Shown: positions 1 to 64,000 of the stretch, one piece after another
Numbering within the stretch: position 1 is the stretch's first letter
How the letters are laid out: every line of letters starts with the position of its first letter
IMG/VR virus record: IMGVR_UViG_3300021400_000138
Coordinates: 1 to 64,000 of that record
Length of the DNA: 64,000 nucleotides
Direction: 5' to 3' (one strand)
Source of the DNA: a virus
Taxonomy: Duplodnaviria; Caudoviricetes
Position numbers and translations under genes: made by a program
The notes under the pieces: generated by a model
Seen by the model: the letters and a program-made list of their open reading frames with translations, nothing else
Told to the model about the DNA's origin: nothing
The model's database searches: none

Positions 1-141
1 AACTTCGTTTGTGGGTTTCTGATCGATTTTATCTATAAGTCTTTTCGCAACTGTCATATTGCGAATAACTTTACCTTTAAGTTCAGTTTCATTTTCTACA
101 TTCCCTTGATTAAATGCATCTTTGCGTGTTGTAATTTCCAT
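1..141 (-). CDS. hypothetical protein, partial (runs off the window)
   Basis: ATG at 141 with AAGGAG/GAAGG upstream; open to the window edge (MEITTRKDAFNQGNVE...). Confidence 0.6.
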   Translation of the reverse strand, partial: MEITTRKDAFNQGNVENETELKGKVIRNMTVAKRLIDKIDQKPTNEV

Positions 142-162
142 ACCTTCTTATTATCTCCTTTT

Positions 163-1365
163 TTATTTAAATAAATTTGCAAACAATTTGCTTGCAGAAC
201 TTCTAACATCTTCTTCTAAATAAATACATGCAAACATTTCATTGCCTTTTAATTCATTACACATTTTTACAAGTGCATTTGTCCTAGTTGGATTGTATAC
301 ACTCTGTGAATAATCACCTGTATAAAAAACTCTTGATTCCTTACCCAGTCTTGTGCCAATCAATCTAATCTGTTTTTCCGTGAGATCTTCCGCTTCATCA
401 ACAAGCAAAATGCTATAGTTATATGTGCGTCCCTTAATAAAGTACGGCACATTCGCTTCAATAACACCACGTTGCTTTAATGATTCCAATTCAAACTCTC
501 CACCATCTAGCTGATCAGCAAAAGGTAGCATAAAGTCTAAAATTTTGGAATCCTTTTCTCCTGGTAGCCAGCCGATCTCGGCTCCATCTGAAACATATTC
601 ACGTAGTGCAATAATTTTAGATTGCCATCCCTTTTCTTGAACAGACATTAATGCACACTGTGTAGCAAGTTTTGTTTTTCCACTTCCATAACCACCAAGT
701 ATTGCGACAATAGGAATATTAGGATTATTTAAAATATCCAATGCACATCTTTGAAGTGAATTCTTGCCTTTAATAATCTTAGATGACGGCAATTTCAGCG
801 GGACAAACATAGTACCGTCAAAACGCATTTCTTTAACAGAATCGTCATCAGTATTGTGAATCAAACAATACTCATTCGTATACCAATCAGAATAATCAAT
901 GTTACTCATATAATCATTGATATATTCTGTATTACCAACTATTTCTTTATAACCCTTATAAATTTCTTCTTTATCTTCAAACCACTCAACATTAAGCCCA
1001 AATATCTGCTCCGCAATAATTCTACAATTCAAATCATGCGTAACAAATTTCACATCTTTCTCTTTATTCAAATAAGCAGCGCAAGCACAAATAATCACAT
1101 CAGGACTTTCAAAATCTACGCCAAGATCTGAATATTCGTTATACTCGCTTTCTGTAAAGATCACAACCTGATATTCCCCGTGATGATCAGCTAGCCATCT
1201 GGAAACTTTTCTAGCCGCAGCTTTTACATCTTCGGACTTTGTTCGACTGGTCTTTATATTCTCTAGTTCCTCTAACGTTTTACTAGATATAGCAAAATGC
1301 CGTCCTGCAAAATCTCCTATACCTTCAAGCAAAACATTCGTATCCAAAAACAAAAGTTCACTCAC
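163..1365 (-). CDS. phoH: PIN domain-PhoH family ATPase
   Basis: N-terminal PIN motif FLDTNVLL; Walker A GGYGSGKT; IGWLPG, FIKGRT, VDEAED, GDYSQ and VRS motifs. Confidence 0.9.
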   Translation of the reverse strand: MSELLFLDTNVLLEGIGDFAGRHFAISSKTLEELENIKTSRTKSEDVKAAARKVSRWLADHHGEYQVVIFTESEYNEYSDLGVDFESPDVIICACAAYLNKEKDVKFVTHDLNCRIIAEQIFGLNVEWFEDKEEIYKGYKEIVGNTEYINDYMSNIDYSDWYTNEYCLIHNTDDDSVKEMRFDGTMFVPLKLPSSKIIKGKNSLQRCALDILNNPNIPIVAILGGYGSGKTKLATQCALMSVQEKGWQSKIIALREYVSDGAEIGWLPGEKDSKILDFMLPFADQLDGGEFELESLKQRGVIEANVPYFIKGRTYNYSILLVDEAEDLTEKQIRLIGTRLGKESRVFYTGDYSQSVYNPTRTNALVKMCNELKGNEMFACIYLEEDVRSSASKLFANLFK

Positions 1366-1537
1366 TCTTTACTCCACCACCTTCGTGATACTCCTCTAGA
1401 GCTTTATTCACTTTATAGCAATCGACCACATAGTACCTTTTGGCCCTACTTTTATGCCCTTTGCTGGTAGTGTGTATATAATTCCATAATCTTTTCTGGC
1501 GGAGATACGCCGCCTCATCAGAACTTATTTTGAACAA
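1358..1537 (-). CDS. small basic hypothetical protein (59 aa), missing from the ORF track
   Basis: AGAAAGGA RBS, TTG start, MFKISSDEAAYLRQKRLW...; stop overlaps the phoH start. Confidence 0.6.
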   Translation of the reverse strand: MFKISSDEAAYLRQKRLWNYIHTTSKGHKSRAKRYYVVDCYKVNKALEEYHEGGGVKSE

Positions 1538-1889
1538 ATCATCTGTCCTTTCTAAAATAAATTGAGCGGCCCAACCCGCTCTGGCAGAGTAATAACCCTG
1601 GAGTTCCCCGACTTAAGGTATCAGGTGGAGGGACCAAATATTCAGCCCACCTTGTAAGGTGAATTTAATATAAGGCGTACCTAAACGTACGCACGTAACT
1701 ACTCAAATGGAGAGTCATAAAACGCTGTGTACAAACGGCGTTAAGCATGATTCTTCAAGGTCTGTAATACATAATTTTTCGCTATTAACATGTACAGAAC
1801 GTGCAAACCTTCTATAATTGAGAAAGGGGTTTTATGTTATGACAAACGAAAGTAGGCGATTTGCACGTTAGAATTTTCCATAAAATAAA

Positions 1890-2216
1890 TCGCAACCATT
1901 ACAGCCGCATACAAACCACAAAGCCTTACATGCAATGCTTATCAAACTGAACTGCGGATTTTATCGAATATTATTCTTTAACACATAATAAGTATTCAAA
2001 TTTTAAATCCTAAATCATAAATTCTAAAGATTAAGGGTTAATTGTTGAACTTTCTTCACCAAGATTGTACTTTAACTAATCGAGCTATATCCTCATAATT
2101 TGATATCTCGATCTTGTTAAATAACTCTTCATCCTTAAGAATATTTGATTTTATGGGCGGATGATAAGGCTCATCCGCAAAGCCGCATCAGTTCGTGGTT
2201 TTCGTAATAGTTGCAA
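1890..2216 (-). ncRNA. candidate structured ncRNA downstream of the DUF6847-like gene
   Basis: 13-bp closing helix (2204-2216 with 1890-1902), second long-range helix AAACCACGAA/UUUGUGGUUU, hairpin 2157-2178, 7-nt periodic array 1998-2053; no ORF. Confidence 0.65.
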
Positions 2217-2221
2217 AATAA

Positions 2222-2857
2222 TCAAATTTCAATATATGTTGTAGAGTTACTAATGCTCAGTTTTACGTCAACCTCAGCTTCAAAAGCGTTGATCTCTTCT
2301 TCGAGCAACTGAATTTTCTCATAAAGTCCCAGAGGATCAACTAGATCGAACTCATTCTTTGCTCTATACGGATCAGAAATAGAAGCAAGTTCCTGTTCAG
2401 ATACTTTCTTATCCGAATCCTTCCCGAGAAAACCTTCAAGCATCTTATCAATCTGAGCATCAACTTTCTTATTTTCTTTCAATACTTCGTCAGTAGCCTT
2501 AACCCACTGGCTCTGGAGAACCATAAGAAACTGTTTATCATAAACAATCGAATTCTTTCTTTCGATGGCTTCAGCTACTGTATATCTCTTACCCGCAATT
2601 TCTACGGATGTAATCGCATTGCTCTGGACAATCGCTGCCTTGAGCTTTGCGCGGTTCTTAATGAGATCAGATACCGACTGATACGAAGCCTTGGCATTTT
2701 CCTCAAAATTTTTTACAGTAAATACTCCAACTTTATCAGCGGACTTTTTCTTTGCTCCAACAAATTTCGCCGAAGTCAGTGCTTTGTTGATTTTTCCATC
2801 GTAGAGCTTCAACTCTAACAGCGCTTCCGTAATACTAATCTTTCTCATATCAGCCAT
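2222..2857 (-). CDS. DIP1984/DUF6847-like coiled-coil protein
   Basis: Family-like pattern: ITEALLELK...IVQSNAIT...YTVAEAIERK...EVDVKLSISNSTT. Confidence 0.65.
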   Translation of the reverse strand: MADMRKISITEALLELKLYDGKINKALTSAKFVGAKKKSADKVGVFTVKNFEENAKASYQSVSDLIKNRAKLKAAIVQSNAITSVEIAGKRYTVAEAIERKNSIVYDKQFLMVLQSQWVKATDEVLKENKKVDAQIDKMLEGFLGKDSDKKVSEQELASISDPYRAKNEFDLVDPLGLYEKIQLLEEEINAFEAEVDVKLSISNSTTYIEI

Positions 2858-2905
2858 AATCTTTATCTCCTTTTAATCATTATATATAAATCTCAAAATT
2901 TTTAA

Positions 2906-3199
2906 TTACAATTCAATAGCCTTTACTGCGTCTTTAATAGACTTGCCAAACTTAGCTTTGGGAGCATATCTCTCCTCAATATAAAGAGCTTCACCAGTAC
3001 TTGGATTTACTCCGTTTCTAGCTGCCCTCTTAACAACACCGAACTTAACACCAGGAATGGGAGAGAAGCCATCTTCGTCAGCAATATGGTCTACGGTCAT
3101 TTCGCCAAGAATAGTAAGAATGGCGTTTGCATCCTTAAGATTTGCAATAGCTCCATTACTACGTTCTTTCAGTTCTCTTGCAACATCAATTTTCTTCAT
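2906..3199 (-). CDS. hup: HU/IHF-like DNA-binding protein (start revised to 3199)
   Basis: RAARNGVNPSTGE...PKAKFGKSIKDAV signature; AAGGAG RBS before MKKIDVA. Confidence 0.85.
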   Translation of the reverse strand: MKKIDVARELKERSNGAIANLKDANAILTILGEMTVDHIADEDGFSPIPGVKFGVVKRAARNGVNPSTGEALYIEERYAPKAKFGKSIKDAVKAIEL

Positions 3200-3370
3200 A
3201 ATATTATTTCTCCTTTTTATCTCATAAAAATGTTTGTTTGTTAATTTCCTTATAATCGCGATTAAATAGGAGAGTAGCATAAAATGTTCTCTCCAATAGT
3301 CATGAACTATCAAAACCATGAATACACTGGAAAATCTAGCTTCTTGGATATATTTTCGACTTTCAATGTA

Positions 3371-4272
3371 TTAGCTATTCTTTATAAAACAAGATAAAAA
3401 CAACTCTGGATTTACATCGTACAACACCTTAAACAACACAGACTTATTTCTATTTGTTTTATTAGATAACTTTTTCTTATGTATTACTAAATGAGGCTCT
3501 GTTCCAAATGCTCTTTTTATTAACCATAACACCAACTGTCTATATTTTTTAGACATGGAAGAGGATCGAATATCATTTATAAGATTATCAAAATTACTTC
3601 TAAGTAAAATAAAATTGTTGTAATCATATTCGCCATTAGAATATAATTCATTCGTAGCGTAATTATAATAATCAAAAGAATAATCTTCGATTAACTTTTC
3701 AATTTTCCTGCTGGCATTACGATTCACTTCAACCTTTTCTTTAATCAATAAATCACAAAGATCTATAGAATTCATAGTATACTTTGCATATCCAACTTTA
3801 AGATCCTGTAAATAATTCATTGGACAATGAAGATCAGAATTAATTCTTTCTTTTTCAAATCCTTTTCGGATTGCTTTCCAGAATTTTGGATACTTATATT
3901 TTTTAATATCCATGTCATCTCTGATTCTGCGGATTTCACTGGCAATATCAATATCAAATCTTCTTTTTGCTGAGTCTATACTAGCCTGAGCAATGACACT
4001 CAAAACTGCTACGTAATCATTATATTTTGGATCATCAAAATTAAATGAATAAGTCAAACAGATTTGCGCAAGATTAGAAGATTCTCCAATATCACGTTGT
4101 GATCCTGCAAGTGCATTATCCATTGCCGCAAAATCATGCATGGTATTATTGTATTTATTCGTATCCTTCGGAATGTTATTTACAATCGTTGGATAAACTT
4201 TATAACACATTGCAGCATGTGAAACAATTTCTTTTTGATTGGTAACATATAATGAATCTGAGTCTTGATCTG
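3371..4272 (-). CDS. YonO-like phage RNA polymerase, exon 2
   Basis: Joining to exon 1 restores NNGSDQDSD (DxDxD catalytic motif); IGESSNLAQ and IDSAKR motifs; in frame with ORF 3371..4210. Confidence 0.85.
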
Positions 4273-5125
4273 CTTTTCTTATTAGTAAGGTTCTTTATCC
4301 TTACGCTGAAGTTTCCTTCAGGATTGGACTATATCTTCGCCGTGATATCTATGTAATATTTTAGGCGTTCTGCGCTCGTGCCAAAACATTATGTCATAAA
4401 TGTTTTAGTAGTCTCTAAACCTTTCCTGTTTATTTTAACTGACTTCAACAGGCTTGGTAATTGATTAGCATTATATATATTAGTTTTAAACTTCTGGAAT
4501 ACACTTCCACGTACGTCTTTTGGCTATATTTGATATCGTTGAATGAATGCTTTTATATTTTGATGGCTTATCTAGTTCTGGGAAATAATATCTAACAATA
4601 TCAGCTATACTACTACCATTGTCGTACATTTTTCTGATTTCTAGTACCTGTTCTATACTAAATCTAGATCTTCCATTATTATTCCCTTGTTTACTTTTGC
4701 AAATCGTATCATAATTATTATTCACACTATAATCAATGTTTTCTTGATGACTAACCCATTCAAGATTATCAGCGTTATAATTTGTTCGATCTAGATCTTT
4801 ATGATTTACTTCAGCTCCCTCAAAATATCCTTCTACCCAACCATGAGCCACATATAAATGAACCGGAATACCGCCGCCAAAACAAGGATACCCGTCTTCA
4901 TTTAAATACGTTGTTGCCTTTTGAGATCTTCTAATTGGATTAATAGCAGATCCATCTTCTGCAATTAATTTCCCTCTGCCGCGTAATTCCACATATCTAT
5001 ATTCTTTTCCATTTATAATTTCAGTATACATCAACAATATCACCAACAATATATATTTTAGCTTTTCAATTTTTCACAGAATATCTTTAGAACTAAGTTT
5101 CCTTAGAACTGGGCCAGTCTAATTA
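4273..5125 (-). mobile_element. group I intron (853 nt) in the RNA polymerase gene
   Basis: Exon ends GGGU pairing with IGS GCCC (U-G); terminal G at 4273; core R (UAGAGACUAC) and S (AAGAUAUAGUCC) elements; splicing restores the frame. Confidence 0.9.
4486..5049 (-). CDS. intron-encoded HNH homing endonuclease (probable start MYTEI at about 5031)
   Basis: VHLYVAHGWV...EVNHKDLDRTNYNADNLEWVSHQEN HNH motif with a C-terminal HTH-like region; lies inside the intron. Confidence 0.9.
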   Translation of the reverse strand: MLVILLMYTEIINGKEYRYVELRGRGKLIAEDGSAINPIRRSQKATTYLNEDGYPCFGGGIPVHLYVAHGWVEGYFEGAEVNHKDLDRTNYNADNLEWVSHQENIDYSVNNNYDTICKSKQGNNNGRSRFSIEQVLEIRKMYDNGSSIADIVRYYFPELDKPSKYKSIHSTISNIAKRRTWKCIPEV

Positions 5126-6848
5126 ACCCGTTGTTACGATCCTGGAAATCTGTACCAATCATATTTACTGCAACTATCTGTTTAGAAAATTTGAAGTACT
5201 TATCAAACCTTTCATCATAGTGATTGTGTAAATAAGACATATTAAATCTGCCATTAAATGGACTACGAAATCCAGCAAGATATTCTCCATCTTCAAATCT
5301 TGGAGTATAACATTGAATGGTTCCATCCTCATGCAGAAGTGTATCATCTAAATCACAATCTTTTTCATCACCAGATGCAGCATAAAGCAACATGGCATAT
5401 GGAGAACCAACTATTGTTAAATTATCTCCGTTTTGAATGATCTCCCCAGATTTTATATGAAGAAGATAATTGGAAAGAATAGTAGTTTTTCTATATCTAT
5501 AATAAGAACTTTTTTCAAAATCTTTATTCCATTTACATAATTCTAAAAGAACGTTATAATCATTTGAAAAATTTATGTTCTTACGTAGATATTCTTTGAA
5601 TGCCTCATTGTCATTTTTTAAAAGACTAATACAATCAACAGTTTCTTTACAAACCTGTTCCATTGTGGCTTCATCCAATGAGTTCGTTATCTGGTAACTC
5701 ATCTTTTGATACTCACCAAGCTTACTGGGATGTGAGAACTTTACAACACCAAAATTGCATCCATTGGCTCTTACCCAATCACACCAATATTCATAAGATA
5801 TATTGAACTTGATCCACTTCACCGCGTTAAGCGTGGTCACAATCTTTATATCTTTCAAATAATGATCATTACCCCAATAATCCTTTACAGAATAAGTATT
5901 ATAATCTTTTCCGTGTTCTTTACACCAATCCTTAAAGAATAATTGCATATTCGTATGAAATGCCGCCATCTTTGTAAAATGATGTCGAAGTAGCACATAA
6001 CCATTAGCCCACTCTGGGAATACCGAATCATCAATTAATGCCTGCCCATCAAATAAAGTATTAGATAACTTATATTCATCAATCCAATTAGCAAAACAAT
6101 GTTTATTCGCATTTGTTTCAACGCTAACAACATCGCGTGTAAAGAACCTATCTACATCTTCCATGATCAAAATATTATAAGGATCAACTTGTATTCGTCC
6201 AACAATTCCGCTAGAAATAAGGGGACAATAAGCTGAAGCTTCAACAATCTTAGCATCTGTATCCGGAAGCTTTATTCCCATATAAATAAAGTTGTGTACC
6301 TTATCATAAAGTTCTTCTCGAATAAATGTGCAAGTACCTTTCTTTGCTTTACCAGTTGATCGAAAGAGCATTTTATAATGAATTGTTTCCTTATTGCCTC
6401 TCCTGGAGATATATGTAATATCTACACCATTTTCGTAGTAATAAGTTCTTACATCTTCTTTTGAGTATTTTTTATAAACATCTTTATTCTTTGTTGCATT
6501 CTCGATTAGTTCATTATATTTTTCTCTTTTCGCTTTTGTCTTTTCAATGAGATATTTATCATTCTCTGCAACAGCTTTATTGTATTCGTCTACTGCTTTA
6601 CTAGCATGCGTATATAGATGATTCTTTTCTTCATCATACGACCTGGTTCCGAAGTTAAACTCAAGACAAATAACATCTCTCGTAGAATCTTCTTTGTAAA
6701 CTGATAAACCATTCTCTTTTAGAAAATCCAGAAATAAACTATTCACGAGCATTGCGTCTTTATATTCGTAATGATCGCGAAGACCTTTATTAAATTCAAA
6801 AAGAGTTGCCGCCTCAATGTTCCTAATTCTTACTCCATATTCACTTAT
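5126..6848 (-). CDS. YonO-like single-subunit RNA polymerase, exon 1 (probable ATA start at 6848)
   Basis: RSTGKAKKG, LFDGQALID, LLRHHFTK and FRSPFN motifs; frame open 32 codons upstream of the track ATG; spliced product about 874 aa. Confidence 0.85.
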
Positions 6849-7195
6849 ACCGCACCACCACCATCCGATTTCATCTTAGTTAACAGGTAATCATATAATT
6901 CAGAAGAAGAAGTGATTTTAATTCTTTGCCCATCAGAATCCATATATTCCTGATTGCCCTTGCCCCTTCCAAAATTATTTACAAAACAAAAAGTATCTAT
7001 ACAATCAATCTCATCACATCCTTTAAATGAATTCTTAATAATTTTAATTAGAATAGCATCATTACTCGGCTCAATAAGATAACCATCTGCGCCGTATTTT
7101 TTACATAACTTGTGTTTGTCATTTTGATAATCTTTTAAGCGCATTATAGAATCAATTGCTTCTATAAATAGTTCTTTGGAAATCATTTCTCCCAA
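6845..7195 (-). CDS. hypothetical protein, probable paralog of 7751..8149
   Basis: Both share ISKE.F.. near the N-terminus, I..FC...FGR, and a C-terminal E.L.DYL. Confidence 0.7.
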   Translation of the reverse strand: MGEMISKELFIEAIDSIMRLKDYQNDKHKLCKKYGADGYLIEPSNDAILIKIIKNSFKGCDEIDCIDTFCFVNNFGRGKGNQEYMDSDGQRIKITSSSELYDYLLTKMKSDGGGAV

Positions 7196-7212
7196 TAGGC
7201 ATCACTCCCATT

Positions 7213-7758
7213 TCACACAACCTCAATACAACAACTCTTCATAATATCCATAGCCTTCTCGTGCATCTCTGGCGATGTTCCCACACATAAATCCTTATGA
7301 ACCATAATATCTATTTCGGGATACTGTTTCCGCAAAATCAACGCATTAGAAACTACACAAATATCTGAGGCTACGCCACAAATGTCTACTTTATAAACGT
7401 CCCATTTTTTATTCTCAAAGTACTCCCTCCAATCAACTCCAAATGTTTGCTTATTTAATATATGATTACTCGCCGCAAGCTCCGCCAATTCATCAACAAT
7501 ACACCAGCCAGGAGTATCTTCTATACAGTGTGTAACTGGAATATGCTGTCCTTCTAGCGTATTCAGATAATTCCATCCGTGGGTATCCCTGGTAAACACA
7601 ACCTGTTTACTATATCTAAACACACTATCATCAAGAAACTCTTCAACATATTCTTTTATCTTCGGCACAATCTTCTTTGCACCTGGAAGAGCAAGTGATC
7701 CAGATATAAAATCATTTTGCATATCTATAACCAGAAGAATTCTTTTATCATCACTCAT
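7213..7758 (-). CDS. pncA: isochorismatase-family cysteine hydrolase, nicotinamidase-like
   Basis: LLVIDMQNDFISGSL, TRDTH, HC...G, K, GVASDICV catalytic motifs. Confidence 0.85.
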   Translation of the reverse strand: MSDDKRILLVIDMQNDFISGSLALPGAKKIVPKIKEYVEEFLDDSVFRYSKQVVFTRDTHGWNYLNTLEGQHIPVTHCIEDTPGWCIVDELAELAASNHILNKQTFGVDWREYFENKKWDVYKVDICGVASDICVVSNALILRKQYPEIDIMVHKDLCVGTSPEMHEKAMDIMKSCCIEVV

Positions 7759-8149
7759 CTTTTTTACTCCAATATGTCTCTATAAGATAATCCCATAACT
7801 TCTCCGCAGTACTAAAATCTATATCAATCACGTTCCCATTCTCATCAGTTTCTGTAACAGACCCAGGTTCCCACTTGCGACCAAAATCCAAATCATTACA
7901 AAAGAAATTTATGTCTCCAAAGAATTCTCCGTTTATATCATCATAGTTCTTTTCTAACAATACGGTTAATAAATCAGTAACGATTCCACCGAGAGCATAA
8001 GTATCCAGATCTATATTCAGCATGTTATCATAGCCCATTCTATGCACTGCCGTATCAACGTCCCAACAGGCTTGCAGCTGGCTTATTATTTTCAAAAATT
8101 TTTCTTTACTAATCGGGGGATTCCTGGATGTTTCCACTTTTTTATTCAT
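7751..8149 (-). CDS. hypothetical protein
   Basis: 132-aa ORF overlapping both neighbours in the operon. Confidence 0.7.
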   Translation of the reverse strand: MNKKVETSRNPPISKEKFLKIISQLQACWDVDTAVHRMGYDNMLNIDLDTYALGGIVTDLLTVLLEKNYDDINGEFFGDINFFCNDLDFGRKWEPGSVTETDENGNVIDIDFSTAEKLWDYLIETYWSKKDE

Positions 8150-8904
8150 TACGCAATGCCCCTTTTATTAACTCCGCGAACAATAGATCTCGCCAACTTA
8201 AATACTACATTCATATCAGGATTATCTAACAAAGAACGGCAAACAATATCAGTGCCAAACTGAATATACTCCTGCTTATCATATGATCCCTTCATCTTGT
8301 TACAAAAGTCATGAGATAACTGAAGATTATCTTCCAGATTTGTCCCGCCCTTAGATAGAGGAATAATATGGTCAACAGACATTTCCACCCTATCTACAGG
8401 CTTGCCACATATTTGACATATTCCATTATATTTGCTATAAATACGCCCCCTCACGGCAGAAGAGAACTGTATGCGTGGATATTTAATAATTACATTTTCT
8501 TCTGGAGTAACTATTTCGGCCTCTTCTACCTCTACAATATCTTCGCAAGGTTTTTCAACCTTATACTTCTTATACTTTGAATCAAGAATTATAACATTTG
8601 AAACAATACTGCATACATTATTCAGGTTAACATAATCATTAGCTTCCGAATACGAGCCAAACGATTTTGCCGCAGAAATTTCGGCAACTACATTATTGTC
8701 ATTGCCAAGAAATGTAATCGGAGTTACCATTGCGTAATCTTTATGATTCTTGTTATTAAACATCCTGATTGGAACGAGTTCCTTCTTTACTTTTGCAGAC
8801 TTTGGAAGATTACTCAGTTTATAATGACAAGCTGCAGTTGGAGAATCAACTAATTTGTCCTGACCACCCAAAAACTTTATATCATTACAAATATAAAATT
8901 TCAT
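8149..8904 (-). CDS. HNH endonuclease domain protein
   Basis: CQICG...SVDHIIPLSKGGTN...NLQLSHDFCN. Confidence 0.85.
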   Translation of the reverse strand: MKFYICNDIKFLGGQDKLVDSPTAACHYKLSNLPKSAKVKKELVPIRMFNNKNHKDYAMVTPITFLGNDNNVVAEISAAKSFGSYSEANDYVNLNNVCSIVSNVIILDSKYKKYKVEKPCEDIVEVEEAEIVTPEENVIIKYPRIQFSSAVRGRIYSKYNGICQICGKPVDRVEMSVDHIIPLSKGGTNLEDNLQLSHDFCNKMKGSYDKQEYIQFGTDIVCRSLLDNPDMNVVFKLARSIVRGVNKRGIA

Positions 8905-8906
8905 AC

Positions 8907-10163
8907 TTACGCCTCCTGCATAACTTTATTAAACAGATCCATAAGATATTTATTGTTAGCGATCATATAATATTTAGAACACTTAGAGAATCCAATCTTG
9001 TGCGAATATTCTCGCATCATTGAATCCAGGGACAGTTTACCAAGCTCTTCAATTCTTTCGTAGATTCTTCCGCAAGCAAGTTTGTAACTTATATTCTTCT
9101 TCTTAGCATATGCTTTAATTTCCGTCATAATCTCTTCCGGAATTTGCTTGATCAGAACAGATTTGTAAACATGAGGCTGATTAGTATTACTCATAGTTTT
9201 TACCTTATACTTTTTATTAAGATCATTAATGGCAGTATTAAATCCATCCCGCAGTTTTTTATTTCCGGAAATTACATCGATTATTTTAGATCCAGTAACT
9301 TTATTAATTTTATATCCATTCTTTCTCATAAGAGCATATACTTCGCGGTATTGAGCTGGAATATCTTTATGAGATTTCTTAGTTATTGATAATACAGAAT
9401 TATTTGCTTCATTAATCCATGAGTTCGCCGTAAGTTTCGGAGTGGCAAAAGGTTTTTCTACAATATTTTCCTTTGGCAAAGTAGGAGTAGCAGATCTATC
9501 TTTAATCTCTTTTATAATATCAGAAAGATTAACGGTTACATCCTGATACAATTTCTGCGAGAGAGATAAACTCTTATATAACTCAGCCTGATTAGATATC
9601 ACCTTATCTAATACTTCATCACGAGATTTTTCGCGTCGCTCCAGAATTTGCGTATAATCGCGGAACATTGCCATCATATTTGTCCAGTACATTGCCATTT
9701 CTTCACGGGTGAGAGGAACTTCATTAGATAAGTCATTCCCTTTATAGAAATATCTATATAATGCATCTGCACATTCTTCCTGGTACCGAATAAGTTTGTT
9801 GACAATTTCTGGTTGTTCGCGCTGCATAGTGGGAGTTATAGATATTTTCGCCAGAGCAAGAGGAATATAACGACGATTTAAACAATTTGCTTGTCTTTTA
9901 TATCCGTTAATTTGAAGGTCTAAAATTTTAGTCCCACGAGAAACAACAATGTCTTTTAACCAGGCCGTCCTCTGATTATCAATTTTCTTTTCGTCAAATC
10001 CAATATTCCGCAGAATATCATTAATTAATGCCCAGATTTCTCCGTTTTGATCTTTGATAGCAGTAATTGAATCGTTATAGAAAGTTACAGTGTTGGTTTC
10101 ATATGACATGATTTCGTTTGGCATATATTTTGCTCCTTTTATAGAATCTTTTATTATTAGCAT
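8907..10163 (-). CDS. phage antirepressor N-terminal domain protein (P22_AR_N-like)
   Basis: VTFYNDSITAIK...IPLALAKIS...KLIRYQEECADALYRYF. Confidence 0.75.
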   Translation of the reverse strand: MLIIKDSIKGAKYMPNEIMSYETNTVTFYNDSITAIKDQNGEIWALINDILRNIGFDEKKIDNQRTAWLKDIVVSRGTKILDLQINGYKRQANCLNRRYIPLALAKISITPTMQREQPEIVNKLIRYQEECADALYRYFYKGNDLSNEVPLTREEMAMYWTNMMAMFRDYTQILERREKSRDEVLDKVISNQAELYKSLSLSQKLYQDVTVNLSDIIKEIKDRSATPTLPKENIVEKPFATPKLTANSWINEANNSVLSITKKSHKDIPAQYREVYALMRKNGYKINKVTGSKIIDVISGNKKLRDGFNTAINDLNKKYKVKTMSNTNQPHVYKSVLIKQIPEEIMTEIKAYAKKKNISYKLACGRIYERIEELGKLSLDSMMREYSHKIGFSKCSKYYMIANNKYLMDLFNKVMQEA

Positions 10164-10166
10164 TTA

Positions 10167-10277
10167 CTAACCTTCAAGATCATCATAGTTATTTGCTGAC
10201 ACTAGACATATACAAAGTATACCAAGTGCCGCTCCAACAAGCACCCCGATTCCCAAACCGAGGAAAAATAACCGCAT
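10167..10277 (-). CDS. small membrane protein (36 aa, DUF3789-like)
   Basis: AAGGAG RBS; MRLFFLGLGIGVLVGAALGILCMCLVSA. Confidence 0.6.
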   Translation of the reverse strand: MRLFFLGLGIGVLVGAALGILCICLVSANNYDDLEG

Positions 10278-10352
10278 AAGAATCAACTCCTTTCTATTAT
10301 GGCGGATTTATAGTTACTAAAGAGAGAAGAGAGTAGAATTATTCTACTGTAT

Positions 10353-10381
10353 AGTATACTACTATCGATAAAGTATGTCAA
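10353..10381 (-). promoter_or_regulatory. sigmaA-type promoter for the antirepressor-RNAP operon
   Basis: TTGACA-17 nt-TATACT on the minus strand. Confidence 0.75.
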
Positions 10382-10402
10382 TATTTATTTTATTATTTCT
10401 AT

Positions 10403-11623
10403 TTAAGAATGTGAATATTCTGTGATCCAGTTTTGTAATAATTCGCGCATTCTACGACTTGGTATATAAATATATATTTCTTTTCCATCTCTTATTGCGG
10501 ACCGCCAGATCCATTGCAGCATTTCTGATAAGGCATATCCATCTTCATCAACCGCAATGTCATGATCTTGGAAAAATCCTTTGATCATTGGATTGAGATA
10601 GATGTTAACCAGGTATGCAAGAGATGTTCTTTCCTTATATGCATTCGTAGCCCTCATGTTAATTGGAATAAATCCTCTGGTATATCCTTTTCCCGAAAGA
10701 GCATTTTTGTAATCTTTAAATGTTGTCCAGATATTATCTTTACTATTATCATTTCTTATATTTCTAAAAAAATTTGAAACATTATTCTTAAGTTGTTTTA
10801 AAATTTCCGAATTATTATATCTGTCATACCATGATTTTGATAGGGCAGTTTTATAATCTCCAATCACATTTAATTTTTCATTATCTAATATATGAATTAG
10901 TTCATTATATGGGACAGTAATGGTATTACTATTATGTCCTTCCTCAAATTTATAATTACTTACATCATTACCAGAGATATGGAGATATTTGTAATTAACA
11001 TCATAATAGTCATAATAGTATTTTTGCACTTGAGCATTAAATAAATAAGTCAATATATATATCTTATTAAATGCTTTAAATGTTTGTACGGGAAATAGCC
11101 ACATTAATACTTTACCGCGAACAATAGTTAAACCTCCGAGATTACAAAGATTTTTAACCTCTGTAAATTTTCCGATATAATCTTGCTGGTCTTCCCGCCA
11201 GGTTAATTTTCCTTTTTCATCATAGTCTACATATAGGTTTAATAAAATACGAATATCATCTTCTGTGATTTCATATGGCTGCACAACCTCGGCAACCTCA
11301 TCCATAATTAATGTATAGTTAAGTGTTTTACATAATGAAATTACTTCTTCATCAAATTTTTGGAAAAGGGCATGGGTACTTACAATATTATTTCCATTCT
11401 TAATCAGATCTTTTACATCATTTAATTTGGATCCACGTTTCTGGATTGGTTCCTTAAAATGTTTGGATTGACATTTTGTTTTGTATCTTTCCACTTCATC
11501 AAGATAGGGAGTAATGATTATAAATCTTTCATCTTCCGAATTGTTAATATAATTTATTGCTGCCGAAGATTTTCCTCGGCCCATCATTTCATCTACTACA
11601 TATATTTCTGTATTGCTAATCAT
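10403..11623 (-). CDS. SF2 helicase-related protein, SPbeta YonV-like
   Basis: VVDEMMGRGKS (Walker A-like), IITPYLDE, LIMDE, QWIWRSAIR, IYIPSRRMR. Confidence 0.7.
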   Translation of the reverse strand: MISNTEIYVVDEMMGRGKSSAAINYINNSEDERFIIITPYLDEVERYKTKCQSKHFKEPIQKRGSKLNDVKDLIKNGNNIVSTHALFQKFDEEVISLCKTLNYTLIMDEVAEVVQPYEITEDDIRILLNLYVDYDEKGKLTWREDQQDYIGKFTEVKNLCNLGGLTIVRGKVLMWLFPVQTFKAFNKIYILTYLFNAQVQKYYYDYYDVNYKYLHISGNDVSNYKFEEGHNSNTITVPYNELIHILDNEKLNVIGDYKTALSKSWYDRYNNSEILKQLKNNVSNFFRNIRNDNSKDNIWTTFKDYKNALSGKGYTRGFIPINMRATNAYKERTSLAYLVNIYLNPMIKGFFQDHDIAVDEDGYALSEMLQWIWRSAIRDGKEIYIYIPSRRMRELLQNWITEYSHS

Positions 11624-11639
11624 AAGATATCCTTTCGTT

Positions 11640-12835
11640 AATAGAATGTTAATAATTTAGAAATATATAGTTTACAAACGAGCTGAACTAGCCGTTTGGC
11701 TATTTAATTTTTAGCACCTTAAAAGTGATAATTTTTTATCCTTTATTTATCGATGTTTTGAATGATTTTTGGTTAAATATCTCAATTTTAGAAACTAAAC
11801 AAAAAGTGCTAAAATTTTTAAAAAATGCCCTATTTATGGGCCTTTTAGATGCCAGTCCTTATAAGAGGGGTATAAAAAGTGCTAAAATCAAAAATTAAAA
11901 AATTCTTTGCGGTGACGACACTTGTTTCGGCATCCGCCAAGTATAGTACGAAGAAATATATAATATAGTTTAATTCACTTTTACATATTTAGGTTTCGTA
12001 GCCCCCCCTTTACAAAAGATCTATATACTATTTCTGGGGCTACGAGCAAAATCTGTCTGCGACGCTTATGGCGTCTTAGCCAGATAAATTATTAGAATAA
12101 GTTTTTTTCTTTTTATGATCTTATAAGAAGATGTTTTGGATTAATTCGGTTTTATGTATGTAATGTTATATAAATATTTAATGCTTCGGGATAAATTTAA
12201 TTCAATGTATCTTTATTTATTAACTGAGGAATGTTTTTATATTTGGTGCGGCGAATTTGGGATTTAATCCTGGCGAATATTTATTGGTTATTGATGGATG
12301 ATTTTATAAATTATTTTTTAAAATATTATTTATGTATTTCGGTTTTTATTTATATTACGCCACTAGATTTGCTAGTTGCGCCTGGTGAATATTTTGTACA
12401 CGCTGCTGAGATAATTGGACGGCGCTTTGCGTGATGGATTGTGTTATTAATTATATATGGATACTTAAATATTTGAATTTATATTATCATGATTTTCTTA
12501 TTGTGTCAATATATGAATATTAAGTTATCCACAGAATTATTTGATACTGGATCTTGGTTTTGGGAGTTATTAACAGGATGGATGTGGATAATTTTTTGTA
12601 ATGAGATTTTGTATTTGTGGTGGGATTTTGGGATTATGGGACGGGAGAGTTTGGCTTATTTATTGGGATTGTGGGGGTGGTTGTTTATAGGATTGGTTTT
12701 TGTGTTTAGCGATGGGAGGGGCGATAATTTTTTTGTAGTGTGTGAGTGGACCAGCTTATAGCAAAAACCCAGTCCTGGCCTGAAAATCTGCTGAAATAGG
12801 GGGTATTTTTGGGATAAAGTAAATATTTTTTGCCG
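11640..12835. other. non-coding strand-switch region, candidate replication origin and/or packaging terminus
   Basis: Divergent genes either side; AAAAGTGCTAAAAT repeats; inverted repeat 11996-12045; two perfect DnaA boxes; G/T-skewed tract. Confidence 0.55.
12525..12591. promoter_or_regulatory. inverted pair of DnaA boxes
   Basis: TTATCCACA 12525-12533 and TGTGGATAA 12583-12591; degenerate TTATTAACA at 12567. Confidence 0.65.
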
Positions 12836-12929
12836 GAAGTGATTCTAATTTTTATGCGGGTATGTTAGGATAAAGGCCTAAACAATTATATTCACGGTTA
12901 GCGAGTGCTAACAGAAAGAGAGGTATATT

Positions 12930-14264
12930 ATGATGAAATTATCTTATGTTCCTATCGATGAACTTGAAAACTTAGGATTGTTTGAGACTCTTACAAAAAG
13001 AATTATTAAGAGTCTCGCAAAAAATTATTCCAATGATGGAATAAGCGCAACTTGCGAAAATCTTATTATGAACTGTTTTAATGATGTTATTATGGCAGAC
13101 TTAAAACAGGAAATAACAGTCGCAATACTTGAAAATCTTCCGGCTTTTACCTTAGCAAGTTCTGTTTATACTCACAATCTCATGATTGTTTCAGCATACG
13201 GCGAAACTATCACATATAAAACAAAAACGGGAGAAAAAGCGGTAAATCCTTATAACTATTTGTGCCGGGTAATTAGGTTATACCTTGACAAGAATACAAA
13301 TAAAAGCGTTGAACTTATAATTGACAATGATAGGGAAGACGGCGAGACGATTAATGTTATTGATATGTTGTCAGAACGTCTAAACAAAAAGGGCTATGCT
13401 CTTTTTGAATACCCGGAATTCATGCATTTTGTTTCGAAACATGTTGACGGCGTTTTGTATGATGAAATTGCCGACTTTTGTATGTACCTTTGCAATGGTT
13501 ATAAGATTAATGCTATTGCGGAAAAAATGAATATTAAAGAGACTCGCGCCTATTGGTTAAGAAAAAAGATAGCCAGTCTTTTTGGTGAGTATAAACCCAT
13601 TGAAAGAAAAACAGTTGACTTTGCAAAAGTTGCAACTGTTGACGGTAGAGAAACTTATAAACGTGTTGACGTCGTAAAAGCGACGTCTGAAACACTCGGG
13701 AAAAAGAGTGTTGTTAGTGTTTGCCTACTTCCTACTTATACCATGCTGGAAAATCACGGCGATAAGGTTATGAGGCAAGTTATTACAGAATCCATTAACA
13801 TGAACGTCAACAGGGATAATGATGGTAACGAAAGTCGTATAATTGTAACACCTATCGAAAACACTAGGATTAAAAGATATGTTGTGAACATGACTAAACA
13901 CAATGAAGTTGAGTCTTTCGGAATTAAAACGAAAGAATCTGACAAATCGGCCTCCGGTTCCTATCAATTTAGATATGGTTACACACCTAACTATAGTAGT
14001 ATGGTTAGGATTGAAAACCATGAAAAACAGGAATATATACGACAGTTGTACAATGTGCCGGAGTCTGAAAAAGCACCTATTAAAAGGGCACACGTCAAAC
14101 TTGAATTGATGGACATTAGGAAAGAAAAAGAAGACAGAATGACATATAAACCATCGGCCGGAAAAGCTTTTAAAGATTATCCGGATTATGTTACGAAGTC
14201 AAAATGGAGTGCTGAAAACGTTGCTAAACATTGCAAGCGTTATCCTGAAACACTTCACAAGTGA
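12930..14264 (+). CDS. hypothetical protein with a sigma-region-4/LuxR-like HTH
   Basis: GAGAGG RBS; LCNGYKINAIAEKMNIKETRAYWLRKKI resembles an HTH. Confidence 0.6.
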   Translation: MMKLSYVPIDELENLGLFETLTKRIIKSLAKNYSNDGISATCENLIMNCFNDVIMADLKQEITVAILENLPAFTLASSVYTHNLMIVSAYGETITYKTKTGEKAVNPYNYLCRVIRLYLDKNTNKSVELIIDNDREDGETINVIDMLSERLNKKGYALFEYPEFMHFVSKHVDGVLYDEIADFCMYLCNGYKINAIAEKMNIKETRAYWLRKKIASLFGEYKPIERKTVDFAKVATVDGRETYKRVDVVKATSETLGKKSVVSVCLLPTYTMLENHGDKVMRQVITESINMNVNRDNDGNESRIIVTPIENTRIKRYVVNMTKHNEVESFGIKTKESDKSASGSYQFRYGYTPNYSSMVRIENHEKQEYIRQLYNVPESEKAPIKRAHVKLELMDIRKEKEDRMTYKPSAGKAFKDYPDYVTKSKWSAENVAKHCKRYPETLHK

Positions 14265-14269
14265 TTTAC

Positions 14270-14295
14270 AGCCCCTCAAATGAGGGGCTTTTTTT
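14270..14295 (+). terminator. intrinsic terminator
   Basis: AGCCCCTCA-AA-TGAGGGGCT followed by a T tract. Confidence 0.85.
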
Positions 14296-14326
14296 ATACC
14301 ATCATAGCCCAGGCACTATATATACA

Positions 14327-14540
14327 ATATGCACAAAAACTATACCTGATTTTTGTGCATATTTTTTTATGCTTTTAATTCTAATTTTTACGGAAAAATC
14401 CCCTTATAGGTGTAAAGGTTAAGAGATAAAAAAGAGTAAAAAATAGTATAGTAAAAATGCACAAAAAAATTATATAAAATTTGTGCATTTTTAAATTCTA
14501 ATTTTTACGAAAAAAAACCTTTATAGGTAAGAGATAAAAA
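14327..14540 (+). promoter_or_regulatory. tandem duplicated operator/promoter module
   Basis: Two copies of TGCACA-N18-TGTGCA, each followed by TTCTAATTTTTACG-N12-TATAGGT and AAGAGATAAAAA. Confidence 0.65.
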
Positions 14541-14585
14541 GTGATTGAAAATTAAAAAATTCAGTCGCTGGTTTATATCTTATAA

Positions 14586-14786
14586 GTACGAAAGTACAGA
14601 TACGGTATATCTAAAATACCGACTGTATATCACGTTACAGTCTAATCTTGCGTGCGGTTTGATAAGCCCAACTTATCACGTTACCGTCTGGTAAACGGTA
14701 ACTCTCAGGAGCAGACCCGTACCAACGGGTCAGGAGTGTCCAAAACAGTGGGCGGCTTGTATATCCTAGGGTACAAGCCGTTTTTT
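14586..14786 (+). ncRNA. candidate small RNA of serial hairpins ending in a terminator
   Basis: Six perfect short hairpins, then GGCGGCTTGTA/TACAAGCCGTT and a T tract. Confidence 0.55.
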
Positions 14787-15019
14787 GATTTTATGCGCTC
14801 CTGTTAAGCTCACGAGTGCAAGCCCTCAGCCGTGGGATTCTCCGGAATCTGGCGGCATGGCGTGAGCGATTCTGACAGATTGCACAAAGTCCGTCGTTAA
14901 TGTTGTGATCCTCCAGGCGTTCTTGTGAGGTTTACCGAGCGCATAAAAATTGTGTGCCGGGTAAACCTTGCAATAACGCAAGGTATAAAATTCTTATACC
15001 GAAAATGGAGGTAGGTATT

Positions 15020-15901
15020 ATGTCTAATGCTATCATCAACACTAGCGAAGTTACTATCAACGCAGCACAGAACACGAAGACTGTTCCGGTTGCCGCCCCA
15101 ATGCGTGATGCTATCATCACTGCGTTAAACGCTGGGAATCCTCATGCAATTAAAGCGTCCGAGGTTCAGTATGCGGGTGTAACTCCCGAAGAGTTTTCCG
15201 CATGGACAACGTGGGTTGAATCTCTGCGTCAGGCATGCATTGAGTACGGTAAGGTCGTTGATGACAAGACGTCCAGCCAGGAACAGTTAGATCTTGCAAA
15301 AGGTCGTGTCTGGGATAAGTGGCGCACTATCCTGAAGGCGGGCGAAGAGGACAAGTTCCACCCGAACATGTTCACCCGTGAACAGGATGCTGAAACCGTC
15401 AGGGTTTACGCTACTGGTATTACTACGCTCACCATCCCGGGCATCGGTTCTGTTGCTTCGGTCACTCCTGCGAATATTTTCCGCAAGATGATCGAAAAAT
15501 TCTTGGGCCTGCGGATCCGTGCTAATGCGGCACTCTGCGATGCGGATAGAGATACGATTGCTAAGTATCTTGGTGCAAAGGCATCGATTCTGAAGGCACA
15601 GGAGCGTCTGAGAGGTCAGGATACTGACGACGGACATAAGCCCGGTTTACTGGAGAACATGGCTACCTTGCAGAAAAGATATGAGGACAGCATTGCGCTT
15701 CTTGTATCTGTTGGTATTGACGAGGACACCGCCAAGAAGAATCCGGCAATGGTGACATTAACCGAGAATATTTCTACAATTGAGGCTCAGATTAAGGCAG
15801 CCAGCAAGACAATCAGTGAAGCTAACACCTTCATCGCAGATAATCAGACCCAGTATGACCGCATCATTGCAACCATCAACAAGATTGAGGCCGGGAAGTA
15901 A
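15020..15901 (+). CDS. hypothetical helical protein (293 aa; start revised to 15020)
   Basis: GGAGGT RBS before ATGTCTAAT; higher GC, biased codons; coiled-coil C-terminus. Confidence 0.8.
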   Translation: MSNAIINTSEVTINAAQNTKTVPVAAPMRDAIITALNAGNPHAIKASEVQYAGVTPEEFSAWTTWVESLRQACIEYGKVVDDKTSSQEQLDLAKGRVWDKWRTILKAGEEDKFHPNMFTREQDAETVRVYATGITTLTIPGIGSVASVTPANIFRKMIEKFLGLRIRANAALCDADRDTIAKYLGAKASILKAQERLRGQDTDDGHKPGLLENMATLQKRYEDSIALLVSVGIDEDTAKKNPAMVTLTENISTIEAQIKAASKTISEANTFIADNQTQYDRIIATINKIEAGK

Positions 15902-16720
15902 TTTCTGGATTTTGTAACTATCTATGCAGAGGACTACCCCGAATAGGGGTAGTAATGCGCTAACCGGATCACCTCCGGTTACTGGTTCCAAGTCCAGAGC
16001 ATTTGTGGAGAGAGTGCCCTAGCCACATTAAATCCAGGAAGAGCGGCTTTGCCAGTACTACGAAAATAACTGGCGGAAATCTAGGTTGTGCTATGGACGC
16101 GTGTAAATAATCCTAGTTGAGGTACATCTACCAGTGGATGTTGCCAAGATATGACCCATTGGGGTACACTGGCAAAATAATCTAAAAGGAGGAACTAATC
16201 CTAGAACCATTGGGCTAGTAATTCGTCGGATGCGGACGTTAAAGAGCCAAGAATCCCGCACCGGTAAGGTTTTGCGACACTCCAAAACCATGTGCGGTTA
16301 AATAGGCAATCTCTGGTAAAAAGGGGTTGCCCGAGTGAGGTTGGTTTCCGGATAATCCAGCTATACCACAATAGCAAAAACCGAATAATCAGAAAGGGGG
16401 TATCCTATGGGTACTGGCTCCCGATAGCTGACCACTCGCGGGGTTAGCTATCTAATCAAACCGCGAGATAGTGCGCCCGGATGTACCGCACGATAAAGAT
16501 AGCTCCGGTGATGTTACCAACCGCATTAGGCAGTGCGTGCTAAAGTACAAAAGTCTGCTATCTCCGGGAACATTATAGGTGAAGGTTGTACCGAGGTGAC
16601 ACGGTCAATAACACGATCCAGAGTCCGCTAAACTCTGGTGATGAAATGCCCGAGTGAGGGTAGCGCCTCACAATAAACCGTGACCACATGACGCCTGGCT
16701 GCAGACGGGTTAATCAACGT
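15902..16720 (+). ncRNA. candidate large structured ncRNA tract
   Basis: About 820 nt, GC-elevated, no credible CDS; many stems, H-type pseudoknot 16423-16467, duplicated TGCCCGAGTGAGG. Confidence 0.55.
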
Positions 16721-17080
16721 GGTACACACAATAACCAACGGGCATTACGCCATGCAGGAAGATGGAAACCCTCTTCGTGGGCCTGCGGCAGATACAGAAA
16801 CGGAAACGGATCTGGCAAGTATTCCATCGTATAAGGGAAACGGAAACCTGTCCAACAACGGAAACGGAAAGGAGTTTCTTATGTTTGAGGTCGTTGTAAC
16901 TTATGAAATGTGTGATGAGTACTGCACATGGTTTGATTCCAGAAAGTTCGGAGATTTTTTTCACGCCTATCTCTGGGCGATCTCCGATCATTCCGGAGAG
17001 GGGGCGGATCAGTATTGTGTTGAAATTAGACACGGCGATCCTCGAAACTGGCGTTTTCTCACTGTTAGTGAAATGATTCA

Positions 17081-17108
17081 TTGACAGCAAAACTTGTTGT
17101 GTTATAAT
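17081..17108 (+). promoter_or_regulatory. sigmaA promoter with extended -10
   Basis: TTGACA-16 nt-TATAAT with TG upstream of the -10. Confidence 0.75.
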
Positions 17109-17198
17109 AATTTCGAGGTTGGGGAACGGAATATATAATTGTTTAGGAATCTATATAACCTTTCTTTCCTCCAACCTCTTTTTAGGGGGTGGTACAAA

Positions 17199-17537
17199 AT
17201 AGTTTCAATTATAAGTAACGAATTCCCGGAAGGGGATGATCGTATCTTGACATCTGCACGAATGAGTGCAGAAAGTTATGCCCAATATCTAAACGGGCTA
17301 TCAAGTTGTCAAAAACTAGATGAAAAAGGGAAACTAATATCCGCAGAATTCGAGGATCCCAATCAGATTCTTTCGTTTCATGCGGGGATAGTAAAAATTC
17401 CGGATAAAACGGAATTTGATAACATTGACATCAAAAATTTTTCCGAAATGTTAAGCTATTTCGATGACGTTGGAATCTATATTGATTCCGGTATTGAATT
17501 CACATTAGTTAAACACATTTATACAGAAGAGACCTAA
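17199..17537 (+). CDS. hypothetical protein (probable ATA start)
   Basis: GGGGGTGG RBS 6 nt before an in-frame ATA; terminator-like hairpin 17526-17553 follows. Confidence 0.55.
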   Translation: MVSIISNEFPEGDDRILTSARMSAESYAQYLNGLSSCQKLDEKGKLISAEFEDPNQILSFHAGIVKIPDKTEFDNIDIKNFSEMLSYFDDVGIYIDSGIEFTLVKHIYTEET

Positions 17538-18064
17538 AAGTGGTCTCTTCTTTATTTGTAAATATAGGAGGTAAATTATGGAATTATATGAAGTAATTAA
17601 CACCTGGGATAATTCCCGTGAATTTATAGGAACATTTAAAGAATGTTGTGATTTCGTCGATAATATGGCGAATTTCACAACTCAGAACTTTGATATCCGG
17701 GAAATTCCGGATGATGAAGAAGATTGATATTTTGTCCTGAGCATGACAATAAACTGCTCTTTCTTTATACCTACATTCGAGATTATGAAATATTTCATAG
17801 TCTGGAATGTGGGCATAACCAACAAAAAAACAGTTTCCAATACGGAAACGGAAAGGAGAAACACCATGATCACCATCCAGCGCAATATGGATGGTACCTA
17901 CACGATTGACATGAAAGTGGAATCTTGCGGACAGACCGCAAAATTCTACGGTACATTCAAGAGTGTAGAATCTTCAGCGGAACCGGATCCCGGATTTCTG
18001 CTGAAAGCTTACTTTGTTGGCGAAGAGCGTGACAACTCAGAAACCTAACGAGTAAGTAGTAACA

Positions 18065-18100
18065 GAGGGGGAACTATTCCACGGAGTAGTTCCCTTTTTT
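18065..18100 (+). terminator. intrinsic terminator
   Basis: GGGAACTATTC-CACG-GAGTAGTTCCC and a T tract. Confidence 0.8.
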
Positions 18101-18895
18101 GGTGATCATGGTGTAAACAACTATGACAAAAAGAATTAAGAACAAGGTTGACGATGCAAAATATACACTTTGGGGACGTTACTCAAAGGGTATATTAATA
18201 CCCATTATCATTACATTATGTATTATCTGCATCGGCTTTATAGATGCTGGTGCAGAAGCGGGCAACTACCCCAAAGTTGAAAATGCAACTATTAAAACCA
18301 TCGTAACATTAGACTCCGGTGATGAATTCGTTGTTTCCGCAAGGGAAACGAAAGTAACAGTTAATACGTACAACTCCTCGGATCCCCGCGATTGGGAGAT
18401 AGGAAAGTGGTGATCATGCGAAGGCAGCCAACTTTCAAATTCGCAAAGCGGTTGCTAATCATAGTTCTCGCAGCCGCTATCATTGTATCATTTTTTAAAA
18501 AGGGAAACCAATTCACGGTACCACATAAATGGTACTACATACAAGATCTTGTGGATGTTTAAGCAATAATACGCACACAGCTACGCCTGAGTTGCCCGAT
18601 GTGGACGGCGGTTTGGGTGGATAGTACGTATAAAATTGTGAAACTTCACTTTAAATCTTGACGGAAATGCAAATAATAAATATCATCTCAAACAAGAAAG
18701 GAAAACTAAATATGGCAGCTAAGAAGGCAAACGTAACTGTAACTCTTGAATTTGAAAAAGCAACTAAAAACACGATCAGATTTGCTGAGGCCCTTGCTTC
18801 TGAACTTGATGCTCCGGTAATTGGCACAATCTATGTGCCGAAGGCAACTCTGAAACAAATCGGTTGGGCGGAAGGTAAACCGCTCACAGTAACTA

Positions 18896-21800
18896 TTTCA
18901 TGATTAGATTCTGCTACGAAGGGAAACCTTGGTAGCAGACTTGTGACCATGAAATTATTCAAAGGAGGGTTATTATGGTTATCAAAAATAATTACTATGA
19001 GTCCAGATTCAAAAAGGGAAACAAAACTTGCATCGTCCGCAGTGAATACGATGGAGATTACACATCATCCGTCGGTACCTTCACATTTGGAGGTTGGAAT
19101 CCGTTCCCGTGCTACAGCATGATTACAAATTATAAAACAGTTTACGACTGGCTGATTGCCAACGGCTGGGAAAGGGAAAAGTATTACTCTTTCCGGAAAA
19201 TCGAAGACAGCTACGACAACGAAACCGGGGAAGTTCTGAGCCATTGGTCCGAAAGTAAAATCATAGACAGGAGGTGATATCTGTGTCAGAAGAACTTATC
19301 TTCTCAGAGGTTACAGAGTGTAACCATGGTTACATCCATTGCCGAAAGGTAAATGGAGAACAGTATTCAATCAAGGCAAATCAAGCTCGCCTGACGGATA
19401 TCTATAAAACCGCCAAAGATCTGGCGGATTTCAATCTTAGGATGTGGAATACCATCCGAGAAGAATATAATAGGCGTTATGAAATAGTTGACGCCGAAAA
19501 AATCTATTCTGCCGAAGAAATTGATGAGGCAGAAAAGAACTGGCGTAAATATGGAATCACAAAAGCAAGTGAAATGCGTCATCATAATGAGTCCATAAGG
19601 GAAAGGTATTTTAAAGTCTCAGGATTTTTTGATGCAGGATCATGGGCGTACGACAACTACGTCAAATACCGTAAGCTTGCAGAACAAGCGAAAGGGGGAT
19701 TAACCAGATGAAAAGATTTTTTCTTGTCATTATTGCGATTTTGATCTTAGTAACTCCGGTTTCAGCAGCAACAAATACGCAATTAATAAAAAGATACTGC
19801 AAAACCAACTATCCTGGAAAGCAAATCCGGATAGTTCAGCAAGGTAAACTGACATATAAACAGTTTACTAACCGCAAGGGAAAGCGGTATGTATATGTAA
19901 TCAAATTCCGTTCCAGATCGTACGGTACATACGGTTTGACTAAATCCGGATCATATATCCGTTATAACAAACCTGTAAAGAAAGGCAAATGGGTTTATAT
20001 GTACTATGTATATAACCCATATAGCAACGCCGAGGATGACGTAGTGGCAAGAATCGGCAATAACAAAATAATAAAACTTTCGTAGTTAGACTATGCCATC
20101 AAGGGAAACGTACTTGGTGACATAGATGTGACCATGAAAGCAAATATAGGAGGTATGTTATGGGAACTATGTTCAGATTCACAAAGGGAGATGAATCCAG
20201 AATATTCTGGGTACTCCCCAATGGAAAAGCAGTTGAATATACTGCCACTGGAAGAAAAGAAGAAACCAATTTTGTAACTATTAATGATTCTTTAAAGCGA
20301 AACGGCTTTATAGGAAAAATTATTTAAGGAGGATATCACTATGAAAACAAAGGCAAACGATCTTACGCTGACAACTTACCGTTATATCCTGATTGCTACC
20401 GCAAATATCCTGTTGTTGCTTGTTGGTGTCTGCGCCGTTCTTGCAGATTTCGCCGAGTTTTGCGGAATTATCTGCAAGGGAACTCGCAAATTATATTACT
20501 TCCTTCGTGCAGAAGGGAAATACCTTTTGTATGAATATGCTCCTGTTATCAAATATCTGGTAACGGAAGCTATCAAATTTCGCGCTGATATTTGTGCGGA
20601 AAACAGAACTGGTGAATACGCTTAAAGGGAAAGGAAGGTAAATGAAACATGAAGTACAGAACAACAAAGAAAGCAATAAAGGAATCTTGGGATAAAATTC
20701 TCTGCGTTACTTACGATAACCTTCAATTTCTCCTTAGAGGTACTGACGCATTTGCTTACAGCACTCGCGCCGAGGGTTGGGCGTGTGATTATTACGAAAT
20801 TCCAAGGGAGATCTGTATCTCTACAGGATATGCTCCCATAGGGAAACACGTTGATTATGACCTCTGCCGCAGATATGATGAAGCGGCAGAAAAGATCTGG
20901 TCAAATTATAATCTCTCATATGATCGTCAAAGGCAAATGGTTTCTGGCCTTCTGGCGGACTTTGCGGGAGAAGTTGATGCATTATTCAACAAACGGAAAG
21001 GAAAGTAAATATGATTATTACAGCACGTACAAAGAGAAAGTTTCGCGAAGAAGACCAGGCATTTCAGGTAGGAAACTATAACATCAACTTCTACATGGAT
21101 GCATATCTCGACAGGGGAAAGGAATATTACCTTGCCGAAGTTATCAAGTTCTCTGGTAATAAAGTTATTAAACAGAACTTCGTTTATGTCACCAAGCGAA
21201 ACAAAGAAACCTACGGGGCTTTTTGGGAAAAGTTCCATGAGGAAAAATTCCTGGATGCAGTTATTAACTATCCTAAATACAAGAAAATCTAAGAAAGGGA
21301 AACGTATGTATAGAATAATTACAAATAAAGAAGCATATGCAGCTGGTGGTTACCGTGAACGTTATGCAATGGATCATGGCGAAAAGGAAACGAAAACCGT
21401 AAACAATCACAGGCTATGGATTTTCCGCTATTCTCCGGATGATCCGTATCAGGATGCCAATGGAGCAACCTTTGATTGTAAAGAAGGGAGATGGATCGGA
21501 TGACAGGAAGACAGAAAGAAATTATCAAAGATAATCTTAATGCATTTGTTCACAACTTTGGTGATGTACGCATAGAGAAGGAAGATTACGGTAAAGGATT
21601 CTATGTGCATTATCCACCGGAAAATGACTCATGGATTCAGTTCTGTTACAACATTGATTATCTTAATGGATGGCTTTATGGAGTTGTCCAAGGGAAATTC
21701 AGAGGTGAATTTAAAGATAAATAATAATTCATAATCAGATACAGCGCATAACTTCGGTTGTGCGTTGCAATGTGACTATGAAGCGAAAACAAAAGGAGGA

Positions 21801-22909
21801 TCTTATGACAAAAGCGAAAGCAGTTGAAGAATTCAAACAGCTGTACAAAAACTTATTCCTGGAACAAGTTGATTACTGGACGGCACAGTTCGCCTGGGCA
21901 TGTTATACGGATGCACTGTGCAAGATGGGCCGCATAACACAAAATCAGCATAATAACTGGTCTACTCCGTTTAAATACGGAAAGCACCTCAGCAAAAGGG
22001 CGGTGAGGATGACATGATCTATCCGAACCGTTACGAAAACGAACCCTCAAAGAGAAAAGCATATCAGGATGCCTATGATTGCATCGTGATATACGGAATT
22101 CCGCGTAGAAATTGGAATTACAAAAAATTCGGTCTCGACAGGATCGAGATGAAAGAGGTCTGGGCAACTGCTGAGAAGGATGCCCAAGGGAAATCAATGT
22201 TATGTTGTGTTTACTAAAGAAAGGAAACAAAAATGAAAGGCTTCACATTCCCACTCGGTAGAAAAGACGTATTCATAGAAACCGAGTATAAAAACAAAAC
22301 AGAAAATCTTGCAAGCAAAATCTTGCGCAAGCTTCAGCTTCCTGATAATCCAAATACACGTAAAGAGGTTCTGCATTATCTCCAGAAAGCTGAATGTGAG
22401 ATAAAGGGGACCACACGTAGGTACTATGAAATTCACGGCGAAAACTTCGGCGGCAAGGGAAGTTTCGTCGATGATGGTAACACAATAATTATTAAACTTT
22501 AAGAAAGGAGCGAAAAATGGATACCTGGCAGGAACGTGCAAGAAAGATGCTTGTTAGTGATTTCAAGTTTAACAGAAAGAAGGTAAACGCAATTATTAAA
22601 GGAGTGACAAAACGTCATCCTGATGCAACTGATGATTATCTTTATAACGTAACTATAAAAACAGCTTACGACAGATTATTCTAAGAAAGGAAACGTGATA
22701 TATGTTTAAACTTTGTCACTGCAACGAAATCAATCCTTGCTTCGCAAAAACACAGAAAGGTAAATGTGAAATACTTACCAGCACATACAAAAAACCTGGA
22801 CAGTGTCCGTTTAGAAAAGCAGGAATTGCCGACATAGCAAAGCGAAAGTAATTCATTACCAGATAAAGCACATAACTTACGGGTTGTGTGCTTCAATGTG
22901 GCAATGAGT
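18896..22909 (+). repeat. four copies of a covarying intergenic RNA hairpin (18896-18954, 20077-20140, 21728-21782, 22851-22909)
   Basis: Lower stem TTCAT...A/TG..ATGAA with an A-C mismatch, GA/(A/T)TG internal loop, variable upper stem; each lies just upstream of an RBS. Confidence 0.75.
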
Positions 22910-25900
22910 TGTTCATATAAAAAGGAGATCAAGTTATGGACGGAGTATTTGCTTACATGTCAAAACCATCTAAGTCAGGCAAAAGAAGGTATGTGTATCA
23001 GAATTATAATACACATGAATATTCATTTGATCATCTTCCGGGTGTTGAATATGAGGAAAGCAAACTTGTATATTCCACAACAGAAAGTTTGAAAAGATGG
23101 GAAGAACTTTTTAGCAAATTTGAATTTATTAAACCAAAGTGGAAAAAGATCTGAAAGGAGAGCAAAATGACAAGCTTATTAGAAGGTAAATCAATAAATC
23201 TTATCCGTCATCACGGCGGATTAGTCGCAGGAGATCCAGAGAGAATAGATCTCTGGATTACTGGCGGAGTTCTTCAGGTTACTGAACCGAATGATGTTTC
23301 ATTAATTAATCATTTGGTTAAAGAAGCGAAACGGATGGAAGTTGACGTAAACGATTACGTCAGATACATGCTTATTGAAGAGTATGGATGGTAAGGAGGT
23401 AAAGATGAAAAATTTTACAGAAAACGATATATATATAATAACATATATTAATAAAAAAGATAACGATAGTATAGATAGTGATTCTATCGTTATACTTGGC
23501 GAACCAGAAGCTCATAAACATTTTGATTATGTTTGTAAAATTGAAGCTCATGATAGAGTGATTCTTGAAAAAGGGAAAATTGTTACTTATTTAAATAACT
23601 GTATTGTACCTGATGTGCAAATTAGAGAATGGCGAAAGGAAAGGTAAACATGTACACGGTATACGACGTCCAGACATTCTACGGAACTCGCCAGAAAACG
23701 TTCCAGAACAGATGGAACGCAGAACAGTATTTGCGGCATCTTGCAAGGGAATATGATGCGGATCTTCTGGAATTCCACCGCAGAAGAATTTCGCGGGATG
23801 AATATATTCTCACAGACTTCGCCGATTAAGGAGGTAGATGATATGTTGAAGGCAAGAGAAATCTGTAATAAAACAGCCAAGGGAATTCCGTATGTAATGA
23901 TTATCAGTTATATCCTTGATAAAGGACAGGCGGTAATTTCAAAAATTACTGATGAGCAGATCGAATCTCTCGAAGAAAATCCAATGATGACAAAAGAATT
24001 CATCCAGAACCTGGTAAGAGCAGCAAGGGAAGTTGTTCTGAATTGTGATCAGAATGACATTGTTCGGTTAATAAAGGCTGAATGGTGTTGCTCCGGTGAG
24101 GTATACGATCCTGATAAAGATCAGTTTGTTAATGAAGATTTTTAAGAAAGGAAACGCAGATGAAGGCTATTGATATTATCTACAAAAACCTAATGGAAGG
24201 TAAATATTATGGTTACGTAGTAAAAAACGTAAGATTTCCATACTTTCATTCAGTACTTTACAAGCGAAATAAGTTTTTCTATTGGAGTAATTACGGAAGC
24301 TCCGCAAATGATGCAAATAAAAAGGAACTCACCTGGATCATTGAGGTGATTTTCAAGATGACTCCGGAAGAATTTATTAACAAGTATGAGTGCAGAACAT
24401 ATACGGAAACGTTAAAGGAGGTTATGGCATGAAAAAAGAATTCCAGCGCAAAGTTTACGAAACCTACAAAGAAAATCATGACGCAACCACAAAACACGGC
24501 GGTTATGAATACAGCATTGCATACAACGCAATTTGTAGTATTCATACTTGGATAATCCGCCGTAAGGTAAATTGCGATTGGCATTGGTTAATTCCTCTTG
24601 ATGAAGATATTAAATAAAGAAGGGAGATTAATATGACAGTAGTTACAGCAAAACCGCTCACATTCATGCAGATGTTCAACATCACTCGGCGTGATGCTTT
24701 ATATATCACACCTTATGGAAAGGCAAGGATAATGAATGCATCACCTGATCAGGAAATCAATGTTGATCAGACCCTGGAACAGGATGGATACAAATGGGGG
24801 CTTCGCAAGGTAGCTCCCAATAAGAAATATGATTACCTTGCTATGAGGATAAAGTAATGATTAAAACATACCGCAATAAGCGAAACGCAAATAAATACAT
24901 CGACGTTAAACATACCAAAGATCACCACTACCTCTGGCGGCAGCGGATGGTGTGGGGCAACGTAACAAATCATATTGGAACTCCGAAGGGTGGTTTTCGG
25001 CGGATGAATAAGAAGGCTATTAATGAAGTTCTGGAAGATTATCTGGAGGTGGTTGAATGACATTCGCAGAAGCGAAAGCGAGAGATGATTACAAGTTCAA
25101 GTTAAACGGAGTTGAGGATTTCATTCACGATCTTAAAACTGGTGAGTTTATGAACTGGACAGAATACGATGAACGTGATGGATATTTTAACTACGGAGAG
25201 GCAATCCTGGAAATCGGTTACGCAGACATTGAGTTGAATATAGAATCAATGTGTAACGGAGATGGTACAGGATATATCAATCAGCCTGATCCTTGCTACT
25301 TCATGTGCGTCAAGGGATTTAACAATGGTTGGTGTGATGCAGGATATCTTGATGACATCGGTGATTATCCTGTATGTGTTAACTGGGCCGCAAGCGATTG
25401 GGTTGAGCAGCTTGAAAGAGATATGTTCGAAAACTTTATGAAAGCTGTAAGAGAATTTGATATCAAGATTGATGAACCCAACTGGTTGGATGTTGATCAT
25501 GAATTCGATGTGTTTGATAGACTGCATGGAATTGAAAGGTGATTAAGTGAAAGAAATCAATATTGAACAGGTAGAAATCTGTCCCGAATGTGATGCAGAA
25601 AATGTTTTTCCTGGATGGGATCCTGAAGAGAAAGGATATATTGCAACATGTCAGACGTGCGGAAAGAAAATCTTTCTCTGCGATGCTTGTCTTCATGCGG
25701 ATGATAATCCGAAAGGTAAATGCGACTGGTATAAAAATGAAGATGGTCGCGGATGCTTCAGAGGATGGATTAAGAAGGGAGAATGATGTATGAAGATTTA
25801 TTTTGAAGAAGTTTTCCCGGATTATGTTTATAGCTACGGAAATGTAATTAGCATCCCAATTATTGATACCAAAGAAACCAACCTCATGATTGATAAAGAA

Positions 25901-26866
25901 AGATCTTCTAAAGGGAAAATTCCTTTCTTTAATGAAGATGAGCTTGGAAGAATTGATATGGAAGCCTGATATGAAATAAGATTGATTGTTGATAGAGAAA
26001 CACTTGAACCGCAGGAAATTGAGGCATGGGTTGCAGAGGGTAGCTGTGAAGAAAAGGATGAAGAAACTTATCATTTCGATTTAGATGATAAAGAAGATAT
26101 TAAAAGACAGCTTTTGGAACAGTTAAAATTATTTGATATGACTGCTGATGAATTAAAAGAAGTTGATGACTAAAGAAAACGAGGAGAAAAGGTTATGTCC
26201 TTAAGATTAATAACTCCATGTGATGTCGATGGTATTTGCCCATACAACGCAGAATCAATCGGCACCTGTGAATACTGGTGTGGACAAGATGAGCAAGAAG
26301 AAACTTATGATGACTATGATTACGAATATGACGAGGAGGAATAATGCAGAATATCTTGGTTTATGATGTAGAAGCAAAACGGATTGATGAAATTTGTGAA
26401 AAGTATGACACAACAGAGGCGGAGTTGATTGAAGTTCTGTTGGATAATGTATCCGACGAGGATTTGGAAGAAATGATGAGATGAATTATATGGAGGAATA
26501 AACATGGCAATTAGAGAAGAATATTTCCACATCAAAGGTAAACCCGTCAATACAACGGGAGATCCCGGAGTAACTGATAACTACATCCTCGCTACTCTTG
26601 ATTATACAAAGGGAAGAGGATATACCTGGTCAATCCGCCCGATTGGTCAGTATACAGTTAAAACAGATGATGGTGATTTTCTTATGAATCGCCTGACGGT
26701 GTATATCCTAAAGGACAACAAAGAGATCTATAAAGAATGCTTGGTCCCGTGCCAGCGGAAAGGAAATGTAAAACAGAAAGAGGCGGAAGAGTTATTTGAA
26801 GGAAATGTTATTGCAGCTATTAAACATAGGCTTGGTTATGAAATTGACAAGGAAGGATGTGATTGA

Positions 26867-27175
26867 ATGATGCAGTTTAAAATCTATCAGTTAGCTAAGA
26901 AAACTAAATATGCTTATATGAATTGTGCATATGCTTTTAATCATGGATTTAATTTCAATGATTATAAAGAGGTATATTCCGGAGAAAGAGAAAAGAAACA
27001 TATTCTTGATAATCTTTGGGAAGAATTCAATATCAATCATCCCGCAGATTTCCGGGGACATTCCATGAGCGTATCTGATGTAATTGCACTGAAAGATGAA
27101 GGCAAAGATTATTGGTACTGGTACTACTGTGATAGTTTTGGATGGGAAGAAATTACCGAATATATTAATAAATAA
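26867..27175 (+). CDS. YodL-like domain protein
   Basis: KIYQL...YKEVYSG...FNINHPADFRGHSMSVSDVI...YYCDSFGW. Confidence 0.8.
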   Translation: MMQFKIYQLAKKTKYAYMNCAYAFNHGFNFNDYKEVYSGEREKKHILDNLWEEFNINHPADFRGHSMSVSDVIALKDEGKDYWYWYYCDSFGWEEITEYINK

Positions 27176-27188
27176 AGGAGAATAAAAC

Positions 27189-27497
27189 ATGAAGAAAATC
27201 ATCAATGGAAAAATGTACAATACAGAAACCGCAACAGAAGTTGGCGACTGGTGTTCATATCTCGGAATTACAGATTTTGGCTACTATGAAGAGACACTTT
27301 ACAAAAAGAGAACAGGAGAATATTTCTTGTACGGATCTGGCAATGCTGGTAGCAAGTATTCGGCATCTTGCGGAACTAATACATGGTGTGGAAGCGAAGG
27401 GATTACTCCACTAACAGTTGATGAAGCGAAAGCTTGGGCGGAATATTACCTGGATGCAGATGAGTATGTTGATATTTTTGGTGAGGTTGAAGAATAA
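27189..27497 (+). CDS. conserved phage hypothetical protein
   Basis: MKKIINGKMYNTETA...ETLYKKRTGEYFLYG; AAGGAG RBS. Confidence 0.75.
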   Translation: MKKIINGKMYNTETATEVGDWCSYLGITDFGYYEETLYKKRTGEYFLYGSGNAGSKYSASCGTNTWCGSEGITPLTVDEAKAWAEYYLDADEYVDIFGEVEE

Positions 27498-28248
27498 GGA
27501 AGGAGGTGATCATGAGAAAATTTTATGACGTTGATCGAGACGAAACAATAACAATAGAACAGTTAGAAAAAGAATACAATGAGATAAAAGCAATCGGCGG
27601 TACTGATTCAGAAACATTTGATGAATATATTATCAATTGCTTGACATACAACAATGGAACATTAGAAGAAATTAAGGAGATGATTGTATGAATAATATTC
27701 CAAATTGTGTCCCAGAATATTACCGCAGCATGTGGGAAGATGAATGTCATGAGGCAGAAAAGGAAATGGAACGGCTGTCTTGGTATGAAAAGAATAAAGA
27801 ATACCAATACAAACGTTACAATGAAGGCTGTTGGTTGATCAGCTTCTACCCTGATGAGTGTGATAATTGCGCTCATGGAGAAGAAGCGAACCCAACAGCA
27901 GAGTGGGATGATATTCCCACGAAGATTTGTAATGACTGGAGAAACTGTCTGGTATTCAAGAAGTATGTTGCTGAACACTGGCCCAACTGCTCATATGAAG
28001 AAGTTTGCAGTTGGCATGATGAGAAGGGAGGTCACGATGAAACTTAAAGAAGCCATTAAAGCTGTTTCTTATAACGCAAGGCTTCAGATTTTGGTTAAAG
28101 ATGATTACGGCTACAATTTCATGTTTCCGAAATGTGACTTAATCACCCGTGAAACAATCGAGAAATTTTATCCCGAACTTCTTGAAAGGGAACTTAGTGA
28201 TGGGTTTCATGGGGAAGGAATTCGGGAAGGGATTTATGTACATCTGAA

Positions 28249-30315
28249 ATAAAACAATAATTTATATGGAGAATCGCTTATGAAAAAAGAAAATGAAGCA
28301 ATTATGGAAGCTATTGAATTCTTTACCAAAGGCAAATTTAGTGAAAGAAAACCGTTCCTTAAAGAAGCCTACGGTGATAATGGTGCCTTATATAATGGAT
28401 TTAGATTCAACAAAGAAGTGTGGTGCTGGGTTGTATGGAAAGCAACAGATATTGATTCCGCACCACAGTACAAAGGTGAACCTTTGTGTAAGGTAATTCC
28501 TGACACAGTACCGATTGAAAACATACCGAATGTTTTAGAAGCGCAGCCATGGACATATATTTGAGGAGGTGATAGCATGACGGACCAGCAGATTAAGGTA
28601 ATGTTTTCTAAAGAAATCTTGAGATCGTTGAGATTTGGTGATGCATCAGCGGAAATGTGTGTAAGAAGAATCTTGTTTTCAGAGGGAAATGCTATTGATT
28701 GGCAGAGAGCATATGAAGTTGCTCTGGAAGAAATGCCAGAGTTGAAAAATTACAAAGCAGAATAAAACGGTTATTTGAAAGGAGAGCAATAATGAAAACT
28801 CAAAAAGAAATCGAAACAAAAATCAAAGAACTTATGGACGAACTTGATTGGATGTATGATGACTCTTATCCCTATGATTCGTGGGAAGAAGTACCCAAAA
28901 TTGAGTCACAAATTTACATCCTTAATTGGGTGTTAGACAATAAAAGATAGGTTTGATGCCGTGGAACTATTCGAATGTTTTAAGAAGGGAGAGCCAAGAT
29001 GGAAAACATTGAAAACTACTTTGGAATTTGTGTAGCTTACTGGATGTCAACTGGATTAAGCGAGGGCGCTGCAACAGTAAGGGCGGTTTGGTGGGATTGT
29101 GTTGAAGTATGGAACGCAGATAAGTCTTGGACAGAAGATAAAATCGCATTTATTAATCGTTATAGGAAATATAAACCATATGGTCCTGTACCAGAAATGA
29201 AAATGGTTGAAGAGGGAAACGCATAAAAAACAGCTTTTATAGAAGGGAGATTGTGTTATGAAATTATATTGGCCAATGGCGATTATTAAACGTGGTAAAG
29301 AGTGGGATATTCAGCACACATACGATGCCGCAATGTCTTATGAAAAGGCAATGGATGCAATAAAGATATGGAGAGATGAGTATAAATTCGAGATTATTTC
29401 TTTCTGGATTGATGTTACTGATAACGGAAAGAAAATTGAGAGAAGTACTCCGTATGTATATCTTGATCTTGTAAAAGAACTTTGGGCAGATTTTGGAGAT
29501 GTTCCGATGAATCCTGAAACGGAATGTATCGAAGATTTCTGGGGAAGATTTATTCCCGGAACTCACAGAGAAGAGATCTGGCACTGGTTTGAAGAAACAT
29601 TCCACGTTAGCGTTGCGGAAGATTTGATGTAATAAGACCAGCCTTTAATGAAGGGAGAACAATATGGAAAAGTTGATGGTGAGGCACGATGATTACTTTG
29701 TATGGATCGTAGATGACAAGTTTAATCGTATATCTAACTTATACGATTACGATTGTTATTCCGAATGGAGTTACATTCAGGCAAGAGATAAGGCATGGAA
29801 AGAGGTGATGAAATGAACAGAAAAGAATTACTTGAAGAACTGAAGAAATATATGAATCACCTTATTCGTATGGGTGATGAAATGCCATTAGAAGTTTGGC
29901 TTGATGATTACCCTAACAATGTAATTGACATTGAAGATATGGCAGAAATCGGGTATCACTTGCGATATGCTTGCGAATATATAAGCAAGTATGTAGACCG
30001 ATAAAAGACACGTTTGATGAAGGGAGACGATAATATGACAGATATTATTCAGCAATGGAAAAGTGAAGCACTTTGTCTTAGCAGTGTTTATAAAGACACA
30101 ACAGTATTCCATGTAGAGGGAAACACGTTGTATCTGATTACCAGATATCCTGGTTTATTTATTGGTTATCAAGGAAATTTAATTAATAAATACGAAGAAA
30201 AACTTGGCATGAAGGTTAAGATGATTGAGTTGCATGAGGGCATTACACAGTTTTAATAAAAATCAAGTTTCATGAAAGGAAAATAGTCAAATGGATAATA
30301 AAATCCAGTTTTGAT
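28249..30315 (+). repeat. eight ATAARA-N6-TTTNAT-like sites at gene boundaries
   Basis: Copies start at 28249, 28762, 28940, 29223, 29632, 30001, 30256 and 30298. Confidence 0.75.
29258..29632 (+). CDS. hypothetical protein in the cassette-like array
   Basis: C-terminal LWADFGDVPM...GTHREEIWHWFEE domain; bounded by two array sites. Confidence 0.75.
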   Translation: MKLYWPMAIIKRGKEWDIQHTYDAAMSYEKAMDAIKIWRDEYKFEIISFWIDVTDNGKKIERSTPYVYLDLVKELWADFGDVPMNPETECIEDFWGRFIPGTHREEIWHWFEETFHVSVAEDLM

Positions 30316-30748
30316 AAGGAGGTAGATATATGAAAGCAAAAGAATATCTTGAAGAGCTTGAACTATACAATCTTATTCTTAATGAACTGACAGATCCGGA
30401 AAAGATTTCATATGTCAAAGAGAAAATTATTGAAACCAAACGCAAGTACAGAGCAAGACTTAAAGAAGAATGTGCGGATAAATATCTTTATCCGTATAAC
30501 AAGAAAGGTAAAATAGTTGCATGCAGTAGCAATAATGACTGGGAAACCTTCTGGAGAAAAGTCTTCTTTGAAGGAGAGCATTGGGACGAAGAAGATAAGG
30601 AAGCTTTCAGAGATGACAACTGGATAGAGATAAATAGCCCATATGACTGCACAGGAAAAACATTTACCTGGGCTATTGATTCTTTTAATGTTCCGAATGG
30701 TGTTGTTGCTTATATTCGTTATGCAATTGATGTTTAAAGGGAATTGTA

Positions 30749-31540
30749 ATGGAAGATAATAAGAGTGGTCGCTTTAGAAAAAAGAAAGTAAACTTCTCGA
30801 TGATATCTAACACAATCATTCGAGATGAAAGCATTTCACTCAGAGCAAAAGGATTGTATACATTAATACAGTCTTACATAACAATGGAAACATTTACATT
30901 ATATAAGAGTTACCTTATGAGTCAGTGCTGCGAGGGAGAAAGAGCTTTTGATTCTGCCTGGAAAGAATTAAAAGAAAAGGGATATCTTAAACAGTACAAA
31001 ATGAGAGATGGTGCAAGAACATTCTACTATGAATATGAACTTCTTGATGAACCAGAAACAGAAAGTCAAGAGGTACATTCTCTAGAGGTACAAAATGTAG
31101 GTCTACAAAATGAAGACATACAAAGTGTACCACCTACAAAACGTAGCTGTATTAATAATATTATATATAATAATACTATATCCAATAATACTATATCAAA
31201 TCATATCATATCAATCGAGGAGGTGAAAGATCAGATAGGATATGATGCATTCCGCAGGACAGAACAGGATCAAGTAAGTGAAATTGCTATGTTGATCACT
31301 GAGGTTATGAATACGGCAGATAACAAACAGATACGGATTGCTAAAGATAACATCTCCGCAGCGATTGTAAAGGAACGGTTTAGAAAACTTGATAAGTTTC
31401 ACATTGAATATGTTCTGGAATGTTTAAAACAAAACAGTTCCAAGATATCTAGTGTAAAGAATTATTTGTTGACGGCATTATATAATGCTCCGCTGACAAT
31501 GAATAGTTATTATGAGAATAGAGTAAATGTAGGAAGGTAG
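30749..31540 (+). CDS. replication-initiator-like protein (N-terminal HTH, C-terminal DUF6017-like)
   Basis: FSMISNTIIRDESISLRAKGLY...AWKELKEKGYL; IEYVLECL...NYLLTALYNAP; internal 15-bp repeats. Confidence 0.7.
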   Translation: MEDNKSGRFRKKKVNFSMISNTIIRDESISLRAKGLYTLIQSYITMETFTLYKSYLMSQCCEGERAFDSAWKELKEKGYLKQYKMRDGARTFYYEYELLDEPETESQEVHSLEVQNVGLQNEDIQSVPPTKRSCINNIIYNNTISNNTISNHIISIEEVKDQIGYDAFRRTEQDQVSEIAMLITEVMNTADNKQIRIAKDNISAAIVKERFRKLDKFHIEYVLECLKQNSSKISSVKNYLLTALYNAPLTMNSYYENRVNVGR

Positions 31541-31966
31541 ATGTAATGAATATTATTGATAAGATTATTAAAGACATTGATGATAAACTTCTCTTCGGCG
31601 AAGAAAAGAAACTTGAATACAGATTTCCAAACAAGCATATGATTGAAATCATTCTTCGTAGAAATGATTTGGAATTCTATTATGTTCCGACAGAAGAAAT
31701 CAGAGGCAAACTTACTCTGGCGAAATTCATCAACAAGAATAAAATTACTAACAAGAAGATAAAAGAGATCATAACTGAATATACAAAGTATGTGCTGACA
31801 GCACAAATGAAAGATGAAAGATGGGTTAACAACAATACAGAAAATGGAAGGATAAAAAAGAAATATCTTGGATTCGATGCAGGATCTAAAGCAGAAGAAG
31901 TTCTGAAGTGGATTAAGGAAGCATATATGGCAGCGTGATGAAAATTGAATATGGAACTGGGAAATG

Positions 31967-31996
31967 AGGATCTGGTGTAAAAGCCAGGTCCTTTTT
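31967..31996 (+). terminator. intrinsic terminator
   Basis: AGGATCTGG-TGTAAAAG-CCAGGTCCT and a T tract. Confidence 0.7.
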
Positions 31997-32037
31997 GATT
32001 GCAAAAAATTTCATATAAAGAAAGGTTGGTCGATTAC

Positions 32038-32751
32038 ATGGCATACAAAAAAGAAACAATCGTAAGCATCACAAAGAAGGCAGCTGAACTTACAAAGATT
32101 TACAGAAACAAAAAGTCTAGTGAAATCAACATCTGCATTTCCAAAGGAAACAAAAAGATCGGTCGTGTACTTAATGTTTCTCTGATGCCGATTATGACTT
32201 GCGGAAATTGCAAACACTGCCAGGGTATTTGCTATGACATCAAGGCTTGTGTCCAGTACAAGAATGTTCTGGATGCAAGAGTTCGCAATACGGTTCTTGT
32301 TAAAGATCATAGAGATATCTATTTCAACAAGATTAAAGAAGCCTGCAAGAGAAGAAAAACAAACAAATTCTTCCGCTGGCATGTGGCTGGCGATATTCTT
32401 GACTACGATTACTTCTGCCAGATGGTTGATATAGCAAGAGAATTTCCGGAGTTCATCTTCTGGACATACACAAAGATGTATTACATCGTTAATGAATGGT
32501 GCGACAAAAACGGAAGAGAAAATCTTCCGAAGAATCTTTCGATTATGTACTCCGAGTGGAAGACGGTTGATGAAAATGGAAATTACGTTGTTGTTCCGTT
32601 TGATAATCCTTATAACTTCCCTGTATTTGCAGTTCGCTTCAAGGGAGAAGATGCCCCGAAAATGCATCGTTGCCCTGGTAACTGTGATATCTGTAAAGAA
32701 ACAAAACATGGTTGCCCGTTTGGAGAAAGCAGTTATGCAGATGAACATTAA
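32038..32751 (+). CDS. GP88-family (radical-SAM-related, Cys-rich) phage protein
   Basis: SKGNKKIG, TCGNCKHCQGICY, FFRWHVAGDI, FWTYTK, CPGNCDIC. Confidence 0.7.
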   Translation: MAYKKETIVSITKKAAELTKIYRNKKSSEINICISKGNKKIGRVLNVSLMPIMTCGNCKHCQGICYDIKACVQYKNVLDARVRNTVLVKDHRDIYFNKIKEACKRRKTNKFFRWHVAGDILDYDYFCQMVDIAREFPEFIFWTYTKMYYIVNEWCDKNGRENLPKNLSIMYSEWKTVDENGNYVVVPFDNPYNFPVFAVRFKGEDAPKMHRCPGNCDICKETKHGCPFGESSYADEH

Positions 32752-32795
32752 ATATGAATAATAAAAAGTAGTTGACAAAAGAAAGGAGATATGAT

Positions 32796-33317
32796 ATGAA
32801 TAAAGTAGGCTACAAGTTATTTGAAATGAATACAAATGGTGATCTCTTTCCTCTCTTTATTGACAAAAACACTCCAATTCCTAAAAACAAATGGATTCCC
32901 GCTGAATATCATCCAACTAAAGGATTTGCACCAAGAGGTGGTTGGCACATTGGTGCAGATGTTCCTGATGCTCCCTGGTTAAAAGCTTATAACGGAACAG
33001 ATACTGGTTACTACAAACCGAGATGGAAACACGGTCAGCGTGTTTGGTGTGTAGTTGAGTACAATGCAAACCATGATTATAATATGGAAGTTTCTCAGTT
33101 AACAAAGAAATGTTTCACGGATCGGGTTCCGGAAGATGGATATTATTTCTTTAGAGAAGTTGGTAAAGGAACTTGGGTAATAACTTCTGATATTAAGATA
33201 CTGAAAGTTCTTACCGAGGAAGAAAGGCAGCATATTATAAAGGAAGCGAAATACGATGAAGCCGCAGCGTATAGTAAATATAAGGAGGCGTTTGAAAAAA
33301 GAGGAGTGGTTGCTTGA
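32796..33317 (+). CDS. conserved phage hypothetical protein
   Basis: GYKLFE...LFPLFI...KGFAPRGGWH; AAGGAG RBS. Confidence 0.7.
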   Translation: MNKVGYKLFEMNTNGDLFPLFIDKNTPIPKNKWIPAEYHPTKGFAPRGGWHIGADVPDAPWLKAYNGTDTGYYKPRWKHGQRVWCVVEYNANHDYNMEVSQLTKKCFTDRVPEDGYYFFREVGKGTWVITSDIKILKVLTEEERQHIIKEAKYDEAAAYSKYKEAFEKRGVVA

Positions 33318-33375
33318 AAAGAACATAATTGCTGTTGATGATAACGATAAACAAGAATAATAAAGAAAAGGAGAT

Positions 33376-34371
33376 ATGAATATGGCAGCAAATGTAGAAT
33401 GGATGTTCAGTGGCAGCAATGAAACCCCGTGGCACGGAATCGGTGAGGTTATAAAGGGAACCCTTTCTTCTGAAGAAGCAATCAAAGTAGCAAAACTTGA
33501 TTGGGATGTTATTCCTAAGCCGTTATTTGATGAAAAGCATAGAGAGATTCCAGGCTTCAAGGTAAATGTAAGAAGTTCTGATGATAAGATCCTTGGTGTT
33601 GTTACTGATAGATATAAAATCGTACAGAATGATGAAGCATTTGCTTTTACGGATTCTCTTCTTGGCAAGGGTGTTCAGTATGAATCAGCTGGTTCTCTTG
33701 CATCTGGAAAAAGAATTTGGATGCTGGCTCGTATGGAAAACACAACTCTTGCAGAAGAGAAAATTGATCCTTATCTGGTATTTACTAATTCTCATGATGG
33801 AACTGGTGCAATAAGAGTTGCTATTACTCCTGTACGTGTCGTTTGTCAGAACACGTTAAATCTTGCTCTTCATCAGGCATCTCGTCACTGGTCCTGTGTA
33901 CACACTGGTGATATTCAGGGCAAACTTGAAGAAGCCAGATATACATTATCTAATGCAGAAAGATATATGGAAGCATTAGAAGAAGAGTTCGGTGAACTTA
34001 AGCTGAAGAAAGTTACCGAAAAAGAAGTTAGAGATCTTACTGATAAGCTTTTGGAAATGGAGTTTGAAGATCTCGTAAAGAGAGCAAACGTTGACAAGAA
34101 AGTTGTTGACTTCAAAGACATCTTGAAGTCGCACAAAGCAGAAGAGAAACTCGATCAGAAAAGAACGGAGATCTTGAATATCTACTTTGATAAACCTGAT
34201 CTTCGTGGCACAGAACACACAGCATTTAGATTTGTTAATGCAATTAGTGATTATTGTACTCACACAACGGATCACAAAAACACTAGAAACTATCAGGAAA
34301 ACCTCTTCATGAAGGTTGTTGATGGACATAGCATGATCGATAACGCTTATAAGTTAGTTAAATCCGCTTAA
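33376..34371 (+). CDS. DUF932/DUF945 family protein
   Basis: ETPWHGIG, LGVVTDRYKIVQN, NSHDG, TPVRVVCQNTL. Confidence 0.85.
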   Translation: MNMAANVEWMFSGSNETPWHGIGEVIKGTLSSEEAIKVAKLDWDVIPKPLFDEKHREIPGFKVNVRSSDDKILGVVTDRYKIVQNDEAFAFTDSLLGKGVQYESAGSLASGKRIWMLARMENTTLAEEKIDPYLVFTNSHDGTGAIRVAITPVRVVCQNTLNLALHQASRHWSCVHTGDIQGKLEEARYTLSNAERYMEALEEEFGELKLKKVTEKEVRDLTDKLLEMEFEDLVKRANVDKKVVDFKDILKSHKAEEKLDQKRTEILNIYFDKPDLRGTEHTAFRFVNAISDYCTHTTDHKNTRNYQENLFMKVVDGHSMIDNAYKLVKSA

Positions 34372-34470
34372 ACAACTAAATACAATTGAATAACATGCGA
34401 AGAGGGAATTCACAGCGAGTTTCCTCTTTGATTTCTCTAAAAGATTCTAAAAAAGAAAAGGAGATAAGAT

Positions 34471-35463
34471 ATGCTGAATAAGGCAAACATTACATGGAGC
34501 GCAAAACAGGTTTACAAGATGTGGTTAAACAACCTTTTTAGATTTGATAACATTATCCAAAGATCTTATATATGGGAACAGATAAGAAAATCTGAACTTA
34601 TTCATTCTATGCTGGAAGGTTATCCGATCCCGCCGTTTTACGCAAGAAAAGTTGACGGCAAGATTTATGACTTCCTGGATGGAAAGCAGAGAATGAATGC
34701 AATTACTGGATATATTAATGATGTATACGAACTCAAAGGAATTGATCTGGTTGAGTTTGAAGATAAAATAATTGATGTAAACGGAAAGAAGTTTTCTGAA
34801 CTTCCGGAAGATCTTCAGGACAGAATCAAAGATTATTCTTTGACAATTTATTACTACGAAGCAATCACGCCAGAGCAGGTAAGAACAATGTTCCGCAAAC
34901 TGAACAATGGAAAGCCGCTGTCGGCGAAGGAACGTAATATTGCAAATTGTGTTGATATCATTCGGGTATCAGATATTGGTAATCACGAACTCTTCCAGAA
35001 AATTCTTACAGAAAAGGGAAGAGATTCAAGGAAACAGTTGCCGATTGTTATGAAGATCTGGACCATGCTGAATGAAGAAGTTGATACAATCTCATTTGAC
35101 AGCAAGACATTTAATGAGATCATGCAGCAGACAAGAATTGCCGATGACGAAAAGGAAAGGATTGTTACGATTCTGGATAAGATCCTTGCAGTTTATAATC
35201 TTCTTGAAGAAGAAAAGAGAACCGAACGGAAGAAGATGGTTAATGAAACTCATCTGGTTTCGCTCATTCCATTTTTCGAGAAGGCTGTTGATGATGGTAT
35301 TGAAGATAAACTGATGGCAGACTTTATTGTGAAACTGTTCTGTGAAAGAGTTGTTTCTGAGGAATACGAAAAGGCTTGCCACGGCGGAGTTGCCAGAAAC
35401 GCAAACGTAGTTAAACGAAATGAAGAAATTCAGAAGGTTTGGAATGATTTCTTTGAACTTTAA
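34471..35463 (+). CDS. DUF262 (GmrS/ParB-like) domain protein
   Basis: IQRSYIW, LIHSMLEGYPIP, LDGKQR, FRKLNNGKPL. Confidence 0.85.
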   Translation: MLNKANITWSAKQVYKMWLNNLFRFDNIIQRSYIWEQIRKSELIHSMLEGYPIPPFYARKVDGKIYDFLDGKQRMNAITGYINDVYELKGIDLVEFEDKIIDVNGKKFSELPEDLQDRIKDYSLTIYYYEAITPEQVRTMFRKLNNGKPLSAKERNIANCVDIIRVSDIGNHELFQKILTEKGRDSRKQLPIVMKIWTMLNEEVDTISFDSKTFNEIMQQTRIADDEKERIVTILDKILAVYNLLEEEKRTERKKMVNETHLVSLIPFFEKAVDDGIEDKLMADFIVKLFCERVVSEEYEKACHGGVARNANVVKRNEEIQKVWNDFFEL

Positions 35464-35510
35464 TTGTATCTGATAATAGTGTATAATAATAGAAAGGAGG
35501 TGGTGCAACT

Positions 35511-35717
35511 TTGAGAAAGACGAGGTTTATGGATCAGTCAACATTTATTTGCACCACATGTGGAAAAACATTTCCGCTTATGAGAAGTCATGGTCAGCAT
35601 AGAGAACGTGGACATATCAAGGATCTGTGGTGTCCCTTCTGCAAGGCAGAGCGAAAGTTCCGGGAAGTGAAACGCGGCGAAGGTTATATGACGGCTGCTG
35701 GTATGATATATATGTAA
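35511..35717 (+). CDS. small zinc-ribbon protein
   Basis: CTTCG...HIKDLWCPFC; GGAGGTG RBS. Confidence 0.7.
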   Translation: MRKTRFMDQSTFICTTCGKTFPLMRSHGQHRERGHIKDLWCPFCKAERKFREVKRGEGYMTAAGMIYM

Positions 35718-35729
35718 AAATTTTGTAAT

Positions 35730-35772
35730 ACTTCATATATTGTGTTGCTCAAATATGTAGTTTTGATATAAT
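35730..35772 (+). promoter_or_regulatory. sigmaA promoter overlapped by an inverted-repeat operator
   Basis: TTGCTC-16-TATAAT with TG; ACTTCATAT-N14-ATATGTAGT straddles the -35. Confidence 0.6.
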
Positions 35773-36024
35773 CCGTTTAGAAAATAAACGGAGGGTATTG
35801 AAATGAAATATGTTATAATTACAAATAGTTGGAATGATAAAGCATCTGTTATAAAAGTTGACCAGGCAAATGCAAAAGAAAATTTAATAAAGAATTATTT
35901 GAAGCTGTATATGAACAGTAACACAGATAAAGAACATTCATATATGGACAAAGATTACGCAATAATAACCACAAAAGATAATCAGAAGATAGAATTATTT
36001 ATTGTATAAAGGAGAATAAAATAT

Positions 36025-36729
36025 ATGTTTGGAGCGCTTATTAGTATTGCACTGTTTGGATATCTTGGAATTGATGCAGCAATGAAGGTCGGTAATAATA
36101 CATCCTTAAGGCAGCAAGCCAGAGCACAGGGAAAGAAGTATTATATGGATAATAAAAATCGTTATCGTTCGGTAGATACAAATGAAATTTGTATAATTGA
36201 CAGAGATGGATTTTTTCATAATAAACATAATGTATGTTATGGAATTAAAACGGGTAGAATTGTTGATGATGCAACAAAAAATAAAGCAGCGGAATTTAAT
36301 GAGGATCTTGAGAGGAATGGAAAAGCGTATTATTATAAAGAATATTCAAGATTCAATCAGGTGAGAAATAAAAATACTTGGTATCCAATAGAAAAAGAAA
36401 CGGGAAGACCTTTTGAAATTCAGGTGTATACTGTTTATAAAGATAGTGAACTTAGACCAAGAAAAGTAAGAAGAGAGATTATTCTTTATTATTTAGATGA
36501 TCAGAAGATTAGAGATTATCAGTCTGGTCTTGAACCTGGTTATTTTGATTATGAAAAAACTAAGGAAGAAAAGGCTAAATGGAAAAAGAAATTATCTCTT
36601 GAAGAAGCACTTGCTTATACTTCTAAATATAACACCGTAGAAGAACTTGAAAATGAACTTTGTTTTCCAACTTGGAGGGATGATCATTATACGAATTGGG
36701 TATTTCCTGGCGTAAAAAGCTTTGGATGA
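36025..36729 (+). CDS. hypothetical protein with an N-terminal membrane anchor
   Basis: Hydrophobic MFGALISIALFGYLGI; AAGGAG RBS. Confidence 0.7.
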   Translation: MFGALISIALFGYLGIDAAMKVGNNTSLRQQARAQGKKYYMDNKNRYRSVDTNEICIIDRDGFFHNKHNVCYGIKTGRIVDDATKNKAAEFNEDLERNGKAYYYKEYSRFNQVRNKNTWYPIEKETGRPFEIQVYTVYKDSELRPRKVRREIILYYLDDQKIRDYQSGLEPGYFDYEKTKEEKAKWKKKLSLEEALAYTSKYNTVEELENELCFPTWRDDHYTNWVFPGVKSFG

Positions 36730-36750
36730 TTAAAATAGGAGAGTGATCGA

Positions 36751-37722
36751 ATGAAAGGCAGAGAAGAGAATAAGATCAAGATTGATAACCAGATCAAAGA
36801 AAAACTTATGGATCAGCCAAGAGTGCTGTATGAATATTTTGCATATTTGTCTAATAACGGAAGAGATTCCGCACCAACCAGAAGAGTATTTATTTATGGA
36901 ATCATTAGATTTTGCAACTGGTTAAAAGAAAACGGATACAATGTTAGTATCACTAGTGGATGGAAGAGAATTACTCCTGGCGTCATTAATACATATCTTC
37001 TTGAAATTGGGGCAAACGTAAAGCAGAAGACAAAGGCTAGTTATTATGAACATATTAAACTTTTCTTTGAATTTCTGTATAGTATGGATTATATTGAAGT
37101 TAATCCATTTGATGGAAACAAGATTCCGAAACAGAAATATAGTGAAGAAAATCATATTGAATATTTGACAGAAGAAGAGATTGTTGCAGTTAAAGAACAC
37201 ATTAGAGAAAACGAAGGAATTAATTCTCTTTTGTTTGAAACAATATTTACACTTGCATATAAGACTGGTATTCGTATTACAGCATTGACAGAAATCAATA
37301 TTGATGATATAAATATAAGTAATAATAGCATTGAAGTTACTGATAAGGAAAACTATACACGAGATGTATTTATTGGAAGCAGCACAGCAGAATTATTAAA
37401 GAAATATTTAAGATTTAGAGAAAGCCTTCCAACAGAAAGTAATGCATTATTTGTTATTAAAGATTGGGGACCGAAAGGATATGTAAGGATTCCATATAAA
37501 AGAGTTCACAGAATGATTCTTAGAAATACGGAATTCACAGGGAAACATATTACACCACATAAACTTCGTGATACTTGCGCAATGCTTGTATATGAGGAAA
37601 CTCATGACATTTATCTCACTGGGGAAGTCTTGGGCCATAAAAACTTCGAGAATACAAAAAAGTATGCTAAGGTAACGGAAAAGCGTAGAAGAGAAGCGGC
37701 GGATTTCCTTGATAAAATTTAA
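36751..37722 (+). CDS. tyrosine recombinase, catalytic motifs intact (YopP/SroD-like position)
   Basis: TGIR, K, HKLR, LGH, TKKY. Confidence 0.9.
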   Translation: MKGREENKIKIDNQIKEKLMDQPRVLYEYFAYLSNNGRDSAPTRRVFIYGIIRFCNWLKENGYNVSITSGWKRITPGVINTYLLEIGANVKQKTKASYYEHIKLFFEFLYSMDYIEVNPFDGNKIPKQKYSEENHIEYLTEEEIVAVKEHIRENEGINSLLFETIFTLAYKTGIRITALTEINIDDINISNNSIEVTDKENYTRDVFIGSSTAELLKKYLRFRESLPTESNALFVIKDWGPKGYVRIPYKRVHRMILRNTEFTGKHITPHKLRDTCAMLVYEETHDIYLTGEVLGHKNFENTKKYAKVTEKRRREAADFLDKI

Positions 37723-37735
37723 AGGAGCGTAAAGT

Positions 37736-38992
37736 ATGCTAAAAACAAGAGACGAGCTGGACAAACATTTTGAAAGTGTAATTGTAAAGTACGCAGATGA
37801 TCCAAAGATCATGAGACGGATTGCGGATTATTGCTACGAAAATTTTGATCTTCCAAGAGCAAGAACAATGACAATTCTTGGTCTGAATGTTAGTATTCGT
37901 GAATGCAGCGAAAGCGAAATCTTTTGGATTCTTGTAGCCATGAATAATTATTCCGAGAGATGGAACCTAAAGATCTCTCAGTTCTTTACAGATACAGAAA
38001 TCAATGTCTATATGAAATCCAAAAATAATAACAACCCAATAGAATTTCCACTGAGATTTCCGATGATTCAAATAGCCGATGACCAGTGGATTGGGAAGAT
38101 AACGGCTAAGGAGCTTATTCGCCTCAGAAGGGCGGACATGATCACATATAACAAAAGCGCCCAACGTCGCGCCAAGACGATTGTACGGGGCGATAAGGAG
38201 TTTACAAGGCTAAATGTGATGGTCGGTGTCGTAAATAAAATTGCAGATTTATTAGTCAAACACAGATTTATATCAAACGCTATAACGTTAAATATACCTG
38301 ACGGAATGGCAGATTTCTTTTACGACAGTAAAAATAAAGAGTTGGTTATTAATAGCCTAAGATCATTTGATATCATAGATGGTTTTCACAGGTATGTTGC
38401 TATGTGTAATGTCGCCGATGAAAATATTGATTTTGATTATCCAATGGAACTTAGGCTTGTTGCTTTTTCAGAAGAGAAAGCTAATAACTTTATTTGGCAA
38501 GAAGAACAGAAGACAAGGATGCCAGTAATTGATGCCAAGTCATATAACATGAATGATCTGGCTAATAAGATTGCAAACAGAATTGCGGAATCGAGTATTT
38601 GCGCCTTAAGCGAAATCATTGATAGGAATGGACGAATACCTATTGGTCACCTGGCGTATGCAATTGATGGAATTTATCTTAAAAATATGCCAGAGGAAAA
38701 AAAGAAAACGGCTATTGTGGATGTTACTAAAGATATTATAGAAGATTTTAATATCTTAACTGACCATGATAGTAGCTTGTTGACAATGAATTGGAAAGTG
38801 TCTGATATTTATATTTGCATTAACGTATTCTTCTTAATGAGAAACAAGGACAAAAGAAAACTCTATGATAACTATGTGCTGGTAAGAGATTCAATAAAGG
38901 AAAATCCGATTGAAAAGAAATTTATGCTAAGTAATACCATTAAAAAGCAGATGCAAATAGTTGAGGCAATAATGGAGGATGAAGATGTATAA
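37736..38992 (+). CDS. DGQHR/DndB-ParB superfamily protein (YopQ/SroE-like)
   Basis: AQR, ITLN, IIDGFHR motifs; sits between two integrase-fold genes. Confidence 0.75.
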   Translation: MLKTRDELDKHFESVIVKYADDPKIMRRIADYCYENFDLPRARTMTILGLNVSIRECSESEIFWILVAMNNYSERWNLKISQFFTDTEINVYMKSKNNNNPIEFPLRFPMIQIADDQWIGKITAKELIRLRRADMITYNKSAQRRAKTIVRGDKEFTRLNVMVGVVNKIADLLVKHRFISNAITLNIPDGMADFFYDSKNKELVINSLRSFDIIDGFHRYVAMCNVADENIDFDYPMELRLVAFSEEKANNFIWQEEQKTRMPVIDAKSYNMNDLANKIANRIAESSICALSEIIDRNGRIPIGHLAYAIDGIYLKNMPEEKKKTAIVDVTKDIIEDFNILTDHDSSLLTMNWKVSDIYICINVFFLMRNKDKRKLYDNYVLVRDSIKENPIEKKFMLSNTIKKQMQIVEAIMEDEDV

Positions 38993-39917
38993 TGAAAAGC
39001 AAAAGCTAAGGTATTTAAAAGATTGCGAGGGAGTATATGATGAGAGTACCATAAGAAATATTGTCAGCAAATTTAATGTTTGTGAATGGATAGAGATAGA
39101 AAGAGGGAAAGATATTTCTCTGTTTACAAAGTATGAAATTGACGATTATCTTTATACAGTAGGAATGAAGAGTTCTCCGGGATCTTTAGCAAGTATTGTT
39201 TCTTATTATTCTAAATATGTAGAGTGGTGTATTAACAATTCTTTGGTTCCAAGTGGAATTAATCATTTTGATGAAATTGTTGGTGAAAAGAAATTTGATA
39301 AGTATTTAAACAGAAGATTAACAAAGCGAAAATATATTACTCAAGGAGAATTTGATGATGTTTTAAATCGTATTCACAATCCCAGAGATCAATTTGTTTT
39401 ATGCTGCTTATATGAATTTGGAATTTCTCCAAACCAAGTGGAGATTATGAATATTCATTTTAGTGATTTTGATCTTAAAAACAATACAGTAAAATTGATT
39501 TCCGGAAGAGAACCGAAAGTATCACAAAAATTAATCCATTATGCAGAACTTGCAGATCAAGAACTTGAATATACAGTAGAAGTATATGATGGATCCTTTA
39601 GGAAATATAAACTTCTTGATAATGGTTTGGTATATAAAGATGTTGACTGGGGACCAATCAAGCCGAGTCCAAATGCTTCTCAGAGAATCTTCAAACTTCT
39701 ACGCCAAGTAAAGAAATCAACTGGATTGGATGATGCCGTCACAGCCAATAGTCTTTCTGATGCTGGATTTTTTATGTTTGTCGAATCAGAAGCAGAAAAA
39801 ATTGGAATAGATCCAATAGATTTCATAAAGGAAAATGAAGAGCTACTTATTAATCAGTATAACAAGAATACCGTAAGGGCATTAGTAATTTATAAAAAGG
39901 TAAAAGACCTGTTTTAA
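38979..39917 (+). CDS. degenerate tyrosine-recombinase-fold protein (YopR/MrpR/SroF-like repressor)
   Basis: MYNEKQK start and NPRDQFVLCCLYEFG; catalytic R, HxxR and H not recognisable. Confidence 0.65.
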   Translation: MKMYNEKQKLRYLKDCEGVYDESTIRNIVSKFNVCEWIEIERGKDISLFTKYEIDDYLYTVGMKSSPGSLASIVSYYSKYVEWCINNSLVPSGINHFDEIVGEKKFDKYLNRRLTKRKYITQGEFDDVLNRIHNPRDQFVLCCLYEFGISPNQVEIMNIHFSDFDLKNNTVKLISGREPKVSQKLIHYAELADQELEYTVEVYDGSFRKYKLLDNGLVYKDVDWGPIKPSPNASQRIFKLLRQVKKSTGLDDAVTANSLSDAGFFMFVESEAEKIGIDPIDFIKENEELLINQYNKNTVRALVIYKKVKDLF

Positions 39918-39966
39918 GCGGGTCTTTGGTTATAAACTTAATTAATAAAGAAAGGAAATATAATTT

Positions 39967-40239
39967 ATGAAGAGTGTAGAATTTTATAATGACCTCGCTG
40001 CTGTTCTGGAAAATGGTTCTATTGGATTCTATCTTAGCACTTCCGCATTTGAGATGACCCTGAATGTTACAAAAGATAATCTTGTGTATCTGGATGAAAA
40101 TGGTTTGTCTGTTAATATTGGTTCTTCTGAATTTACCTTTTATTTTGATATGATGGAAATTGAGTGCAGAGAGGATGAATACGGGAAGACGTACATCCTT
40201 AAGGTAAATGAAAATGAAAGATTAACATTTATTGTTTGA
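39967..40239 (+). CDS. hypothetical protein
   Basis: 90-aa ORF with AAGGAA RBS. Confidence 0.7.
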   Translation: MKSVEFYNDLAAVLENGSIGFYLSTSAFEMTLNVTKDNLVYLDENGLSVNIGSSEFTFYFDMMEIECREDEYGKTYILKVNENERLTFIV

Positions 40240-40251
40240 TAATATAAATAT

Positions 40252-40280
40252 TAAAGGGGAGTATAATTCTACTCCCCTTA
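40252..40280. terminator. bidirectional terminator between convergent genes
   Basis: AAGGGGAGTA-TAATTC-TACTCCCCTT with AT-rich flanks. Confidence 0.75.
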
Positions 40281-40285
40281 TTTAT

Positions 40286-40822
40286 TTATTTATATGCCTG
40301 TATACTATTCTTTAAGAAATTTCTATTTGCATAGTTGAGATTTTTAGTTGTTAATAATCCTTTACTTTCCATGAGTTCTAATTTAAAATCAAGAAGATCA
40401 TTCGGAACATATAAAGATCTTGCAACTGCTTCAAAATCATTATATTCTTCAAAGGCAGATAGAACCTGTTCGTCAGAAAGCAAAAGTTCGGCGCAGAAAT
40501 AATGTGCTTGGACTTCGAGAGTATCAAGGGAATCATGAATGCCAATTTCGTGATACGTCATAACTGTGTCACCGTGGAGTATAGAATGTCCAAGTTCGTG
40601 GCCCAGAATTATTGGTTCATATTCTTCGTTGAGATTGCTATCTAATATGATGTTTTCAATTCCGAATTTATTAACATAGTAACCTTTAAGTTCTTTTTGC
40701 AAATCGTGATAATATACATTGATGTTTAGGGCAGAACAAATTTTGCGCGGATTTCGTGTTCCACATTCAGATATTATATTAGCAACTTTAAAACAAATTT
40801 CTTTTAAAACTGATTTCTTCAA
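40286..40822 (-). CDS. ImmA/IrrE-family metallopeptidase (antirepressor)
   Basis: ILGHELGH HExxH and EVQAHYFCAELLL. Confidence 0.9.
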   Translation of the reverse strand: MKKSVLKEICFKVANIISECGTRNPRKICSALNINVYYHDLQKELKGYYVNKFGIENIILDSNLNEEYEPIILGHELGHSILHGDTVMTYHEIGIHDSLDTLEVQAHYFCAELLLSDEQVLSAFEEYNDFEAVARSLYVPNDLLDFKLELMESKGLLTTKNLNYANRNFLKNSIQAYK

Positions 40823-40874
40823 AGTATTATCACCACCCTTCAGTTTATAGTTTATTAACTAAAGTGTATAAAAA

Positions 40875-41261
40875 TCATAACATCTCTTTTTCTAACGCTT
40901 TTCTAAGGGAATCCATAAATACCTGGCGGTAAGATTCCAGAAATATTTCTATTGTATTCTCTTCTATTGAGGTACCAGCCATGAGGGCAGGAGTTTTTTC
41001 TTTAACAAACTTTCGCAACTCTCTTTGATATGATTCCTCGTAGAAATCATCTCCTGGATCTGACACAGAATCATCGAAAAGAAATTCTTCAGTAACACAA
41101 AGTGCTTTGGCAAGTTTACGGATATTCTTCTTATGCGGTATTGCACCGAGTTTTTCATAAGAATGTATTGTTCTTTGGGATACGCCGATTTCTTCTGCCA
41201 GATCTGTTTGAAGTAATCCAAGGGAATTGCGGCAGAATTTAATCTTTTCTCCAAATGTCAT
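40875..41261 (-). CDS. XRE-family HTH repressor (ImmR-like)
   Basis: FGEKIKFCRNSLGLLQTDLAEEIGVSQRTIHSYE. Confidence 0.9.
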   Translation of the reverse strand: MTFGEKIKFCRNSLGLLQTDLAEEIGVSQRTIHSYEKLGAIPHKKNIRKLAKALCVTEEFLFDDSVSDPGDDFYEESYQRELRKFVKEKTPALMAGTSIEENTIEIFLESYRQVFMDSLRKALEKEML

Positions 41262-41291
41262 AGCTGTTCCTCCTGTTTAGCAAAATATGTA

Positions 41292-41352
41292 ACTACATAT
41301 TTTGGATTATAATATATGAAGTTTTTGGTAGCAATAAGAAATATGAAGTTTT
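41292..41352. promoter_or_regulatory. operator repeats upstream of the XRE repressor
   Basis: ACTACATAT-N13-ATATGAAGT (41292-41322) plus half-site ATATGAAGT at 41341. Confidence 0.6.
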
Positions 41353-41394
41353 GAAAAATTTGTGAACAGAAAAATATAAATATTAAAAAAGATG

Positions 41395-41423
41395 TTGACA
41401 AGATAATTTATAGGTGGTATCAT
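41395..41423 (+). promoter_or_regulatory. sigmaA promoter divergent from the repressor
   Basis: TTGACA-17-TATCAT with TG. Confidence 0.75.
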
Positions 41424-42027
41424 ACACGATGTAAAGAAGTTCAGATGATTGTATATGTGAATAATAAAAAAGGAAACAACATATGTGGATTATAAATTCA
41501 TCAAGAAACGTAGCTCTTAACGCAGCGGAGATTAAATCTTTACAAGTAAATCCATTAGATGAATCTGGATCATGTTTTATGGTGGAACCGGATGAAGTAG
41601 TAGCTTATGGAGTGTTTTCTGGCATCAATCTCATTGCTGGTCCATATAAGTCACAAGAAAAGGCAAACGGAGTTATGATAGATATTGTTTGCAGTGTTTA
41701 TAGAGAGGATCCGTTTTATTGTCCTGAAGCGGATTATAAGGTAAAGGAATATGCATAAGATATTTCAGGTATTCAAAAATATAAGGGAACTGTTTTGTAA
41801 GCATCAGTTTGAAAGATTATATATGGACGAAGACCCGAAGGCATTGGTTTATAAGTGTAAAAAATGTGGCCAGGTTGTTCGGGCGGAGATTTTTGGAAGA
41901 GAAAATATTAACTTCCGTGGATGATATTTATTAGATAAAGAGATGGGTCGCACCCATCGGAGTCAAGGGAGCGAAGTTCGCAGATTGGTTAACTTGATAA
42001 GGTGGTAAGTGGGTAAGCCGCCATTAA

Positions 42028-42167
42028 TGGGCGTTCGCCAAGAGGTAAGGCACAGCGCTTGGCAAAATAGTATAAGGTAAATACGCCGTATTAACGGAGA
42101 TATTTGTGCAAGGCAGATTTTTGCTAATGACCGCTGCATTTCATTGGTTCGAATCCAATACGCTCAG
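42028..42167 (+). tRNA. tRNA-Gln(UUG) interrupted by a 67-nt tRNA-like insert (42061-42127)
   Basis: Acceptor TGGGCGT/ACGCTCA with G73; D arm GCC-AAGAGGTAA-GGC; anticodon stem CAGCG/CGCTG; T arm ATTGG-TTCGAAT-CCAAT; removing the insert gives loop CT-TTG-AC. Confidence 0.8.
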
Positions 42168-42342
42168 ATCTATAACTCATTTTTGTACCTCCAAATGACC
42201 AGTTTGGCGGATCTGGACAAAACCGCCATTTATAAAGAGGAAGCGAAATTAAAAAATATATGGTTTATTCTTTAGTAATCGAAGAATATGTGAATTGTTA
42301 ATAGGCAAAAAATGCCTGTGAATAATCTAATATGAAAAGAAA

Positions 42343-42900
42343 GTGATTAATTTGGAAGATAGAAATTTTGATGGGTTCGCTATTACAGATAAAGAGACAG
42401 GTGAAATAATCGCCGAAACAGATCCTGGTGATAAAATTAAAATTATCACATCAAAGCAATTGGATTATTTAACCGATCCAGGAAGAGATTTTAATAAAGG
42501 AAAAACATTTGTGAAATTATATGATGAAGTTATCCCGGATTTAGTAGAGCATCTTAGTGGCACAGAATTGAAATATGTTATATCTATGGCACAACATGTT
42601 TCATATAAAGATTGTGTACTTAGAAAGACAAATAATAATTTAAGCGAACCTATTAGTGCAAGTGAATTTTGTAAAATTCATAATTATAATTATGAAACTG
42701 GAAGAAAGATTTTTAACTCTTTAAAGAAAAAAGGAGTAATAGCATATGTAGAAGTTGGTACTGTATTTCCTGATTATATCGGAAGAGTTAATAAAATGTT
42801 TTTAGTTAATCCTTATATCTATTTCAGAGGATCAGATATAAATGATACAGTAAAAACTATTTTTGATGAATCTGGATGGAAAGAAAAACTAAAAAAATAA
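42343..42900 (+). CDS. RepL-like winged-helix protein
   Basis: TDKETGEI, FVKLY, SLKKKGVI, FLVNPYIYFRG. Confidence 0.6.
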   Translation: MINLEDRNFDGFAITDKETGEIIAETDPGDKIKIITSKQLDYLTDPGRDFNKGKTFVKLYDEVIPDLVEHLSGTELKYVISMAQHVSYKDCVLRKTNNNLSEPISASEFCKIHNYNYETGRKIFNSLKKKGVIAYVEVGTVFPDYIGRVNKMFLVNPYIYFRGSDINDTVKTIFDESGWKEKLKK

Positions 42901-43067
42901 TAAGATAGATATAAGAGAGTACGAATTACATTTTCCTCATTACTACGAGATTTTTAATCAATTAAGGTGGTCAAAAATTTCCCATATAGAGGGGTATAAA
43001 TTTTCCCATTTGGTAAATACACGCACATAAAAGGAAAATAATTCCGTGTTATTTAATTGAGGTAAAT

Positions 43068-43865
43068 ATGAGTAAGAGAGTAATAAGAAGAAATATATTC
43101 GAGTCTAACAGCTCGTCGCAGCATTCAATCTGTGTTACCAAACGAGATGTCCACGTTGATCCAGAGGAATTTGATTATCACAGCGAAAAGTATCCGCACC
43201 CTGATGAATATCTTTATCTCTGGAATGGAAAGTTAGAAGTAAGAGACGTTGATGATGGATATGGTCGTTGGCCTTTTCAGATGTTAACGACATTCAAGGA
43301 TAAACTTCAATACGCTATCTGCGAGTTTCTTGGATACAAGTACTGTGACGATGATGACTATGATGATATCTTAGAAGAATTCAATGATATCTGCCGAGAA
43401 GTTGTTCCTGGATTCGAGAGTCTAAAATTTCATACCCACGATGTAGATATTTATCTCGATGAAAATGGAGATCCTATCCCTAGAAGAGAATTAGAATATG
43501 AAGGATGGGATGAGGAAAATCATAGAGATATTTATTCTTATCTGGACGAAGACGGAAATAAAAAATCGGCGATATTTGACGAGAAGAATTACTACGAAGT
43601 TCCCGCAATCGGAACGATTGATCATCAGAGTGCTGGGTTGCTTACGAATTTCTTGAAGGATAAGGGAATTTCGCTTAAGGAATTTTTGACGAACAAGAAA
43701 TACGTGGTTATTATTTCTGGTGATGAAGAACAAAAATGGGAAGAGTATAAGAGATCGGGTATGATCGATCTTGATTTTATTGTTGAAGAATATGACAGAT
43801 CAGGCGAAGATGTTGAATGGGAACAGTGGAAGGAGGAACACAGAGATGAAGAGAGTGATACGTAA
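43068..43865 (+). CDS. E(S/T)NSS-motif protein 1
   Basis: VIRRNIFESNSSSQHS; DKLQY; IDHQS. Confidence 0.8.
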   Translation: MSKRVIRRNIFESNSSSQHSICVTKRDVHVDPEEFDYHSEKYPHPDEYLYLWNGKLEVRDVDDGYGRWPFQMLTTFKDKLQYAICEFLGYKYCDDDDYDDILEEFNDICREVVPGFESLKFHTHDVDIYLDENGDPIPRRELEYEGWDEENHRDIYSYLDEDGNKKSAIFDEKNYYEVPAIGTIDHQSAGLLTNFLKDKGISLKEFLTNKKYVVIISGDEEQKWEEYKRSGMIDLDFIVEEYDRSGEDVEWEQWKEEHRDEESDT

Positions 43866-44304
43866 AGATGTGTGGGAATCCAATTCATCTTCAGTGCATA
43901 GCTTACAGATTTCTTCTGATGGAATGGAACCAAGCAAGCTTCCAGTTGATAAAGATGGATATATAACCGTTAAATACGGCGAATTCGGTAAGGATGGAAC
44001 TGTTTATTCGTCCCAGGAAGACAAATTGTCTTATCTTGTTACTCAATGTTATTATCTTGGTGGATGGGAATATGACATAAATAGAGATAATAATTACCAC
44101 TTCAGAAATATCGAAGACGCAATCATTGATTATACTGGTGCAAAGGGAATTAGAATTGTTGGTGGCGAACCTGATATAGATCATCAAACGGTTAGCCAAA
44201 TGGGTTACGACGGCATGCATCTTATTCAGAATGAATGGGACGAAAAGGAAATTCAGAGTTTTGTTTTCAACAAATATATAAGTTTGTTATGTGATTGTGA
44301 TTGA
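43846..44304 (+). CDS. E(S/T)NSS-motif protein 2 (start revised to 43846)
   Basis: GGAGG RBS; VIRKDVWESNSSSVHS; DKLSY; IDHQT. Confidence 0.8.
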   Translation: MKRVIRKDVWESNSSSVHSLQISSDGMEPSKLPVDKDGYITVKYGEFGKDGTVYSSQEDKLSYLVTQCYYLGGWEYDINRDNNYHFRNIEDAIIDYTGAKGIRIVGGEPDIDHQTVSQMGYDGMHLIQNEWDEKEIQSFVFNKYISLLCDCD

Positions 44305-44312
44305 GGTGAACA

Positions 44313-44741
44313 ATGAAAAAAGTAATTAGAAATGGTGTATTCGAGACAAATTCATCAACTCAGCATACTTGTGTGATTATGACCGAAGAACAGGATGAGA
44401 AATGGGAAGAAGAGAACCTATATTATTACGGAAAGGAATATTGGAATCGTTTTAAAAAACTTCCGGAAGATAAGCAGCCTAAAGCTGGAGGCTTATATAC
44501 AAAAGATGAAGTTTTAGAATTTTATAAACTTATTGGATATGAACCAGATCCAGAGATATATAGTCCAGATGAAGATGATGAAGAAAATGATGTAAATGAT
44601 ATTTTTATAAAAGAGATGGATGATTTTATTAGTTATGAAGACTGGGGTAACAGTGAATATCTCGAATATGATACCAATTACTACACGACTCCTGGCGGCG
44701 AGAAGATAGTAGTTAAATGTAAATATGGATATGATGGTTAA
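44313..44741 (+). CDS. E(S/T)NSS-motif protein 3
   Basis: VIRNGVFETNSSTQHT; C-terminal YTTPGGEKIV..CKYGYDG. Confidence 0.8.
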   Translation: MKKVIRNGVFETNSSTQHTCVIMTEEQDEKWEEENLYYYGKEYWNRFKKLPEDKQPKAGGLYTKDEVLEFYKLIGYEPDPEIYSPDEDDEENDVNDIFIKEMDDFISYEDWGNSEYLEYDTNYYTTPGGEKIVVKCKYGYDG

Positions 44742-44750
44742 GGAGAAGAT

Positions 44751-45650
44751 ATGGCCTGGGGCGTTTATAGAAATGGAAACTCAATTACAAGAATCAATCT
44801 CGAAGACGGTACAAAAATAAGAGAAACAAAAGATGATGAATTTGATCTTGATTTCCCAGAATCAATAGACCTGAATATAGGAACTAAGTGTGATGGCGGA
44901 TGCAGGTTCTGTTACATAAATGCGTCACCAAATGGAATTGATGCAGATCTTTTAAGTGTACCATTCATTAATACTTTGCATCCCTATACTGAATGCGCCA
45001 TCAATGGTAATTCAATTGATCATCCGCAGCTTATACCATTTTTGGAAAAACTGAAATCTAAAAATGTAATTGCCAATATTACAGTAAATCAAATTCATTT
45101 TGAAGCAAAGGAAGATATTATAAAAGATCTCGTTGATAAGGATTTGATAAAGGGAATTGGAATTTCTTTAAGGGATCCTACTTCAGAATTTATTAAACGA
45201 GTAAAGAAATATCCAAACGCAGTGCTACATGTAATTAATGGAATTTTCTCCCCCGAAGATATAGAAGCTACAAGAGATCAGGGGCTAAAGATATTAATTC
45301 TTGGTTATAAAAATCTTGGTCTCGGCGTTAGTTATAAAGAGAAGAATGATTATCTGATTAAGGCGAGACAGAAATATTTATATGATGTTCTTGAAACGCT
45401 GCCGAATCATTACAAGTGCTTGTCGTTTGATAATTTAGCCCTGGAGCAACTTGATGTAAAACGGATTCTTACTCCTGAAGAATGGGATGAGATCTTTATG
45501 GGCGAGGAAGGAACATCATCTATGTTCATTGATCTCGTCACAAAAAAATTCGGAATTAGTTCTCTGGCTTTAGAAGACGAAATGATGCCGATGCTAAATA
45601 ATATTCGAGATATGTTTCAGATTGTGAAAAGTAAAGCGAGGGAAATGTAA
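44751..45650 (+). CDS. radical SAM enzyme
   Basis: CDGGCRFC (CxxxCxxC); NITVNQ; LILGYK; SFDNLA. Confidence 0.9.
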   Translation: MAWGVYRNGNSITRINLEDGTKIRETKDDEFDLDFPESIDLNIGTKCDGGCRFCYINASPNGIDADLLSVPFINTLHPYTECAINGNSIDHPQLIPFLEKLKSKNVIANITVNQIHFEAKEDIIKDLVDKDLIKGIGISLRDPTSEFIKRVKKYPNAVLHVINGIFSPEDIEATRDQGLKILILGYKNLGLGVSYKEKNDYLIKARQKYLYDVLETLPNHYKCLSFDNLALEQLDVKRILTPEEWDEIFMGEEGTSSMFIDLVTKKFGISSLALEDEMMPMLNNIRDMFQIVKSKAREM

Positions 45651-45651
45651 T

Positions 45652-46059
45652 ATGGGTCTTGATATGTGTTTGCTCAAAAGAAAAAAGTTCCGAGAGAATG
45701 ATGATGCATATAATGCTTTAGCTAGAAAAGCTTCGGAAGAGTTGATGCATTGGGGCAAAGCAAATCAAATTCGGCAGTGGTTTGTAAATCATACGGAACT
45801 TCAGCGTAGTGATAATAATAGATATATTCCTTTAGCGAAAGAAACATTGATTTCACTAAGAGATGATTGCAATAAGGTGTGTGCCAATCATGAACTAGCA
45901 GAAGAATTAATGCCAACTTCATCTGGATACTATTTTGGCGCTGCTGATTATGATGATGTGTATTTTTCTCGATTAGAATATACGGCTGAATGCATAGATG
46001 AAATATTAGAATACGTTGATTTTGAAACAGAAGATATTGACTATTATGAAAGCTGGTAA
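45652..46059 (+). CDS. conserved phage hypothetical protein
   Basis: MGLDM...WGKANQIRQWF...GYYFG...YYESW. Confidence 0.75.
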   Translation: MGLDMCLLKRKKFRENDDAYNALARKASEELMHWGKANQIRQWFVNHTELQRSDNNRYIPLAKETLISLRDDCNKVCANHELAEELMPTSSGYYFGAADYDDVYFSRLEYTAECIDEILEYVDFETEDIDYYESW

Positions 46060-46094
46060 ATAAACGTTTGGCGGAGTTCGTAAACCGCCAACTT

Positions 46095-46176
46095 GCGGAT
46101 ATGATGGAATAGGAAGACATCGGGAACTTAAAATTCTCGGGCAAAAGCCGTGAGAGTTCGATCCTCTCTATCCGCA
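46095..46176 (+). tRNA. tRNA-Leu(UAA)
   Basis: GCGGATA/TATCCGC acceptor; GGGAA-CTTAAAA-TTCTC anticodon arm; long variable arm; GAGAG-TTCGATC-CTCTC T arm; no encoded CCA. Confidence 0.9.
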
Positions 46177-46501
46177 TTTGTACAGTTGACAAAGTAGAAT
46201 GCTGAAGGCCAAGGTGTTTGAAATGTTATATGTACAAAGGAAACGCGAGTGTACATAGCGATTCCAAAATCTCTGGAAAGATGCTTTAGAAAGAGATTCT
46301 TTTGTTCAACAAATTTTACAACTGAATATTGAATTTATGTTGGATCAGATGCAAAAGAAACTATAAACAGCTGAGAAATATTTGTTACTATGAAACTATG
46401 TATATATTACACACAGAATTGAAAAGACCTATTAACCACCCCGAGTGATTACGTCTTATTGTAGATTCTTTTGACTTCAAATTTGTATCTGATGCCAATA
46501 T

Positions 46502-46576
46502 CCGCCATTAGCATAGTTGGTATTATGCAGTCGCCTTATAAGCGAAAGATGCCCTGTTCGATCCAGGGATGGCGGA
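46502..46576 (+). tRNA. tRNA with UAU anticodon (Ile, reads AUA)
   Basis: CCGCCAT/ATGGCGG acceptor with A73; GCAT/ATGC D stem; TCGC-CTTATAA-GCGA; CCCTG-TTCGATC-CAGGG. Confidence 0.85.
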
Positions 46577-46578
46577 TT

Positions 46579-46877
46579 TGCTAGAAAGAGCAATGATCGT
46601 ATATCAGGTCTAGTCAGTTTGGTGAAACGATATATCCGCTGACCTTTCTAGCACGGGCTTATCCGAATTACTTAATTAGCGATGACGGCAACATAATAGA
46701 GAATTCGGTACGGCAGTTCTAAATCCTGGATAAGCACGGGACCTGGTTGCCAAGGTTAATATAAGAACTTCTGTATACGCATTGAGTATCTGCTGCTTCT
46801 GACGAGGAGTTGGATGTGGTGGGCTACGGAAACCAATCAAAGATGTTTTGCGTAAGGTAGTTGGAAGTAGCGGGGAA
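46579..46877 (+). ncRNA. candidate structured RNA(s) downstream of tRNA-Ile
   Basis: Stems TGCTAGAAAG/CTTTCTAGCA, GCTTATCC/GGATAAGC and CTGCTGCTTCTGAC/GTTGGAAGTAGCGG; possible pseudoknots. Confidence 0.45.
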
Positions 46878-46892
46878 ATTTGAGGAACGTAT

Positions 46893-47588
46893 ATGAACAA
46901 GCGAATCAAAAAGAAAAAACGAAATCAGTATCTTACTGGTACTGCAAAAGAAAGAAAATATAATCAATGGCTTTGCAAGAGATATCCCTTTCTCATTCCA
47001 AGATATGTGTGGACAGATAAGATGTCTTGGACTAGAGAAAAATACTACGCAAAAGTCCATGGCCATAAAGAATATGATCAGTTCAAGAGATTTTCTTATA
47101 CACTCGCCGAGGATTTTATGCCAGGTTGGTGGAAAACATTTGGATTGCTGCTTTGCGAAGAGTTACGAGAAGATCTGATTAAGTGTAAATATCTATATAA
47201 GTTTCGGTTTGTTCAAATAAAAGAGAAATACGGATCCGCGAGAATGTATTGCAACGGCGCTCCAGTAGAATCCAATGCGTTTGAAATTATTGATAAATAT
47301 GAATATATTTCAAATTATGTGTGCCAGTACTGTGGGAAGCCCGATGTTGCTCAAATAAATGACGGTTGGGTAATGACAATCTGTGAGGATTGCTACAATA
47401 AGATGAATCGCAGGAGAAAAAAGTATTTTAATCCTGTTCCATATGCGGAATTACTTGATGAAGACGAAGATTATACAATTCCAAATAAGCGAATAGTAAA
47501 AAGATACTCAAAGGAAGGAGATGAAATAATCGAGTACGACATTTCCGAAACTGTAAACGCCATCAGAAACAATTGGAGGGAGAGATGA
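46893..47588 (+). CDS. conserved phage protein (QIKEKYG motif, zinc finger)
   Basis: PGWW, VQIKEKYGSARMY, CQYCG...TICEDC. Confidence 0.75.
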   Translation: MNKRIKKKKRNQYLTGTAKERKYNQWLCKRYPFLIPRYVWTDKMSWTREKYYAKVHGHKEYDQFKRFSYTLAEDFMPGWWKTFGLLLCEELREDLIKCKYLYKFRFVQIKEKYGSARMYCNGAPVESNAFEIIDKYEYISNYVCQYCGKPDVAQINDGWVMTICEDCYNKMNRRRKKYFNPVPYAELLDEDEDYTIPNKRIVKRYSKEGDEIIEYDISETVNAIRNNWRER

Positions 47589-48075
47589 TTTTGATGCGTT
47601 GTCCAAGCTGCTCCAGAATGATAACTTCAAAGAATAGTTATTCGTTACGAGGGCAGACAATTGTATTTACTTGTAAATGCGGTTTTCAGAGACAGTATTT
47701 ATCAGGGAGGAGGTATGAATATGGGAAAAGTAAGGGAATTCTTAAACAGGCATAACGTTCGAGTATATAGATGCGAAAGATGTGGAATTGTTGAAGCACC
47801 TTTTTTATATGGATCGAGTATCTGGGACTATGGTTGGCAAAAAGAAAATGGAAAGTTGTTTTGCAATAAGTGTATTCGACACCCTGGAATTTTAGATCCT
47901 CAATGCATTCAACGGCACAATAAATTTTTGCGGATGAAAGTGGCGAACAGTGGACATGTATGGTTTGCAAATCATGCAGATTTTGGCATTGTATGAACAA
48001 TTTGTGAAGTATACTTGAAAATATAAAGAGAATAATATAAAATATATACATAAATAATAAAGAAGGAGTAGAATA

Positions 48076-48453
48076 ATGGCTAAACCGAATAAAGCTCATC
48101 ATGATCGTTGCGTAAAATATAAAAATCGTGGACAGAGAGAGATTAACAAAAAGGTCAAGCAGGAACGTGACGCAAAACGGAGAGCTAAGTTTGCTGCTCG
48201 TAGAGAAGCTGGTAAATGTTATAAATACGAACCACTTCCGAAAGAACCCGAAAACAAGAATTCTCGCTCCTGGTATGAATGGTACGGAATGAAGAGAGAA
48301 AGAGAATTGAAAGCGGATCCTTACAGAACAAAAACCGAATATCAGAAATGGACGAGTATTATGCGGAAGGTTCAGAACGAGATTGATGAAGAGGTTCGTC
48401 TTATGAAGAAAGAGGAGGCTAAAATATCGACCAAGAATGATAAGAAAAAATAA
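48076..48453 (+). CDS. basic hypothetical protein
   Basis: AAGGAG RBS; K/R-rich. Confidence 0.7.
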   Translation: MAKPNKAHHDRCVKYKNRGQREINKKVKQERDAKRRAKFAARREAGKCYKYEPLPKEPENKNSRSWYEWYGMKRERELKADPYRTKTEYQKWTSIMRKVQNEIDEEVRLMKKEEAKISTKNDKKK

Positions 48454-48738
48454 CTGGCAATGTGATTTATCCCCTGATCGCTTGGCGGTTGGAAAGGGGG
48501 AGATCGTGTGGAATGTGGTAGATGTAAATGCACATTCAGATATAAAGAAGAAGACATAAAATTTGATGAAAATGGATATGGATATAGTACAAAGTATGTA
48601 TTATGTCCAAGATGTAAATCTGTTTGTGTTATAGATTATATAGAAGATGAATGTTTGAATGTTAATGAAGATGAAAAATATTATGAGTATTAATGAGATA
48701 AATTGATGAATTATACGGAGGATTTTTTCAAAACATAG

Positions 48739-49968
48739 ATTGACGATCTCCGATTTGAAATTGGAGATCATATAGATAATAAATTTCTTCATGCTACAAT
48801 TATAAACGTAAAAGCAAACGGTGACAAAATTGGATATACTTGTAGATGTGATAAATGCGGTCATGAATTTCATAGACCACAAGGACAAGTATTAAATGGG
48901 GTTGGCTGCGGAGCATGTTCGGGGCGAACATTAGTTAAGGGCATAAATGATATCCCAACAACAAATCCATGGATGGTTAAATATTTTCCTGGTGGTGAAG
49001 AAGAAGCGTCTAATTATACTGCAAATACAAATAGCAAATCATTTATTCCTATATGTCCATTTTGTGGAAGATTAGGAGATAAGCCTACAACGCCAAACAA
49101 AATATATCATTTACATGGAATTAGTTGTATATGCAAAGACGGAATATCAATTCCAAACAAAATGATAAGAGGATTAATGGAACAAGCATTAAAACTAGGA
49201 ATAATATCTTCTTATGAAAAAGAGTATAAAGAATTTGATGAAAATGGAATTATAAGACGTTTTGATATAAAATTCTTTGACTTATACAATAATCCTTATT
49301 TCATTGAAATGGATGGGGGAAGACATGGTTACATTATAAGGAAGCATAGTAATAAAGCATTTACTCCTCTTCCAGCAAAAATGTTCTATTCGGATTTGAT
49401 GAAAGACAATATAGCTGCCGAGTTAATGATTCCTTTAATTCGAGTAGATTGTTTTAAGTCAGATACTGATTATATTATGAATGAACTATATAAGTCAGAA
49501 TTATCTGCAATAATTAATCTAGATAAGATTGACTGGATTAAATTAGAAGAAATATGTTTTAATAGTTTGATGACCGATGTATGTAATTATAGAAATGAAA
49601 ATCCGGAATTATTTTCTTCAGAAGTTGCAGAGATTTTTGGCATATCTCCTGATTCCGTAAAAGATTATTGGAAAAAGGGAACTAAATTAGGATTATGCGA
49701 ATATAATCCAGAAAAGGAATTTAACAGAAGAAACTCATTAAAAAGAAATTGGCATAATAGTATAAAATTATATGTTGAAAATCTGAACGATGGCAAAAGT
49801 TGGACTTTTGATAGTATGAGCGAATTTTGCAGAGACTCTTCTCAATATCTTGATGGAGATAAGCTATCAAGACATATGTTAGAAAAAAGATTTAATAAAG
49901 TAGCGAACGATTATTTTATATATGATAGTGGATTGCATGAATATTTAATTTGGAAATATAAGGAGTGA
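48739..49968 (+). CDS. zinc-ribbon / PD-(D/E)XK-type homing-endonuclease-like protein (start uncertain)
   Basis: Frame open from 48739 with CRCDKCG and GCGACSG...KGINDIPTTNP; RFDIKF...FIEMDGGRH; PLIRVDC. Confidence 0.6.
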   Translation: MDDLRFEIGDHIDNKFLHATIINVKANGDKIGYTCRCDKCGHEFHRPQGQVLNGVGCGACSGRTLVKGINDIPTTNPWMVKYFPGGEEEASNYTANTNSKSFIPICPFCGRLGDKPTTPNKIYHLHGISCICKDGISIPNKMIRGLMEQALKLGIISSYEKEYKEFDENGIIRRFDIKFFDLYNNPYFIEMDGGRHGYIIRKHSNKAFTPLPAKMFYSDLMKDNIAAELMIPLIRVDCFKSDTDYIMNELYKSELSAIINLDKIDWIKLEEICFNSLMTDVCNYRNENPELFSSEVAEIFGISPDSVKDYWKKGTKLGLCEYNPEKEFNRRNSLKRNWHNSIKLYVENLNDGKSWTFDSMSEFCRDSSQYLDGDKLSRHMLEKRFNKVANDYFIYDSGLHEYLIWKYKE

Positions 49969-49975
49969 TATTAAT

Positions 49976-50893
49976 ATGGCGACTGGATTCATTAAGGCTG
50001 TAAGAGAAGATGTGTGGTTGAAAATCCAGATGGGTGGAACATCTGGCGCTGGTAAAACAATGTCTGCTCTTAGAGTTGGAACAGGAATTGCAAGAAGATG
50101 TAATAGTGGAATTGCATTTATTTCTTCGGAGAAATCAAGAACATTATATTATGCGGATAAGTTTGATTATGACGTGCTTGAGTTAGATGATTATTCTCCG
50201 GAAGATTATATAAAAGCTATTGATATGGCGGTTGATGCGGGATACAAGGTAATCATTATTGATTCTACTAGCCATGAATGGCAATGGCTGAATGATGTTC
50301 ATGGAAAGATGCCAGGAAACAGCTTCCAGAACTGGGGAAAACTCAAACCGCGTCATGCAAAATTTCAGCAGAAGATACTTCAATGTCCAGCTCATGTTAT
50401 TACATGTGCAAGGGCAAAAACGGAATGGTCACTTGAAGATAAAGATGGTAAGAAGGTTCCGGTAAAACTTGGTCTTGGAAATGAAGGCGATAAACAAGCA
50501 GATTTTGATTATACTGTTTCATTTTCTATTGCACAAGGATCACATATTGCTTCTGTAGATGCTGGCGGCAAAGATAATACTGGATTATTTAATGAAAAAT
50601 ATGAGGTGTTGACAGAACGTCACGGGGAAATGCTTTATGAATGGGCAAATTCTGGCGAAAAACCCGCTTCGATTCCGAAAGAAATTCCTGAACCGGGAGA
50701 TGCAATCGTACAAGCTGCTGATGAACTTAAGGCGGTTAAAGCCCAGATTATCGAAGCCGCAAAAGCAGCTGGTGGTTCATCAAATGAAACCGTTATGACT
50801 ACTGTTAAACAATATGTAGCAAGTGGAAATCCAAATGCAATTCGAGATATTGATAAAGCGAAGGAACTTCTTGCGAAGCTTCAGTCTATGTAA
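49976..50893 (+). CDS. AAA-family ATPase, Sak4-like recombinase
   Basis: GTSGAGKT, IIIDSTSHEW; adjacent to ssb. Confidence 0.75.
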   Translation: MATGFIKAVREDVWLKIQMGGTSGAGKTMSALRVGTGIARRCNSGIAFISSEKSRTLYYADKFDYDVLELDDYSPEDYIKAIDMAVDAGYKVIIIDSTSHEWQWLNDVHGKMPGNSFQNWGKLKPRHAKFQQKILQCPAHVITCARAKTEWSLEDKDGKKVPVKLGLGNEGDKQADFDYTVSFSIAQGSHIASVDAGGKDNTGLFNEKYEVLTERHGEMLYEWANSGEKPASIPKEIPEPGDAIVQAADELKAVKAQIIEAAKAAGGSSNETVMTTVKQYVASGNPNAIRDIDKAKELLAKLQSM

Positions 50894-50917
50894 AATTAAT
50901 AAAAAGGAGAATAATAA

Positions 50918-51340
50918 ATGAATTTAGTAGTATTAGAAGGTAGAATGACTGCTGATCCTGAAATCAGATATTCAACTGGAGAAAACGCAACTGCAAACTT
51001 GAATTTTTCGGTTGCTGTTAATAGGGATTTTAAAAATGCCGAAGGTAATTATGATGCCGACTTCATTCGTTGTGTAGCATGGAGAAGTCAGGCAGAATTT
51101 ATTTCCAAGTATTTCCATAAAGGAGACCCTATTCTCATTACCGGGAATATCAGAACTGGCAGCTATACAAATAAGGATGGCGCAAAAGTTTATACAACGG
51201 ATGTTTATGTTGATAAGGTAAGCTTTGTGGTAGGCGGAAAGAGCGGAAATGGAACCGCTGGTCAGCCAACGCCTGGAAAAGTTGATACGAGTTTTATGAA
51301 CATTCCAGACGGAATTGAAAATGATGAAATGCCATTCTGA
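50918..51340 (+). CDS. ssb: single-stranded DNA-binding protein
   Basis: MNLVVLEGRMTADPE, ADFIRCVAW, acidic tail ending DEMPF. Confidence 0.95.
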   Translation: MNLVVLEGRMTADPEIRYSTGENATANLNFSVAVNRDFKNAEGNYDADFIRCVAWRSQAEFISKYFHKGDPILITGNIRTGSYTNKDGAKVYTTDVYVDKVSFVVGGKSGNGTAGQPTPGKVDTSFMNIPDGIENDEMPF

Positions 51341-51350
51341 GGAAAAATAA

Positions 51351-51881
51351 GTGGCTAATAAACAGAAAATAAAAACCGTACATTGCAGATATCCAAAATG
51401 TTCTCAGTTACATGAATCAACTGAGTTGCCAAAAGATGAGGCAGTTCAGGGTGGTAGCAAAAATTCCTACTATCATCCTGACTGTTATCACACACTTCAG
51501 ACGGTAAATAAAATCAGAGATTTATTCGTATTGAAGATCGACTCGACATTAACCGGAAAGCAAGTAGGGATGCTGGTTTCGACGATCAACAACATTATTT
51601 TTTCCAAAAAAGTTAATGTTGATTTTCTGGAATTCGCTCTAGAATATATGATCAAAAACAAACCTGGTGTATTAAAACATCCTGCGGGTCTTCATTACAT
51701 TATCCAAAATCAAGATATTATAAATGCATGGAATAAAGAAAAGGAATGGAAGATTAAAACGGAGATTAAAAATCATGAAACCATAATGGTTAATGATGAA
51801 TTTCTACTGGATGATTTGCCAGAACAAAAGTACACATATAAACCGCAAGGACCAAGGAGCTTTGCGGATATATTGAGATAG
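51351..51881 (+). CDS. hypothetical protein, possible helicase loader/initiator
   Basis: N-terminal Cys/His cluster; between ssb and the helicase. Confidence 0.6.
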   Translation: MANKQKIKTVHCRYPKCSQLHESTELPKDEAVQGGSKNSYYHPDCYHTLQTVNKIRDLFVLKIDSTLTGKQVGMLVSTINNIIFSKKVNVDFLEFALEYMIKNKPGVLKHPAGLHYIIQNQDIINAWNKEKEWKIKTEIKNHETIMVNDEFLLDDLPEQKYTYKPQGPRSFADILR

Positions 51882-51899
51882 ATAATGGAGGGATAATAC

Positions 51900-53246
51900 A
51901 TGGACATAAGTGCAATTACAGATACTCAGGCGGAAGCGGGGGTCATTGCCACTTTGGTGTATCATCCCGATTTTATTTTACATAGTGATTATTTAAAGCC
52001 TGGATATTTTTATAATATTGAAAATGGATGTCTATACTGGGCAATCTCAGAATTATATAAAGCAGGAATTGATGTAATAGATGCATTGAATATTTCTAAT
52101 ATGCTTAATAGCAATAAAGCTGTAAAGCGGAAAATGGAAGAATGTAATCTTGGAAACATCAATGAATTTATTACAATGGCACAATATGCCGCCAGACATA
52201 CATTAGAAGAATATAAATTACTAGTTAATAGTGTTGTTACATGCAGCTTCAAAAGAAATTTGGCAAAGATTGCATCAGAGATCCAGACTGATTGTTATAA
52301 TTCGGATATGGATCTTTCTAAAATGAATGAAGTTGTTAATTCAAAAATATCCAAGTTAGTTGAAAGCTATATTACGTCAAACGAGGTTGAATTATTTTCA
52401 GAGAAAACGAATAGATTGTGGGAGAAATTAAGATCTCAAGATGCTTCAGAGAGAATACCATCAAAATTCAAATTGTTTAATCCGTATTTTAAATATAAAC
52501 CGGGAGAATTAGTTCTACTAAAAGCAAGAATGAAACAGGGGAAGAGCGCATTCTTCTTAAATGAACTCGTGGATAAAATATCCAATGGAATTCCAACTTT
52601 ATATGTTGATACGGAGATGGACGATGATAATTTTTATGAAAGATTATTGGCGCATCTATCTGGCATACAATACGAATTAATTGATGAAAATCGGTTGACA
52701 GAAGACCAGGTTAATAGACTGGAAAAGTGTAATGAATGGATTAACAATCATCCATTTGTTCATATTTATATGCCTGATGTAAACTACGATGAGATATATT
52801 CTATCTGCAAAATTCTAAAATATAAAATCAATCTGAAGTTTTTTATATTCGATTATATAAAGAGTAATAAAGAAGGGGCTGCTGAAAACGCAAATCTTCT
52901 TGGTGCAAGAACAGATTTTTTAAAGAATAGAATCGCTGGCGAATTAGAATTAGCTGTGCTGTCTGGAGCACAACTCGGAAGAAGTGGAGACGTTGCGGAT
53001 TCAGATAAAATTCTCCGGTATGTATCAACAAGTATTTATTGGAGATTTAAAACCGTAGAGGAAATATCTACTGATGGATTAGAGTGCGGAAATATTTTGG
53101 CTTATGTTGATGTAAATAGAAATGGTCGCCAGATGATGGAAGACGAGGCAATTTCATTTTCTTTTGATGGAGATCGAATGAGAATTACGGAAGCCAAACA
53201 ACCAGATAGACCCAAAACACCATTTGATGATAATAAGAAATCATGA
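51900..53246 (+). CDS. dnaB: DnaB-like replicative helicase
   Basis: ARMKQGKS, YVDTEM, IFDYIK, AQLGR, NRNG. Confidence 0.9.
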   Translation: MDISAITDTQAEAGVIATLVYHPDFILHSDYLKPGYFYNIENGCLYWAISELYKAGIDVIDALNISNMLNSNKAVKRKMEECNLGNINEFITMAQYAARHTLEEYKLLVNSVVTCSFKRNLAKIASEIQTDCYNSDMDLSKMNEVVNSKISKLVESYITSNEVELFSEKTNRLWEKLRSQDASERIPSKFKLFNPYFKYKPGELVLLKARMKQGKSAFFLNELVDKISNGIPTLYVDTEMDDDNFYERLLAHLSGIQYELIDENRLTEDQVNRLEKCNEWINNHPFVHIYMPDVNYDEIYSICKILKYKINLKFFIFDYIKSNKEGAAENANLLGARTDFLKNRIAGELELAVLSGAQLGRSGDVADSDKILRYVSTSIYWRFKTVEEISTDGLECGNILAYVDVNRNGRQMMEDEAISFSFDGDRMRITEAKQPDRPKTPFDDNKKS

Positions 53247-53263
53247 GTGATATTAATTAGGAT

Positions 53264-54271
53264 GTGAAAATGATATATTCCCAGGAAGCACTCGAAGAAA
53301 TGGCTGATCAGGTTGATCTTCTGGATTATGCAAGTCAAACAGTTGATTTTGTAAAACATTCTGGGAATACACATTTTGCCGTTTGTCCCTTTCATTCGGA
53401 AAAAACTGCAAGCCTTGCGGTTAATGAAGACGAAAACTTCTTTCATTGCTTCGGTTGCGGACGTTCCGGAAATATATATAAATGGATCCAGTGGACAGAA
53501 GGTCTAACATTTGATCAATCAGTAAAAAAAGTTGCTGATATTACAAATTCAGATATTAGTAAATATGTTGAGTCTGAAACAATGAGTTTCTTTAAAATGT
53601 TAAAAAAATTAAAGGAACCACATAGAAAAGAAAATTTAAAAAGATCATATTTAGATATAGATCTTGACTATAAACAAAAGTATTTAGATGAAATCCCAGA
53701 AGAATGGATAAAAGAAGGAATCTCATCTGAAGAAATAAAAAAATATGAAATACTCATTGATCCATCGTCTAACCGAATTGTTTATCCAGTAAGAGATGCA
53801 AATTATCAAATGATTGGAGTAAAGGGAAGAACAAGATTTCAAAATTATAAAGACCTTGGAATCATGAAGTATATGAATTATAACCGTATAGGCATACTTG
53901 ATTACTTTACTGGCATGATGCAAGCAGCGGATTATATAAAAGAAAGCAGCGAGATTATAATTGTTGAAGGCATAAAGTCGGTAATGAAATTAGATCATTG
54001 GGGATTTCACAACGTTGTTTCGGCAGAAACCAGTACACTTAATGAGTATCAGGTTGAACTTCTTGTTAGAATGCAAGTGAAGAGAGTGGTAATTGCATTT
54101 GATAAAGACGTACGTCTTAAAAAAATCAAAGAGTGTACCGGATTATTAAAACGATTTACCAATGTTTATGCTGTTATTGATAGATGGAATTTATTAAAGA
54201 ACAAAGAATCACCTTGCGATGATGGGGAAGATGTATTCCGTTCTTTATATGAGAGGAAAGTAAAACTTTGA
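53264..54271 (+). CDS. dnaG: DnaG-type primase
   Basis: CPFHSEKTAS...CFGCG zinc finger; TOPRIM IVEG and AFDKD. Confidence 0.9.
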   Translation: MKMIYSQEALEEMADQVDLLDYASQTVDFVKHSGNTHFAVCPFHSEKTASLAVNEDENFFHCFGCGRSGNIYKWIQWTEGLTFDQSVKKVADITNSDISKYVESETMSFFKMLKKLKEPHRKENLKRSYLDIDLDYKQKYLDEIPEEWIKEGISSEEIKKYEILIDPSSNRIVYPVRDANYQMIGVKGRTRFQNYKDLGIMKYMNYNRIGILDYFTGMMQAADYIKESSEIIIVEGIKSVMKLDHWGFHNVVSAETSTLNEYQVELLVRMQVKRVVIAFDKDVRLKKIKECTGLLKRFTNVYAVIDRWNLLKNKESPCDDGEDVFRSLYERKVKL

Positions 54272-55068
54272 ATGAATGTAATGCAGAAGATTTTATAATT
54301 TCGACTATGAAATGGTCGTTCTCCAGATTAAATAGTTTTGATACGGGATGTCCATATGAATGGTATCAACATTATATAGAATGCGAACCATCAAAACAGG
54401 GATTCTTTGGATCATTCGGTGGGTTTTGTCATAGCTGCCTGGAAAAATATTCCAAGGGTGAACTTGACCTATTTGATTTGTCTTCGTATTACGAGGACAA
54501 TTTTGCAACAGAGGTTCCTTATGATGCACCACCAAACAAATATACAGATATTAAAAGTGATTATTATCAAAAAGGATTAGATTACTTTGATAACATAGAT
54601 TTACCGCTCGATGAATATAAAATCATTGGCGTGGAAAAACGTGTGGATTTTATGATAGATAAATATCCATTCATAGGTTTTATAGATTTGTTATTACAGG
54701 ATCCGGAAGATGGTAAGTTAATTCTATGCGACCATAAATCTGCATCCATTAAAATTTTAAAATCAGGTGCCATTAGTAAATCTGACCAACATCATTTTCT
54801 TGAATTCAAAAGACAGCAGTATTTATATGCAAAGGCTATTATCGAAGAATTTGGCAAGGGTTGTGTAAAAGAACTCTGGTGGAATATGTTCAAGGATCAG
54901 AAGTGGATAAAAATTCCTTTTAATATAGACGAGTATCAGGAAGCGCAACAGTGGGCATTAGATACTATTCATAGAATAGAAAAAGAAACTGAGTGGCTAC
55001 CTAATCCTGAAATGTGGTATTGCAATTATTTGTGTGGACAATCTGGCGGATGTCCATATAAGGTGTAA
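54268..55068 (+). CDS. PD-(D/E)XK (RecB/Cas4-like) exonuclease
   Basis: WSFSRL..C, GFIDLL, CDHKS, QQYLY, C-terminal Cys cluster. Confidence 0.85.
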   Translation: MNECNAEDFIISTMKWSFSRLNSFDTGCPYEWYQHYIECEPSKQGFFGSFGGFCHSCLEKYSKGELDLFDLSSYYEDNFATEVPYDAPPNKYTDIKSDYYQKGLDYFDNIDLPLDEYKIIGVEKRVDFMIDKYPFIGFIDLLLQDPEDGKLILCDHKSASIKILKSGAISKSDQHHFLEFKRQQYLYAKAIIEEFGKGCVKELWWNMFKDQKWIKIPFNIDEYQEAQQWALDTIHRIEKETEWLPNPEMWYCNYLCGQSGGCPYKV

Positions 55069-55092
55069 ATAAATGAATTGGAGTTGTAAAGA

Positions 55093-56316
55093 TTGGCGAC
55101 AGCAGCACGATATAAATATAATGATGATGAAATAATTAAAATATATAATGATGAATATATTAAAGAACATATAGGCGGAACTACATTAACACGTAAATAC
55201 GGAGTTGATTTTTATAATGATTTCAAACGGCTTGGTTTAACTATGAGAAATAATCAAGAAAAAAGTAGAAAATATACTTGTAATTCTGATTATTTTAAAG
55301 ATATTAATACGGAAGAAAAAGCCTACTGGTTTGGATTTATCTATGCTGATGGATATATTACACATCCAACCGATGACAGCAATGGTATTCTAAGATTTGG
55401 ATTGAGTATTATGGAAGGCGATTTTAGTCATTTGGAAAAATTTAAATCTGCAATTTCTTCAGATGCGGCAATAAATCATTATACAGTGGAACGTGGATAT
55501 AAGATTGGAGCAAAATATTGTAGGATTATAATTTCAGATAATCGCTTTGCTCATAATTTATTAAATCATGGTCTTGTAGAAAGAAAGTCGAATATAGTTG
55601 AACCACCAATTGGTGTTCCTAAAGAACTTGAAAAGCATTTTATTAGAGGATTCATGGATGCAAACGGATCGATAGTTCAAAATAAACCATCAAATGGTTC
55701 GACTTGCGATTCATATACGATAAAATGGAGTTCAACAGAGAGTGTTCTGAAATGGATAATGAGACATTTGATAGATAATAATATTTTGAGTCATGAATAT
55801 CCATTGGTTAAACGAAAAGAAGAACATATTGTTACCGCCTTTGAATTTGGTGGAAATTATCAAGTGAAAAAATATCTTGATTATGTATATGACGGAGCAA
55901 CGGTATGGTTGGATAGAAAACATGACCGTTATTTGCGATTGTGTAAGATATTAGAAGAAAGAGAGAAAAATAAAAGAATAAATAAATGTGCCTATTGTGG
56001 AACAGAAGATAGTTCTCAATTTATCATATGGACACATGGTGGAGAGTACGACGGGAAAATAGTTTGTGGAAAGCACTATCAACAGCTTAATAAATATGGA
56101 AAAATAATACCAGATAAGAAGGATAGTTGTGATATATGTGGTAATTCGACTGGAAAATTATTGCATGTAGGATCTAAATATCCAGAATATCACGGAATGA
56201 CACTTTGCAAAAAACATTATGATCAGTTAATAAGCGGAAGATTAATTGATAATAAGGATCATGAAAATGAAAAATTATGTGACATATCATCTACATACGA
56301 TGTTAAGTCTGCTTGA
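55093..56316 (+). CDS. free-standing LAGLIDADG homing endonuclease with C-terminal Cys/His repeats
   Basis: KAYWFGFIYADG and HFIRGFMDANG motifs; overlaps the dnaE start. Confidence 0.85.
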   Translation: MATAARYKYNDDEIIKIYNDEYIKEHIGGTTLTRKYGVDFYNDFKRLGLTMRNNQEKSRKYTCNSDYFKDINTEEKAYWFGFIYADGYITHPTDDSNGILRFGLSIMEGDFSHLEKFKSAISSDAAINHYTVERGYKIGAKYCRIIISDNRFAHNLLNHGLVERKSNIVEPPIGVPKELEKHFIRGFMDANGSIVQNKPSNGSTCDSYTIKWSSTESVLKWIMRHLIDNNILSHEYPLVKRKEEHIVTAFEFGGNYQVKKYLDYVYDGATVWLDRKHDRYLRLCKILEEREKNKRINKCAYCGTEDSSQFIIWTHGGEYDGKIVCGKHYQQLNKYGKIIPDKKDSCDICGNSTGKLLHVGSKYPEYHGMTLCKKHYDQLISGRLIDNKDHENEKLCDISSTYDVKSA

Positions 56317-59300
56317 TAGCTGTACAAGTTATAAAGACTATATAAGGTATGCAAAAGAAATTGGACAAAAGGCTATATGTATAACGGAGCATGGTAATTG
56401 CTTTAACTGGATAGAGAAAAAATTATATTGTGAATCAACACAATATAAAATTATTTATAACGGTGAGACACGGTATATTGATGACAAAAAGAAACTTGAT
56501 AACTTAATTAATTCGTTGGAATGCGAATACGAGTTAATTGAATTAAAACCTATAAAATTTTTGTTTGGAATCGAAGTATATATGACTGCCAACAAATTAG
56601 ACGTGGAACAAAAGACGAGAGATAATTATCATACAATTTTAATAGCTAAAAATCATGATGGATTAAAAGAGATCAATACATTAGCTATGGAGAATGGTAG
56701 TAAATCGGATCACTTTTATTTCACAAGAAGAATAACATTCGATGAATTTTTAAACTTGTCAGATAATGTAATAAAGATATCTGCCTGTCTTGCATCACCG
56801 TTGAATAAGTTTGTTCCTCAAAATGTCGAAGAAGAGCAGATGCTTATCAAACTTCTGAATAAATATGATTACTATGAGGTACAACCACATGTAAATTCAG
56901 ACGATCAAAATACATACAATAAAAAGCTTGCCGTATTATCAAAACAATTTAATAAGCCTTTAATCGCTGGTACAGATACTCATAGTCTAAATCAATATAA
57001 GGCTGAATGCAGAAAAGTTCTCATGAAGGGTAAAAAGAATAAGTATTCATACGAGGAGAACTTAGATCTTACATATAAAACATACAATGAACTCGTTGAT
57101 ATGTTTAAACGCCAGAAAGCTTTGACAGAAGATGAGTATCTTGCAGCGATTGATAATACAAATTTAATGGCAGATTCTGTTGAAGATTTTGTGTTAGATA
57201 CCTCGTTTAAATATCCTAAGTTATATGAAAATGAGGATGATGTTTTTGTAAAACGTATCTGGACAATGTACGATGACAAGGTGAAACGAGGTGTTATTAA
57301 AGACGAACAAATATATAAAGACAACATAGAAGAGGAACTCCGTGTTTTTAGAAAAATCGGTATGATCGGTTTTATGTTGTTTATGTCAGAACTTGTAAGT
57401 TGGTGTTGGGAACACAATATTCCTGTTGGATTTTGTAGAGGTTCTGTTGGTGGTTCAACAATTGCATATATAACAGATATAATCGATGTTAATCCAGTAA
57501 AATGGGGATGCGTCTTTTCACGTTTTGCAAATGAAACTCGTATGGAGATCGGTGATATTGATGTAGATATTAGTCCAGATCAACGTGAATTGGTATTTAA
57601 ATATATTACAGATAGATTTGGTAATGATTATACTGCATACGTTTTGGCGATTACTACAATTGCGGAAAAGGGTTGTATAGATGATATTGGAAGGGCTTTA
57701 TATTACACCTGGATTGAAGAACATTTTTCTCAAGAATTAAATGAAATATCTAACAGACTCCGAGATAAAAAGAACGATCGGGACTTTGTATTTGGTGTAT
57801 GGGAGATTGAAAAATATTTAAGTGAAACCTCACAAAAAATAAATGAAGATAAAAATCCATATACGCTAAATAGAATTGCCAATATAAAGAAAGAATACGA
57901 TGAGAATCCAGAAGAAACTAAATCAAAATACAAAGATTTATTCTATTATTTTGATGGTCTTGTTGGAACAACCGTTTCACAGTCAATGCATCCCGCTGGA
58001 ATTATTGTAAGTCCAATTTCACTATATGATAATTATGGAACATTTTGGAGTGACGGTAATCATATTTTAGCTATTAATATGGAAGAGTGTCATGAAATTT
58101 CGCTAGTAAAATATGATATTCTTGGACTAAAAAATATCCAAATTATCCGTGAAACATGCGAACTAGCTGGTATTAAATATCCAAAGTCTCATGAATTAAA
58201 CTGGAATGATAAAGAAGTATGGAAACATATAACCGATAGTCCAGTTGGTATATTTCAATTTGAAGGTTCATATGCATTTGATTTGCTAAAAAAGTATGGT
58301 CCAGAAGAAATAAACTCTCTTTCACTGGTAAATGCCAGCCTTCGCCCATCGGGAGAAAGCTATAGAGATAGATTAATATCTGGTGAAATAAACCAAAATC
58401 CTTCTGAAATTATTAATAAAATGCTAGAGAAAAATCATGGATTTTTGGTTTTTCAGGAGGACACGATTCGATTTTTAACAGATATATGTGGTCTATCAGG
58501 ATCTGACGCAGATAATATTCGCCGAGCAATTGGTAGAAAACAGGTTGATAGACTTGAAGCTGCTATGCCTGACATTCTTGAAGGTTATTGTAGTAAATCG
58601 GATAAACCGAGAGATATAGCTGAACAAGAAGCAAAACAATTTTTGCAGATCATAAGTGACAGCTCTAATTATCAATTTGGGTTCAACCATTCTACTGGAT
58701 ATTCAATGATAGGCTATACATGTGGATATCTCAGACATTATTATCCAGTTGAATTTATAACTGCATATTTAAATTCTGCGGCTAACGATGACGATTTAAA
58801 GATGGGAACCGATTTAGCAAGACAACTCGGCATAACAATGCTGAAACCAACATATGGGTATTCTAGATCAAAGTTCTATTGTGATGCAAATAACAACAAT
58901 ATTTATAAAGGAATTGGTTCATTAAAAAATATGTCTGAAAAATCAGCAGCAGAAATTGTGCCGCTTTATAATAATCATTACGATGATTATATTGATTTAC
59001 TGTTTGATCTAAAAGAGAAGACAACTATTAATTCAAGAATGTTAGATATCCTCATCAAAATTGATTTTTTCCAGGAATTCGGAGATATCAATACCTTGCT
59101 TTGGATAGCCAGTGAATTTGATTCATTGTATGGCAAAAAATCAATCAAAAAAGATTCCATCATTGTCCAATCATTTGGCGAAAATATGATGCGAAAGTTT
59201 TCCGATTCAGAAACTCCGACTCATATTGACGAAATTAATCCAATAGATTTTTTCCGGAGCAGAGGAATAGAAGACATTAAACAAATTGAATCTCTTATGG

Positions 59301-59881
59301 ATGATTGCCAGAAATTTAAATATATAAAGCATGATGATGGCACCAAAGAAAAAACTCCAAATGGCATAAGTTTCATGAAGATGTATAAAAAATTTAATGT
59401 TACTGAAGAGGAGAAAAAACAATTTGCCATCAAAACTGTTTATGGAAAATTCGACGGCATTTATACAAGAAAACTTTTAAAATATTTATTAAATAATAGC
59501 AAATACCCGCCGTGTACTCTGAAGCAAAAGATTAAATACCAGGCAGAACATCTTGGATATATAGATTACAAAGATTCAAAATTAGATAAAAGATATTTCG
59601 TTGTTGAAAATCTTGATACAAAGTATTCTCCAAAATTTACGGCTTATTGTCTTAACAATGGTAACTCTAGTGAACTTCGAGTTAAGAAAAAACGTAATCC
59701 AAAGAACAAGATGGATAAATGCAAAGTATCATTTGGTGAAAAGCCTTTTGAAAACGGTGACATTATTTATCTTAAAGCTTGGGGTAAAGAACCAAAGATG
59801 AAGAAGACGGAAGATGGATGGGAGAAAGATCCATCGGTAATGTATAACTGGATGTACGATTACGAAATTGCAAATTTATAA
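56261..59881 (+). CDS. dnaE: DNA polymerase III alpha subunit (family C)
   Basis: PHP YHLHT..SLLD and ITEHG; RGSVGGS; DIDVD; HPAG; KYDILGL; YQFGFNHS. Confidence 0.95.
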   Translation: MKMKNYVTYHLHTMLSLLDSCTSYKDYIRYAKEIGQKAICITEHGNCFNWIEKKLYCESTQYKIIYNGETRYIDDKKKLDNLINSLECEYELIELKPIKFLFGIEVYMTANKLDVEQKTRDNYHTILIAKNHDGLKEINTLAMENGSKSDHFYFTRRITFDEFLNLSDNVIKISACLASPLNKFVPQNVEEEQMLIKLLNKYDYYEVQPHVNSDDQNTYNKKLAVLSKQFNKPLIAGTDTHSLNQYKAECRKVLMKGKKNKYSYEENLDLTYKTYNELVDMFKRQKALTEDEYLAAIDNTNLMADSVEDFVLDTSFKYPKLYENEDDVFVKRIWTMYDDKVKRGVIKDEQIYKDNIEEELRVFRKIGMIGFMLFMSELVSWCWEHNIPVGFCRGSVGGSTIAYITDIIDVNPVKWGCVFSRFANETRMEIGDIDVDISPDQRELVFKYITDRFGNDYTAYVLAITTIAEKGCIDDIGRALYYTWIEEHFSQELNEISNRLRDKKNDRDFVFGVWEIEKYLSETSQKINEDKNPYTLNRIANIKKEYDENPEETKSKYKDLFYYFDGLVGTTVSQSMHPAGIIVSPISLYDNYGTFWSDGNHILAINMEECHEISLVKYDILGLKNIQIIRETCELAGIKYPKSHELNWNDKEVWKHITDSPVGIFQFEGSYAFDLLKKYGPEEINSLSLVNASLRPSGESYRDRLISGEINQNPSEIINKMLEKNHGFLVFQEDTIRFLTDICGLSGSDADNIRRAIGRKQVDRLEAAMPDILEGYCSKSDKPRDIAEQEAKQFLQIISDSSNYQFGFNHSTGYSMIGYTCGYLRHYYPVEFITAYLNSAANDDDLKMGTDLARQLGITMLKPTYGYSRSKFYCDANNNNIYKGIGSLKNMSEKSAAEIVPLYNNHYDDYIDLLFDLKEKTTINSRMLDILIKIDFFQEFGDINTLLWIASEFDSLYGKKSIKKDSIIVQSFGENMMRKFSDSETPTHIDEINPIDFFRSRGIEDIKQIESLMDDCQKFKYIKHDDGTKEKTPNGISFMKMYKKFNVTEEEKKQFAIKTVYGKFDGIYTRKLLKYLLNNSKYPPCTLKQKIKYQAEHLGYIDYKDSKLDKRYFVVENLDTKYSPKFTAYCLNNGNSSELRVKKKRNPKNKMDKCKVSFGEKPFENGDIIYLKAWGKEPKMKKTEDGWEKDPSVMYNWMYDYEIANL

Positions 59882-60428
59882 GAGGAACAAGATGTTAGAT
59901 TTATTTCATTATACAAAGACCGAACAGGATAAGCTTCTTAAATCAATGACGATCCTTTGTGATACTAGGGAACATGATGGTAAAAACGATCACATACTTT
60001 CTTATTTTGACTCAAAGAATATCCCATGGATGAAATATAAGCTTATGCACGGTGATTATTCTTGCATGCTTCCAGCCAATGAAGAACTAAAAATACCAAA
60101 AGATTTATACTTTACAGATAAGATTTGCGTAGAAAGAAAAGCCTCGCTTGACGAATGGGCCGGGAACATTGTCGATGATAGACAAGGAATAAAAAAGAAA
60201 TTCTCTCTCATGCCAGATAAAAAAGTATTTATTATTGAAAATGGAAGCTATGCCGATTTGGTAAATCATAATTATAGATCTCATTATGATCCAAAGAGTT
60301 ATTGGGCAACGTTGCATTCAATGTGGAATGAGTTTGATATTCCAATTATTTTTATGCCAGATCCAAAATATACGGGCATGTTTATCAGAGGATTTTTTTA
60401 TTACTATTTAAGAGGAATTATTAAATGA
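59868..60428 (+). CDS. ERCC4/XPF-family nuclease
   Basis: CDTRE, GDY, VERK, IIE. Confidence 0.85.
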   Translation: MQIYKRNKMLDLFHYTKTEQDKLLKSMTILCDTREHDGKNDHILSYFDSKNIPWMKYKLMHGDYSCMLPANEELKIPKDLYFTDKICVERKASLDEWAGNIVDDRQGIKKKFSLMPDKKVFIIENGSYADLVNHNYRSHYDPKSYWATLHSMWNEFDIPIIFMPDPKYTGMFIRGFFYYYLRGIIK

Positions 60429-61165
60429 TATTTGATGAAATTTTAACTACTATAGAAAATGAAGATATTAAACAATTCGCTGAAAAATGTGTAAATGAAC
60501 TTGTCCCATATTTCTATGTTGTTCCTGCATCAAGTACGGGGAAATATCATCCATCATATTCGTTAGGCGAAGGTGGTCTTCTTCGCCATAGTATTGCCGT
60601 TGTTAGATTTCTTAATCATATGTTTAATGTAGAATCAATTGCAAATCAGTTTACATCTAGAGAAAGAGATCTGCTTCGTGTAGCTGCGATAATGCACGAC
60701 TCGCGGAAAAGTGGAAGCCAGGAAGAATACGAAAGGTCAAAATGGACAAAATTTAATCATCCCCTTCTTGCGGCTGAATTGATCAGAAGTCTTGATGGTT
60801 TGCCGAGGGAAGAAATCGAATTAATTGCTCATGCTATTGAATCACATATGGGAATATGGAACACAGATAAAAGATATCCGGATTTAGTTCTTCCAAAGCC
60901 ACAAGACAAGTATCAAATCATTCTTCATCTTGCGGATTATTTAGCTTCTCGAAAAGACATTGAAATGAAATTTGATGGATTCGATTTACCTGAAAATAAA
61001 CCAGAACCATTACCTGATATTAATGATTGGAGATTTACATTTGGTAAATACTCCGGAAAAACAATTCCGGAAATCGCCGCTATTGACCAGGGATATATCA
61101 GATGGGCAAAAGAGAATATGGAAAAAGAACCCGCAAGAACTTTGCTTAAAGATTTTGTTATATGA
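60425..61165 (+). CDS. HD-domain phosphohydrolase with a C-terminal FGKY domain
   Basis: PASSTGKYH, GGLLRH, MHD, SHMG, HLAD; FTFGKYSGK. Confidence 0.85.
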   Translation: MIFDEILTTIENEDIKQFAEKCVNELVPYFYVVPASSTGKYHPSYSLGEGGLLRHSIAVVRFLNHMFNVESIANQFTSRERDLLRVAAIMHDSRKSGSQEEYERSKWTKFNHPLLAAELIRSLDGLPREEIELIAHAIESHMGIWNTDKRYPDLVLPKPQDKYQIILHLADYLASRKDIEMKFDGFDLPENKPEPLPDINDWRFTFGKYSGKTIPEIAAIDQGYIRWAKENMEKEPARTLLKDFVI

Positions 61166-61177
61166 GGTTATACCGTC

Positions 61178-61543
61178 ATGAAAATATACGTTATAGAAAA
61201 AGGCAGCTACTCCGACAGACATGTAGTTGGAGTAACTGAAACCAAAGAAGAAGCAGAAGAAATTTGTAAAGCAATAACTGGCAAATATAAATACGAAAAA
61301 GCCTCATATACAGAATATGACACAAAACAATTTCAAATTAATCAAATCAGGTTCCAAATTTCATATCTTTGTAATGAATGGGAAGCCGAATATGATGATT
61401 ATGATTTTTACGAAAAATATAAAGAAAACACGGAAGTATATGAAGACTTTTACATAATCTACGCCAATTCTCCAGACCAGGCAATTAAAATTGCTCAGGA
61501 TATGAGAGCAGAAAAGTTGGCGAAGGATAAAGGATTGATATAA
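61178..61543 (+). CDS. hypothetical protein
   Basis: MKIYVIEKGSYSDRHVVGV; GAGG RBS. Confidence 0.7.
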   Translation: MKIYVIEKGSYSDRHVVGVTETKEEAEEICKAITGKYKYEKASYTEYDTKQFQINQIRFQISYLCNEWEAEYDDYDFYEKYKENTEVYEDFYIIYANSPDQAIKIAQDMRAEKLAKDKGLI

Positions 61544-61546
61544 ATC

Positions 61547-62014
61547 ATGAACGTATATCTAGCCGTTCCAATAGTGGGCATCGATCAAGATATGAAAATT
61601 GAAAAAGAATGTATAAAAAACATTCTCAGAGAAATTAACATAAACGTATATGATCCATCAGAACCAGGACACGGTGTTCCAAATGCATGGGGCTGCTCAA
61701 TGGATGAGTGGACAAGAGCAATATTCTCGCTTGACGTTGTTGCCATAGATAACTGTGACTGGATGGTTGTATTAGATTACGGAAGACAGTGTACTGCGGG
61801 AACTGCCTGGGAATGCGGATATGCTTTTGGTAAGGGTAAGAAGATACTTATTGTCAAGATGGATGATGATTCTCATTATAGCGTAATGATGCGTGGTTGT
61901 AGTTCAAATTATTGTAAGTTGAAGGATTTTATCAATCCACCTTTGAATATGATTGAATCAAAATTCTTTATAGAACGAGGAAGAGTAAAGACTGACACAA
62001 CAATTTGTGACTGA
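61547..62014 (+). CDS. nucleoside 2-deoxyribosyltransferase family protein
   Basis: VYLA, DVVAIDNCD, GTAWECGYAFG. Confidence 0.85.
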   Translation: MNVYLAVPIVGIDQDMKIEKECIKNILREININVYDPSEPGHGVPNAWGCSMDEWTRAIFSLDVVAIDNCDWMVVLDYGRQCTAGTAWECGYAFGKGKKILIVKMDDDSHYSVMMRGCSSNYCKLKDFINPPLNMIESKFFIERGRVKTDTTICD

Positions 62015-62023
62015 GGAATAAGT

Positions 62024-62494
62024 ATGAAAAAGATGGTAGATAAACATCCAGAGAATCAACATATCGCGAGGCGCAAAGGTTTTAAGCGTCACCAATATCT
62101 TGAAGATCTTGGATATAAACTGGAAGCTTGTGGAACAAATTTTACAGATAATAGAGATCCAAGAAGAAAATACTTTAAAGAATTTAAAGATCTATATGGA
62201 GTTGATCCACGAGAAACATGGGATCTTGATGTAACATTCTTCCAGTGGCTTTATGAAAGAGTAATGGCATATAAAGATAAAGCAGAAGATATTATCAATC
62301 TGAATTATCATAAGATAATAATTCGTGGCAAAACATATACGCAGCTTGCCGCAATGAATATGCTCTTGCGAAATCTACGCTATATTCTCACAAAGGATTG
62401 GATTTGGGATGTTAAAAAAAATAAAAGATATAGAGAAAAAGCAAAACTGGTTATGGAAATTTGGGGCGAACTTCATCCTCATATGTGGTGGTAA
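62024..62494 (+). CDS. hypothetical protein
   Basis: YGVDPRETWDLD...PHMWW; GAGG RBS. Confidence 0.7.
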   Translation: MKKMVDKHPENQHIARRKGFKRHQYLEDLGYKLEACGTNFTDNRDPRRKYFKEFKDLYGVDPRETWDLDVTFFQWLYERVMAYKDKAEDIINLNYHKIIIRGKTYTQLAAMNMLLRNLRYILTKDWIWDVKKNKRYREKAKLVMEIWGELHPHMWW

Positions 62495-62497
62495 TTT

Positions 62498-63655
62498 ATG
62501 AAATCTAAAATACTTGAGTTGATAAAAATAAATCCTGATTGGCAGAAGATTCTGGAAGATAAGAATATCAAAATCAAAATAGATATTGATAATCTGGCGA
62601 TTTTTAACTATGGAATTGACGTTGATCCATTCGATCCATATGTTAAAGAAGCCAGGGGAATCATTATTGATTTAGACAATCTCTCGGTTGTATGCTGGCC
62701 TTTTACTCGATTTTATAACTCGCACGAAGAGGCTGCACAGGAAGATGTGGCGAACTTTGATTGGAATCATTGTCGAGTAGAAAACAAAATTGATGGCAGT
62801 ATTTGTAAGCTCTTCTATCGACCGTATAAGGGTGCATTGGCAATTGATCTTGGAATTGATGGCTACTGGTCATGGGCAACAAATTCATGTATCAATGCTT
62901 TCGATGCACCAATCATGGGATCTAAGAAATCATTTGGCGAGGTTATTGAATCTGCTGTGAATTTCAAAGATATTCCGTTTGATGAGCTTGATAAAGATTG
63001 TACATATATTTTTGAATTGGTTAGTCCATTAACTCAGGTTGTGGTTTCATATCCTTATACAAAGCTTTATCATATAGGAACCAAAAACAATATTACGGGC
63101 GAAGAATACAAGATTAACATCGGGATTGACTGGCCCAAGGTTTATGATCTGCATAGTTTGAAAGATTGTCTGAATTTTGTAGATCATATTAACGACGGTC
63201 TTGATCATGTCGAATGGGAAGGGTTTGTTGCAGTTGATAAAGATTGGCACAGGTTGAAGATAAAAAGCCCCGCATATCTTGAAGCACATTATATATTCGG
63301 GAATGGTAATTGTTCCAAAGAACGATTGTTAAAACTCTTGGATGATTATGGTCTGACTAAGCTGACTAATCTCAATCCAAGCATGTTTGTTCAGTTGAAG
63401 TATTATGATTATCGTAGAACTGAACTGGAATATATTGTATCTCAGTATATATCTTATGTCAGAGGATTATATGAAGAATATAATCACGATAGAAAAGCCG
63501 TAGCTAATCAAATCAAAACTGATAAACTCGCTCCGTTTGGTTTCGCTGCAATTGGAAATGATAAAGCAGCAGAAAAGCTGCTGTTAGATACTCGAAGAAA
63601 AGTTATTGCAGATCTGTTGCCTAATTATGAAAGTAGAGATATGTGGAGGATGTAA
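62498..63655 (+). CDS. T4 Rnl1-type RNA ligase
   Basis: EARG, PFTRFYN, motif I KIDGS, FELVSP, EGFV, KIK. Confidence 0.9.
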   Translation: MKSKILELIKINPDWQKILEDKNIKIKIDIDNLAIFNYGIDVDPFDPYVKEARGIIIDLDNLSVVCWPFTRFYNSHEEAAQEDVANFDWNHCRVENKIDGSICKLFYRPYKGALAIDLGIDGYWSWATNSCINAFDAPIMGSKKSFGEVIESAVNFKDIPFDELDKDCTYIFELVSPLTQVVVSYPYTKLYHIGTKNNITGEEYKINIGIDWPKVYDLHSLKDCLNFVDHINDGLDHVEWEGFVAVDKDWHRLKIKSPAYLEAHYIFGNGNCSKERLLKLLDDYGLTKLTNLNPSMFVQLKYYDYRRTELEYIVSQYISYVRGLYEEYNHDRKAVANQIKTDKLAPFGFAAIGNDKAAEKLLLDTRRKVIADLLPNYESRDMWRM

Positions 63656-63656
63656 T

Positions 63657-64000
63657 ATGTTAAAAGAACCAACACTTGTGCTTTTATGCGGCCTCCCTGG
63701 TTCTGGTAAAAGCAATTATGCTAAATCAATTGCTGGTGATCATCCGGAATATGTTATTCATAGTTCTGATGCTCTGCGCAAAGAAATGTTTGGCGATGAA
63801 AATTGTCAGGATGACGGCGATAAAGTGTTCACTGAACTTCACAGAAGAATAAAAGAAGACCTCCGCAATGGCAAGAGTGTTATCTATGACGCTTGTAATG
63901 TTCATTCCAAAAGGCGCATGGCTTTTCTTCGTGAACTGAAGAACATTAATTGCAGTAAAGAATGTCATATCATTGCTACACCTTATGAGATTTGTCTCCG
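63657..64000 (+). CDS. polynucleotide kinase-like P-loop protein, partial
   Basis: GGAGG RBS; MLKEPTLVLLCGLPGSGKS...SSDALRKE...IYDACN; directly follows the RNA ligase. Confidence 0.8.
   Translation, partial: MLKEPTLVLLCGLPGSGKSNYAKSIAGDHPEYVIHSSDALRKEMFGDENCQDDGDKVFTELHRRIKEDLRNGKSVIYDACNVHSKRRMAFLRELKNINCSKECHIIATPYEICL

What the first reader, a model, noticed from the sequence alone, without database searches (positions are those of the whole stretch)
15020..16720. Protein gene followed by about 820 nt of ornate RNA structure: possible large RNP
Seen: immediately after the stop codon, a domain closed by TTTCTGGATTT/AAATCCAGGAA (15902-16040) contains ACTACCCC/GGGGTAGT, TAACCGGA/TCCGGTTA and a T-arm-like CTGG-TTCCAAGT-CCAG. 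Further stems follow. There is a clean H-type pseudoknot (stem 16423-16433/16442-16452; loop CTCGCGG pairs with CCGCGAG 16461-16467). A module CTCTGGT..TGCCCGAGTGAGG..CACAATA..AAACCG is duplicated at about 16311-16383 and 16633-16680. Known: phages carry large ncRNAs such as GOLLD and ROOL, but I cannot assign this tract to either. Inference: a large ncRNA partnered with the 293-aa protein.
Basis: partly seen in the sequence, partly recalled or inferred. Interest (0 to 1): 0.7.

Follow-up and report, generated by a model that had tools for sequence, protein, structure and literature searches.

The report
Ribozyme-excised large phage RNA
The 0.8-kb gene-free tract after this phage gene encodes a conserved, heavily knotted RNA of an uncatalogued family, which appears to be cut out of its transcript by a twister ribozyme at its front and an HDV-like ribozyme at its back.

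Summary

- **First domain.** It is a type-P5 twister self-cleaving ribozyme (15925-15997, Rfam 40.1 bits against a cut-off of 37.6). Its helices and both tertiary pseudoknots covary in six relatives.
- **Far end.** An HDV-like ribozyme lies at 16749-16828. A model built without the window scores it 25.2 bits, E = 3e-4, and it is the only hit in the 185-kb genome.
- **Excised RNA.** The predicted cuts (U15953/A15954 and C16748/G16749) would release a 795-nt RNA with a 5'-OH and a 2',3'-cyclic phosphate.
- **Conservation.** The interior is better conserved than the neighbouring gene's DNA in the locus compared (L002). It matches no Rfam family.
- **Relatives.** Six distinct family members were found, all in metagenome phage contigs. 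The 5' twister is replaced by a tRNA-like element, or by a terminator plus an AT-rich stretch, in some of them.
- **Partner protein.** The link to the 293-aa protein rests on conserved synteny only, and the protein is acidic with no recognisable fold.

Function is unknown. The scan has noted ribozyme-trimmed large phage RNAs on other DNA before, but not this family.

The parts
15020..15901 (+). Gene for a 293-aa orphan protein (P0001), mostly helical with a C-terminal coiled-coil hairpin. The family has 156 representative clusters at 50% identity.
   Evidence: Translation. No Pfam or PHROG hit. Homologues. AlphaFold pLDDT 82. No informative fold match.
15902..15912 (+). 5' strand of an 11-bp stem that pairs with 16030-16040. 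It sits where P5 of a type-P5 twister would be, and would keep the cut mRNA tail paired to the RNA.
   Evidence: No equivalent stem was found in the five other twister-bearing relatives.
15925..15997 (+). Type-P5 twister self-cleaving ribozyme.
- P2: 15926-28 / 15956-58
- T1: 15931-33 / 15987-89
- P1: 15934-40 / 15946-52
- T2: 15959-60 / 15992-93
- P3: 15961-68 / 15974-81
- P4: 15982-85 / 15994-97
- Predicted cut: between U15953 and A15954
   Evidence: RF02684 scores 40.1 bits against gathering 37.6. In the six-sequence alignment 94% of cells pair and 15 of 27 pairs have compensatory changes, including T1 and T2.
15954..16748 (+). Predicted excised RNA of 795 nt, with a 5'-OH at A15954 and a 2',3'-cyclic phosphate at C16748.
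   Evidence: The boundaries follow from the two ribozyme alignments. MFE -259.5 kcal/mol, z = -2.9. Conserved blocks in L002, L100, L005, L006 and L010.
16030..16040 (+). 3' strand of the 11-bp outer stem.
16051..16074 (+). Conserved hairpin GCCAGU/ACUGGC with the 12-nt loop ACUACGAAAAUA. L002 and L006 have compensatory stems (UCCGGU/ACCGGA) with the same loop.
   Evidence: Alignment A1; BLAST blocks.
16118..16171 (+). Pseudoknot A: a hairpin GGUACAUC...GAUGU(U)GCC whose loop CCAGUG pairs with CACUGG at 16166-16171. L005 keeps it as GGCGCA/UGCGCC with loop GCCAGU/ACUGGC.
   Evidence: Read directly from the sequences. The block is 80% identical to L005. No formal pair count was made.
16394..16427 (+). 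Shine-Dalgarno-like AAAGGGGG followed by a six-codon frame, ATG 16407 to TAG 16425-16427 (MGTGSR*). The TAG lies in the first stem of pseudoknot B.
   Evidence: Five sequences keep the SD-like motif, a start codon (ATG or GTG), M-G-T-G-S-(R/T) and TAG. Five of the eight variable columns are third codon positions. Part of it also forms a covarying hairpin, so translation is not shown.
16423..16467 (+). S1 is 16423-33 / 16442-52 and S2 is 16435-41 / 16461-67.
   Evidence: It is present in all five sequences (S1 10-11 bp, S2 7-9 bp) with different letters.
16468..16508 (+). Pseudoknot C. The stem is 16468-75 / 16487-94, and loop CCGGA 16477-81 pairs with UCCGG 16504-08.
   Evidence: Stem covariation UA to AU and GC to CG. 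The loop pairing changes to GGAGA/UCUCC in L005 and GCAAGA/UCUUGC in L006 (read).
16588..16748 (+). Conserved 3' domain. It is closed by AAUGCCCG 16645-52 / CGGGCAUU 16739-46 and leaves a 2-nt tail, AC.
   Evidence: RNAalifold finds 32 pairs, 12 with compensatory changes, among them G-C to C-G in the closing stem of L010. Model R3 finds it once in each of six distinct loci and nowhere else.
16749..16828 (+). HDV-like self-cleaving ribozyme.
- P1: 16749-51 + 16754-58 / 16782-89
- P2: 16761-67 / 16822-28
- P3: 16769-71 / 16779-81
- L3: UCUUCGU
- P1.1: UC / GA
- Candidate catalytic C: 16816
- P4: weak and enlarged
- Predicted cut: 5' of G16749
   Evidence: RF02682 gives only 10.5 bits. Model R2, built from five relatives without the window, gives 25.2 bits, E = 3e-4, as the sole hit in the window and finds none in the rest of the genome. 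Across 11 instances 89% of cells pair and 19 of 20 pairs covary, including P2.
16881..17084 (+). Next gene (67 aa). Its mRNA would start with the HDV-like fold.
   Evidence: ORF list. There is no terminator and no strong promoter between 15909 and 17080; a consensus promoter lies at 17081-17108.

Best explanation
The tract encodes a 795-nt structured non-coding RNA of an uncatalogued phage family. It is made by self-processing.

1. The 293-aa gene, the RNA and the next small gene are transcribed as one unit.
2. The twister ribozyme cuts 52 nt after the stop codon. This leaves the upstream mRNA ending in the P1 hairpin with a cyclic phosphate and gives the RNA a 5'-OH at A15954. That end can then fold into the AAUGC/GCAUU helix.
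3. The HDV-like ribozyme cuts at its own 5' edge. This gives the RNA an exact 3' end two bases beyond its closing stem, and leaves the ribozyme fold as the 5' end of the downstream mRNA.
4. The released RNA is a compact molecule with several pseudoknots that acts on its own.

Shown here: the two ribozyme folds, their positions, and the conservation and covariation of the interior.

Inferred: that both ribozymes cleave, that the region is co-transcribed, and that the RNA is stable. What the RNA does is unknown. My best guess is a translation-linked or decoy role early in infection.
For: - **Twister.** It scores above the Rfam cut-off. P1, P3, T1 and T2 covary in six loci.
- **HDV-like ribozyme.** An independent family model detects it exactly where relatives carry Rfam-detected HDV-like ribozymes: L005 44.9 bits, L010 48.6, L009 34.4, L006 32.5. 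P2, which was not part of the model, covaries.
- **Dedicated pair.** These are the only two self-cleaving ribozymes detected in the 185-kb genome.
- **Gene-free tract.** Eight relatives with a complete tract (L002, L005, L006, L009, L010, L102, L103, L104) carry a 0.5-1.2 kb tract with few or no called genes after the homologous gene. In L007, L008, L100 and L101 the contig ends before the next gene.
- **RNA better conserved than the gene.** Against L002 the RNA interior is 72-75% identical over 280-370 nt. Most of the protein-coding DNA gives no alignment, and the proteins are 49% identical.
- **Structure.** 23 of 60 and 12 of 32 predicted pairs have compensatory changes. Pseudoknot B is kept with different sequences.
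- **The RNA is the conserved unit.** Its 5' boundary device is interchangeable: twister, a tRNA-like element, or a terminator plus an AT-rich stretch that may hold a promoter.
- **One transcription unit.** Only a weak terminator-like hairpin (15891-15908) and no strong promoter lie inside the unit.
Against: - No transcript or cleavage data exist.
- The window's HDV-like ribozyme fails the Rfam cut-off (10.5 against 44 bits). It has a 2-nt bulge in P1 and a degenerate P4, so it may be slow or inactive.
- The outer P5-like stem is not conserved.
- Only six distinct RNA sequences are known, so the covariation statistics are thin.
- L009 has the same twister and HDV-like bracket around an interior that shows no similarity. 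The bracket may therefore matter more than this particular RNA.
- Related phages use HDV-like, pistol and twister ribozymes at several gene boundaries, which fits a general transcript-punctuation role.
Confidence: 0.72

Rival explanations
1. The ribozymes only punctuate a polycistronic early transcript, giving each mRNA its own ends and stability. The tract between them is an untranslated spacer or leader with no function of its own.
For: - Distant relatives carry ribozymes of three classes at several gene boundaries.
- Clustered ribozymes near phage genes are a known, unexplained pattern (PMC6765202, PMC3088659).
- A boundary device sits right after the stop codon in all loci examined.
- L009 has the same bracket around an unrelated interior.
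Against: - The interior is more conserved than the adjacent coding DNA and has covarying helices and three pseudoknots.
- L006 and L100 keep the RNA without a 5' ribozyme, behind a terminator.
- This genome has no other ribozyme, so there is no general punctuation here.
Confidence: 0.12
2. The excised RNA is joined end to end by a host RtcB-type ligase into a circular RNA, as in engineered twister-flanked constructs. Ribozyme cleavage leaves exactly the 5'-OH and 2',3'-cyclic phosphate that RtcB needs.
For: The end chemistry follows from the known mechanisms of twister and HDV-like ribozymes (established knowledge). Both ends lie in or next to helices.
Against: - The phage encodes no RtcB and no Rnl2-type ligase.
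- The two ends are not paired with each other. The 5' end pairs with 15999-16003 and the 3' end with 16645-52.
- Relatives without a 5' ribozyme would have a triphosphate or an RNase P-made 5' end, which RtcB cannot use.
Confidence: 0.08
3. The RNA and the 293-aa protein form a ribonucleoprotein.
For: - The order 'gene, then ribozyme-delimited non-coding tract' is kept from 61% down to about 30% protein identity.
- Longer family members have an N-terminal SAP or Rho_N helix-extended-helix motif above the Pfam cut-offs.
Against: - The window's protein lacks that motif, is acidic (pI 5.8), and has no RNA-binding fold match.
- The RNA's 3' domain is absent from the tracts of distant homologues and of L009, so protein and RNA do not co-vary as a pair.
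- A terminator separates the gene and the RNA in L006 and L100.
Confidence: 0.2
4. The tract is protein-coding (small genes) or a degenerate intron or mobile element.
For: The longest frames in the tract are 51 aa on the + strand and 66 aa on the - strand. Gene callers placed ORFs inside the tracts of L008, L009 and L100.
Against: - Those ORFs are not shared between relatives and hit no family.
- No genes were called in the tracts of L002, L005, L006 or L010.
- Substitutions follow base pairing.
- There is no group I or group II intron match at E <= 10.
Confidence: 0.03

Closest known systems
Type-P5 twister self-cleaving ribozyme (Rfam RF02684; the class described by Roth et al. 2014, cited from my own knowledge)
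   Same: The order of P2', T1, the P1 hairpin, U^AAUGC, P3 and P4 with loop GUNNCAAGN is the same. Both tertiary pseudoknots are present. The score is above the gathering cut-off.
   Different: It sits directly after a stop codon as the 5' boundary of a large RNA. Its P5 is a long-range 11-bp stem separated from the core by 12 and 32 nt, and that stem is not conserved in relatives.
HDV-like ribozymes of gut phages and Faecalibacterium (RF02682; theta ribozymes, Kienbeck et al. 2024, PMC10879173)
   Same: It has the nested double-pseudoknot fold and cuts at its own 5' edge, so it trims the 3' end of the upstream RNA. That paper reports 493 non-tRNA-associated hits in long non-coding regions of gut phages, of unknown role.
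   Different: Here the RNA being trimmed is not a tRNA but a ~0.8-kb structured RNA. The window's copy has a bulged P1 and an enlarged, weak P4, and it fails the Rfam cut-off.
GOLLD (RF02032) and ROOL (RF03087), large ornate RNAs of phages and prophages (PMC5737381, PMC12286853)
   Same: All are phage-borne, 0.6-0.8 kb, rich in pseudoknots, conserved and of unknown function.
   Different: There is no sequence or structure match. Those RNAs are not known to me to be bracketed by self-cleaving ribozymes. This family is much rarer: six sequences found.
Engineered ribozyme-flanked RNAs (hammerhead-guide-HDV cassettes; twister-flanked 'Tornado' circular RNAs), cited from my own knowledge
   Same: The logic is the same: a 5' ribozyme and a 3' ribozyme release an RNA with exact ends from a longer transcript.
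   Different: This is a natural arrangement that uses two different ribozyme classes, and there is no sign of circularisation.
Clustered self-cleaving ribozymes flanking genes in prophages (Perreault et al. 2011, PMC3088659; review PMC6765202)
   Same: Ribozymes lie close together in phage transcription units, and their purpose is unproven.
   Different: Here the pair brackets a conserved non-coding RNA rather than genes, and it is the only pair in the genome.

Membership tests
Twister ribozyme, type P5 (RF02684) | Covariance-model score at or above the curated gathering score | tested here: met
   40.1 bits against 37.6. Five relatives score 34.7-48.2 bits.
Twister ribozyme, type P5 (RF02684) | Helices P1, P2 and P4 (P3 optional), supported by covariation | tested here: met
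   All 7 P1 pairs and 5 of 8 P3 pairs have compensatory changes. P2 and P4 are invariant and 100% paired.
Twister ribozyme, type P5 (RF02684) | Two tertiary pseudoknots, T1 and T2, between the P4 loop and the core | tested here: met
   T1: 2 of 3 pairs covary (GGA/UCC, GUG/CAC, GCA/UGC). T2: GC/GC changes to AC/GU.
Twister ribozyme, type P5 (RF02684) | Self-cleavage at the U-A step before AAUGC | not testable with these tools
   The dinucleotide and UAAUGC are invariant in all six sequences. Activity needs a cleavage assay.
HDV-like ribozyme (RF02682 and relatives) | Covariance-model score at or above the curated gathering score | tested here: not met
   The window scores 10.5 bits against 44. 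Relatives L005 and L010 pass (44.9 and 48.6 bits). The family-specific model R2, built without the window, gives 25.2 bits, E = 3e-4.
HDV-like ribozyme (RF02682 and relatives) | Nested double pseudoknot: P1, P2, P3 and P1.1 (P4 dispensable) | tested here: met
   P1, P2 and P3 are all present in the window (and the sequence). Across 11 instances 89% of cells pair and 19 of 20 pairs covary, including P2, which the model did not contain. P1.1 (UC/GA) was read by eye. P4 is weak.
HDV-like ribozyme (RF02682 and relatives) | Catalytic cytosine in J4/2, and self-cleavage 5' of the first P1 base | not testable with these tools
   GGCAAG with C16816 aligns to GGCUAA/GGCAAA of the relatives. Activity is untested.
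GOLLD, ROOL, OLE and other catalogued large RNAs | A match to the Rfam covariance model | tested here: not met
   cmscan of 14700-17300 at E <= 10 lists only the twister and chance-level hits.
tmRNA, tRNA | A tRNA-like domain or tag reading frame recognised by ARAGORN or Rfam | tested here: not met
   ARAGORN finds nothing in L001 (window 14402-18380) or in seven relatives. There is no Rfam hit.

The most novel reading that the evidence does not exclude
The excised RNA is a translation-directed effector. It carries a strong Shine-Dalgarno site and a conserved six-codon minigene (MGTGST/R) whose stop codon is locked into a pseudoknot. An abundant, nuclease-protected copy could load and stall host ribosomes, or drain specific tRNAs as peptidyl-tRNA. 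That would make it a large, ribozyme-matured counterpart of the two-codon bar minigenes of phage lambda (cited from my own knowledge). Alternatively, or in addition, it could be circularised by host RtcB.
Probability: 0.15. Interest if true: 0.85.

Novelty: new variant of a known kind. Interest (0 to 1): 0.66.

Why it matters
The biological roles of most bacterial and phage self-cleaving ribozymes are still unknown (PMC6765202). Hundreds of HDV-like ribozymes in long non-coding regions of gut phages have no assigned job (PMC10879173).

This locus gives a concrete, testable job. Two ribozymes of different classes act as the front and back cutters of one large structured RNA, much as engineers build ribozyme-flanked RNAs.

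It also adds a new family to the very short list of large, intricately folded phage RNAs (GOLLD, ROOL). This one has defined ends, which makes it suitable for in vitro production, structure determination and functional tests.

Tried and rejected
**Searches for more relatives**
- Cultured phages: DNA and tblastn found nothing.
- IMG/VR: the protein and the protein alignment found nothing. The broader 35-sequence alignment was too divergent to search with.
- The pattern GGTACACACAA-N6-9-GGGCATT gave 1 chance hit in IMG/VR. In metagenome contigs it gave 86 hits, all but L090 being chance matches (mostly one repeated sequence that looks like a bacterial gene). In GTDB contigs it gave 16 hits, none real by model R3.

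**Protein function**
- Pfam and PHROGs were empty.
- Foldseek against PDB and BFVD gave nothing at E <= 0.001.
- VIA-align matched only generic coiled-coil hairpins at Z 8-10, below the level that is meaningful for helical models.

**RNA searches and tests**
- The family-specific twister model found no hidden twisters in L005, L006, L007, L100 or L102-L104.
- The 3'-domain model found no diverged copies in L007-L009 or L101-L104.
- No conserved P5 partner was found in relatives.
- No phage RtcB or Rnl2 was found.
- MAFFT misaligned pseudoknot B by one column between sequences. I therefore measured it per sequence with a script instead of using the pair counter.
- Two literature searches found no description of this arrangement.
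Full report
**Setting.** The window is the first 64 kb of a 185,390-bp uncultured virus with direct terminal repeats. Genes left of about 11.6 kb lie on the minus strand. From 12.2 kb a long plus-strand block begins. The finding lies near its start: a 444-aa gene, a 750-nt gap, the 293-aa gene at 15020-15901, and then no credible gene until 16881.

**The observation.**
- The 11-bp outer stem is 15902-12 / 16030-40.
- The H-type pseudoknot has its stem at 16423-33 / 16442-52, and its loop 16435-41 pairs with 16461-67.
- The duplicated module is real but partial: 40 identical columns, including an exact 13-mer.
- The 795-nt RNA defined below folds better than all 20 shuffles (z = -2.9).

**The first domain is a twister ribozyme.** Rfam places a type-P5 twister at 15925-15997, at 40.1 bits against a gathering score of 37.6. 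It is one of only two hits in the window, the other being a tRNA.

Homologues of the 293-aa protein led to contigs from other metagenomes. Five of them carry the same ribozyme 0-25 nt after the stop codon: L002, L008, L009, L010 and L101. In the six-sequence alignment:
- GCAGAG, UAAUGC and the P4 loop core are invariant.
- Every P1 pair and five P3 pairs show compensatory changes.
- Both tertiary pseudoknots covary: T1 as GGA/UCC, GUG/CAC and GCA/UGC; T2 as GC/GC and AC/GU.
- Overall 94% of cells pair, and none of 500 shuffles reaches the observed values.

The predicted cut is between U15953 and A15954.

**The far end is an HDV-like ribozyme.** In the relatives Rfam finds the F. prausnitzii-type HDV ribozyme at the distal end of the gene-free tract: L005 at 44.9 bits, L010 at 48.6, L009 at 34.4 and L006 at 32.5.

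The window gives only 10.5 bits at the homologous place. I therefore built a model from five relatives, leaving the window out.
- It hits 16749-16828 at 25.2 bits, E = 3e-4. That is the only hit in the window, and there is none in the other 121 kb.
- The window copy has P1 (with the same 2-nt bulge as L006 and L009), P2 (GAUGGAA/UUCCAUC), P3 with a 7-nt L3, a UC/GA P1.1, and GGCAAG in J4/2. P4 is enlarged and weak.
- Over 11 instances 89% of cells pair and 19 of 20 pairs covary. This includes the P2 pseudoknot, which the model did not contain.

HDV-like ribozymes cut at their own 5' edge, here between C16748 and G16749.

**What lies between.** The two cuts would release a 795-nt RNA, 15954-16748.

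Its interior is better conserved than the neighbouring gene in L002. That locus aligns at 72-75% over 280-370 nt of the RNA, while most of its protein-coding DNA gives no alignment and the proteins are 49% identical.

RNAalifold on five and six sequences predicts 60 and 32 pairs. Of these, 23 and 12 have compensatory changes.

Pseudoknot B is kept in all five sequences that have this region, with 10-11 bp and 7-9 bp helices of different sequence. I read two further H-type pseudoknots from the sequences and their relatives:
- Pseudoknot A, 16118-16171.
- Pseudoknot C, 16468-16508, whose loop pairing is CCGGA/UCCGG in the window, GGAGA/UCUCC in L005 and GCAAGA/UCUUGC in L006.

The 3' domain (16588-16748) is closed by AAUGCCCG/CGGGCAUU, with a G-C to C-G swap in L010. 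It ends two bases before the HDV cut.

No Rfam family matches any of this at E <= 10. A model of the 3' domain finds one copy in each of six distinct loci (window, L002, L100, L005, L006, L010) and none elsewhere.

**The RNA, not its front cutter, is the constant.**
- In L005 and L007 a tRNA-like element or a T-arm/acceptor minihelix replaces the twister.
- In L006 and L100 the protein gene ends in a terminator hairpin followed by an AT-rich stretch, and the RNA follows.
- In L002 and L100 the canonical HDV-like ribozyme at the 3' end is replaced by a different conserved element. It has HDV-like P1, P2, P3 and P1.1 but an insertion between P3 and P1.
- More distant homologues (L102-L104, about 30-35% identity) have HDV-like ribozymes right after the stop codon and again about 430 nt later, and L102 also has a pistol ribozyme. 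Their interiors lack the 3' domain.
- L009 has the twister and HDV-like bracket around an unrelated interior.

**Transcription.** Only one weak terminator-like hairpin (15891-15908) and no strong promoter lie between the gene and 17080. A perfect sigma-70 promoter follows at 17081-17108. The gene, the RNA and the 67-aa gene therefore look like one unit. The twister and the HDV-like ribozyme are the only self-cleaving ribozymes detected in the genome, which argues for a dedicated role here.

**A possible minigene.** At 16394-16427 an SD-like AAAGGGGG is followed, six bases later, by ATG GGT ACT GGC TCC CGA TAG.
- Five sequences keep the SD-like motif, a start codon (ATG or GTG), Gly-Thr-Gly-Ser-(Arg/Thr) and TAG.
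- Five of the eight variable columns are third codon positions.
- The TAG lies in stem 1 of pseudoknot B.
- Part of the segment also forms a covarying hairpin.

I rate translation at no more than even odds.

**The protein.** It belongs to an orphan family of 156 representative clusters.
- It has no Pfam or PHROG annotation.
- No cultured-phage homologue was found.
- The confident helical model (pLDDT 82) matches only generic coiled coils.
- Longer members have an N-terminal SAP or Rho_N motif. The window's protein does not, and it is acidic.

Synteny is the only link to the RNA.

**Circularisation.** The end chemistry would suit RtcB. However, the phage encodes no RtcB or Rnl2, the two ends are not paired with each other, and relatives without a 5' ribozyme could not circularise in this way.

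**Comparison and novelty.** Both ribozyme classes are known. Clustered ribozymes in phage operons are known but unexplained (PMC3088659, PMC6765202). Kienbeck et al. list 493 HDV-like ribozymes in long non-coding phage regions 'of unknown function' (PMC10879173).

I could not find a description of a large structured RNA cut out by two ribozymes of different classes, nor of this RNA family. Earlier agents of this scan reported ribozyme-trimmed large RNAs in other phages, but no look-alike of this sequence.

I class it as a new variant of a known kind.

Noticed in passing
L002:5878-5965 and L100:1955-2035: Directly after the conserved CGGGCAUUA, where other relatives have a canonical HDV-like ribozyme, these two carry a different conserved element. 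It has HDV-like P1 (covarying CUCACCA/UGGUGGG against CCC-UCCAC/GUGGA-GGG), P2 GCGACAA/UUGUCGC, and P3/L3 CCC-UCAGYAC-UGG, but a 17-25 nt insertion between P3 and the 3' strand of P1. Neither RF02682 nor my model detects it. It may be a variant self-cleaving ribozyme.
   Followed up: partly
L005:4890-4985; L007:4920-4955: A tRNA-like element (7-bp acceptor stem, T-arm with UUCAAUC loop, long extra arm) in L005 and a T-arm/acceptor minihelix in L007 sit where the twister sits in the window. This suggests RNase P or RNase Z processing as an alternative way of making the same boundary. ARAGORN calls neither.
   Followed up: partly
L102:6595-6665; L103:4498-4560, 4938-5026, 5325-5391; L104:4581-4638: Distant relatives are rich in ribozymes. 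L102 has a strong pistol ribozyme (69 bits). One 1.1-kb gene-free tract of L103 holds three HDV-like copies.
   Followed up: no
window 16394-16427: An SD-like motif plus a six-codon frame MGTGS(R/T)-stop is conserved in five sequences, with mostly third-position variation. Its stop codon is buried in a pseudoknot stem.
   Followed up: partly
window 15966-15976: The twister P3 hairpin reads GGAUCACCUCC. From memory, this is the anti-Shine-Dalgarno end of bacterial 16S rRNA, and the RNA also carries two AAAGGRGG motifs (16186, 16394). The P3 sequence is not conserved in relatives, so this is probably coincidence.
   Followed up: no
window 16305-16385 and 16627-16685: In the internal duplicate of the 3'-domain module, L010 has CCCC in both copies and GGGG in the single 3' partner strand. 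That would allow alternative pairings, hence a possible switch.
   Followed up: no
window 16794-16870: Three copies of A(C/G)(A/G)GAAACGGAAA run from the HDV-like P4 into the leader of the next gene. They overlap the AAGGGAAA motif that another first-stage note reports.
   Followed up: no
window 17081-17108: A perfect extended sigma-70 promoter (TTGACA, 16 nt, TG, TATAAT) overlaps the stop codon of the 67-aa gene.
   Followed up: no
own genome, about 166369-166437, minus strand (L110:2969-3037): A skipping-rope RNA (RF02924) scores 43.5 bits against a gathering score of 36.7.
   Followed up: no

Follow-up and report, generated by a model that had tools for sequence, protein, structure and literature searches.

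The question raised by this locus is why a series of small phage genes should be separated by a short inverted element with nearly constant arms and a different six-base centre at each copy. The locus belongs to an SPbeta-like gut phage and lies in a stretch of 64,000 nucleotides (positions 1 to 64,000 of the IMG/VR virus record IMGVR_UViG_3300021400_000138; Duplodnaviria; Caudoviricetes), called the window below. The first-pass annotation of this DNA had read it as an integron-like array, in which phage gene cassettes would be captured and shuffled, with a repressor-operator array as the alternative. Gene calls give an array of ten small genes (50–135 aa) at 28037..30737 on the + strand:

28037-28252, + strand: array gene 1
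28280-28564, + strand: array gene 2
28577-28765, + strand: array gene 3
28792-28950, + strand: array gene 4
28999-29226, + strand: array gene 5
29258-29632, + strand: array gene 6 (gene X, 124 aa), a recently transferred cassette
29664-29816, + strand: array gene 7
29813-30004, + strand: array gene 8
30035-30256, + strand: array gene 9
30330-30737, + strand: array gene 10

None of the ten genes has a Pfam match, and the only meaningful PHROG match in the array is that of the C-terminal part of gene X to a family of unknown function. A marginal PHROG match to a tail-terminator family (E 0.001) was observed for gene 28792-28950. The eight sites recorded by the annotation are all present at their positions on the + strand:

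28249..28266, + strand: J1, ATAAAA-CAATAA-TTTATA; the left-arm TAA is the stop of gene 28037-28252
28762..28779, + strand: J2, ATAAAA-CGGTTA-TTTGAA; the TAA is the stop of gene 28577-28765
28940..28957, + strand: J3, ATAAAA-GATAGG-TTTGAT; gene 28792-28950 ends at a TAG within the centre
29223..29240, + strand: J4, ATAAAA-AACAGC-TTTTAT, fully palindromic; gene 28999-29226 ends at the TAA
29632..29649, + strand: J5, ATAAGA-CCAGCC-TTTAAT, with an ATAAGA arm; directly 3' of the stop of gene X
30001..30018, + strand: J6, ATAAAA-GACACG-TTTGAT; the TAA is the stop of gene 29813-30004
30256..30273, + strand: J7, ATAAAA-ATCAAG-TTTCAT; directly 3' of the stop of gene 30035-30256
30298..30315, + strand: J8, ATAAAA-TCCAGT-TTTGAT; closes a 7-codon mini-ORF (30292-30315)

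The layout of the array is as the annotation had described it. The sites overlap or abut stop codons, the left-arm TAA being itself the stop at four of the eight (28249, 28762, 29223 and 30001), while the stop immediately precedes the left-arm TAA at two (29632 and 30256) and lies inside the centre at 28940. A GGAG-type ribosome-binding site (RBS) starts 0–3 nt past the right arm at seven of the eight sites. The units between the sites hold one or two genes with no promoter at their junctions in a sigma-70-like scan, and the nearly empty 42-bp unit, bounded by J7 and J8, holds the mini-ORF that J8 closes. Some cassette borders, moreover, carry no site. TAAAA and TTT(N)A form the inner arms, and in the window sites the conserved part consists only of A-TAAAA and TTT-N-A-T; on the left, the outer arm falls within coding sequence, and on the right it overlaps the RBS. 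The array fits the class of junction palindromes of SPbeta-like phages, TRAAA-N6-TTTYA with a free six-base centre, with the right arm here often being TTTGA rather than TTTYA; as in that class, a 16-base palindrome follows the stops of accessory genes and the order of the centres is conserved among relatives. In SPbeta itself, the consensus of 36 sites is TYTnnATAAAA-N6-TTTTATnnARA, that is, an 11-6-11 geometry; these sites are perfect palindromes, are spread over the early regions, are also found between operons on the other strand, and stand at variable distance from the RBS.

The element is far commoner than base composition predicts. ATAAAA-N6-TTTNAT has seven matches in the 64-kb window compared with 0.75 ± 0.85 expected from 100 dinucleotide-preserving shuffles (largest shuffle 3), and five of the seven exact matches lie on the + strand within 28940-30298. 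The spacing is strict: TAAAA-Nk-TTT occurs seven times at k=6 in 28000-30400 and 0–2 times at each other k (k 0–12), and the strict form genome-wide occurs 11 times at k=6 on the + strand vs 0–3 times at other k. The motif is not confined to the 28–30 kb array, as the arrangement of stop, motif and RBS is also present at 69.6, 76.8–78.1 and 84.2–85.3 kb of the same 185-kb genome; most junctions in the phage, including those of the long upstream array at 16.7–28.2 kb, are without it. One could take the motif for RNA-level or translational punctuation (processing, re-initiation), or for mere composition (a TAA stop, an A-rich tail and a T-rich stretch upstream of the RBS), given that in this phage it lies between stop codon and RBS on the coding strand and that its right arm is frequently TTTGAT and not the palindromic TTTTAT. 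However, composition is excluded by the strict six-base gap and the shuffle statistics, and punctuation is countered by the many junctions that do without the motif, by the lack of any structure at it, and by the perfect palindromes of SPbeta, with their copies on the other strand and their variable RBS distance; we therefore regard this reading as most improbable.

A role in expression was also sought. Promoter-like sigma-70 matches numbered 20 compared with 22.9 expected, none of them at the sites; no terminator matches were found at the junctions, and folding of all junctions revealed no RNA hairpin over the motif (z-scores from -1.6 to +1.1), on which a hairpin or terminator role was rejected. 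Since the sites are without promoter, terminator and RNA hairpin, no expression role is visible. The idea of a phage-specific promoter (a single -10-like TAAAA) found no support, though it is not disproved; the sites show no promoter-like pattern, and a Pfam search of the genome found no sigma-factor or multisubunit RNA polymerase domain.

Comparison with related phages bears on what the sites do. Megablast of the 20–44 kb part of the window against phage and plasmid collections gave no match, loci found through the DUF6017 gene (55% identity) had no site array, and no relatives were found via the 135-aa gene. Relatives with backbones 65–76% identical, designated here by L numbers, carry 14-base cores that are identical throughout, the six-base centre too, and that mostly follow the same order. 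At gene junctions of the relatives, same-centre cognates of these 14-nt cores occur four times for J2, three for J3, nine for J4, five for J6 and twice for J7, while homology around them extends just 0–2 nt leftward and 3–17 nt rightward; because the cognates were searched by core similarity, these counts are partly circular, and the less biased view, from the junctions after gene X, is mixed. Among the 21 copies with both flanks scorable, the upstream gene is homologous in two and the downstream gene in two, and in about 85% of cases the neighbours of a core are unrelated. In detail, the J2 core is identical or has one mismatch in L003, L006, L008 and L065, with a homologous upstream gene in L008 only and a homologous downstream gene in none. 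Both genes flanking the cognate core of J3 (L006, L060 and L069) are unrelated, as are the genes flanking the identical J6 core (L003, L004, L005, L065 and L069) and the J7 core (L004 and L005). For J4, with its nine relatives, homology reaches 0–1 nt to the left and at most 14 nt to the right, through the RBS; in L065, an additional copy beyond the 21, the upstream gene is also kept, by extension of the DNA match. J1 has a related centre, CAACGA, in the equivalent first slot of L003, L006 and L008; J5 has the same centre in L064 and [CG]TCGCC variants after gene X in L003, L004, L005, L059 and L060; no J8 cognate was found in the relatives fetched. The order J2<J3<J4<J5<J6<J7 is retained in L006/L005, L004, L008, L065 and L069; in L003, J2 and a J1-like site are located behind J6. 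Considering that the backbones are 65–76% identical and the cassettes 93–96%, the identical 14-mers are not neutral leftovers.

The comparison of relatives proposed by the annotation revealed single-gene gain, loss, replacement and re-slotting, with breaks at or beside the sites, and gene X is the clearest case. It is 93–98% identical across phages whose backbones are 65–76% identical, as two other cassettes are at 93–96%, and it lies behind J2 in L065, behind J3 in L060 and behind J4 in the window and L062/63; it thus follows three different sites and precedes at least three kinds, and the junctions following it carry several different centres. Moreover, one gene plus one site after gene X differs by presence or absence between L005/L064 and L003/L004/L059. 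A handful of near-duplicate neighbouring sites was observed around gene X (GTCGCC/CTCGCC in L005, CCAGCC/CTCGCC in L064 and AACAGC/TGCAGC in L062). Near-duplication of neighbours as a general sign of circle insertion was not supported overall, since no more than two differing positions separate 9 of 120 neighbouring pairs, compared with 4.7% of random pairs. Site addresses are not strictly respected, as the slots of gene X and the order in L003 demonstrate. In addition, some breaks are free of any palindrome: a 91-aa gene indel lies at the RBS microhomology GGAGAT, the 3' end of gene 29664-29816 is at an ATGA stop/start overlap, and the 5' end of gene 28577-28765 is a further such break. The off-address positions of gene X and the breaks at the RBS mean that exchange at the sites is not the sole route by which these genes move.

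These data also bear on the annotation's proposal of a cassette system. Gain, loss, replacement and re-slotting of single genes at the sites are part of what stands; integron-like shuffling within one genome does not. A true integron-like platform, with promoterless cassettes captured and reshuffled within one array via unlike sites, would account for the promoterless one- or two-gene units each ending in one site, for the near-empty 42-bp unit, and for the few genes lying between near-duplicate sites in L005, L064 and L062, as after insertion of a circle. However, there is no IntI-type integrase beside an attI, the nearest recombinase gene being 6 kb downstream in a sro-type operon, and neither end of the array has a distinct attI-like site; the sites are 16–18 bp without a hairpin and not folded attC; adjacent sites are overall no more alike than random ones; and an order of sites conserved between phages is the opposite of free shuffling. 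Such a platform is therefore very improbable. The homology-tolerant mechanism that the differing centres had seemed to call for is mostly unneeded as well, because each centre is conserved between phages, so that exchange mostly looks like same-numbered sites crossing over on two genomes.

As the relatives of this phage are too diverged (65–76%), whole-genome breakpoint statistics were done on the model pair SPbeta and phi3T, which have 36 and 34 sites, respectively. For 24 of the 36 SPbeta sites, phi3T has a collinear site with the same centre; 10 of these lie exactly at a homology edge and 6 form isolated islands of 16–30 bp. A homology block ends at 10 of 28 palindrome junctions vs 23 of 177 other junctions, an enrichment over the gene-junction null of only about two-fold (p about 0.04). 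Furthermore, laboratory hybrids of SPbeta and phi3Ts have been published with tabulated junctions, one of them 'non-homologous' and one '30 bp' (bioRxiv 10.1101/2020.05.06.055103, Suppl. Table 1). Recalibration of the published coordinates places the sole 'non-homologous' junction (N1) at SPbeta 116415 / phi3T 107932, where the two phages are identical over just 18 bp, and the '30 bp' junction (junction 7) at SPbeta 69424 / phi3T 62423; both fall on cognate palindrome islands. The islands thus hold 2 of the 16 unique laboratory junctions, and they are estimated at well under 1% of the sequence common to both phages. These junctions do not prove a site-specific enzyme, because the islands are the only short identities in unrelated DNA and short-homology recombination would land there too. 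In that case no dedicated recombinase would be involved: junction elements kept for expression would be used by short-homology recombination (Sak4/RecT-type annealing, microhomology joining), much like the PeSL of T4-type phages. Conserved intergenic PeSL cassettes can indeed drive modular shuffling and mini-circles (PMC2839356), and phages of the SPbeta type have an annealing protein of their own, YorG, with a Sak4-like annotation. Gene X, moreover, turns up in slots with different addresses, and breaks at RBS microhomology and at stop/start overlaps occur without a palindrome. On the other hand, the sites show none of the expression signals for which they would be kept, the exactness of the six-base gap and the palindromic form of the arms suggest that a protein recognises them, and N1 was joined over just 18 identical bases, the islands having taken their share of the junctions from so small a part of the shared sequence. 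We consider this reading quite unlikely.

Inverted arms around a 6-bp spacer are, as the annotation had pointed out, the geometry of a tyrosine-recombinase site. The 11-6-11 sites of SPbeta match an Xer-type core site (arms of about 11 bp around a centre of 6–8 bp), and the window sites resemble one in their inner arms and strict six-base centre. The candidate binding proteins are encoded downstream of the array in a sro-type operon:

36751..37722, + strand: Xer-like tyrosine recombinase at the YopP/SroD position of the SPbeta-type sro operon; candidate site-binding enzyme
37736..38992, + strand: YopQ/SroE-like protein with a DGFHR motif; rival candidate binder
38985..39917, + strand: MrpR/YopR/SroF-like master repressor with a recombinase fold (Pfam MrpR_N_CB, 3.6e-15)

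The tyrosine recombinase noted earlier at 36751 is confirmed by a Pfam match (Phage_integrase, 5.5e-22). The Arg, His-x-x-Arg, His and Tyr catalytic positions of its product align with Xer proteins, and its best solved relatives are XerC-like, XerA, XerH and XerD; it is 22% identical to SPbeta YopP, though the arms are the same in both phages. Genes with a Phage_integrase domain number three in the genome, the other two being at about 100.0 kb and 157.3–157.9 kb. The product of 37736-38992 has 28% identity to SPbeta YopQ over 243 aa (E 9e-16), and its gene is the most strongly conserved of the sro three in the comparison with SPbeta; the product of 38985-39917 matches YopR/MrpR in the PDB and has 25% identity to SPbeta YopR.

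In another reading, the palindrome is an operator or loading site of a dimeric DNA-binding protein, such as SroE/YopQ, that silences or organises early arrays, and the mosaic edges are a by-product of conserved intergenic DNA. A helix-turn-helix dimer would fit inverted five-base arms spaced by one helical turn just as well as a recombinase, the conservation of the YopQ-like protein matches the near-identical arms, the sites are distributed over the early regions, and SroE, a ParB/DndB-like 'second repressor', is reported to be needed for lysogeny (bioRxiv 10.1101/2025.11.27.690993). However, an operator read through its arms leaves unexplained why the six-base centres are identical across backbones of 65–76% identity, why six SPbeta/phi3T copies survive as islands in unrelated DNA, and why two laboratory recombinants were joined inside copies; in addition, the sites follow stop codons and not promoters, and the 11-bp arms of SPbeta are long for a helix-turn-helix half-site. 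An operator function of this kind is, in our view, unlikely. As for the master repressor, the annotation's alternative did not hold: SPbeta MrpR/SroF binds a different motif, SPBRE, a long non-palindromic A-tract box to which the repressor binds as a monomer at some ten promoters and which measures 26 bp in phi3T (PMC10516654; bioRxiv 10.1101/2025.11.27.690993). The SPbeta consensus derived from ten ChAP-seq promoters is near CAAATACAAAAAATATGTATA, and neither this sequence nor the phi3T box is TAAAA-N6-TTTNA.

Because relatives keep the copies and their order while swapping the surrounding genes, the palindrome copies are most likely built-in crossover points between accessory genes. The fuller explanation, crossover joints with matching centres that are probably served by an Xer-type phage recombinase, is somewhat favoured. 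In a cell shared by two related phages, or by a phage and a prophage, DNA would be exchanged at a copy with the same centre in both genomes, and the stretch bounded by two joints (one or two genes, RBS included) would be replaced, lost or gained, while the joints themselves would stay put and ordered. The catalyst may be a phage Xer-type tyrosine recombinase, recognising the five innermost bases of each arm and presumably cutting at the edges of the six-base centre, for which the 36751 product and the Phage_integrase genes at about 100 kb and 157 kb are candidates; unusually efficient short-homology recombination would be an alternative route. Clean swapping of single genes in large phages is an old open question, usually answered by random illegitimate recombination followed by selection. 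What is new here is that cores and centres are kept among relatives while the flanks change, and that two published odd junctions lie on the same motif. Many of the swapped accessory genes probably act in defence or counter-defence, and the model phage SPbeta, which is genetically tractable, carries this conserved cis-site too, which opens the question to direct experiment. If true, the proposal would account for core SPbeta-like genes that so far have no known function and would provide a natural set of orthogonal recombination sites.

Among the closest known systems are Xer/dif and, above all, the single-recombinase XerH/difH, which likewise have inverted arms flanking a 6-bp centre, as in the 11-6-11 copies of SPbeta, and to whose proteins the solved relatives of the 36751 product belong. 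XerH covers 10–11 bp per arm, but its base-specific reading is limited to the inner 5 bp, and it makes hardly any contact with the 6-bp centre (PMC5241119). In contrast to the one replication-terminus site of Xer/dif, the phage has dozens, each with its own centre, at gene junctions; they have no chromosome-dimer role, and their outer arms are unconserved in the window. The junction sites also differ from the B. subtilis dif sequence. The dif modules of Acinetobacter plasmids, reportedly described by Mindlin et al. in 2019, are said to consist of genes bounded by Xer-type pdif sites in varied replicon contexts, the recognisable XerC/XerD sites alternating in orientation and their use being attributed to the Xer proteins of the host. 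The phage sites, by contrast, share near-symmetric arms and not two alternating arm kinds, and they occur in phages carrying their own recombinases. The PeSL of T4-type phages, composed of a sigma-70 promoter and a terminator hairpin and recombining by homology (PMC2839356, PMC4122927), are also short conserved intergenic repeats of accessory regions in large phages whose copies can recombine, and here too insertions, deletions and replacements end at the repeats, both between the window and its relatives and between SPbeta and phi3T. The phage sites differ in being 16–28 bp palindromes with individual centres, and their junctions have no promoter or terminator matches or stable hairpin. SPBRE likewise recurs between genes of these phages, is bound by a protein with a recombinase fold, and adjoins a palindrome copy at PaimR and PyosX, but the palindrome is another sequence, with 36 copies mostly after stop codons. 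With integrons the array shares the gain and loss of a gene together with its site, and it resembles them in units of one or two genes that show no sigma-70-like promoter at their junctions and end in a recombination-type site, although some cassette borders carry none. Integron attC sites are imperfect inverted repeats of roughly 60–140 bp that fold as single strands, and the phage sites differ in that their order is conserved between genomes and not shuffled. Finally, heterospecific lox or FRT sites have the same arms and different centres, so that only like-numbered sites pair and two of them allow the clean swap of a segment; that is an engineering device, whereas in the phage off-address events occur. 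A natural 'numbered-site' cassette exchange in SPbeta-like phages, with one Xer-like recombinase of the YopP/SroD or YomM type acting on dozens of same-arm sites with private six-base overlaps, can be proposed only tentatively from these comparisons; if it operates, the private overlap of each site would let co-resident phages swap genes slot by slot while leaving their order unscrambled.

The source genome is complete (185,390 bp, with terminal repeats) and belongs to an uncultured SPbeta-like phage, and the window is its first 64 kb. The array analysed here sits within a long series of small genes on the + strand, none of which is assigned to a family, and the features concerned are as follows.

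28037-30737, + strand: the array, ten small genes
28249, 28762, 28940, 29223, 29632, 30001, 30256 and 30298, + strand: junction palindromes J1 to J8, two arms around a six-base centre
29258-29632, + strand: gene X (124 aa)

All eight sites claimed by the first-pass annotation are present at these positions. The exact pattern, ATAAAA-N6-TTTNAT, has seven matches in the window where shuffled sequence would give 0.75, and the six-base gap alone is enriched (7 in the array, 0–2 for every other gap). The TAA of the left arm is the stop codon of the upstream gene at four sites and abuts the stop at two; at J3 the upstream stop is a TAG within the centre, and J8 ends a mini-ORF of 7 codons. A GGAG-type RBS lies 0–3 nt 3' of seven sites. 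Beyond the array, the arrangement of stop, motif and RBS is found again at 69.6, 76.8–78.1 and 84.2–85.3 kb of the genome, and none of the 40-odd junctions in the array next to it (16.7–28.2 kb) has the motif. The mini-ORF (30292-30315) has its own RBS, is located between J7 and J8, and looks like the remnant of a deleted cassette; moved by one base, the centre of J7 (TCAAGT) has one difference from that of J8 (TCCAGT). Immediately 3' of the array, at 30749-35463, are genes with DUF6017, GP88, DUF932 and GmrSD_N (DUF262) domains, families that are frequent on conjugative elements and in defence contexts.

Relatives of the array were found in viral and metagenome collections using gene X as the query. 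Their backbone identity to the window is 65–76%, whereas gene X and the genes at 28577-28765 and 29664-29816 have 93–96% DNA identity to the relatives' copies, which is the signature of recent single-gene transfer. The relatives' junctions share the motif and also the centres CGGTTA, GATAGG, AACAGC, CCAGCC/[CG]TCGCC, GACACG and ATCAAG. A search of all fetched loci with a 13-nt core per window site (at most one mismatch), followed by ungapped extension, gave cognate copies at gene junctions for J2 (4), J3 (3), J4 (9), J6 (5) and J7 (2). Homology typically ends 0–2 nt left of TAAAA and 3–17 nt right of TTT, so the conserved part is just the 17–18 bp motif, sometimes with the RBS. Among the 21 copies with both neighbours scorable by blastp, the upstream gene is kept at two and the downstream gene at two. 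The order J2 to J7 is kept in five relatives; locus L003 departs from it. At a backbone identity of about 70%, 14-mers that are identical in up to nine phages cannot be neutral. These data show that the sites are units that are recognised: their arms and gap are fixed, each has its own conserved centre, the flanks switch at the site edges, and crossovers take place within them.

Gene X does not keep one slot. It lies directly 3' of J4 (window, L062/63), J3 (L060) or J2 (L065), and in L004, L006, L059, L064 and L069 it is 3' of a 91-aa gene that itself comes after J4, while the centres 3' of gene X are J5-type, J4-like or J6. Moreover, the indel of the 91-aa gene has both ends in the RBS GGAGAT with no palindrome, an ATGA stop/start overlap forms the 3' border of gene 29664-29816, and gene 28577-28765 has no site at its 5' border. 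The sites are thus frequent joints, but not the sole ones, and unlike sites also undergo exchange. A few genes lie between near-duplicate sites, a pattern that insertion of a circle would leave; overall, adjacent sites are no more similar than random pairs. Well over a hundred phage contigs contain the small domain that makes up the C-terminal half of gene X (residues ~64–124); many of these contigs come from human-gut metagenomes, and many have ~50% GC. In those phages the domain is a short stand-alone gene and the junction motif is absent.

The backbones of the array relatives are too diverged for clean statistics, so SPbeta (NC_001884) and phi3T (KY030782) were used to ask whether breakpoints coincide with the sites, as the first-pass annotation had predicted. 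There are 36 strict copies in SPbeta and 34 in phi3T, and 24 SPbeta copies have an identical centre in phi3T, all collinear: 8 inside shared DNA, 10 exactly at the start or stop of homology, and 6 as islands of 16–30 identical bases with unrelated DNA on either side. Homology-block ends fall within 12 bp of a site in 5 of 52 cases (0.34 expected at random). With gene junctions as the fairer null, a block end is found at 10 of the 28 palindrome junctions versus 23 of the 177 others; the enrichment is real but moderate. In addition, positions of the outer arms are conserved in the 36 SPbeta sites, giving an 11-6-11 site (TYTnnATAAAA-N6-TTTTATnnARA).

Laboratory SPbeta-phi3Ts hybrids have 16 unique junctions, 15 in homology and one 'non-homologous', after yosA (Dragos et al., bioRxiv 10.1101/2020.05.06.055103, Suppl. 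Table 1). The listed chromosome positions were subtracted from 2,286,460 to give coordinates of the SPBc2 record; one listed end then falls exactly at the yorP start, and for junctions 4 and 8 the block of 2,467/2,475 bp is recovered. The phi3Ts numbering runs 550 below that of phi3T past ~100 kb. After calibration, the 'non-homologous' junction (N1) maps to SPbeta 116,427, within the palindrome at 116415-116430, and phi3T 107,932; both phages have TAAAA-TATTCC-TTTTA there, and identity is just 18 bases. Junction 7, listed with 30 bp of homology, maps to the island at SPbeta 69,424 (palindrome 69424-69439) and phi3T 62,423. So placed, which is our re-reading of the supplementary table and not a claim of its authors, two of the six islands would have served as crossover points in vivo, although the islands make up an estimated well under 1% of the sequence common to the two phages. 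Short-homology recombination could also use the islands, as they are the sole identities on offer in unrelated DNA. The cassette-exchange reading of the first-pass annotation is supported in substance.

The integron label of the first-pass annotation is not borne out, since the sites form no hairpin and keep their order in the five relatives; RNA folding of seven junctions gave z-scores of -1.6 to +1.1, with stable arm-arm pairing in none. Neither a sigma-70-type promoter nor an intrinsic terminator was found at the sites. An operator of the master repressor was rejected, as SPBRE is a different sequence from the palindrome. MrpR of SPbeta binds SPBRE at ten promoters (PMC10516654), whose common sequence is near CAAATACAAAAAATATGTATA, and a CAAATACAAAAAATATGTATA-like element adjoins a palindrome copy at PaimR and PyosX. 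The phi3T repressor binds as a monomer to a 26-bp non-palindromic box (bioRxiv 10.1101/2025.11.27.690993).

The exchange would be the work of a Xer-type recombinase, an identity that we infer and that the site geometry fits: XerH covers 10–11 bp per arm, reads the inner five bases alone and makes hardly any contact with the 6-bp centre (PMC5241119). One candidate recombinase is in the SPbeta-type sro triad at 36751-39917.

36751-37722, first gene: intact tyrosine recombinase, by domain and structure comparison
Second gene: YopQ/SroE-like protein with DGFHR
38985-39917, third gene: MrpR/YopR-like recombinase-fold repressor

Among solved structures, those most closely related to the 36751 protein are XerC-like, XerA, XerH and XerD, and in the alignment its catalytic residues (Arg, His-x-x-Arg, His and Tyr) match those of Xer proteins. 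Two further Phage_integrase genes are located at ~100.0–100.5 kb (+) and 157.3–157.9 kb (-), and SPbeta, too, encodes YomM in addition to YopP; no serine recombinase scored above the Pfam cut-off in the genome. The 36751 protein is just 22% identical to YopP, and its assignment as the exchange enzyme is not supported. The YopQ/SroE-like protein, which is better conserved with respect to SPbeta, is a credible alternative candidate for binding the palindrome. In the promoter region upstream of the sro-type operon (35717-35803), CAAATATGTAGT adjoins TATAAT and is similar to the SPBRE core of SPbeta, AAATATGTATA; the MrpR-like repressor may have its operator here. The 157-kb integrase gene, with one in-frame TAG, is within a TAG-recoded late region, and yomM is also in the late cluster of SPbeta. 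In these late genes (100–185 kb, minus strand, beyond the window) TAG is apparently read as a sense codon, and many 'gene ends' are a TAG without an RBS downstream. ORFs of at least 300 aa total 7,595 aa there with the standard code versus 19,290 aa with TAG as sense, and the early + strand region is nearly unaffected (7,934 versus 8,022 aa).

No published description of the palindrome was found in the literature searched. The present analysis newly distinguishes it from SPBRE, describes its 11-6-11 architecture in SPbeta, contrasts the identity of backbones with that of cassettes, records the off-address events of cassettes, and connects the palindrome to two published laboratory junctions. 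Of the systems in the literature, Xer/dif sites, pdif modules and PeSLs resemble it most, and the 11-6-11 site of the SPbeta palindrome has the same architecture as Xer/dif sites.

Follow-up and report, generated by a model that had tools for sequence, protein, structure and literature searches.

The tRNA-Gln(UUG) gene at positions 42028–42167 (plus strand) of the phage DNA analysed here is split between anticodon bases 34 and 35 by a 67-nt insert (42061–42127) that is itself shaped like a tRNA. The element lacks CCA, forms a full cloverleaf and belongs to a kind of intron that has barely been described. Inserts of the same design, 11 distinct ones in all, interrupt Gln, Asn, Lys(UUU), Ile(UAU), Thr(UGU) and CUA-suppressor tRNA genes on other viral or metagenome contigs, and we regard them as very probably a genuine conserved intron class, carried by uncultured phages that are large and often TAG-recoded. 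The initial annotation had treated the element as unique, a view that these additional members overturn. Throughout, ‘the window’ refers to the whole analysed stretch of 64,000 nt, the opening 64 kb of an IMG/VR virus record that is complete, 185,390 bp long and bounded by direct terminal repeats.

The outer gene is a bacterial-type tRNA-Gln complete in all parts, with the hallmarks U1-A72 and G73 (Table 1). More specifically, the 5' exon consists of the acceptor strand TGGGCGT, a D arm GCC-AAGAGGTAA-GGC with a 3-bp stem, the anticodon stem strand CAGCG and the loop bases CTT. The 3' exon continues with the loop bases TGAC, the stem strand CGCTG, a 6-nt variable region CATTTC, the T arm ATTGG-TTCGAAT-CCAAT, the acceptor strand ACGCTCA and G73. 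A default ARAGORN run makes no call for a tRNA gene at 42028–42167; with introns allowed, the program recovers the gene with an intron of 67 nt. The Gln-type body with 67 extra nucleotides in its anticodon loop described by the initial annotation is borne out. Precise removal of the insert restores a 7-nt anticodon loop, and deletion of 42061–42127 yields a 73-nt tRNA-Gln(UUG) with an ARAGORN score of 116.3, whose minimum free energy (MFE) fold is the cloverleaf. The exon junction of a spliced molecule would read CAGCGCUU/UGACCGCUG.

Table 1. Features of the interrupted tRNA-Gln gene and of the candidate end-joining genes (window positions).
Feature	Position	Strand	Evidence and remarks
5' exon of tRNA-Gln(UUG)	42028..42060	+	acceptor 5' strand, D arm, anticodon stem 5' strand, loop C32 U33 U34
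tRNA-shaped intron, 67 nt, whole	42061..42127	+	Rfam tRNA 36.8 bits; own model R1 80.1 bits; covariation
Intron acceptor 5' strand GGCAAAA	42061..42067	+	Rfam tRNA, model R1, covariation
Intron D arm GTAT-AAGGTAA-ATAC	42070..42084	+	D-loop GG kept; Rfam tRNA, model R1, covariation
Intron truncated anticodon arm CCGT-ATTA-ACGG	42086..42097	+	Rfam tRNA, model R1, covariation
Intron T arm ATTTG-TGCAAGG-CAGAT	42102..42118	+	Rfam tRNA, model R1, covariation
Intron acceptor 3' strand TTTTGCT, discriminator A42126, extra A42127	42119..42127	+	no CCA
3' exon of tRNA-Gln	42128..42167	+	U35 G36 A37 C38 to acceptor 3' strand, G73; no encoded CCA
Rnl1-type ATP-dependent RNA ligase, 385 aa, candidate sealing enzyme	62498..63655	+	PF09511 42.2 bits
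Pnk-like end-healing protein, 312-aa P-loop kinase with weak HD	63606..64000, on to genome 64544	+	AAA_33, HD

The surroundings of the tRNA-Gln gene show no conspicuous promoter or terminator signal. A hairpin of the form GG(T/C)GG-N10-12-CCGCC-A is present in three plus-strand copies (42001–42023, 42206–42228 and 46070–46090), two of them ending 3–4 nt before the tRNA-Gln and tRNA-Leu genes and one lying ~40 nt after tRNA-Gln. Five tRNA genes were located in the window phage genome, three of which are found by ARAGORN. Among those missed by the program is a tRNA with the loop CTTATAA (UAU, Ile-type) at 46502–46576 (+; Rfam 51.6 bits), with tRNA-Leu(UAA) just upstream at 46094–46177. Elsewhere in the window, positions 15925–15997 (+) match the type-P5 twister ribozyme (40.1 bits, gathering threshold 37.6).

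The initial annotation had cautioned that the gene can be read in another register, and the ambiguity is real: ARAGORN chooses the junction CTTG/GAC and calls the gene Pro(UGG). This register is ruled out by the Gln identity elements, namely U1-A72, G73 and A37 (not G37), together with homology. The spliced gene shares 82–88% identity with tRNA-Gln genes that lack an intron on other viral contigs, compared to 55% with the window phage's own tRNA-Pro. cagcgCTTTGACcgctg is identical in two of these intron-less genes, and the homologues carry an anticodon stem-loop identical to that of the spliced window gene, with the loop CTTTGAC. Taken together, the identity elements and the homology establish the gene as Gln(UUG). 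A comparison of the exon pair with and without the insert, suggested by the initial annotation, could be made in part: other phages provide intron-less tRNA-Gln genes with the same stem-loop, and no allele pair was found for the window gene itself.

We then consider the shape of the insert. Positions 42061–42126 match the Rfam tRNA family (RF00005) end to end at 36.8 bits (gathering threshold 29; E-value 2.7e-6 locally and 4.3e-4 window-wide), and the match contains the same cloverleaf helices that had been proposed from the sequence alone. Its anticodon arm has a 4-bp stem and a 4-nt loop, ATTA, where a decoding tRNA has a 7-nt loop with U33; such an arm cannot decode. Folding energy does not single out the cloverleaf, at −9.9 kcal/mol against an MFE of −12.9 kcal/mol for the insert (z-score −1.2) and, for the nested double cloverleaf, −30.8 against −36.2 kcal/mol (folding z-scores −0.9 and −1.2). 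What supports the shape is the covariance-model match together with the covarying helices of homologues, not thermodynamic folding. The 5' splice site lies directly before G42061 and is preceded by U, as is typical of an RNase P site.

Other kinds of intron were considered and rejected. At 67 nt, the insert is far below the ~200 nt or more of a group I P3–P8 core, and Rfam gives no group I match; it therefore cannot self-splice by group I chemistry. Covariance models of the small self-cleaving ribozymes (hammerhead, twister, pistol, hatchet and HDV-like) have no match in the insert. A bulge-helix-bulge (BHB) intron is defined by two 3-nt bulges separated by a 4-bp helix, with an EndA-family nuclease available; here, the junctions flank a 3-nt/6-nt internal loop beside a 7-bp helix, and EndA (PF01974) is absent in five phage genomes. 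The lack of group I and BHB signatures noted initially thus holds in both Rfam and junction geometry. More generally, an Rfam search of the insert with E-values up to 10 matched neither introns nor ribozymes; its matches are limited to tRNA, SpF41 and a plastid match attributable to chance.

Homologues of the insert preserve its helices by paired changes. A covariance model built from four full-cloverleaf members retrieved five more homologues, free-standing copies included, giving an alignment of nine sequences. In this alignment 94.7% of cells are paired, compared to 67% after shuffling and 32–52% with slid partners. Across the four helices, 16 of the 20 base pairs have changed on both sides, and none of 500 shuffles reached any of five covariation measures. 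The acceptor stems of the homologues differ wholly in sequence, with pairing always kept. Because the alignment was fitted to the model and comprises few sequences, we take these figures as supportive and not as a formal test; they nevertheless answer the covariation check on the insert in favour of the cloverleaf.

The other members of the class (Table 2) come from a pattern scan of IMG/VR (a Gln-type D arm with a T loop 75–105 nt later), a second scan with the D-arm motif of the intron, a scan of metagenomes, and ARAGORN applied to the whole genomes of five phages of related kind. Some inserts form a full cloverleaf and others only the acceptor/T-arm minihelix, the part of a tRNA recognised by RNase P, RNase Z and the CCA-adding enzyme. 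The insertion point varies within the anticodon loop, from 32/33 to 36/37, and in every insert the 5' junction is the first nucleotide of an acceptor stem of 7 bp, which stacks on a T stem of 5 bp. Removal gives a canonical tRNA with a sensible anticodon and an ARAGORN score of 116–123 in all ten inserts tested. One intron family, with a common TAGTATAAG..AATACGC core, is found in Gln (window), Asn and Thr tRNAs.

Table 2. Inserts of the same design in phage tRNA genes (labels beginning with L or G are our own).
Insert	tRNA	5' loop	Insert ends	3' loop
Window	Gln	CUU	GGCAAAA...UUUUGCU-AA	UGAC
L019	Gln	CUU	GGGAAUG...CAUUCUC-UC	UGAC
L032	Gln	CUU	GGGAAUG...CAUUCUC-UA	UGAC
L022	Gln	CUUU	CGUGAAA...UUUCACG-ACCA	GAC
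L055	Gln	CUUU	CGAUGAU...AUCAUCG-UCCA	GAA
L012	Ile(UAU)	CUUAU	CCAAGAU...AUUUUGG-GCCA	AA
L013/L044/L057	Lys(UUU)	CUUU	GGUUGAA...UUCAACC-ACCA	UAA
L030/L035/L050	CUA suppressor	C	GUAGAGU...UCUCUAC-ACCA	UCUAAA
L342	Thr(UGU)	UUUG	GGGCGUA...UAUGCCC-ACCA	UAA
L032, L072/L074, G001 (two variants)	Asn(GUU)	CUGU	GCGGAAG...CUUC(U/C)GA-U	UAA

In further searches, GenBank phages gave no blastn match to window positions 41000–43500 or to the tRNA gene, nor any match to the nested tRNA of L013; no relative was found in IMG/VR with a neighbouring 185-aa protein as query, and the exact 3'-exon pattern had no match in metagenomes. In bacterial genomes, the D-arm/T-loop pattern gave at least 120 matches, and those listed are all tandem tRNA pairs, none of them an interrupted gene.

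Several related elements were observed alongside the class. Mini-tRNA homologues stand free, outside tRNA genes, at L069 8887–8956 (−), L076 3337–3406 (−), L082 4808–4877 (+) and L348 1081–1144 (+), and share the TAGTATAAG..AATACGC D arm and the 4-nt ‘anticodon’ loop. A second class of inserts in the anticodon regions of phage tRNAs is 40–65 nt long and not tRNA-shaped, with a hairpin followed by a conserved motif resembling (A)ACAGCAA; examples are found at L009, L010/L011 (three tandem tRNAs), L126, L134, L156, L158, L173, L175, L193, L202, L204 and G001 22770–22891. Several phages with inserts of this second class encode large (~730-aa) Rnl1 fusions. Matches resembling GOLLD RNA (99–106 bits, gathering threshold 150) sit at L032 4582–5040 (−) and L072 2082–2539 (−), within the tRNA arrays of phages that carry Asn and Gln introns.

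The 3' ends of the inserts follow the style of the tRNAs around them. Six inserts end exactly in N73-CCA, and the phages that carry them encode CCA in 16/17, 5/7, 6/6, 8/9, 5/5 and 2/3 of their ordinary tRNA genes, a comparison that leaves out L342, a 2-kb fragment. For the CCA-less inserts, the corresponding counts are 0/3 in the window phage, at most 1/3 in L019, at most 1/14 in L032 and 0/7 in L072. Since the CCA status of the insert tracks that of ordinary tRNAs, the intron 3' end looks as if it were made by the host's ordinary tRNA 3'-maturation. The exact position of the 3' cut is less uniform: it has to fall after N74 in the window, L019 and L032, and after N73 in the Asn members, and in the CCA-type members an endonuclease would have to cut directly after CCA. 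Bacillus-type RNase Z is blocked by CCA; cleavage directly after CCA has been reported for some RNase Z enzymes, though not for Bacillus-type ones. In the window, a cut after discriminator A42126 retains an extra A and gives an 8-nt loop, in agreement with a reservation already voiced in the initial annotation. The 3' exon begins with U in all four CCA-less insert types, and our guess is that this base may matter for the 3' nuclease.

Evidence that the intron is removed comes from phages that have recoded TAG. In the late regions of the window genome (G000) and of a second phage genome (G004), TAG is a sense codon: reading it as such raises long-ORF coverage from 0.57 to 0.75–0.77, with few extra ORFs. 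Tail genes of G004, including those for PhageMin_Tail and Sipho_tail proteins, contain 3–58 in-frame TAGs, and the sole tRNA(CUA) of this phage is an intron-bearing gene. Unless the host supplies a suppressor, the precursor must therefore be spliced for these genes to be read. On such genomic grounds, removal of the intron from the RNA appears likely.

Additional observations concern the recoded phages. Over 100–185 kb of the window phage genome, outside the window, reading TAG as sense raises long-ORF coverage from 0.4–0.7 to 0.7–1.0. The same genome carries a 96-nt tRNA(CUA) at 159771–159866 (−; locus L220) whose acceptor stem has 8 bp and whose variable arm is long, features by which the amino acid inserted at TAG may not be Gln. 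Weak matches to HDV-like (theta-type) ribozymes (29.5–30.3 bits, gathering threshold 44) lie at L030 3902–3969 (+) and L055 3195–3262 (−), directly 3' of intron-bearing tRNAs, which is the arrangement already published for suppressor tRNAs in recoded gut phages. Introns are not mentioned in the theta-ribozyme paper.

The window also encodes candidate enzymes for rejoining the exons, an Rnl1 and a Pnk-like protein, both recognised in the initial annotation and both recovered here by profile searches. ORF 62498–63655 matches the adenylyltransferase domain of PF09511 (RNA_lig_T4_1) above the cut-off of 28.3 bits over profile positions 1–227, and scores 39.3 bits against TIGR02308, below the equivalog cut-off of 242, as a divergent relative of T4 RnlA. 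Similarity at the equivalog level, which takes in the tRNA-specific C-terminal domain, is thus not reached. Its end overlaps the start of the Pnk-like gene (AAA_33 77.8 bits, HD 20.8 bits), and another HD protein is encoded upstream. A match to an ATP-dependent RNA ligase family is present in 10/10 intron records and in 7/14 comparable large-phage records without such introns (p ~0.01 by our own arithmetic, with 6 of the 10 matches below family cut-offs and records that are not independent). The ligases are of different types, Rnl1 in G000, G003 and G004, PF09414 in G001 and DRB0094-like proteins of 456–469 aa, below cut-off, in the rest. This co-occurrence lends mild support to sealing by a ligase. 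No EndA, RNase Z-like metallo-beta-lactamase or CCA-adding enzyme was found in five intron-bearing phage genomes searched in full, and RtcB is absent in the four checked of six intron-bearing records. With neither EndA nor an RNase Z-like enzyme found in these phages, the nucleases would be the host's.

We hypothesize that the precursor contains two nested tRNA-like domains, the inner of which would be offered to the host tRNA end-processing enzymes. Cleavage by RNase P at U42060/G42061 would give the 5' exon a 3'-OH end, and cleavage past A42127 by an RNase Z-type 3' endonuclease would give the 3' exon a 5'-phosphate end. The outer tRNA body would keep both exon halves together, and the phage Rnl1 ligase (62498–63655) would close the broken anticodon loop, so that the locus would be a working tRNA-Gln(UUG) gene. 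RNase P and RNase Z are known to leave 3'-OH and 5'-phosphate ends; Rnl1-type ligases join such ends without end-healing, and a nicked anticodon loop is their classic substrate. A splicing route of this kind had been proposed in the initial annotation, together with two putative roles for the intron, which may gate the supply of tRNA-Gln or shield the precursor from anticodon nucleases. Its core agrees with the boundaries of the 11 inserts, which fit tRNA 5' and 3' ends, and the extra A past the discriminator is a misfit: in the window, the 3' cut has to lie one nucleotide beyond the discriminator, and this counts against the route. We consider the chances about even that RNase P, RNase Z and the phage ligase are the enzymes involved.

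This misfit invites the reading that RNase Z does cut after the discriminator and that the mature tRNA, with its 8-nt loop CUUAUGAC, decodes four bases or causes frameshifting. In its favour, the introns of the window and of L032, different in sequence, both leave A74 before UGAC, and ARAGORN still folds the 74-nt form (score 111.7). However, L019 has C at that place, the CCA-type and Asn members restore exact 7-nt loops, and intron-less homologues read CTTTGAC; such a decoder is highly improbable. A better case can be made for another nuclease, either a phage protein or a host one, that would leave cyclic-phosphate and 5'-OH ends for Pnk/HD to heal and Rnl1 to seal, as in T4 repair, with the tRNA shape serving recognition or another purpose. 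The ligase gene is indeed followed by a healing-type kinase + HD gene and preceded by another HD protein, whereas products of RNase P and RNase Z need no end-healing; moreover, the 3' cut (N73, N74 or after CCA) lies at no one fixed RNase Z distance, and Lak introns (discussed below) carry extra 5' sequence. On the other hand, neither a splicing-endonuclease homologue nor a ribozyme match was found, large phages often carry heal-and-seal cassettes for unrelated reasons, and the boundaries track tRNA ends, including the CCA correlation, for which end-processing enzymes are the simpler reading. We thus judge a nuclease of this kind unlikely.

Two further readings dispense with splicing altogether. 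The cassette may yield a free mini-tRNA (a decoy, a primer or some other non-decoding RNA of tRNA-like shape) together with two tRNA halves, or the nicked tRNA may work as it is. Free-standing homologues with a 4-nt loop (L069, L076, L082 and L348) and the similarly shaped Streptococcus sRNA SpF41, a weak match at 30.2 bits (gathering threshold 52), speak for this, yet every member retains flawless tRNA halves that spell a plausible anticodon, the single suppressor tRNA for amber codons in TAG-recoded G004 is interrupted in this way, and we expect an anticodon nick to be incompatible with decoding. An outcome without ligation is therefore, in our estimation, quite unlikely. Alternatively, the insert could be selfish tRNA-shaped DNA and tRNA-Gln a pseudogene. 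The presence of one intron family in Gln, Asn and Thr tRNAs implies mobility, and no relative of the window phage with or without the insert was found. Against decay, the exons are intact, with a spliced score of 116 and 82–88% identity to intact genes; compensatory changes keep the intron helices, the design recurs in several separate phage groups, and one interrupted suppressor tRNA is the only one its phage has. We regard a pseudogene as very unlikely. The reading that we prefer remains excision by the host tRNA end-processing enzymes followed by ligation.

Established ways of tRNA intron removal are self-splicing ribozymes in bacteria and organelles and, in archaea and eukaryotes, a BHB endonuclease with a ligase. 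Group I tRNA introns also interrupt the anticodon loop of bacterial-type tRNAs and need no protein splicing endonuclease. BHB introns, processed by EndA/Sen together with RtcB or Trl1, likewise depend on proteins for excision from the anticodon loop and ligation of the halves, but follow a 37/38 rule, whereas the loop position of the phage inserts is variable and set by the intron. T4 Pnkp/Rnl1 repair also pairs an Rnl1-family ligase with a neighbouring kinase/phosphoesterase gene and acts on a tRNA nicked in the anticodon loop; there, however, the break is made by the host defence nuclease PrrC and has cyclic-phosphate/5'-OH ends, while in the present case each molecule would undergo two programmed breaks and lose its intron. 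tRNA-like RNAs are released by RNase P and RNase Z in mascRNA (MALAT1) and in mitochondrial tRNA punctuation. By analogy, these embedded tRNA mimics with a stunted anticodon arm would share the working principle proposed here, although the systems are eukaryotic and their flanks are not rejoined, unlike the window flanks, which are tRNA halves needing ligation. The window insert has no match to the Rfam mascRNA model. SpF41 (RF02435), its second-best Rfam match, has a consensus of tRNA-like shape with a 5-bp/4-nt ‘anticodon’ hairpin, and the two have the UAGUAUA D-arm motif in common; at the score given above the insert is not a member of that family, and SpF41 is free-standing with a terminator, outside any tRNA.

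The closest precedent is a report of ‘enigmatic’ introns in the tRNAs of Lak megaphages (Devoto 2019, Nat Microbiol, PMC6784885, Fig. [quoted passage not shown] Our literature search on tRNA-like, nested or tRNA-shaped introns found nothing beyond this report. As in the window, a phage tRNA is interrupted in the anticodon loop, and the Tyr/Phe introns have an acceptor/T-arm minihelix near their 3' end. Those introns are ~80–95 nt long with ~26 nt before the tRNA-like part, whereas the window intron is tRNA-shaped from its first base, and the window phage has a 185-kb genome unrelated to Lak megaphages. Given the ~26 nt, RNase P alone cannot set the 5' splice site in the Lak Tyr/Phe introns. 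We also observe that the ‘tRNA-Tyr(GTA)’ of Lak phage A1 (Table S6, PMC6784885), with its short variable loop and G73, fits Asn better than bacterial Tyr. If its intron ends two bases past the minihelix, the loop becomes CUGUUAA (GUU, Asn), with the junction as in the Asn introns described here.

The mechanism of this kind of intron would be new, if confirmed. We tentatively put forward, as a possibility that we hold with some reserve, a third way of splicing phage tRNAs, which would borrow the cell's own enzymes for trimming tRNA ends: RNase P together with a 3' tRNase would free a tRNA-shaped intron, and a phage ligase would then seal the exons. The class itself may go back to an event in which the ligase inserted a free mini-tRNA at a broken anticodon loop. 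Because standard tRNA finders miss interrupted genes, phage tRNA sets, and the code predictions derived from them, are undercounted. If true, an intron disguised as a tRNA and excised by the universal tRNA-trimming enzymes represents a further splicing principle, and phage RNA ligases acquire a routine job beyond the repair of damage inflicted by host defence. With a phage enzyme required for the final step, the maturation of interrupted tRNAs would depend on the expression of phage genes. Such gating would take in the amber suppressor needed by the late genes of TAG-recoded phages, and would thus link the introns to the control of suppressor tRNAs in these phages.
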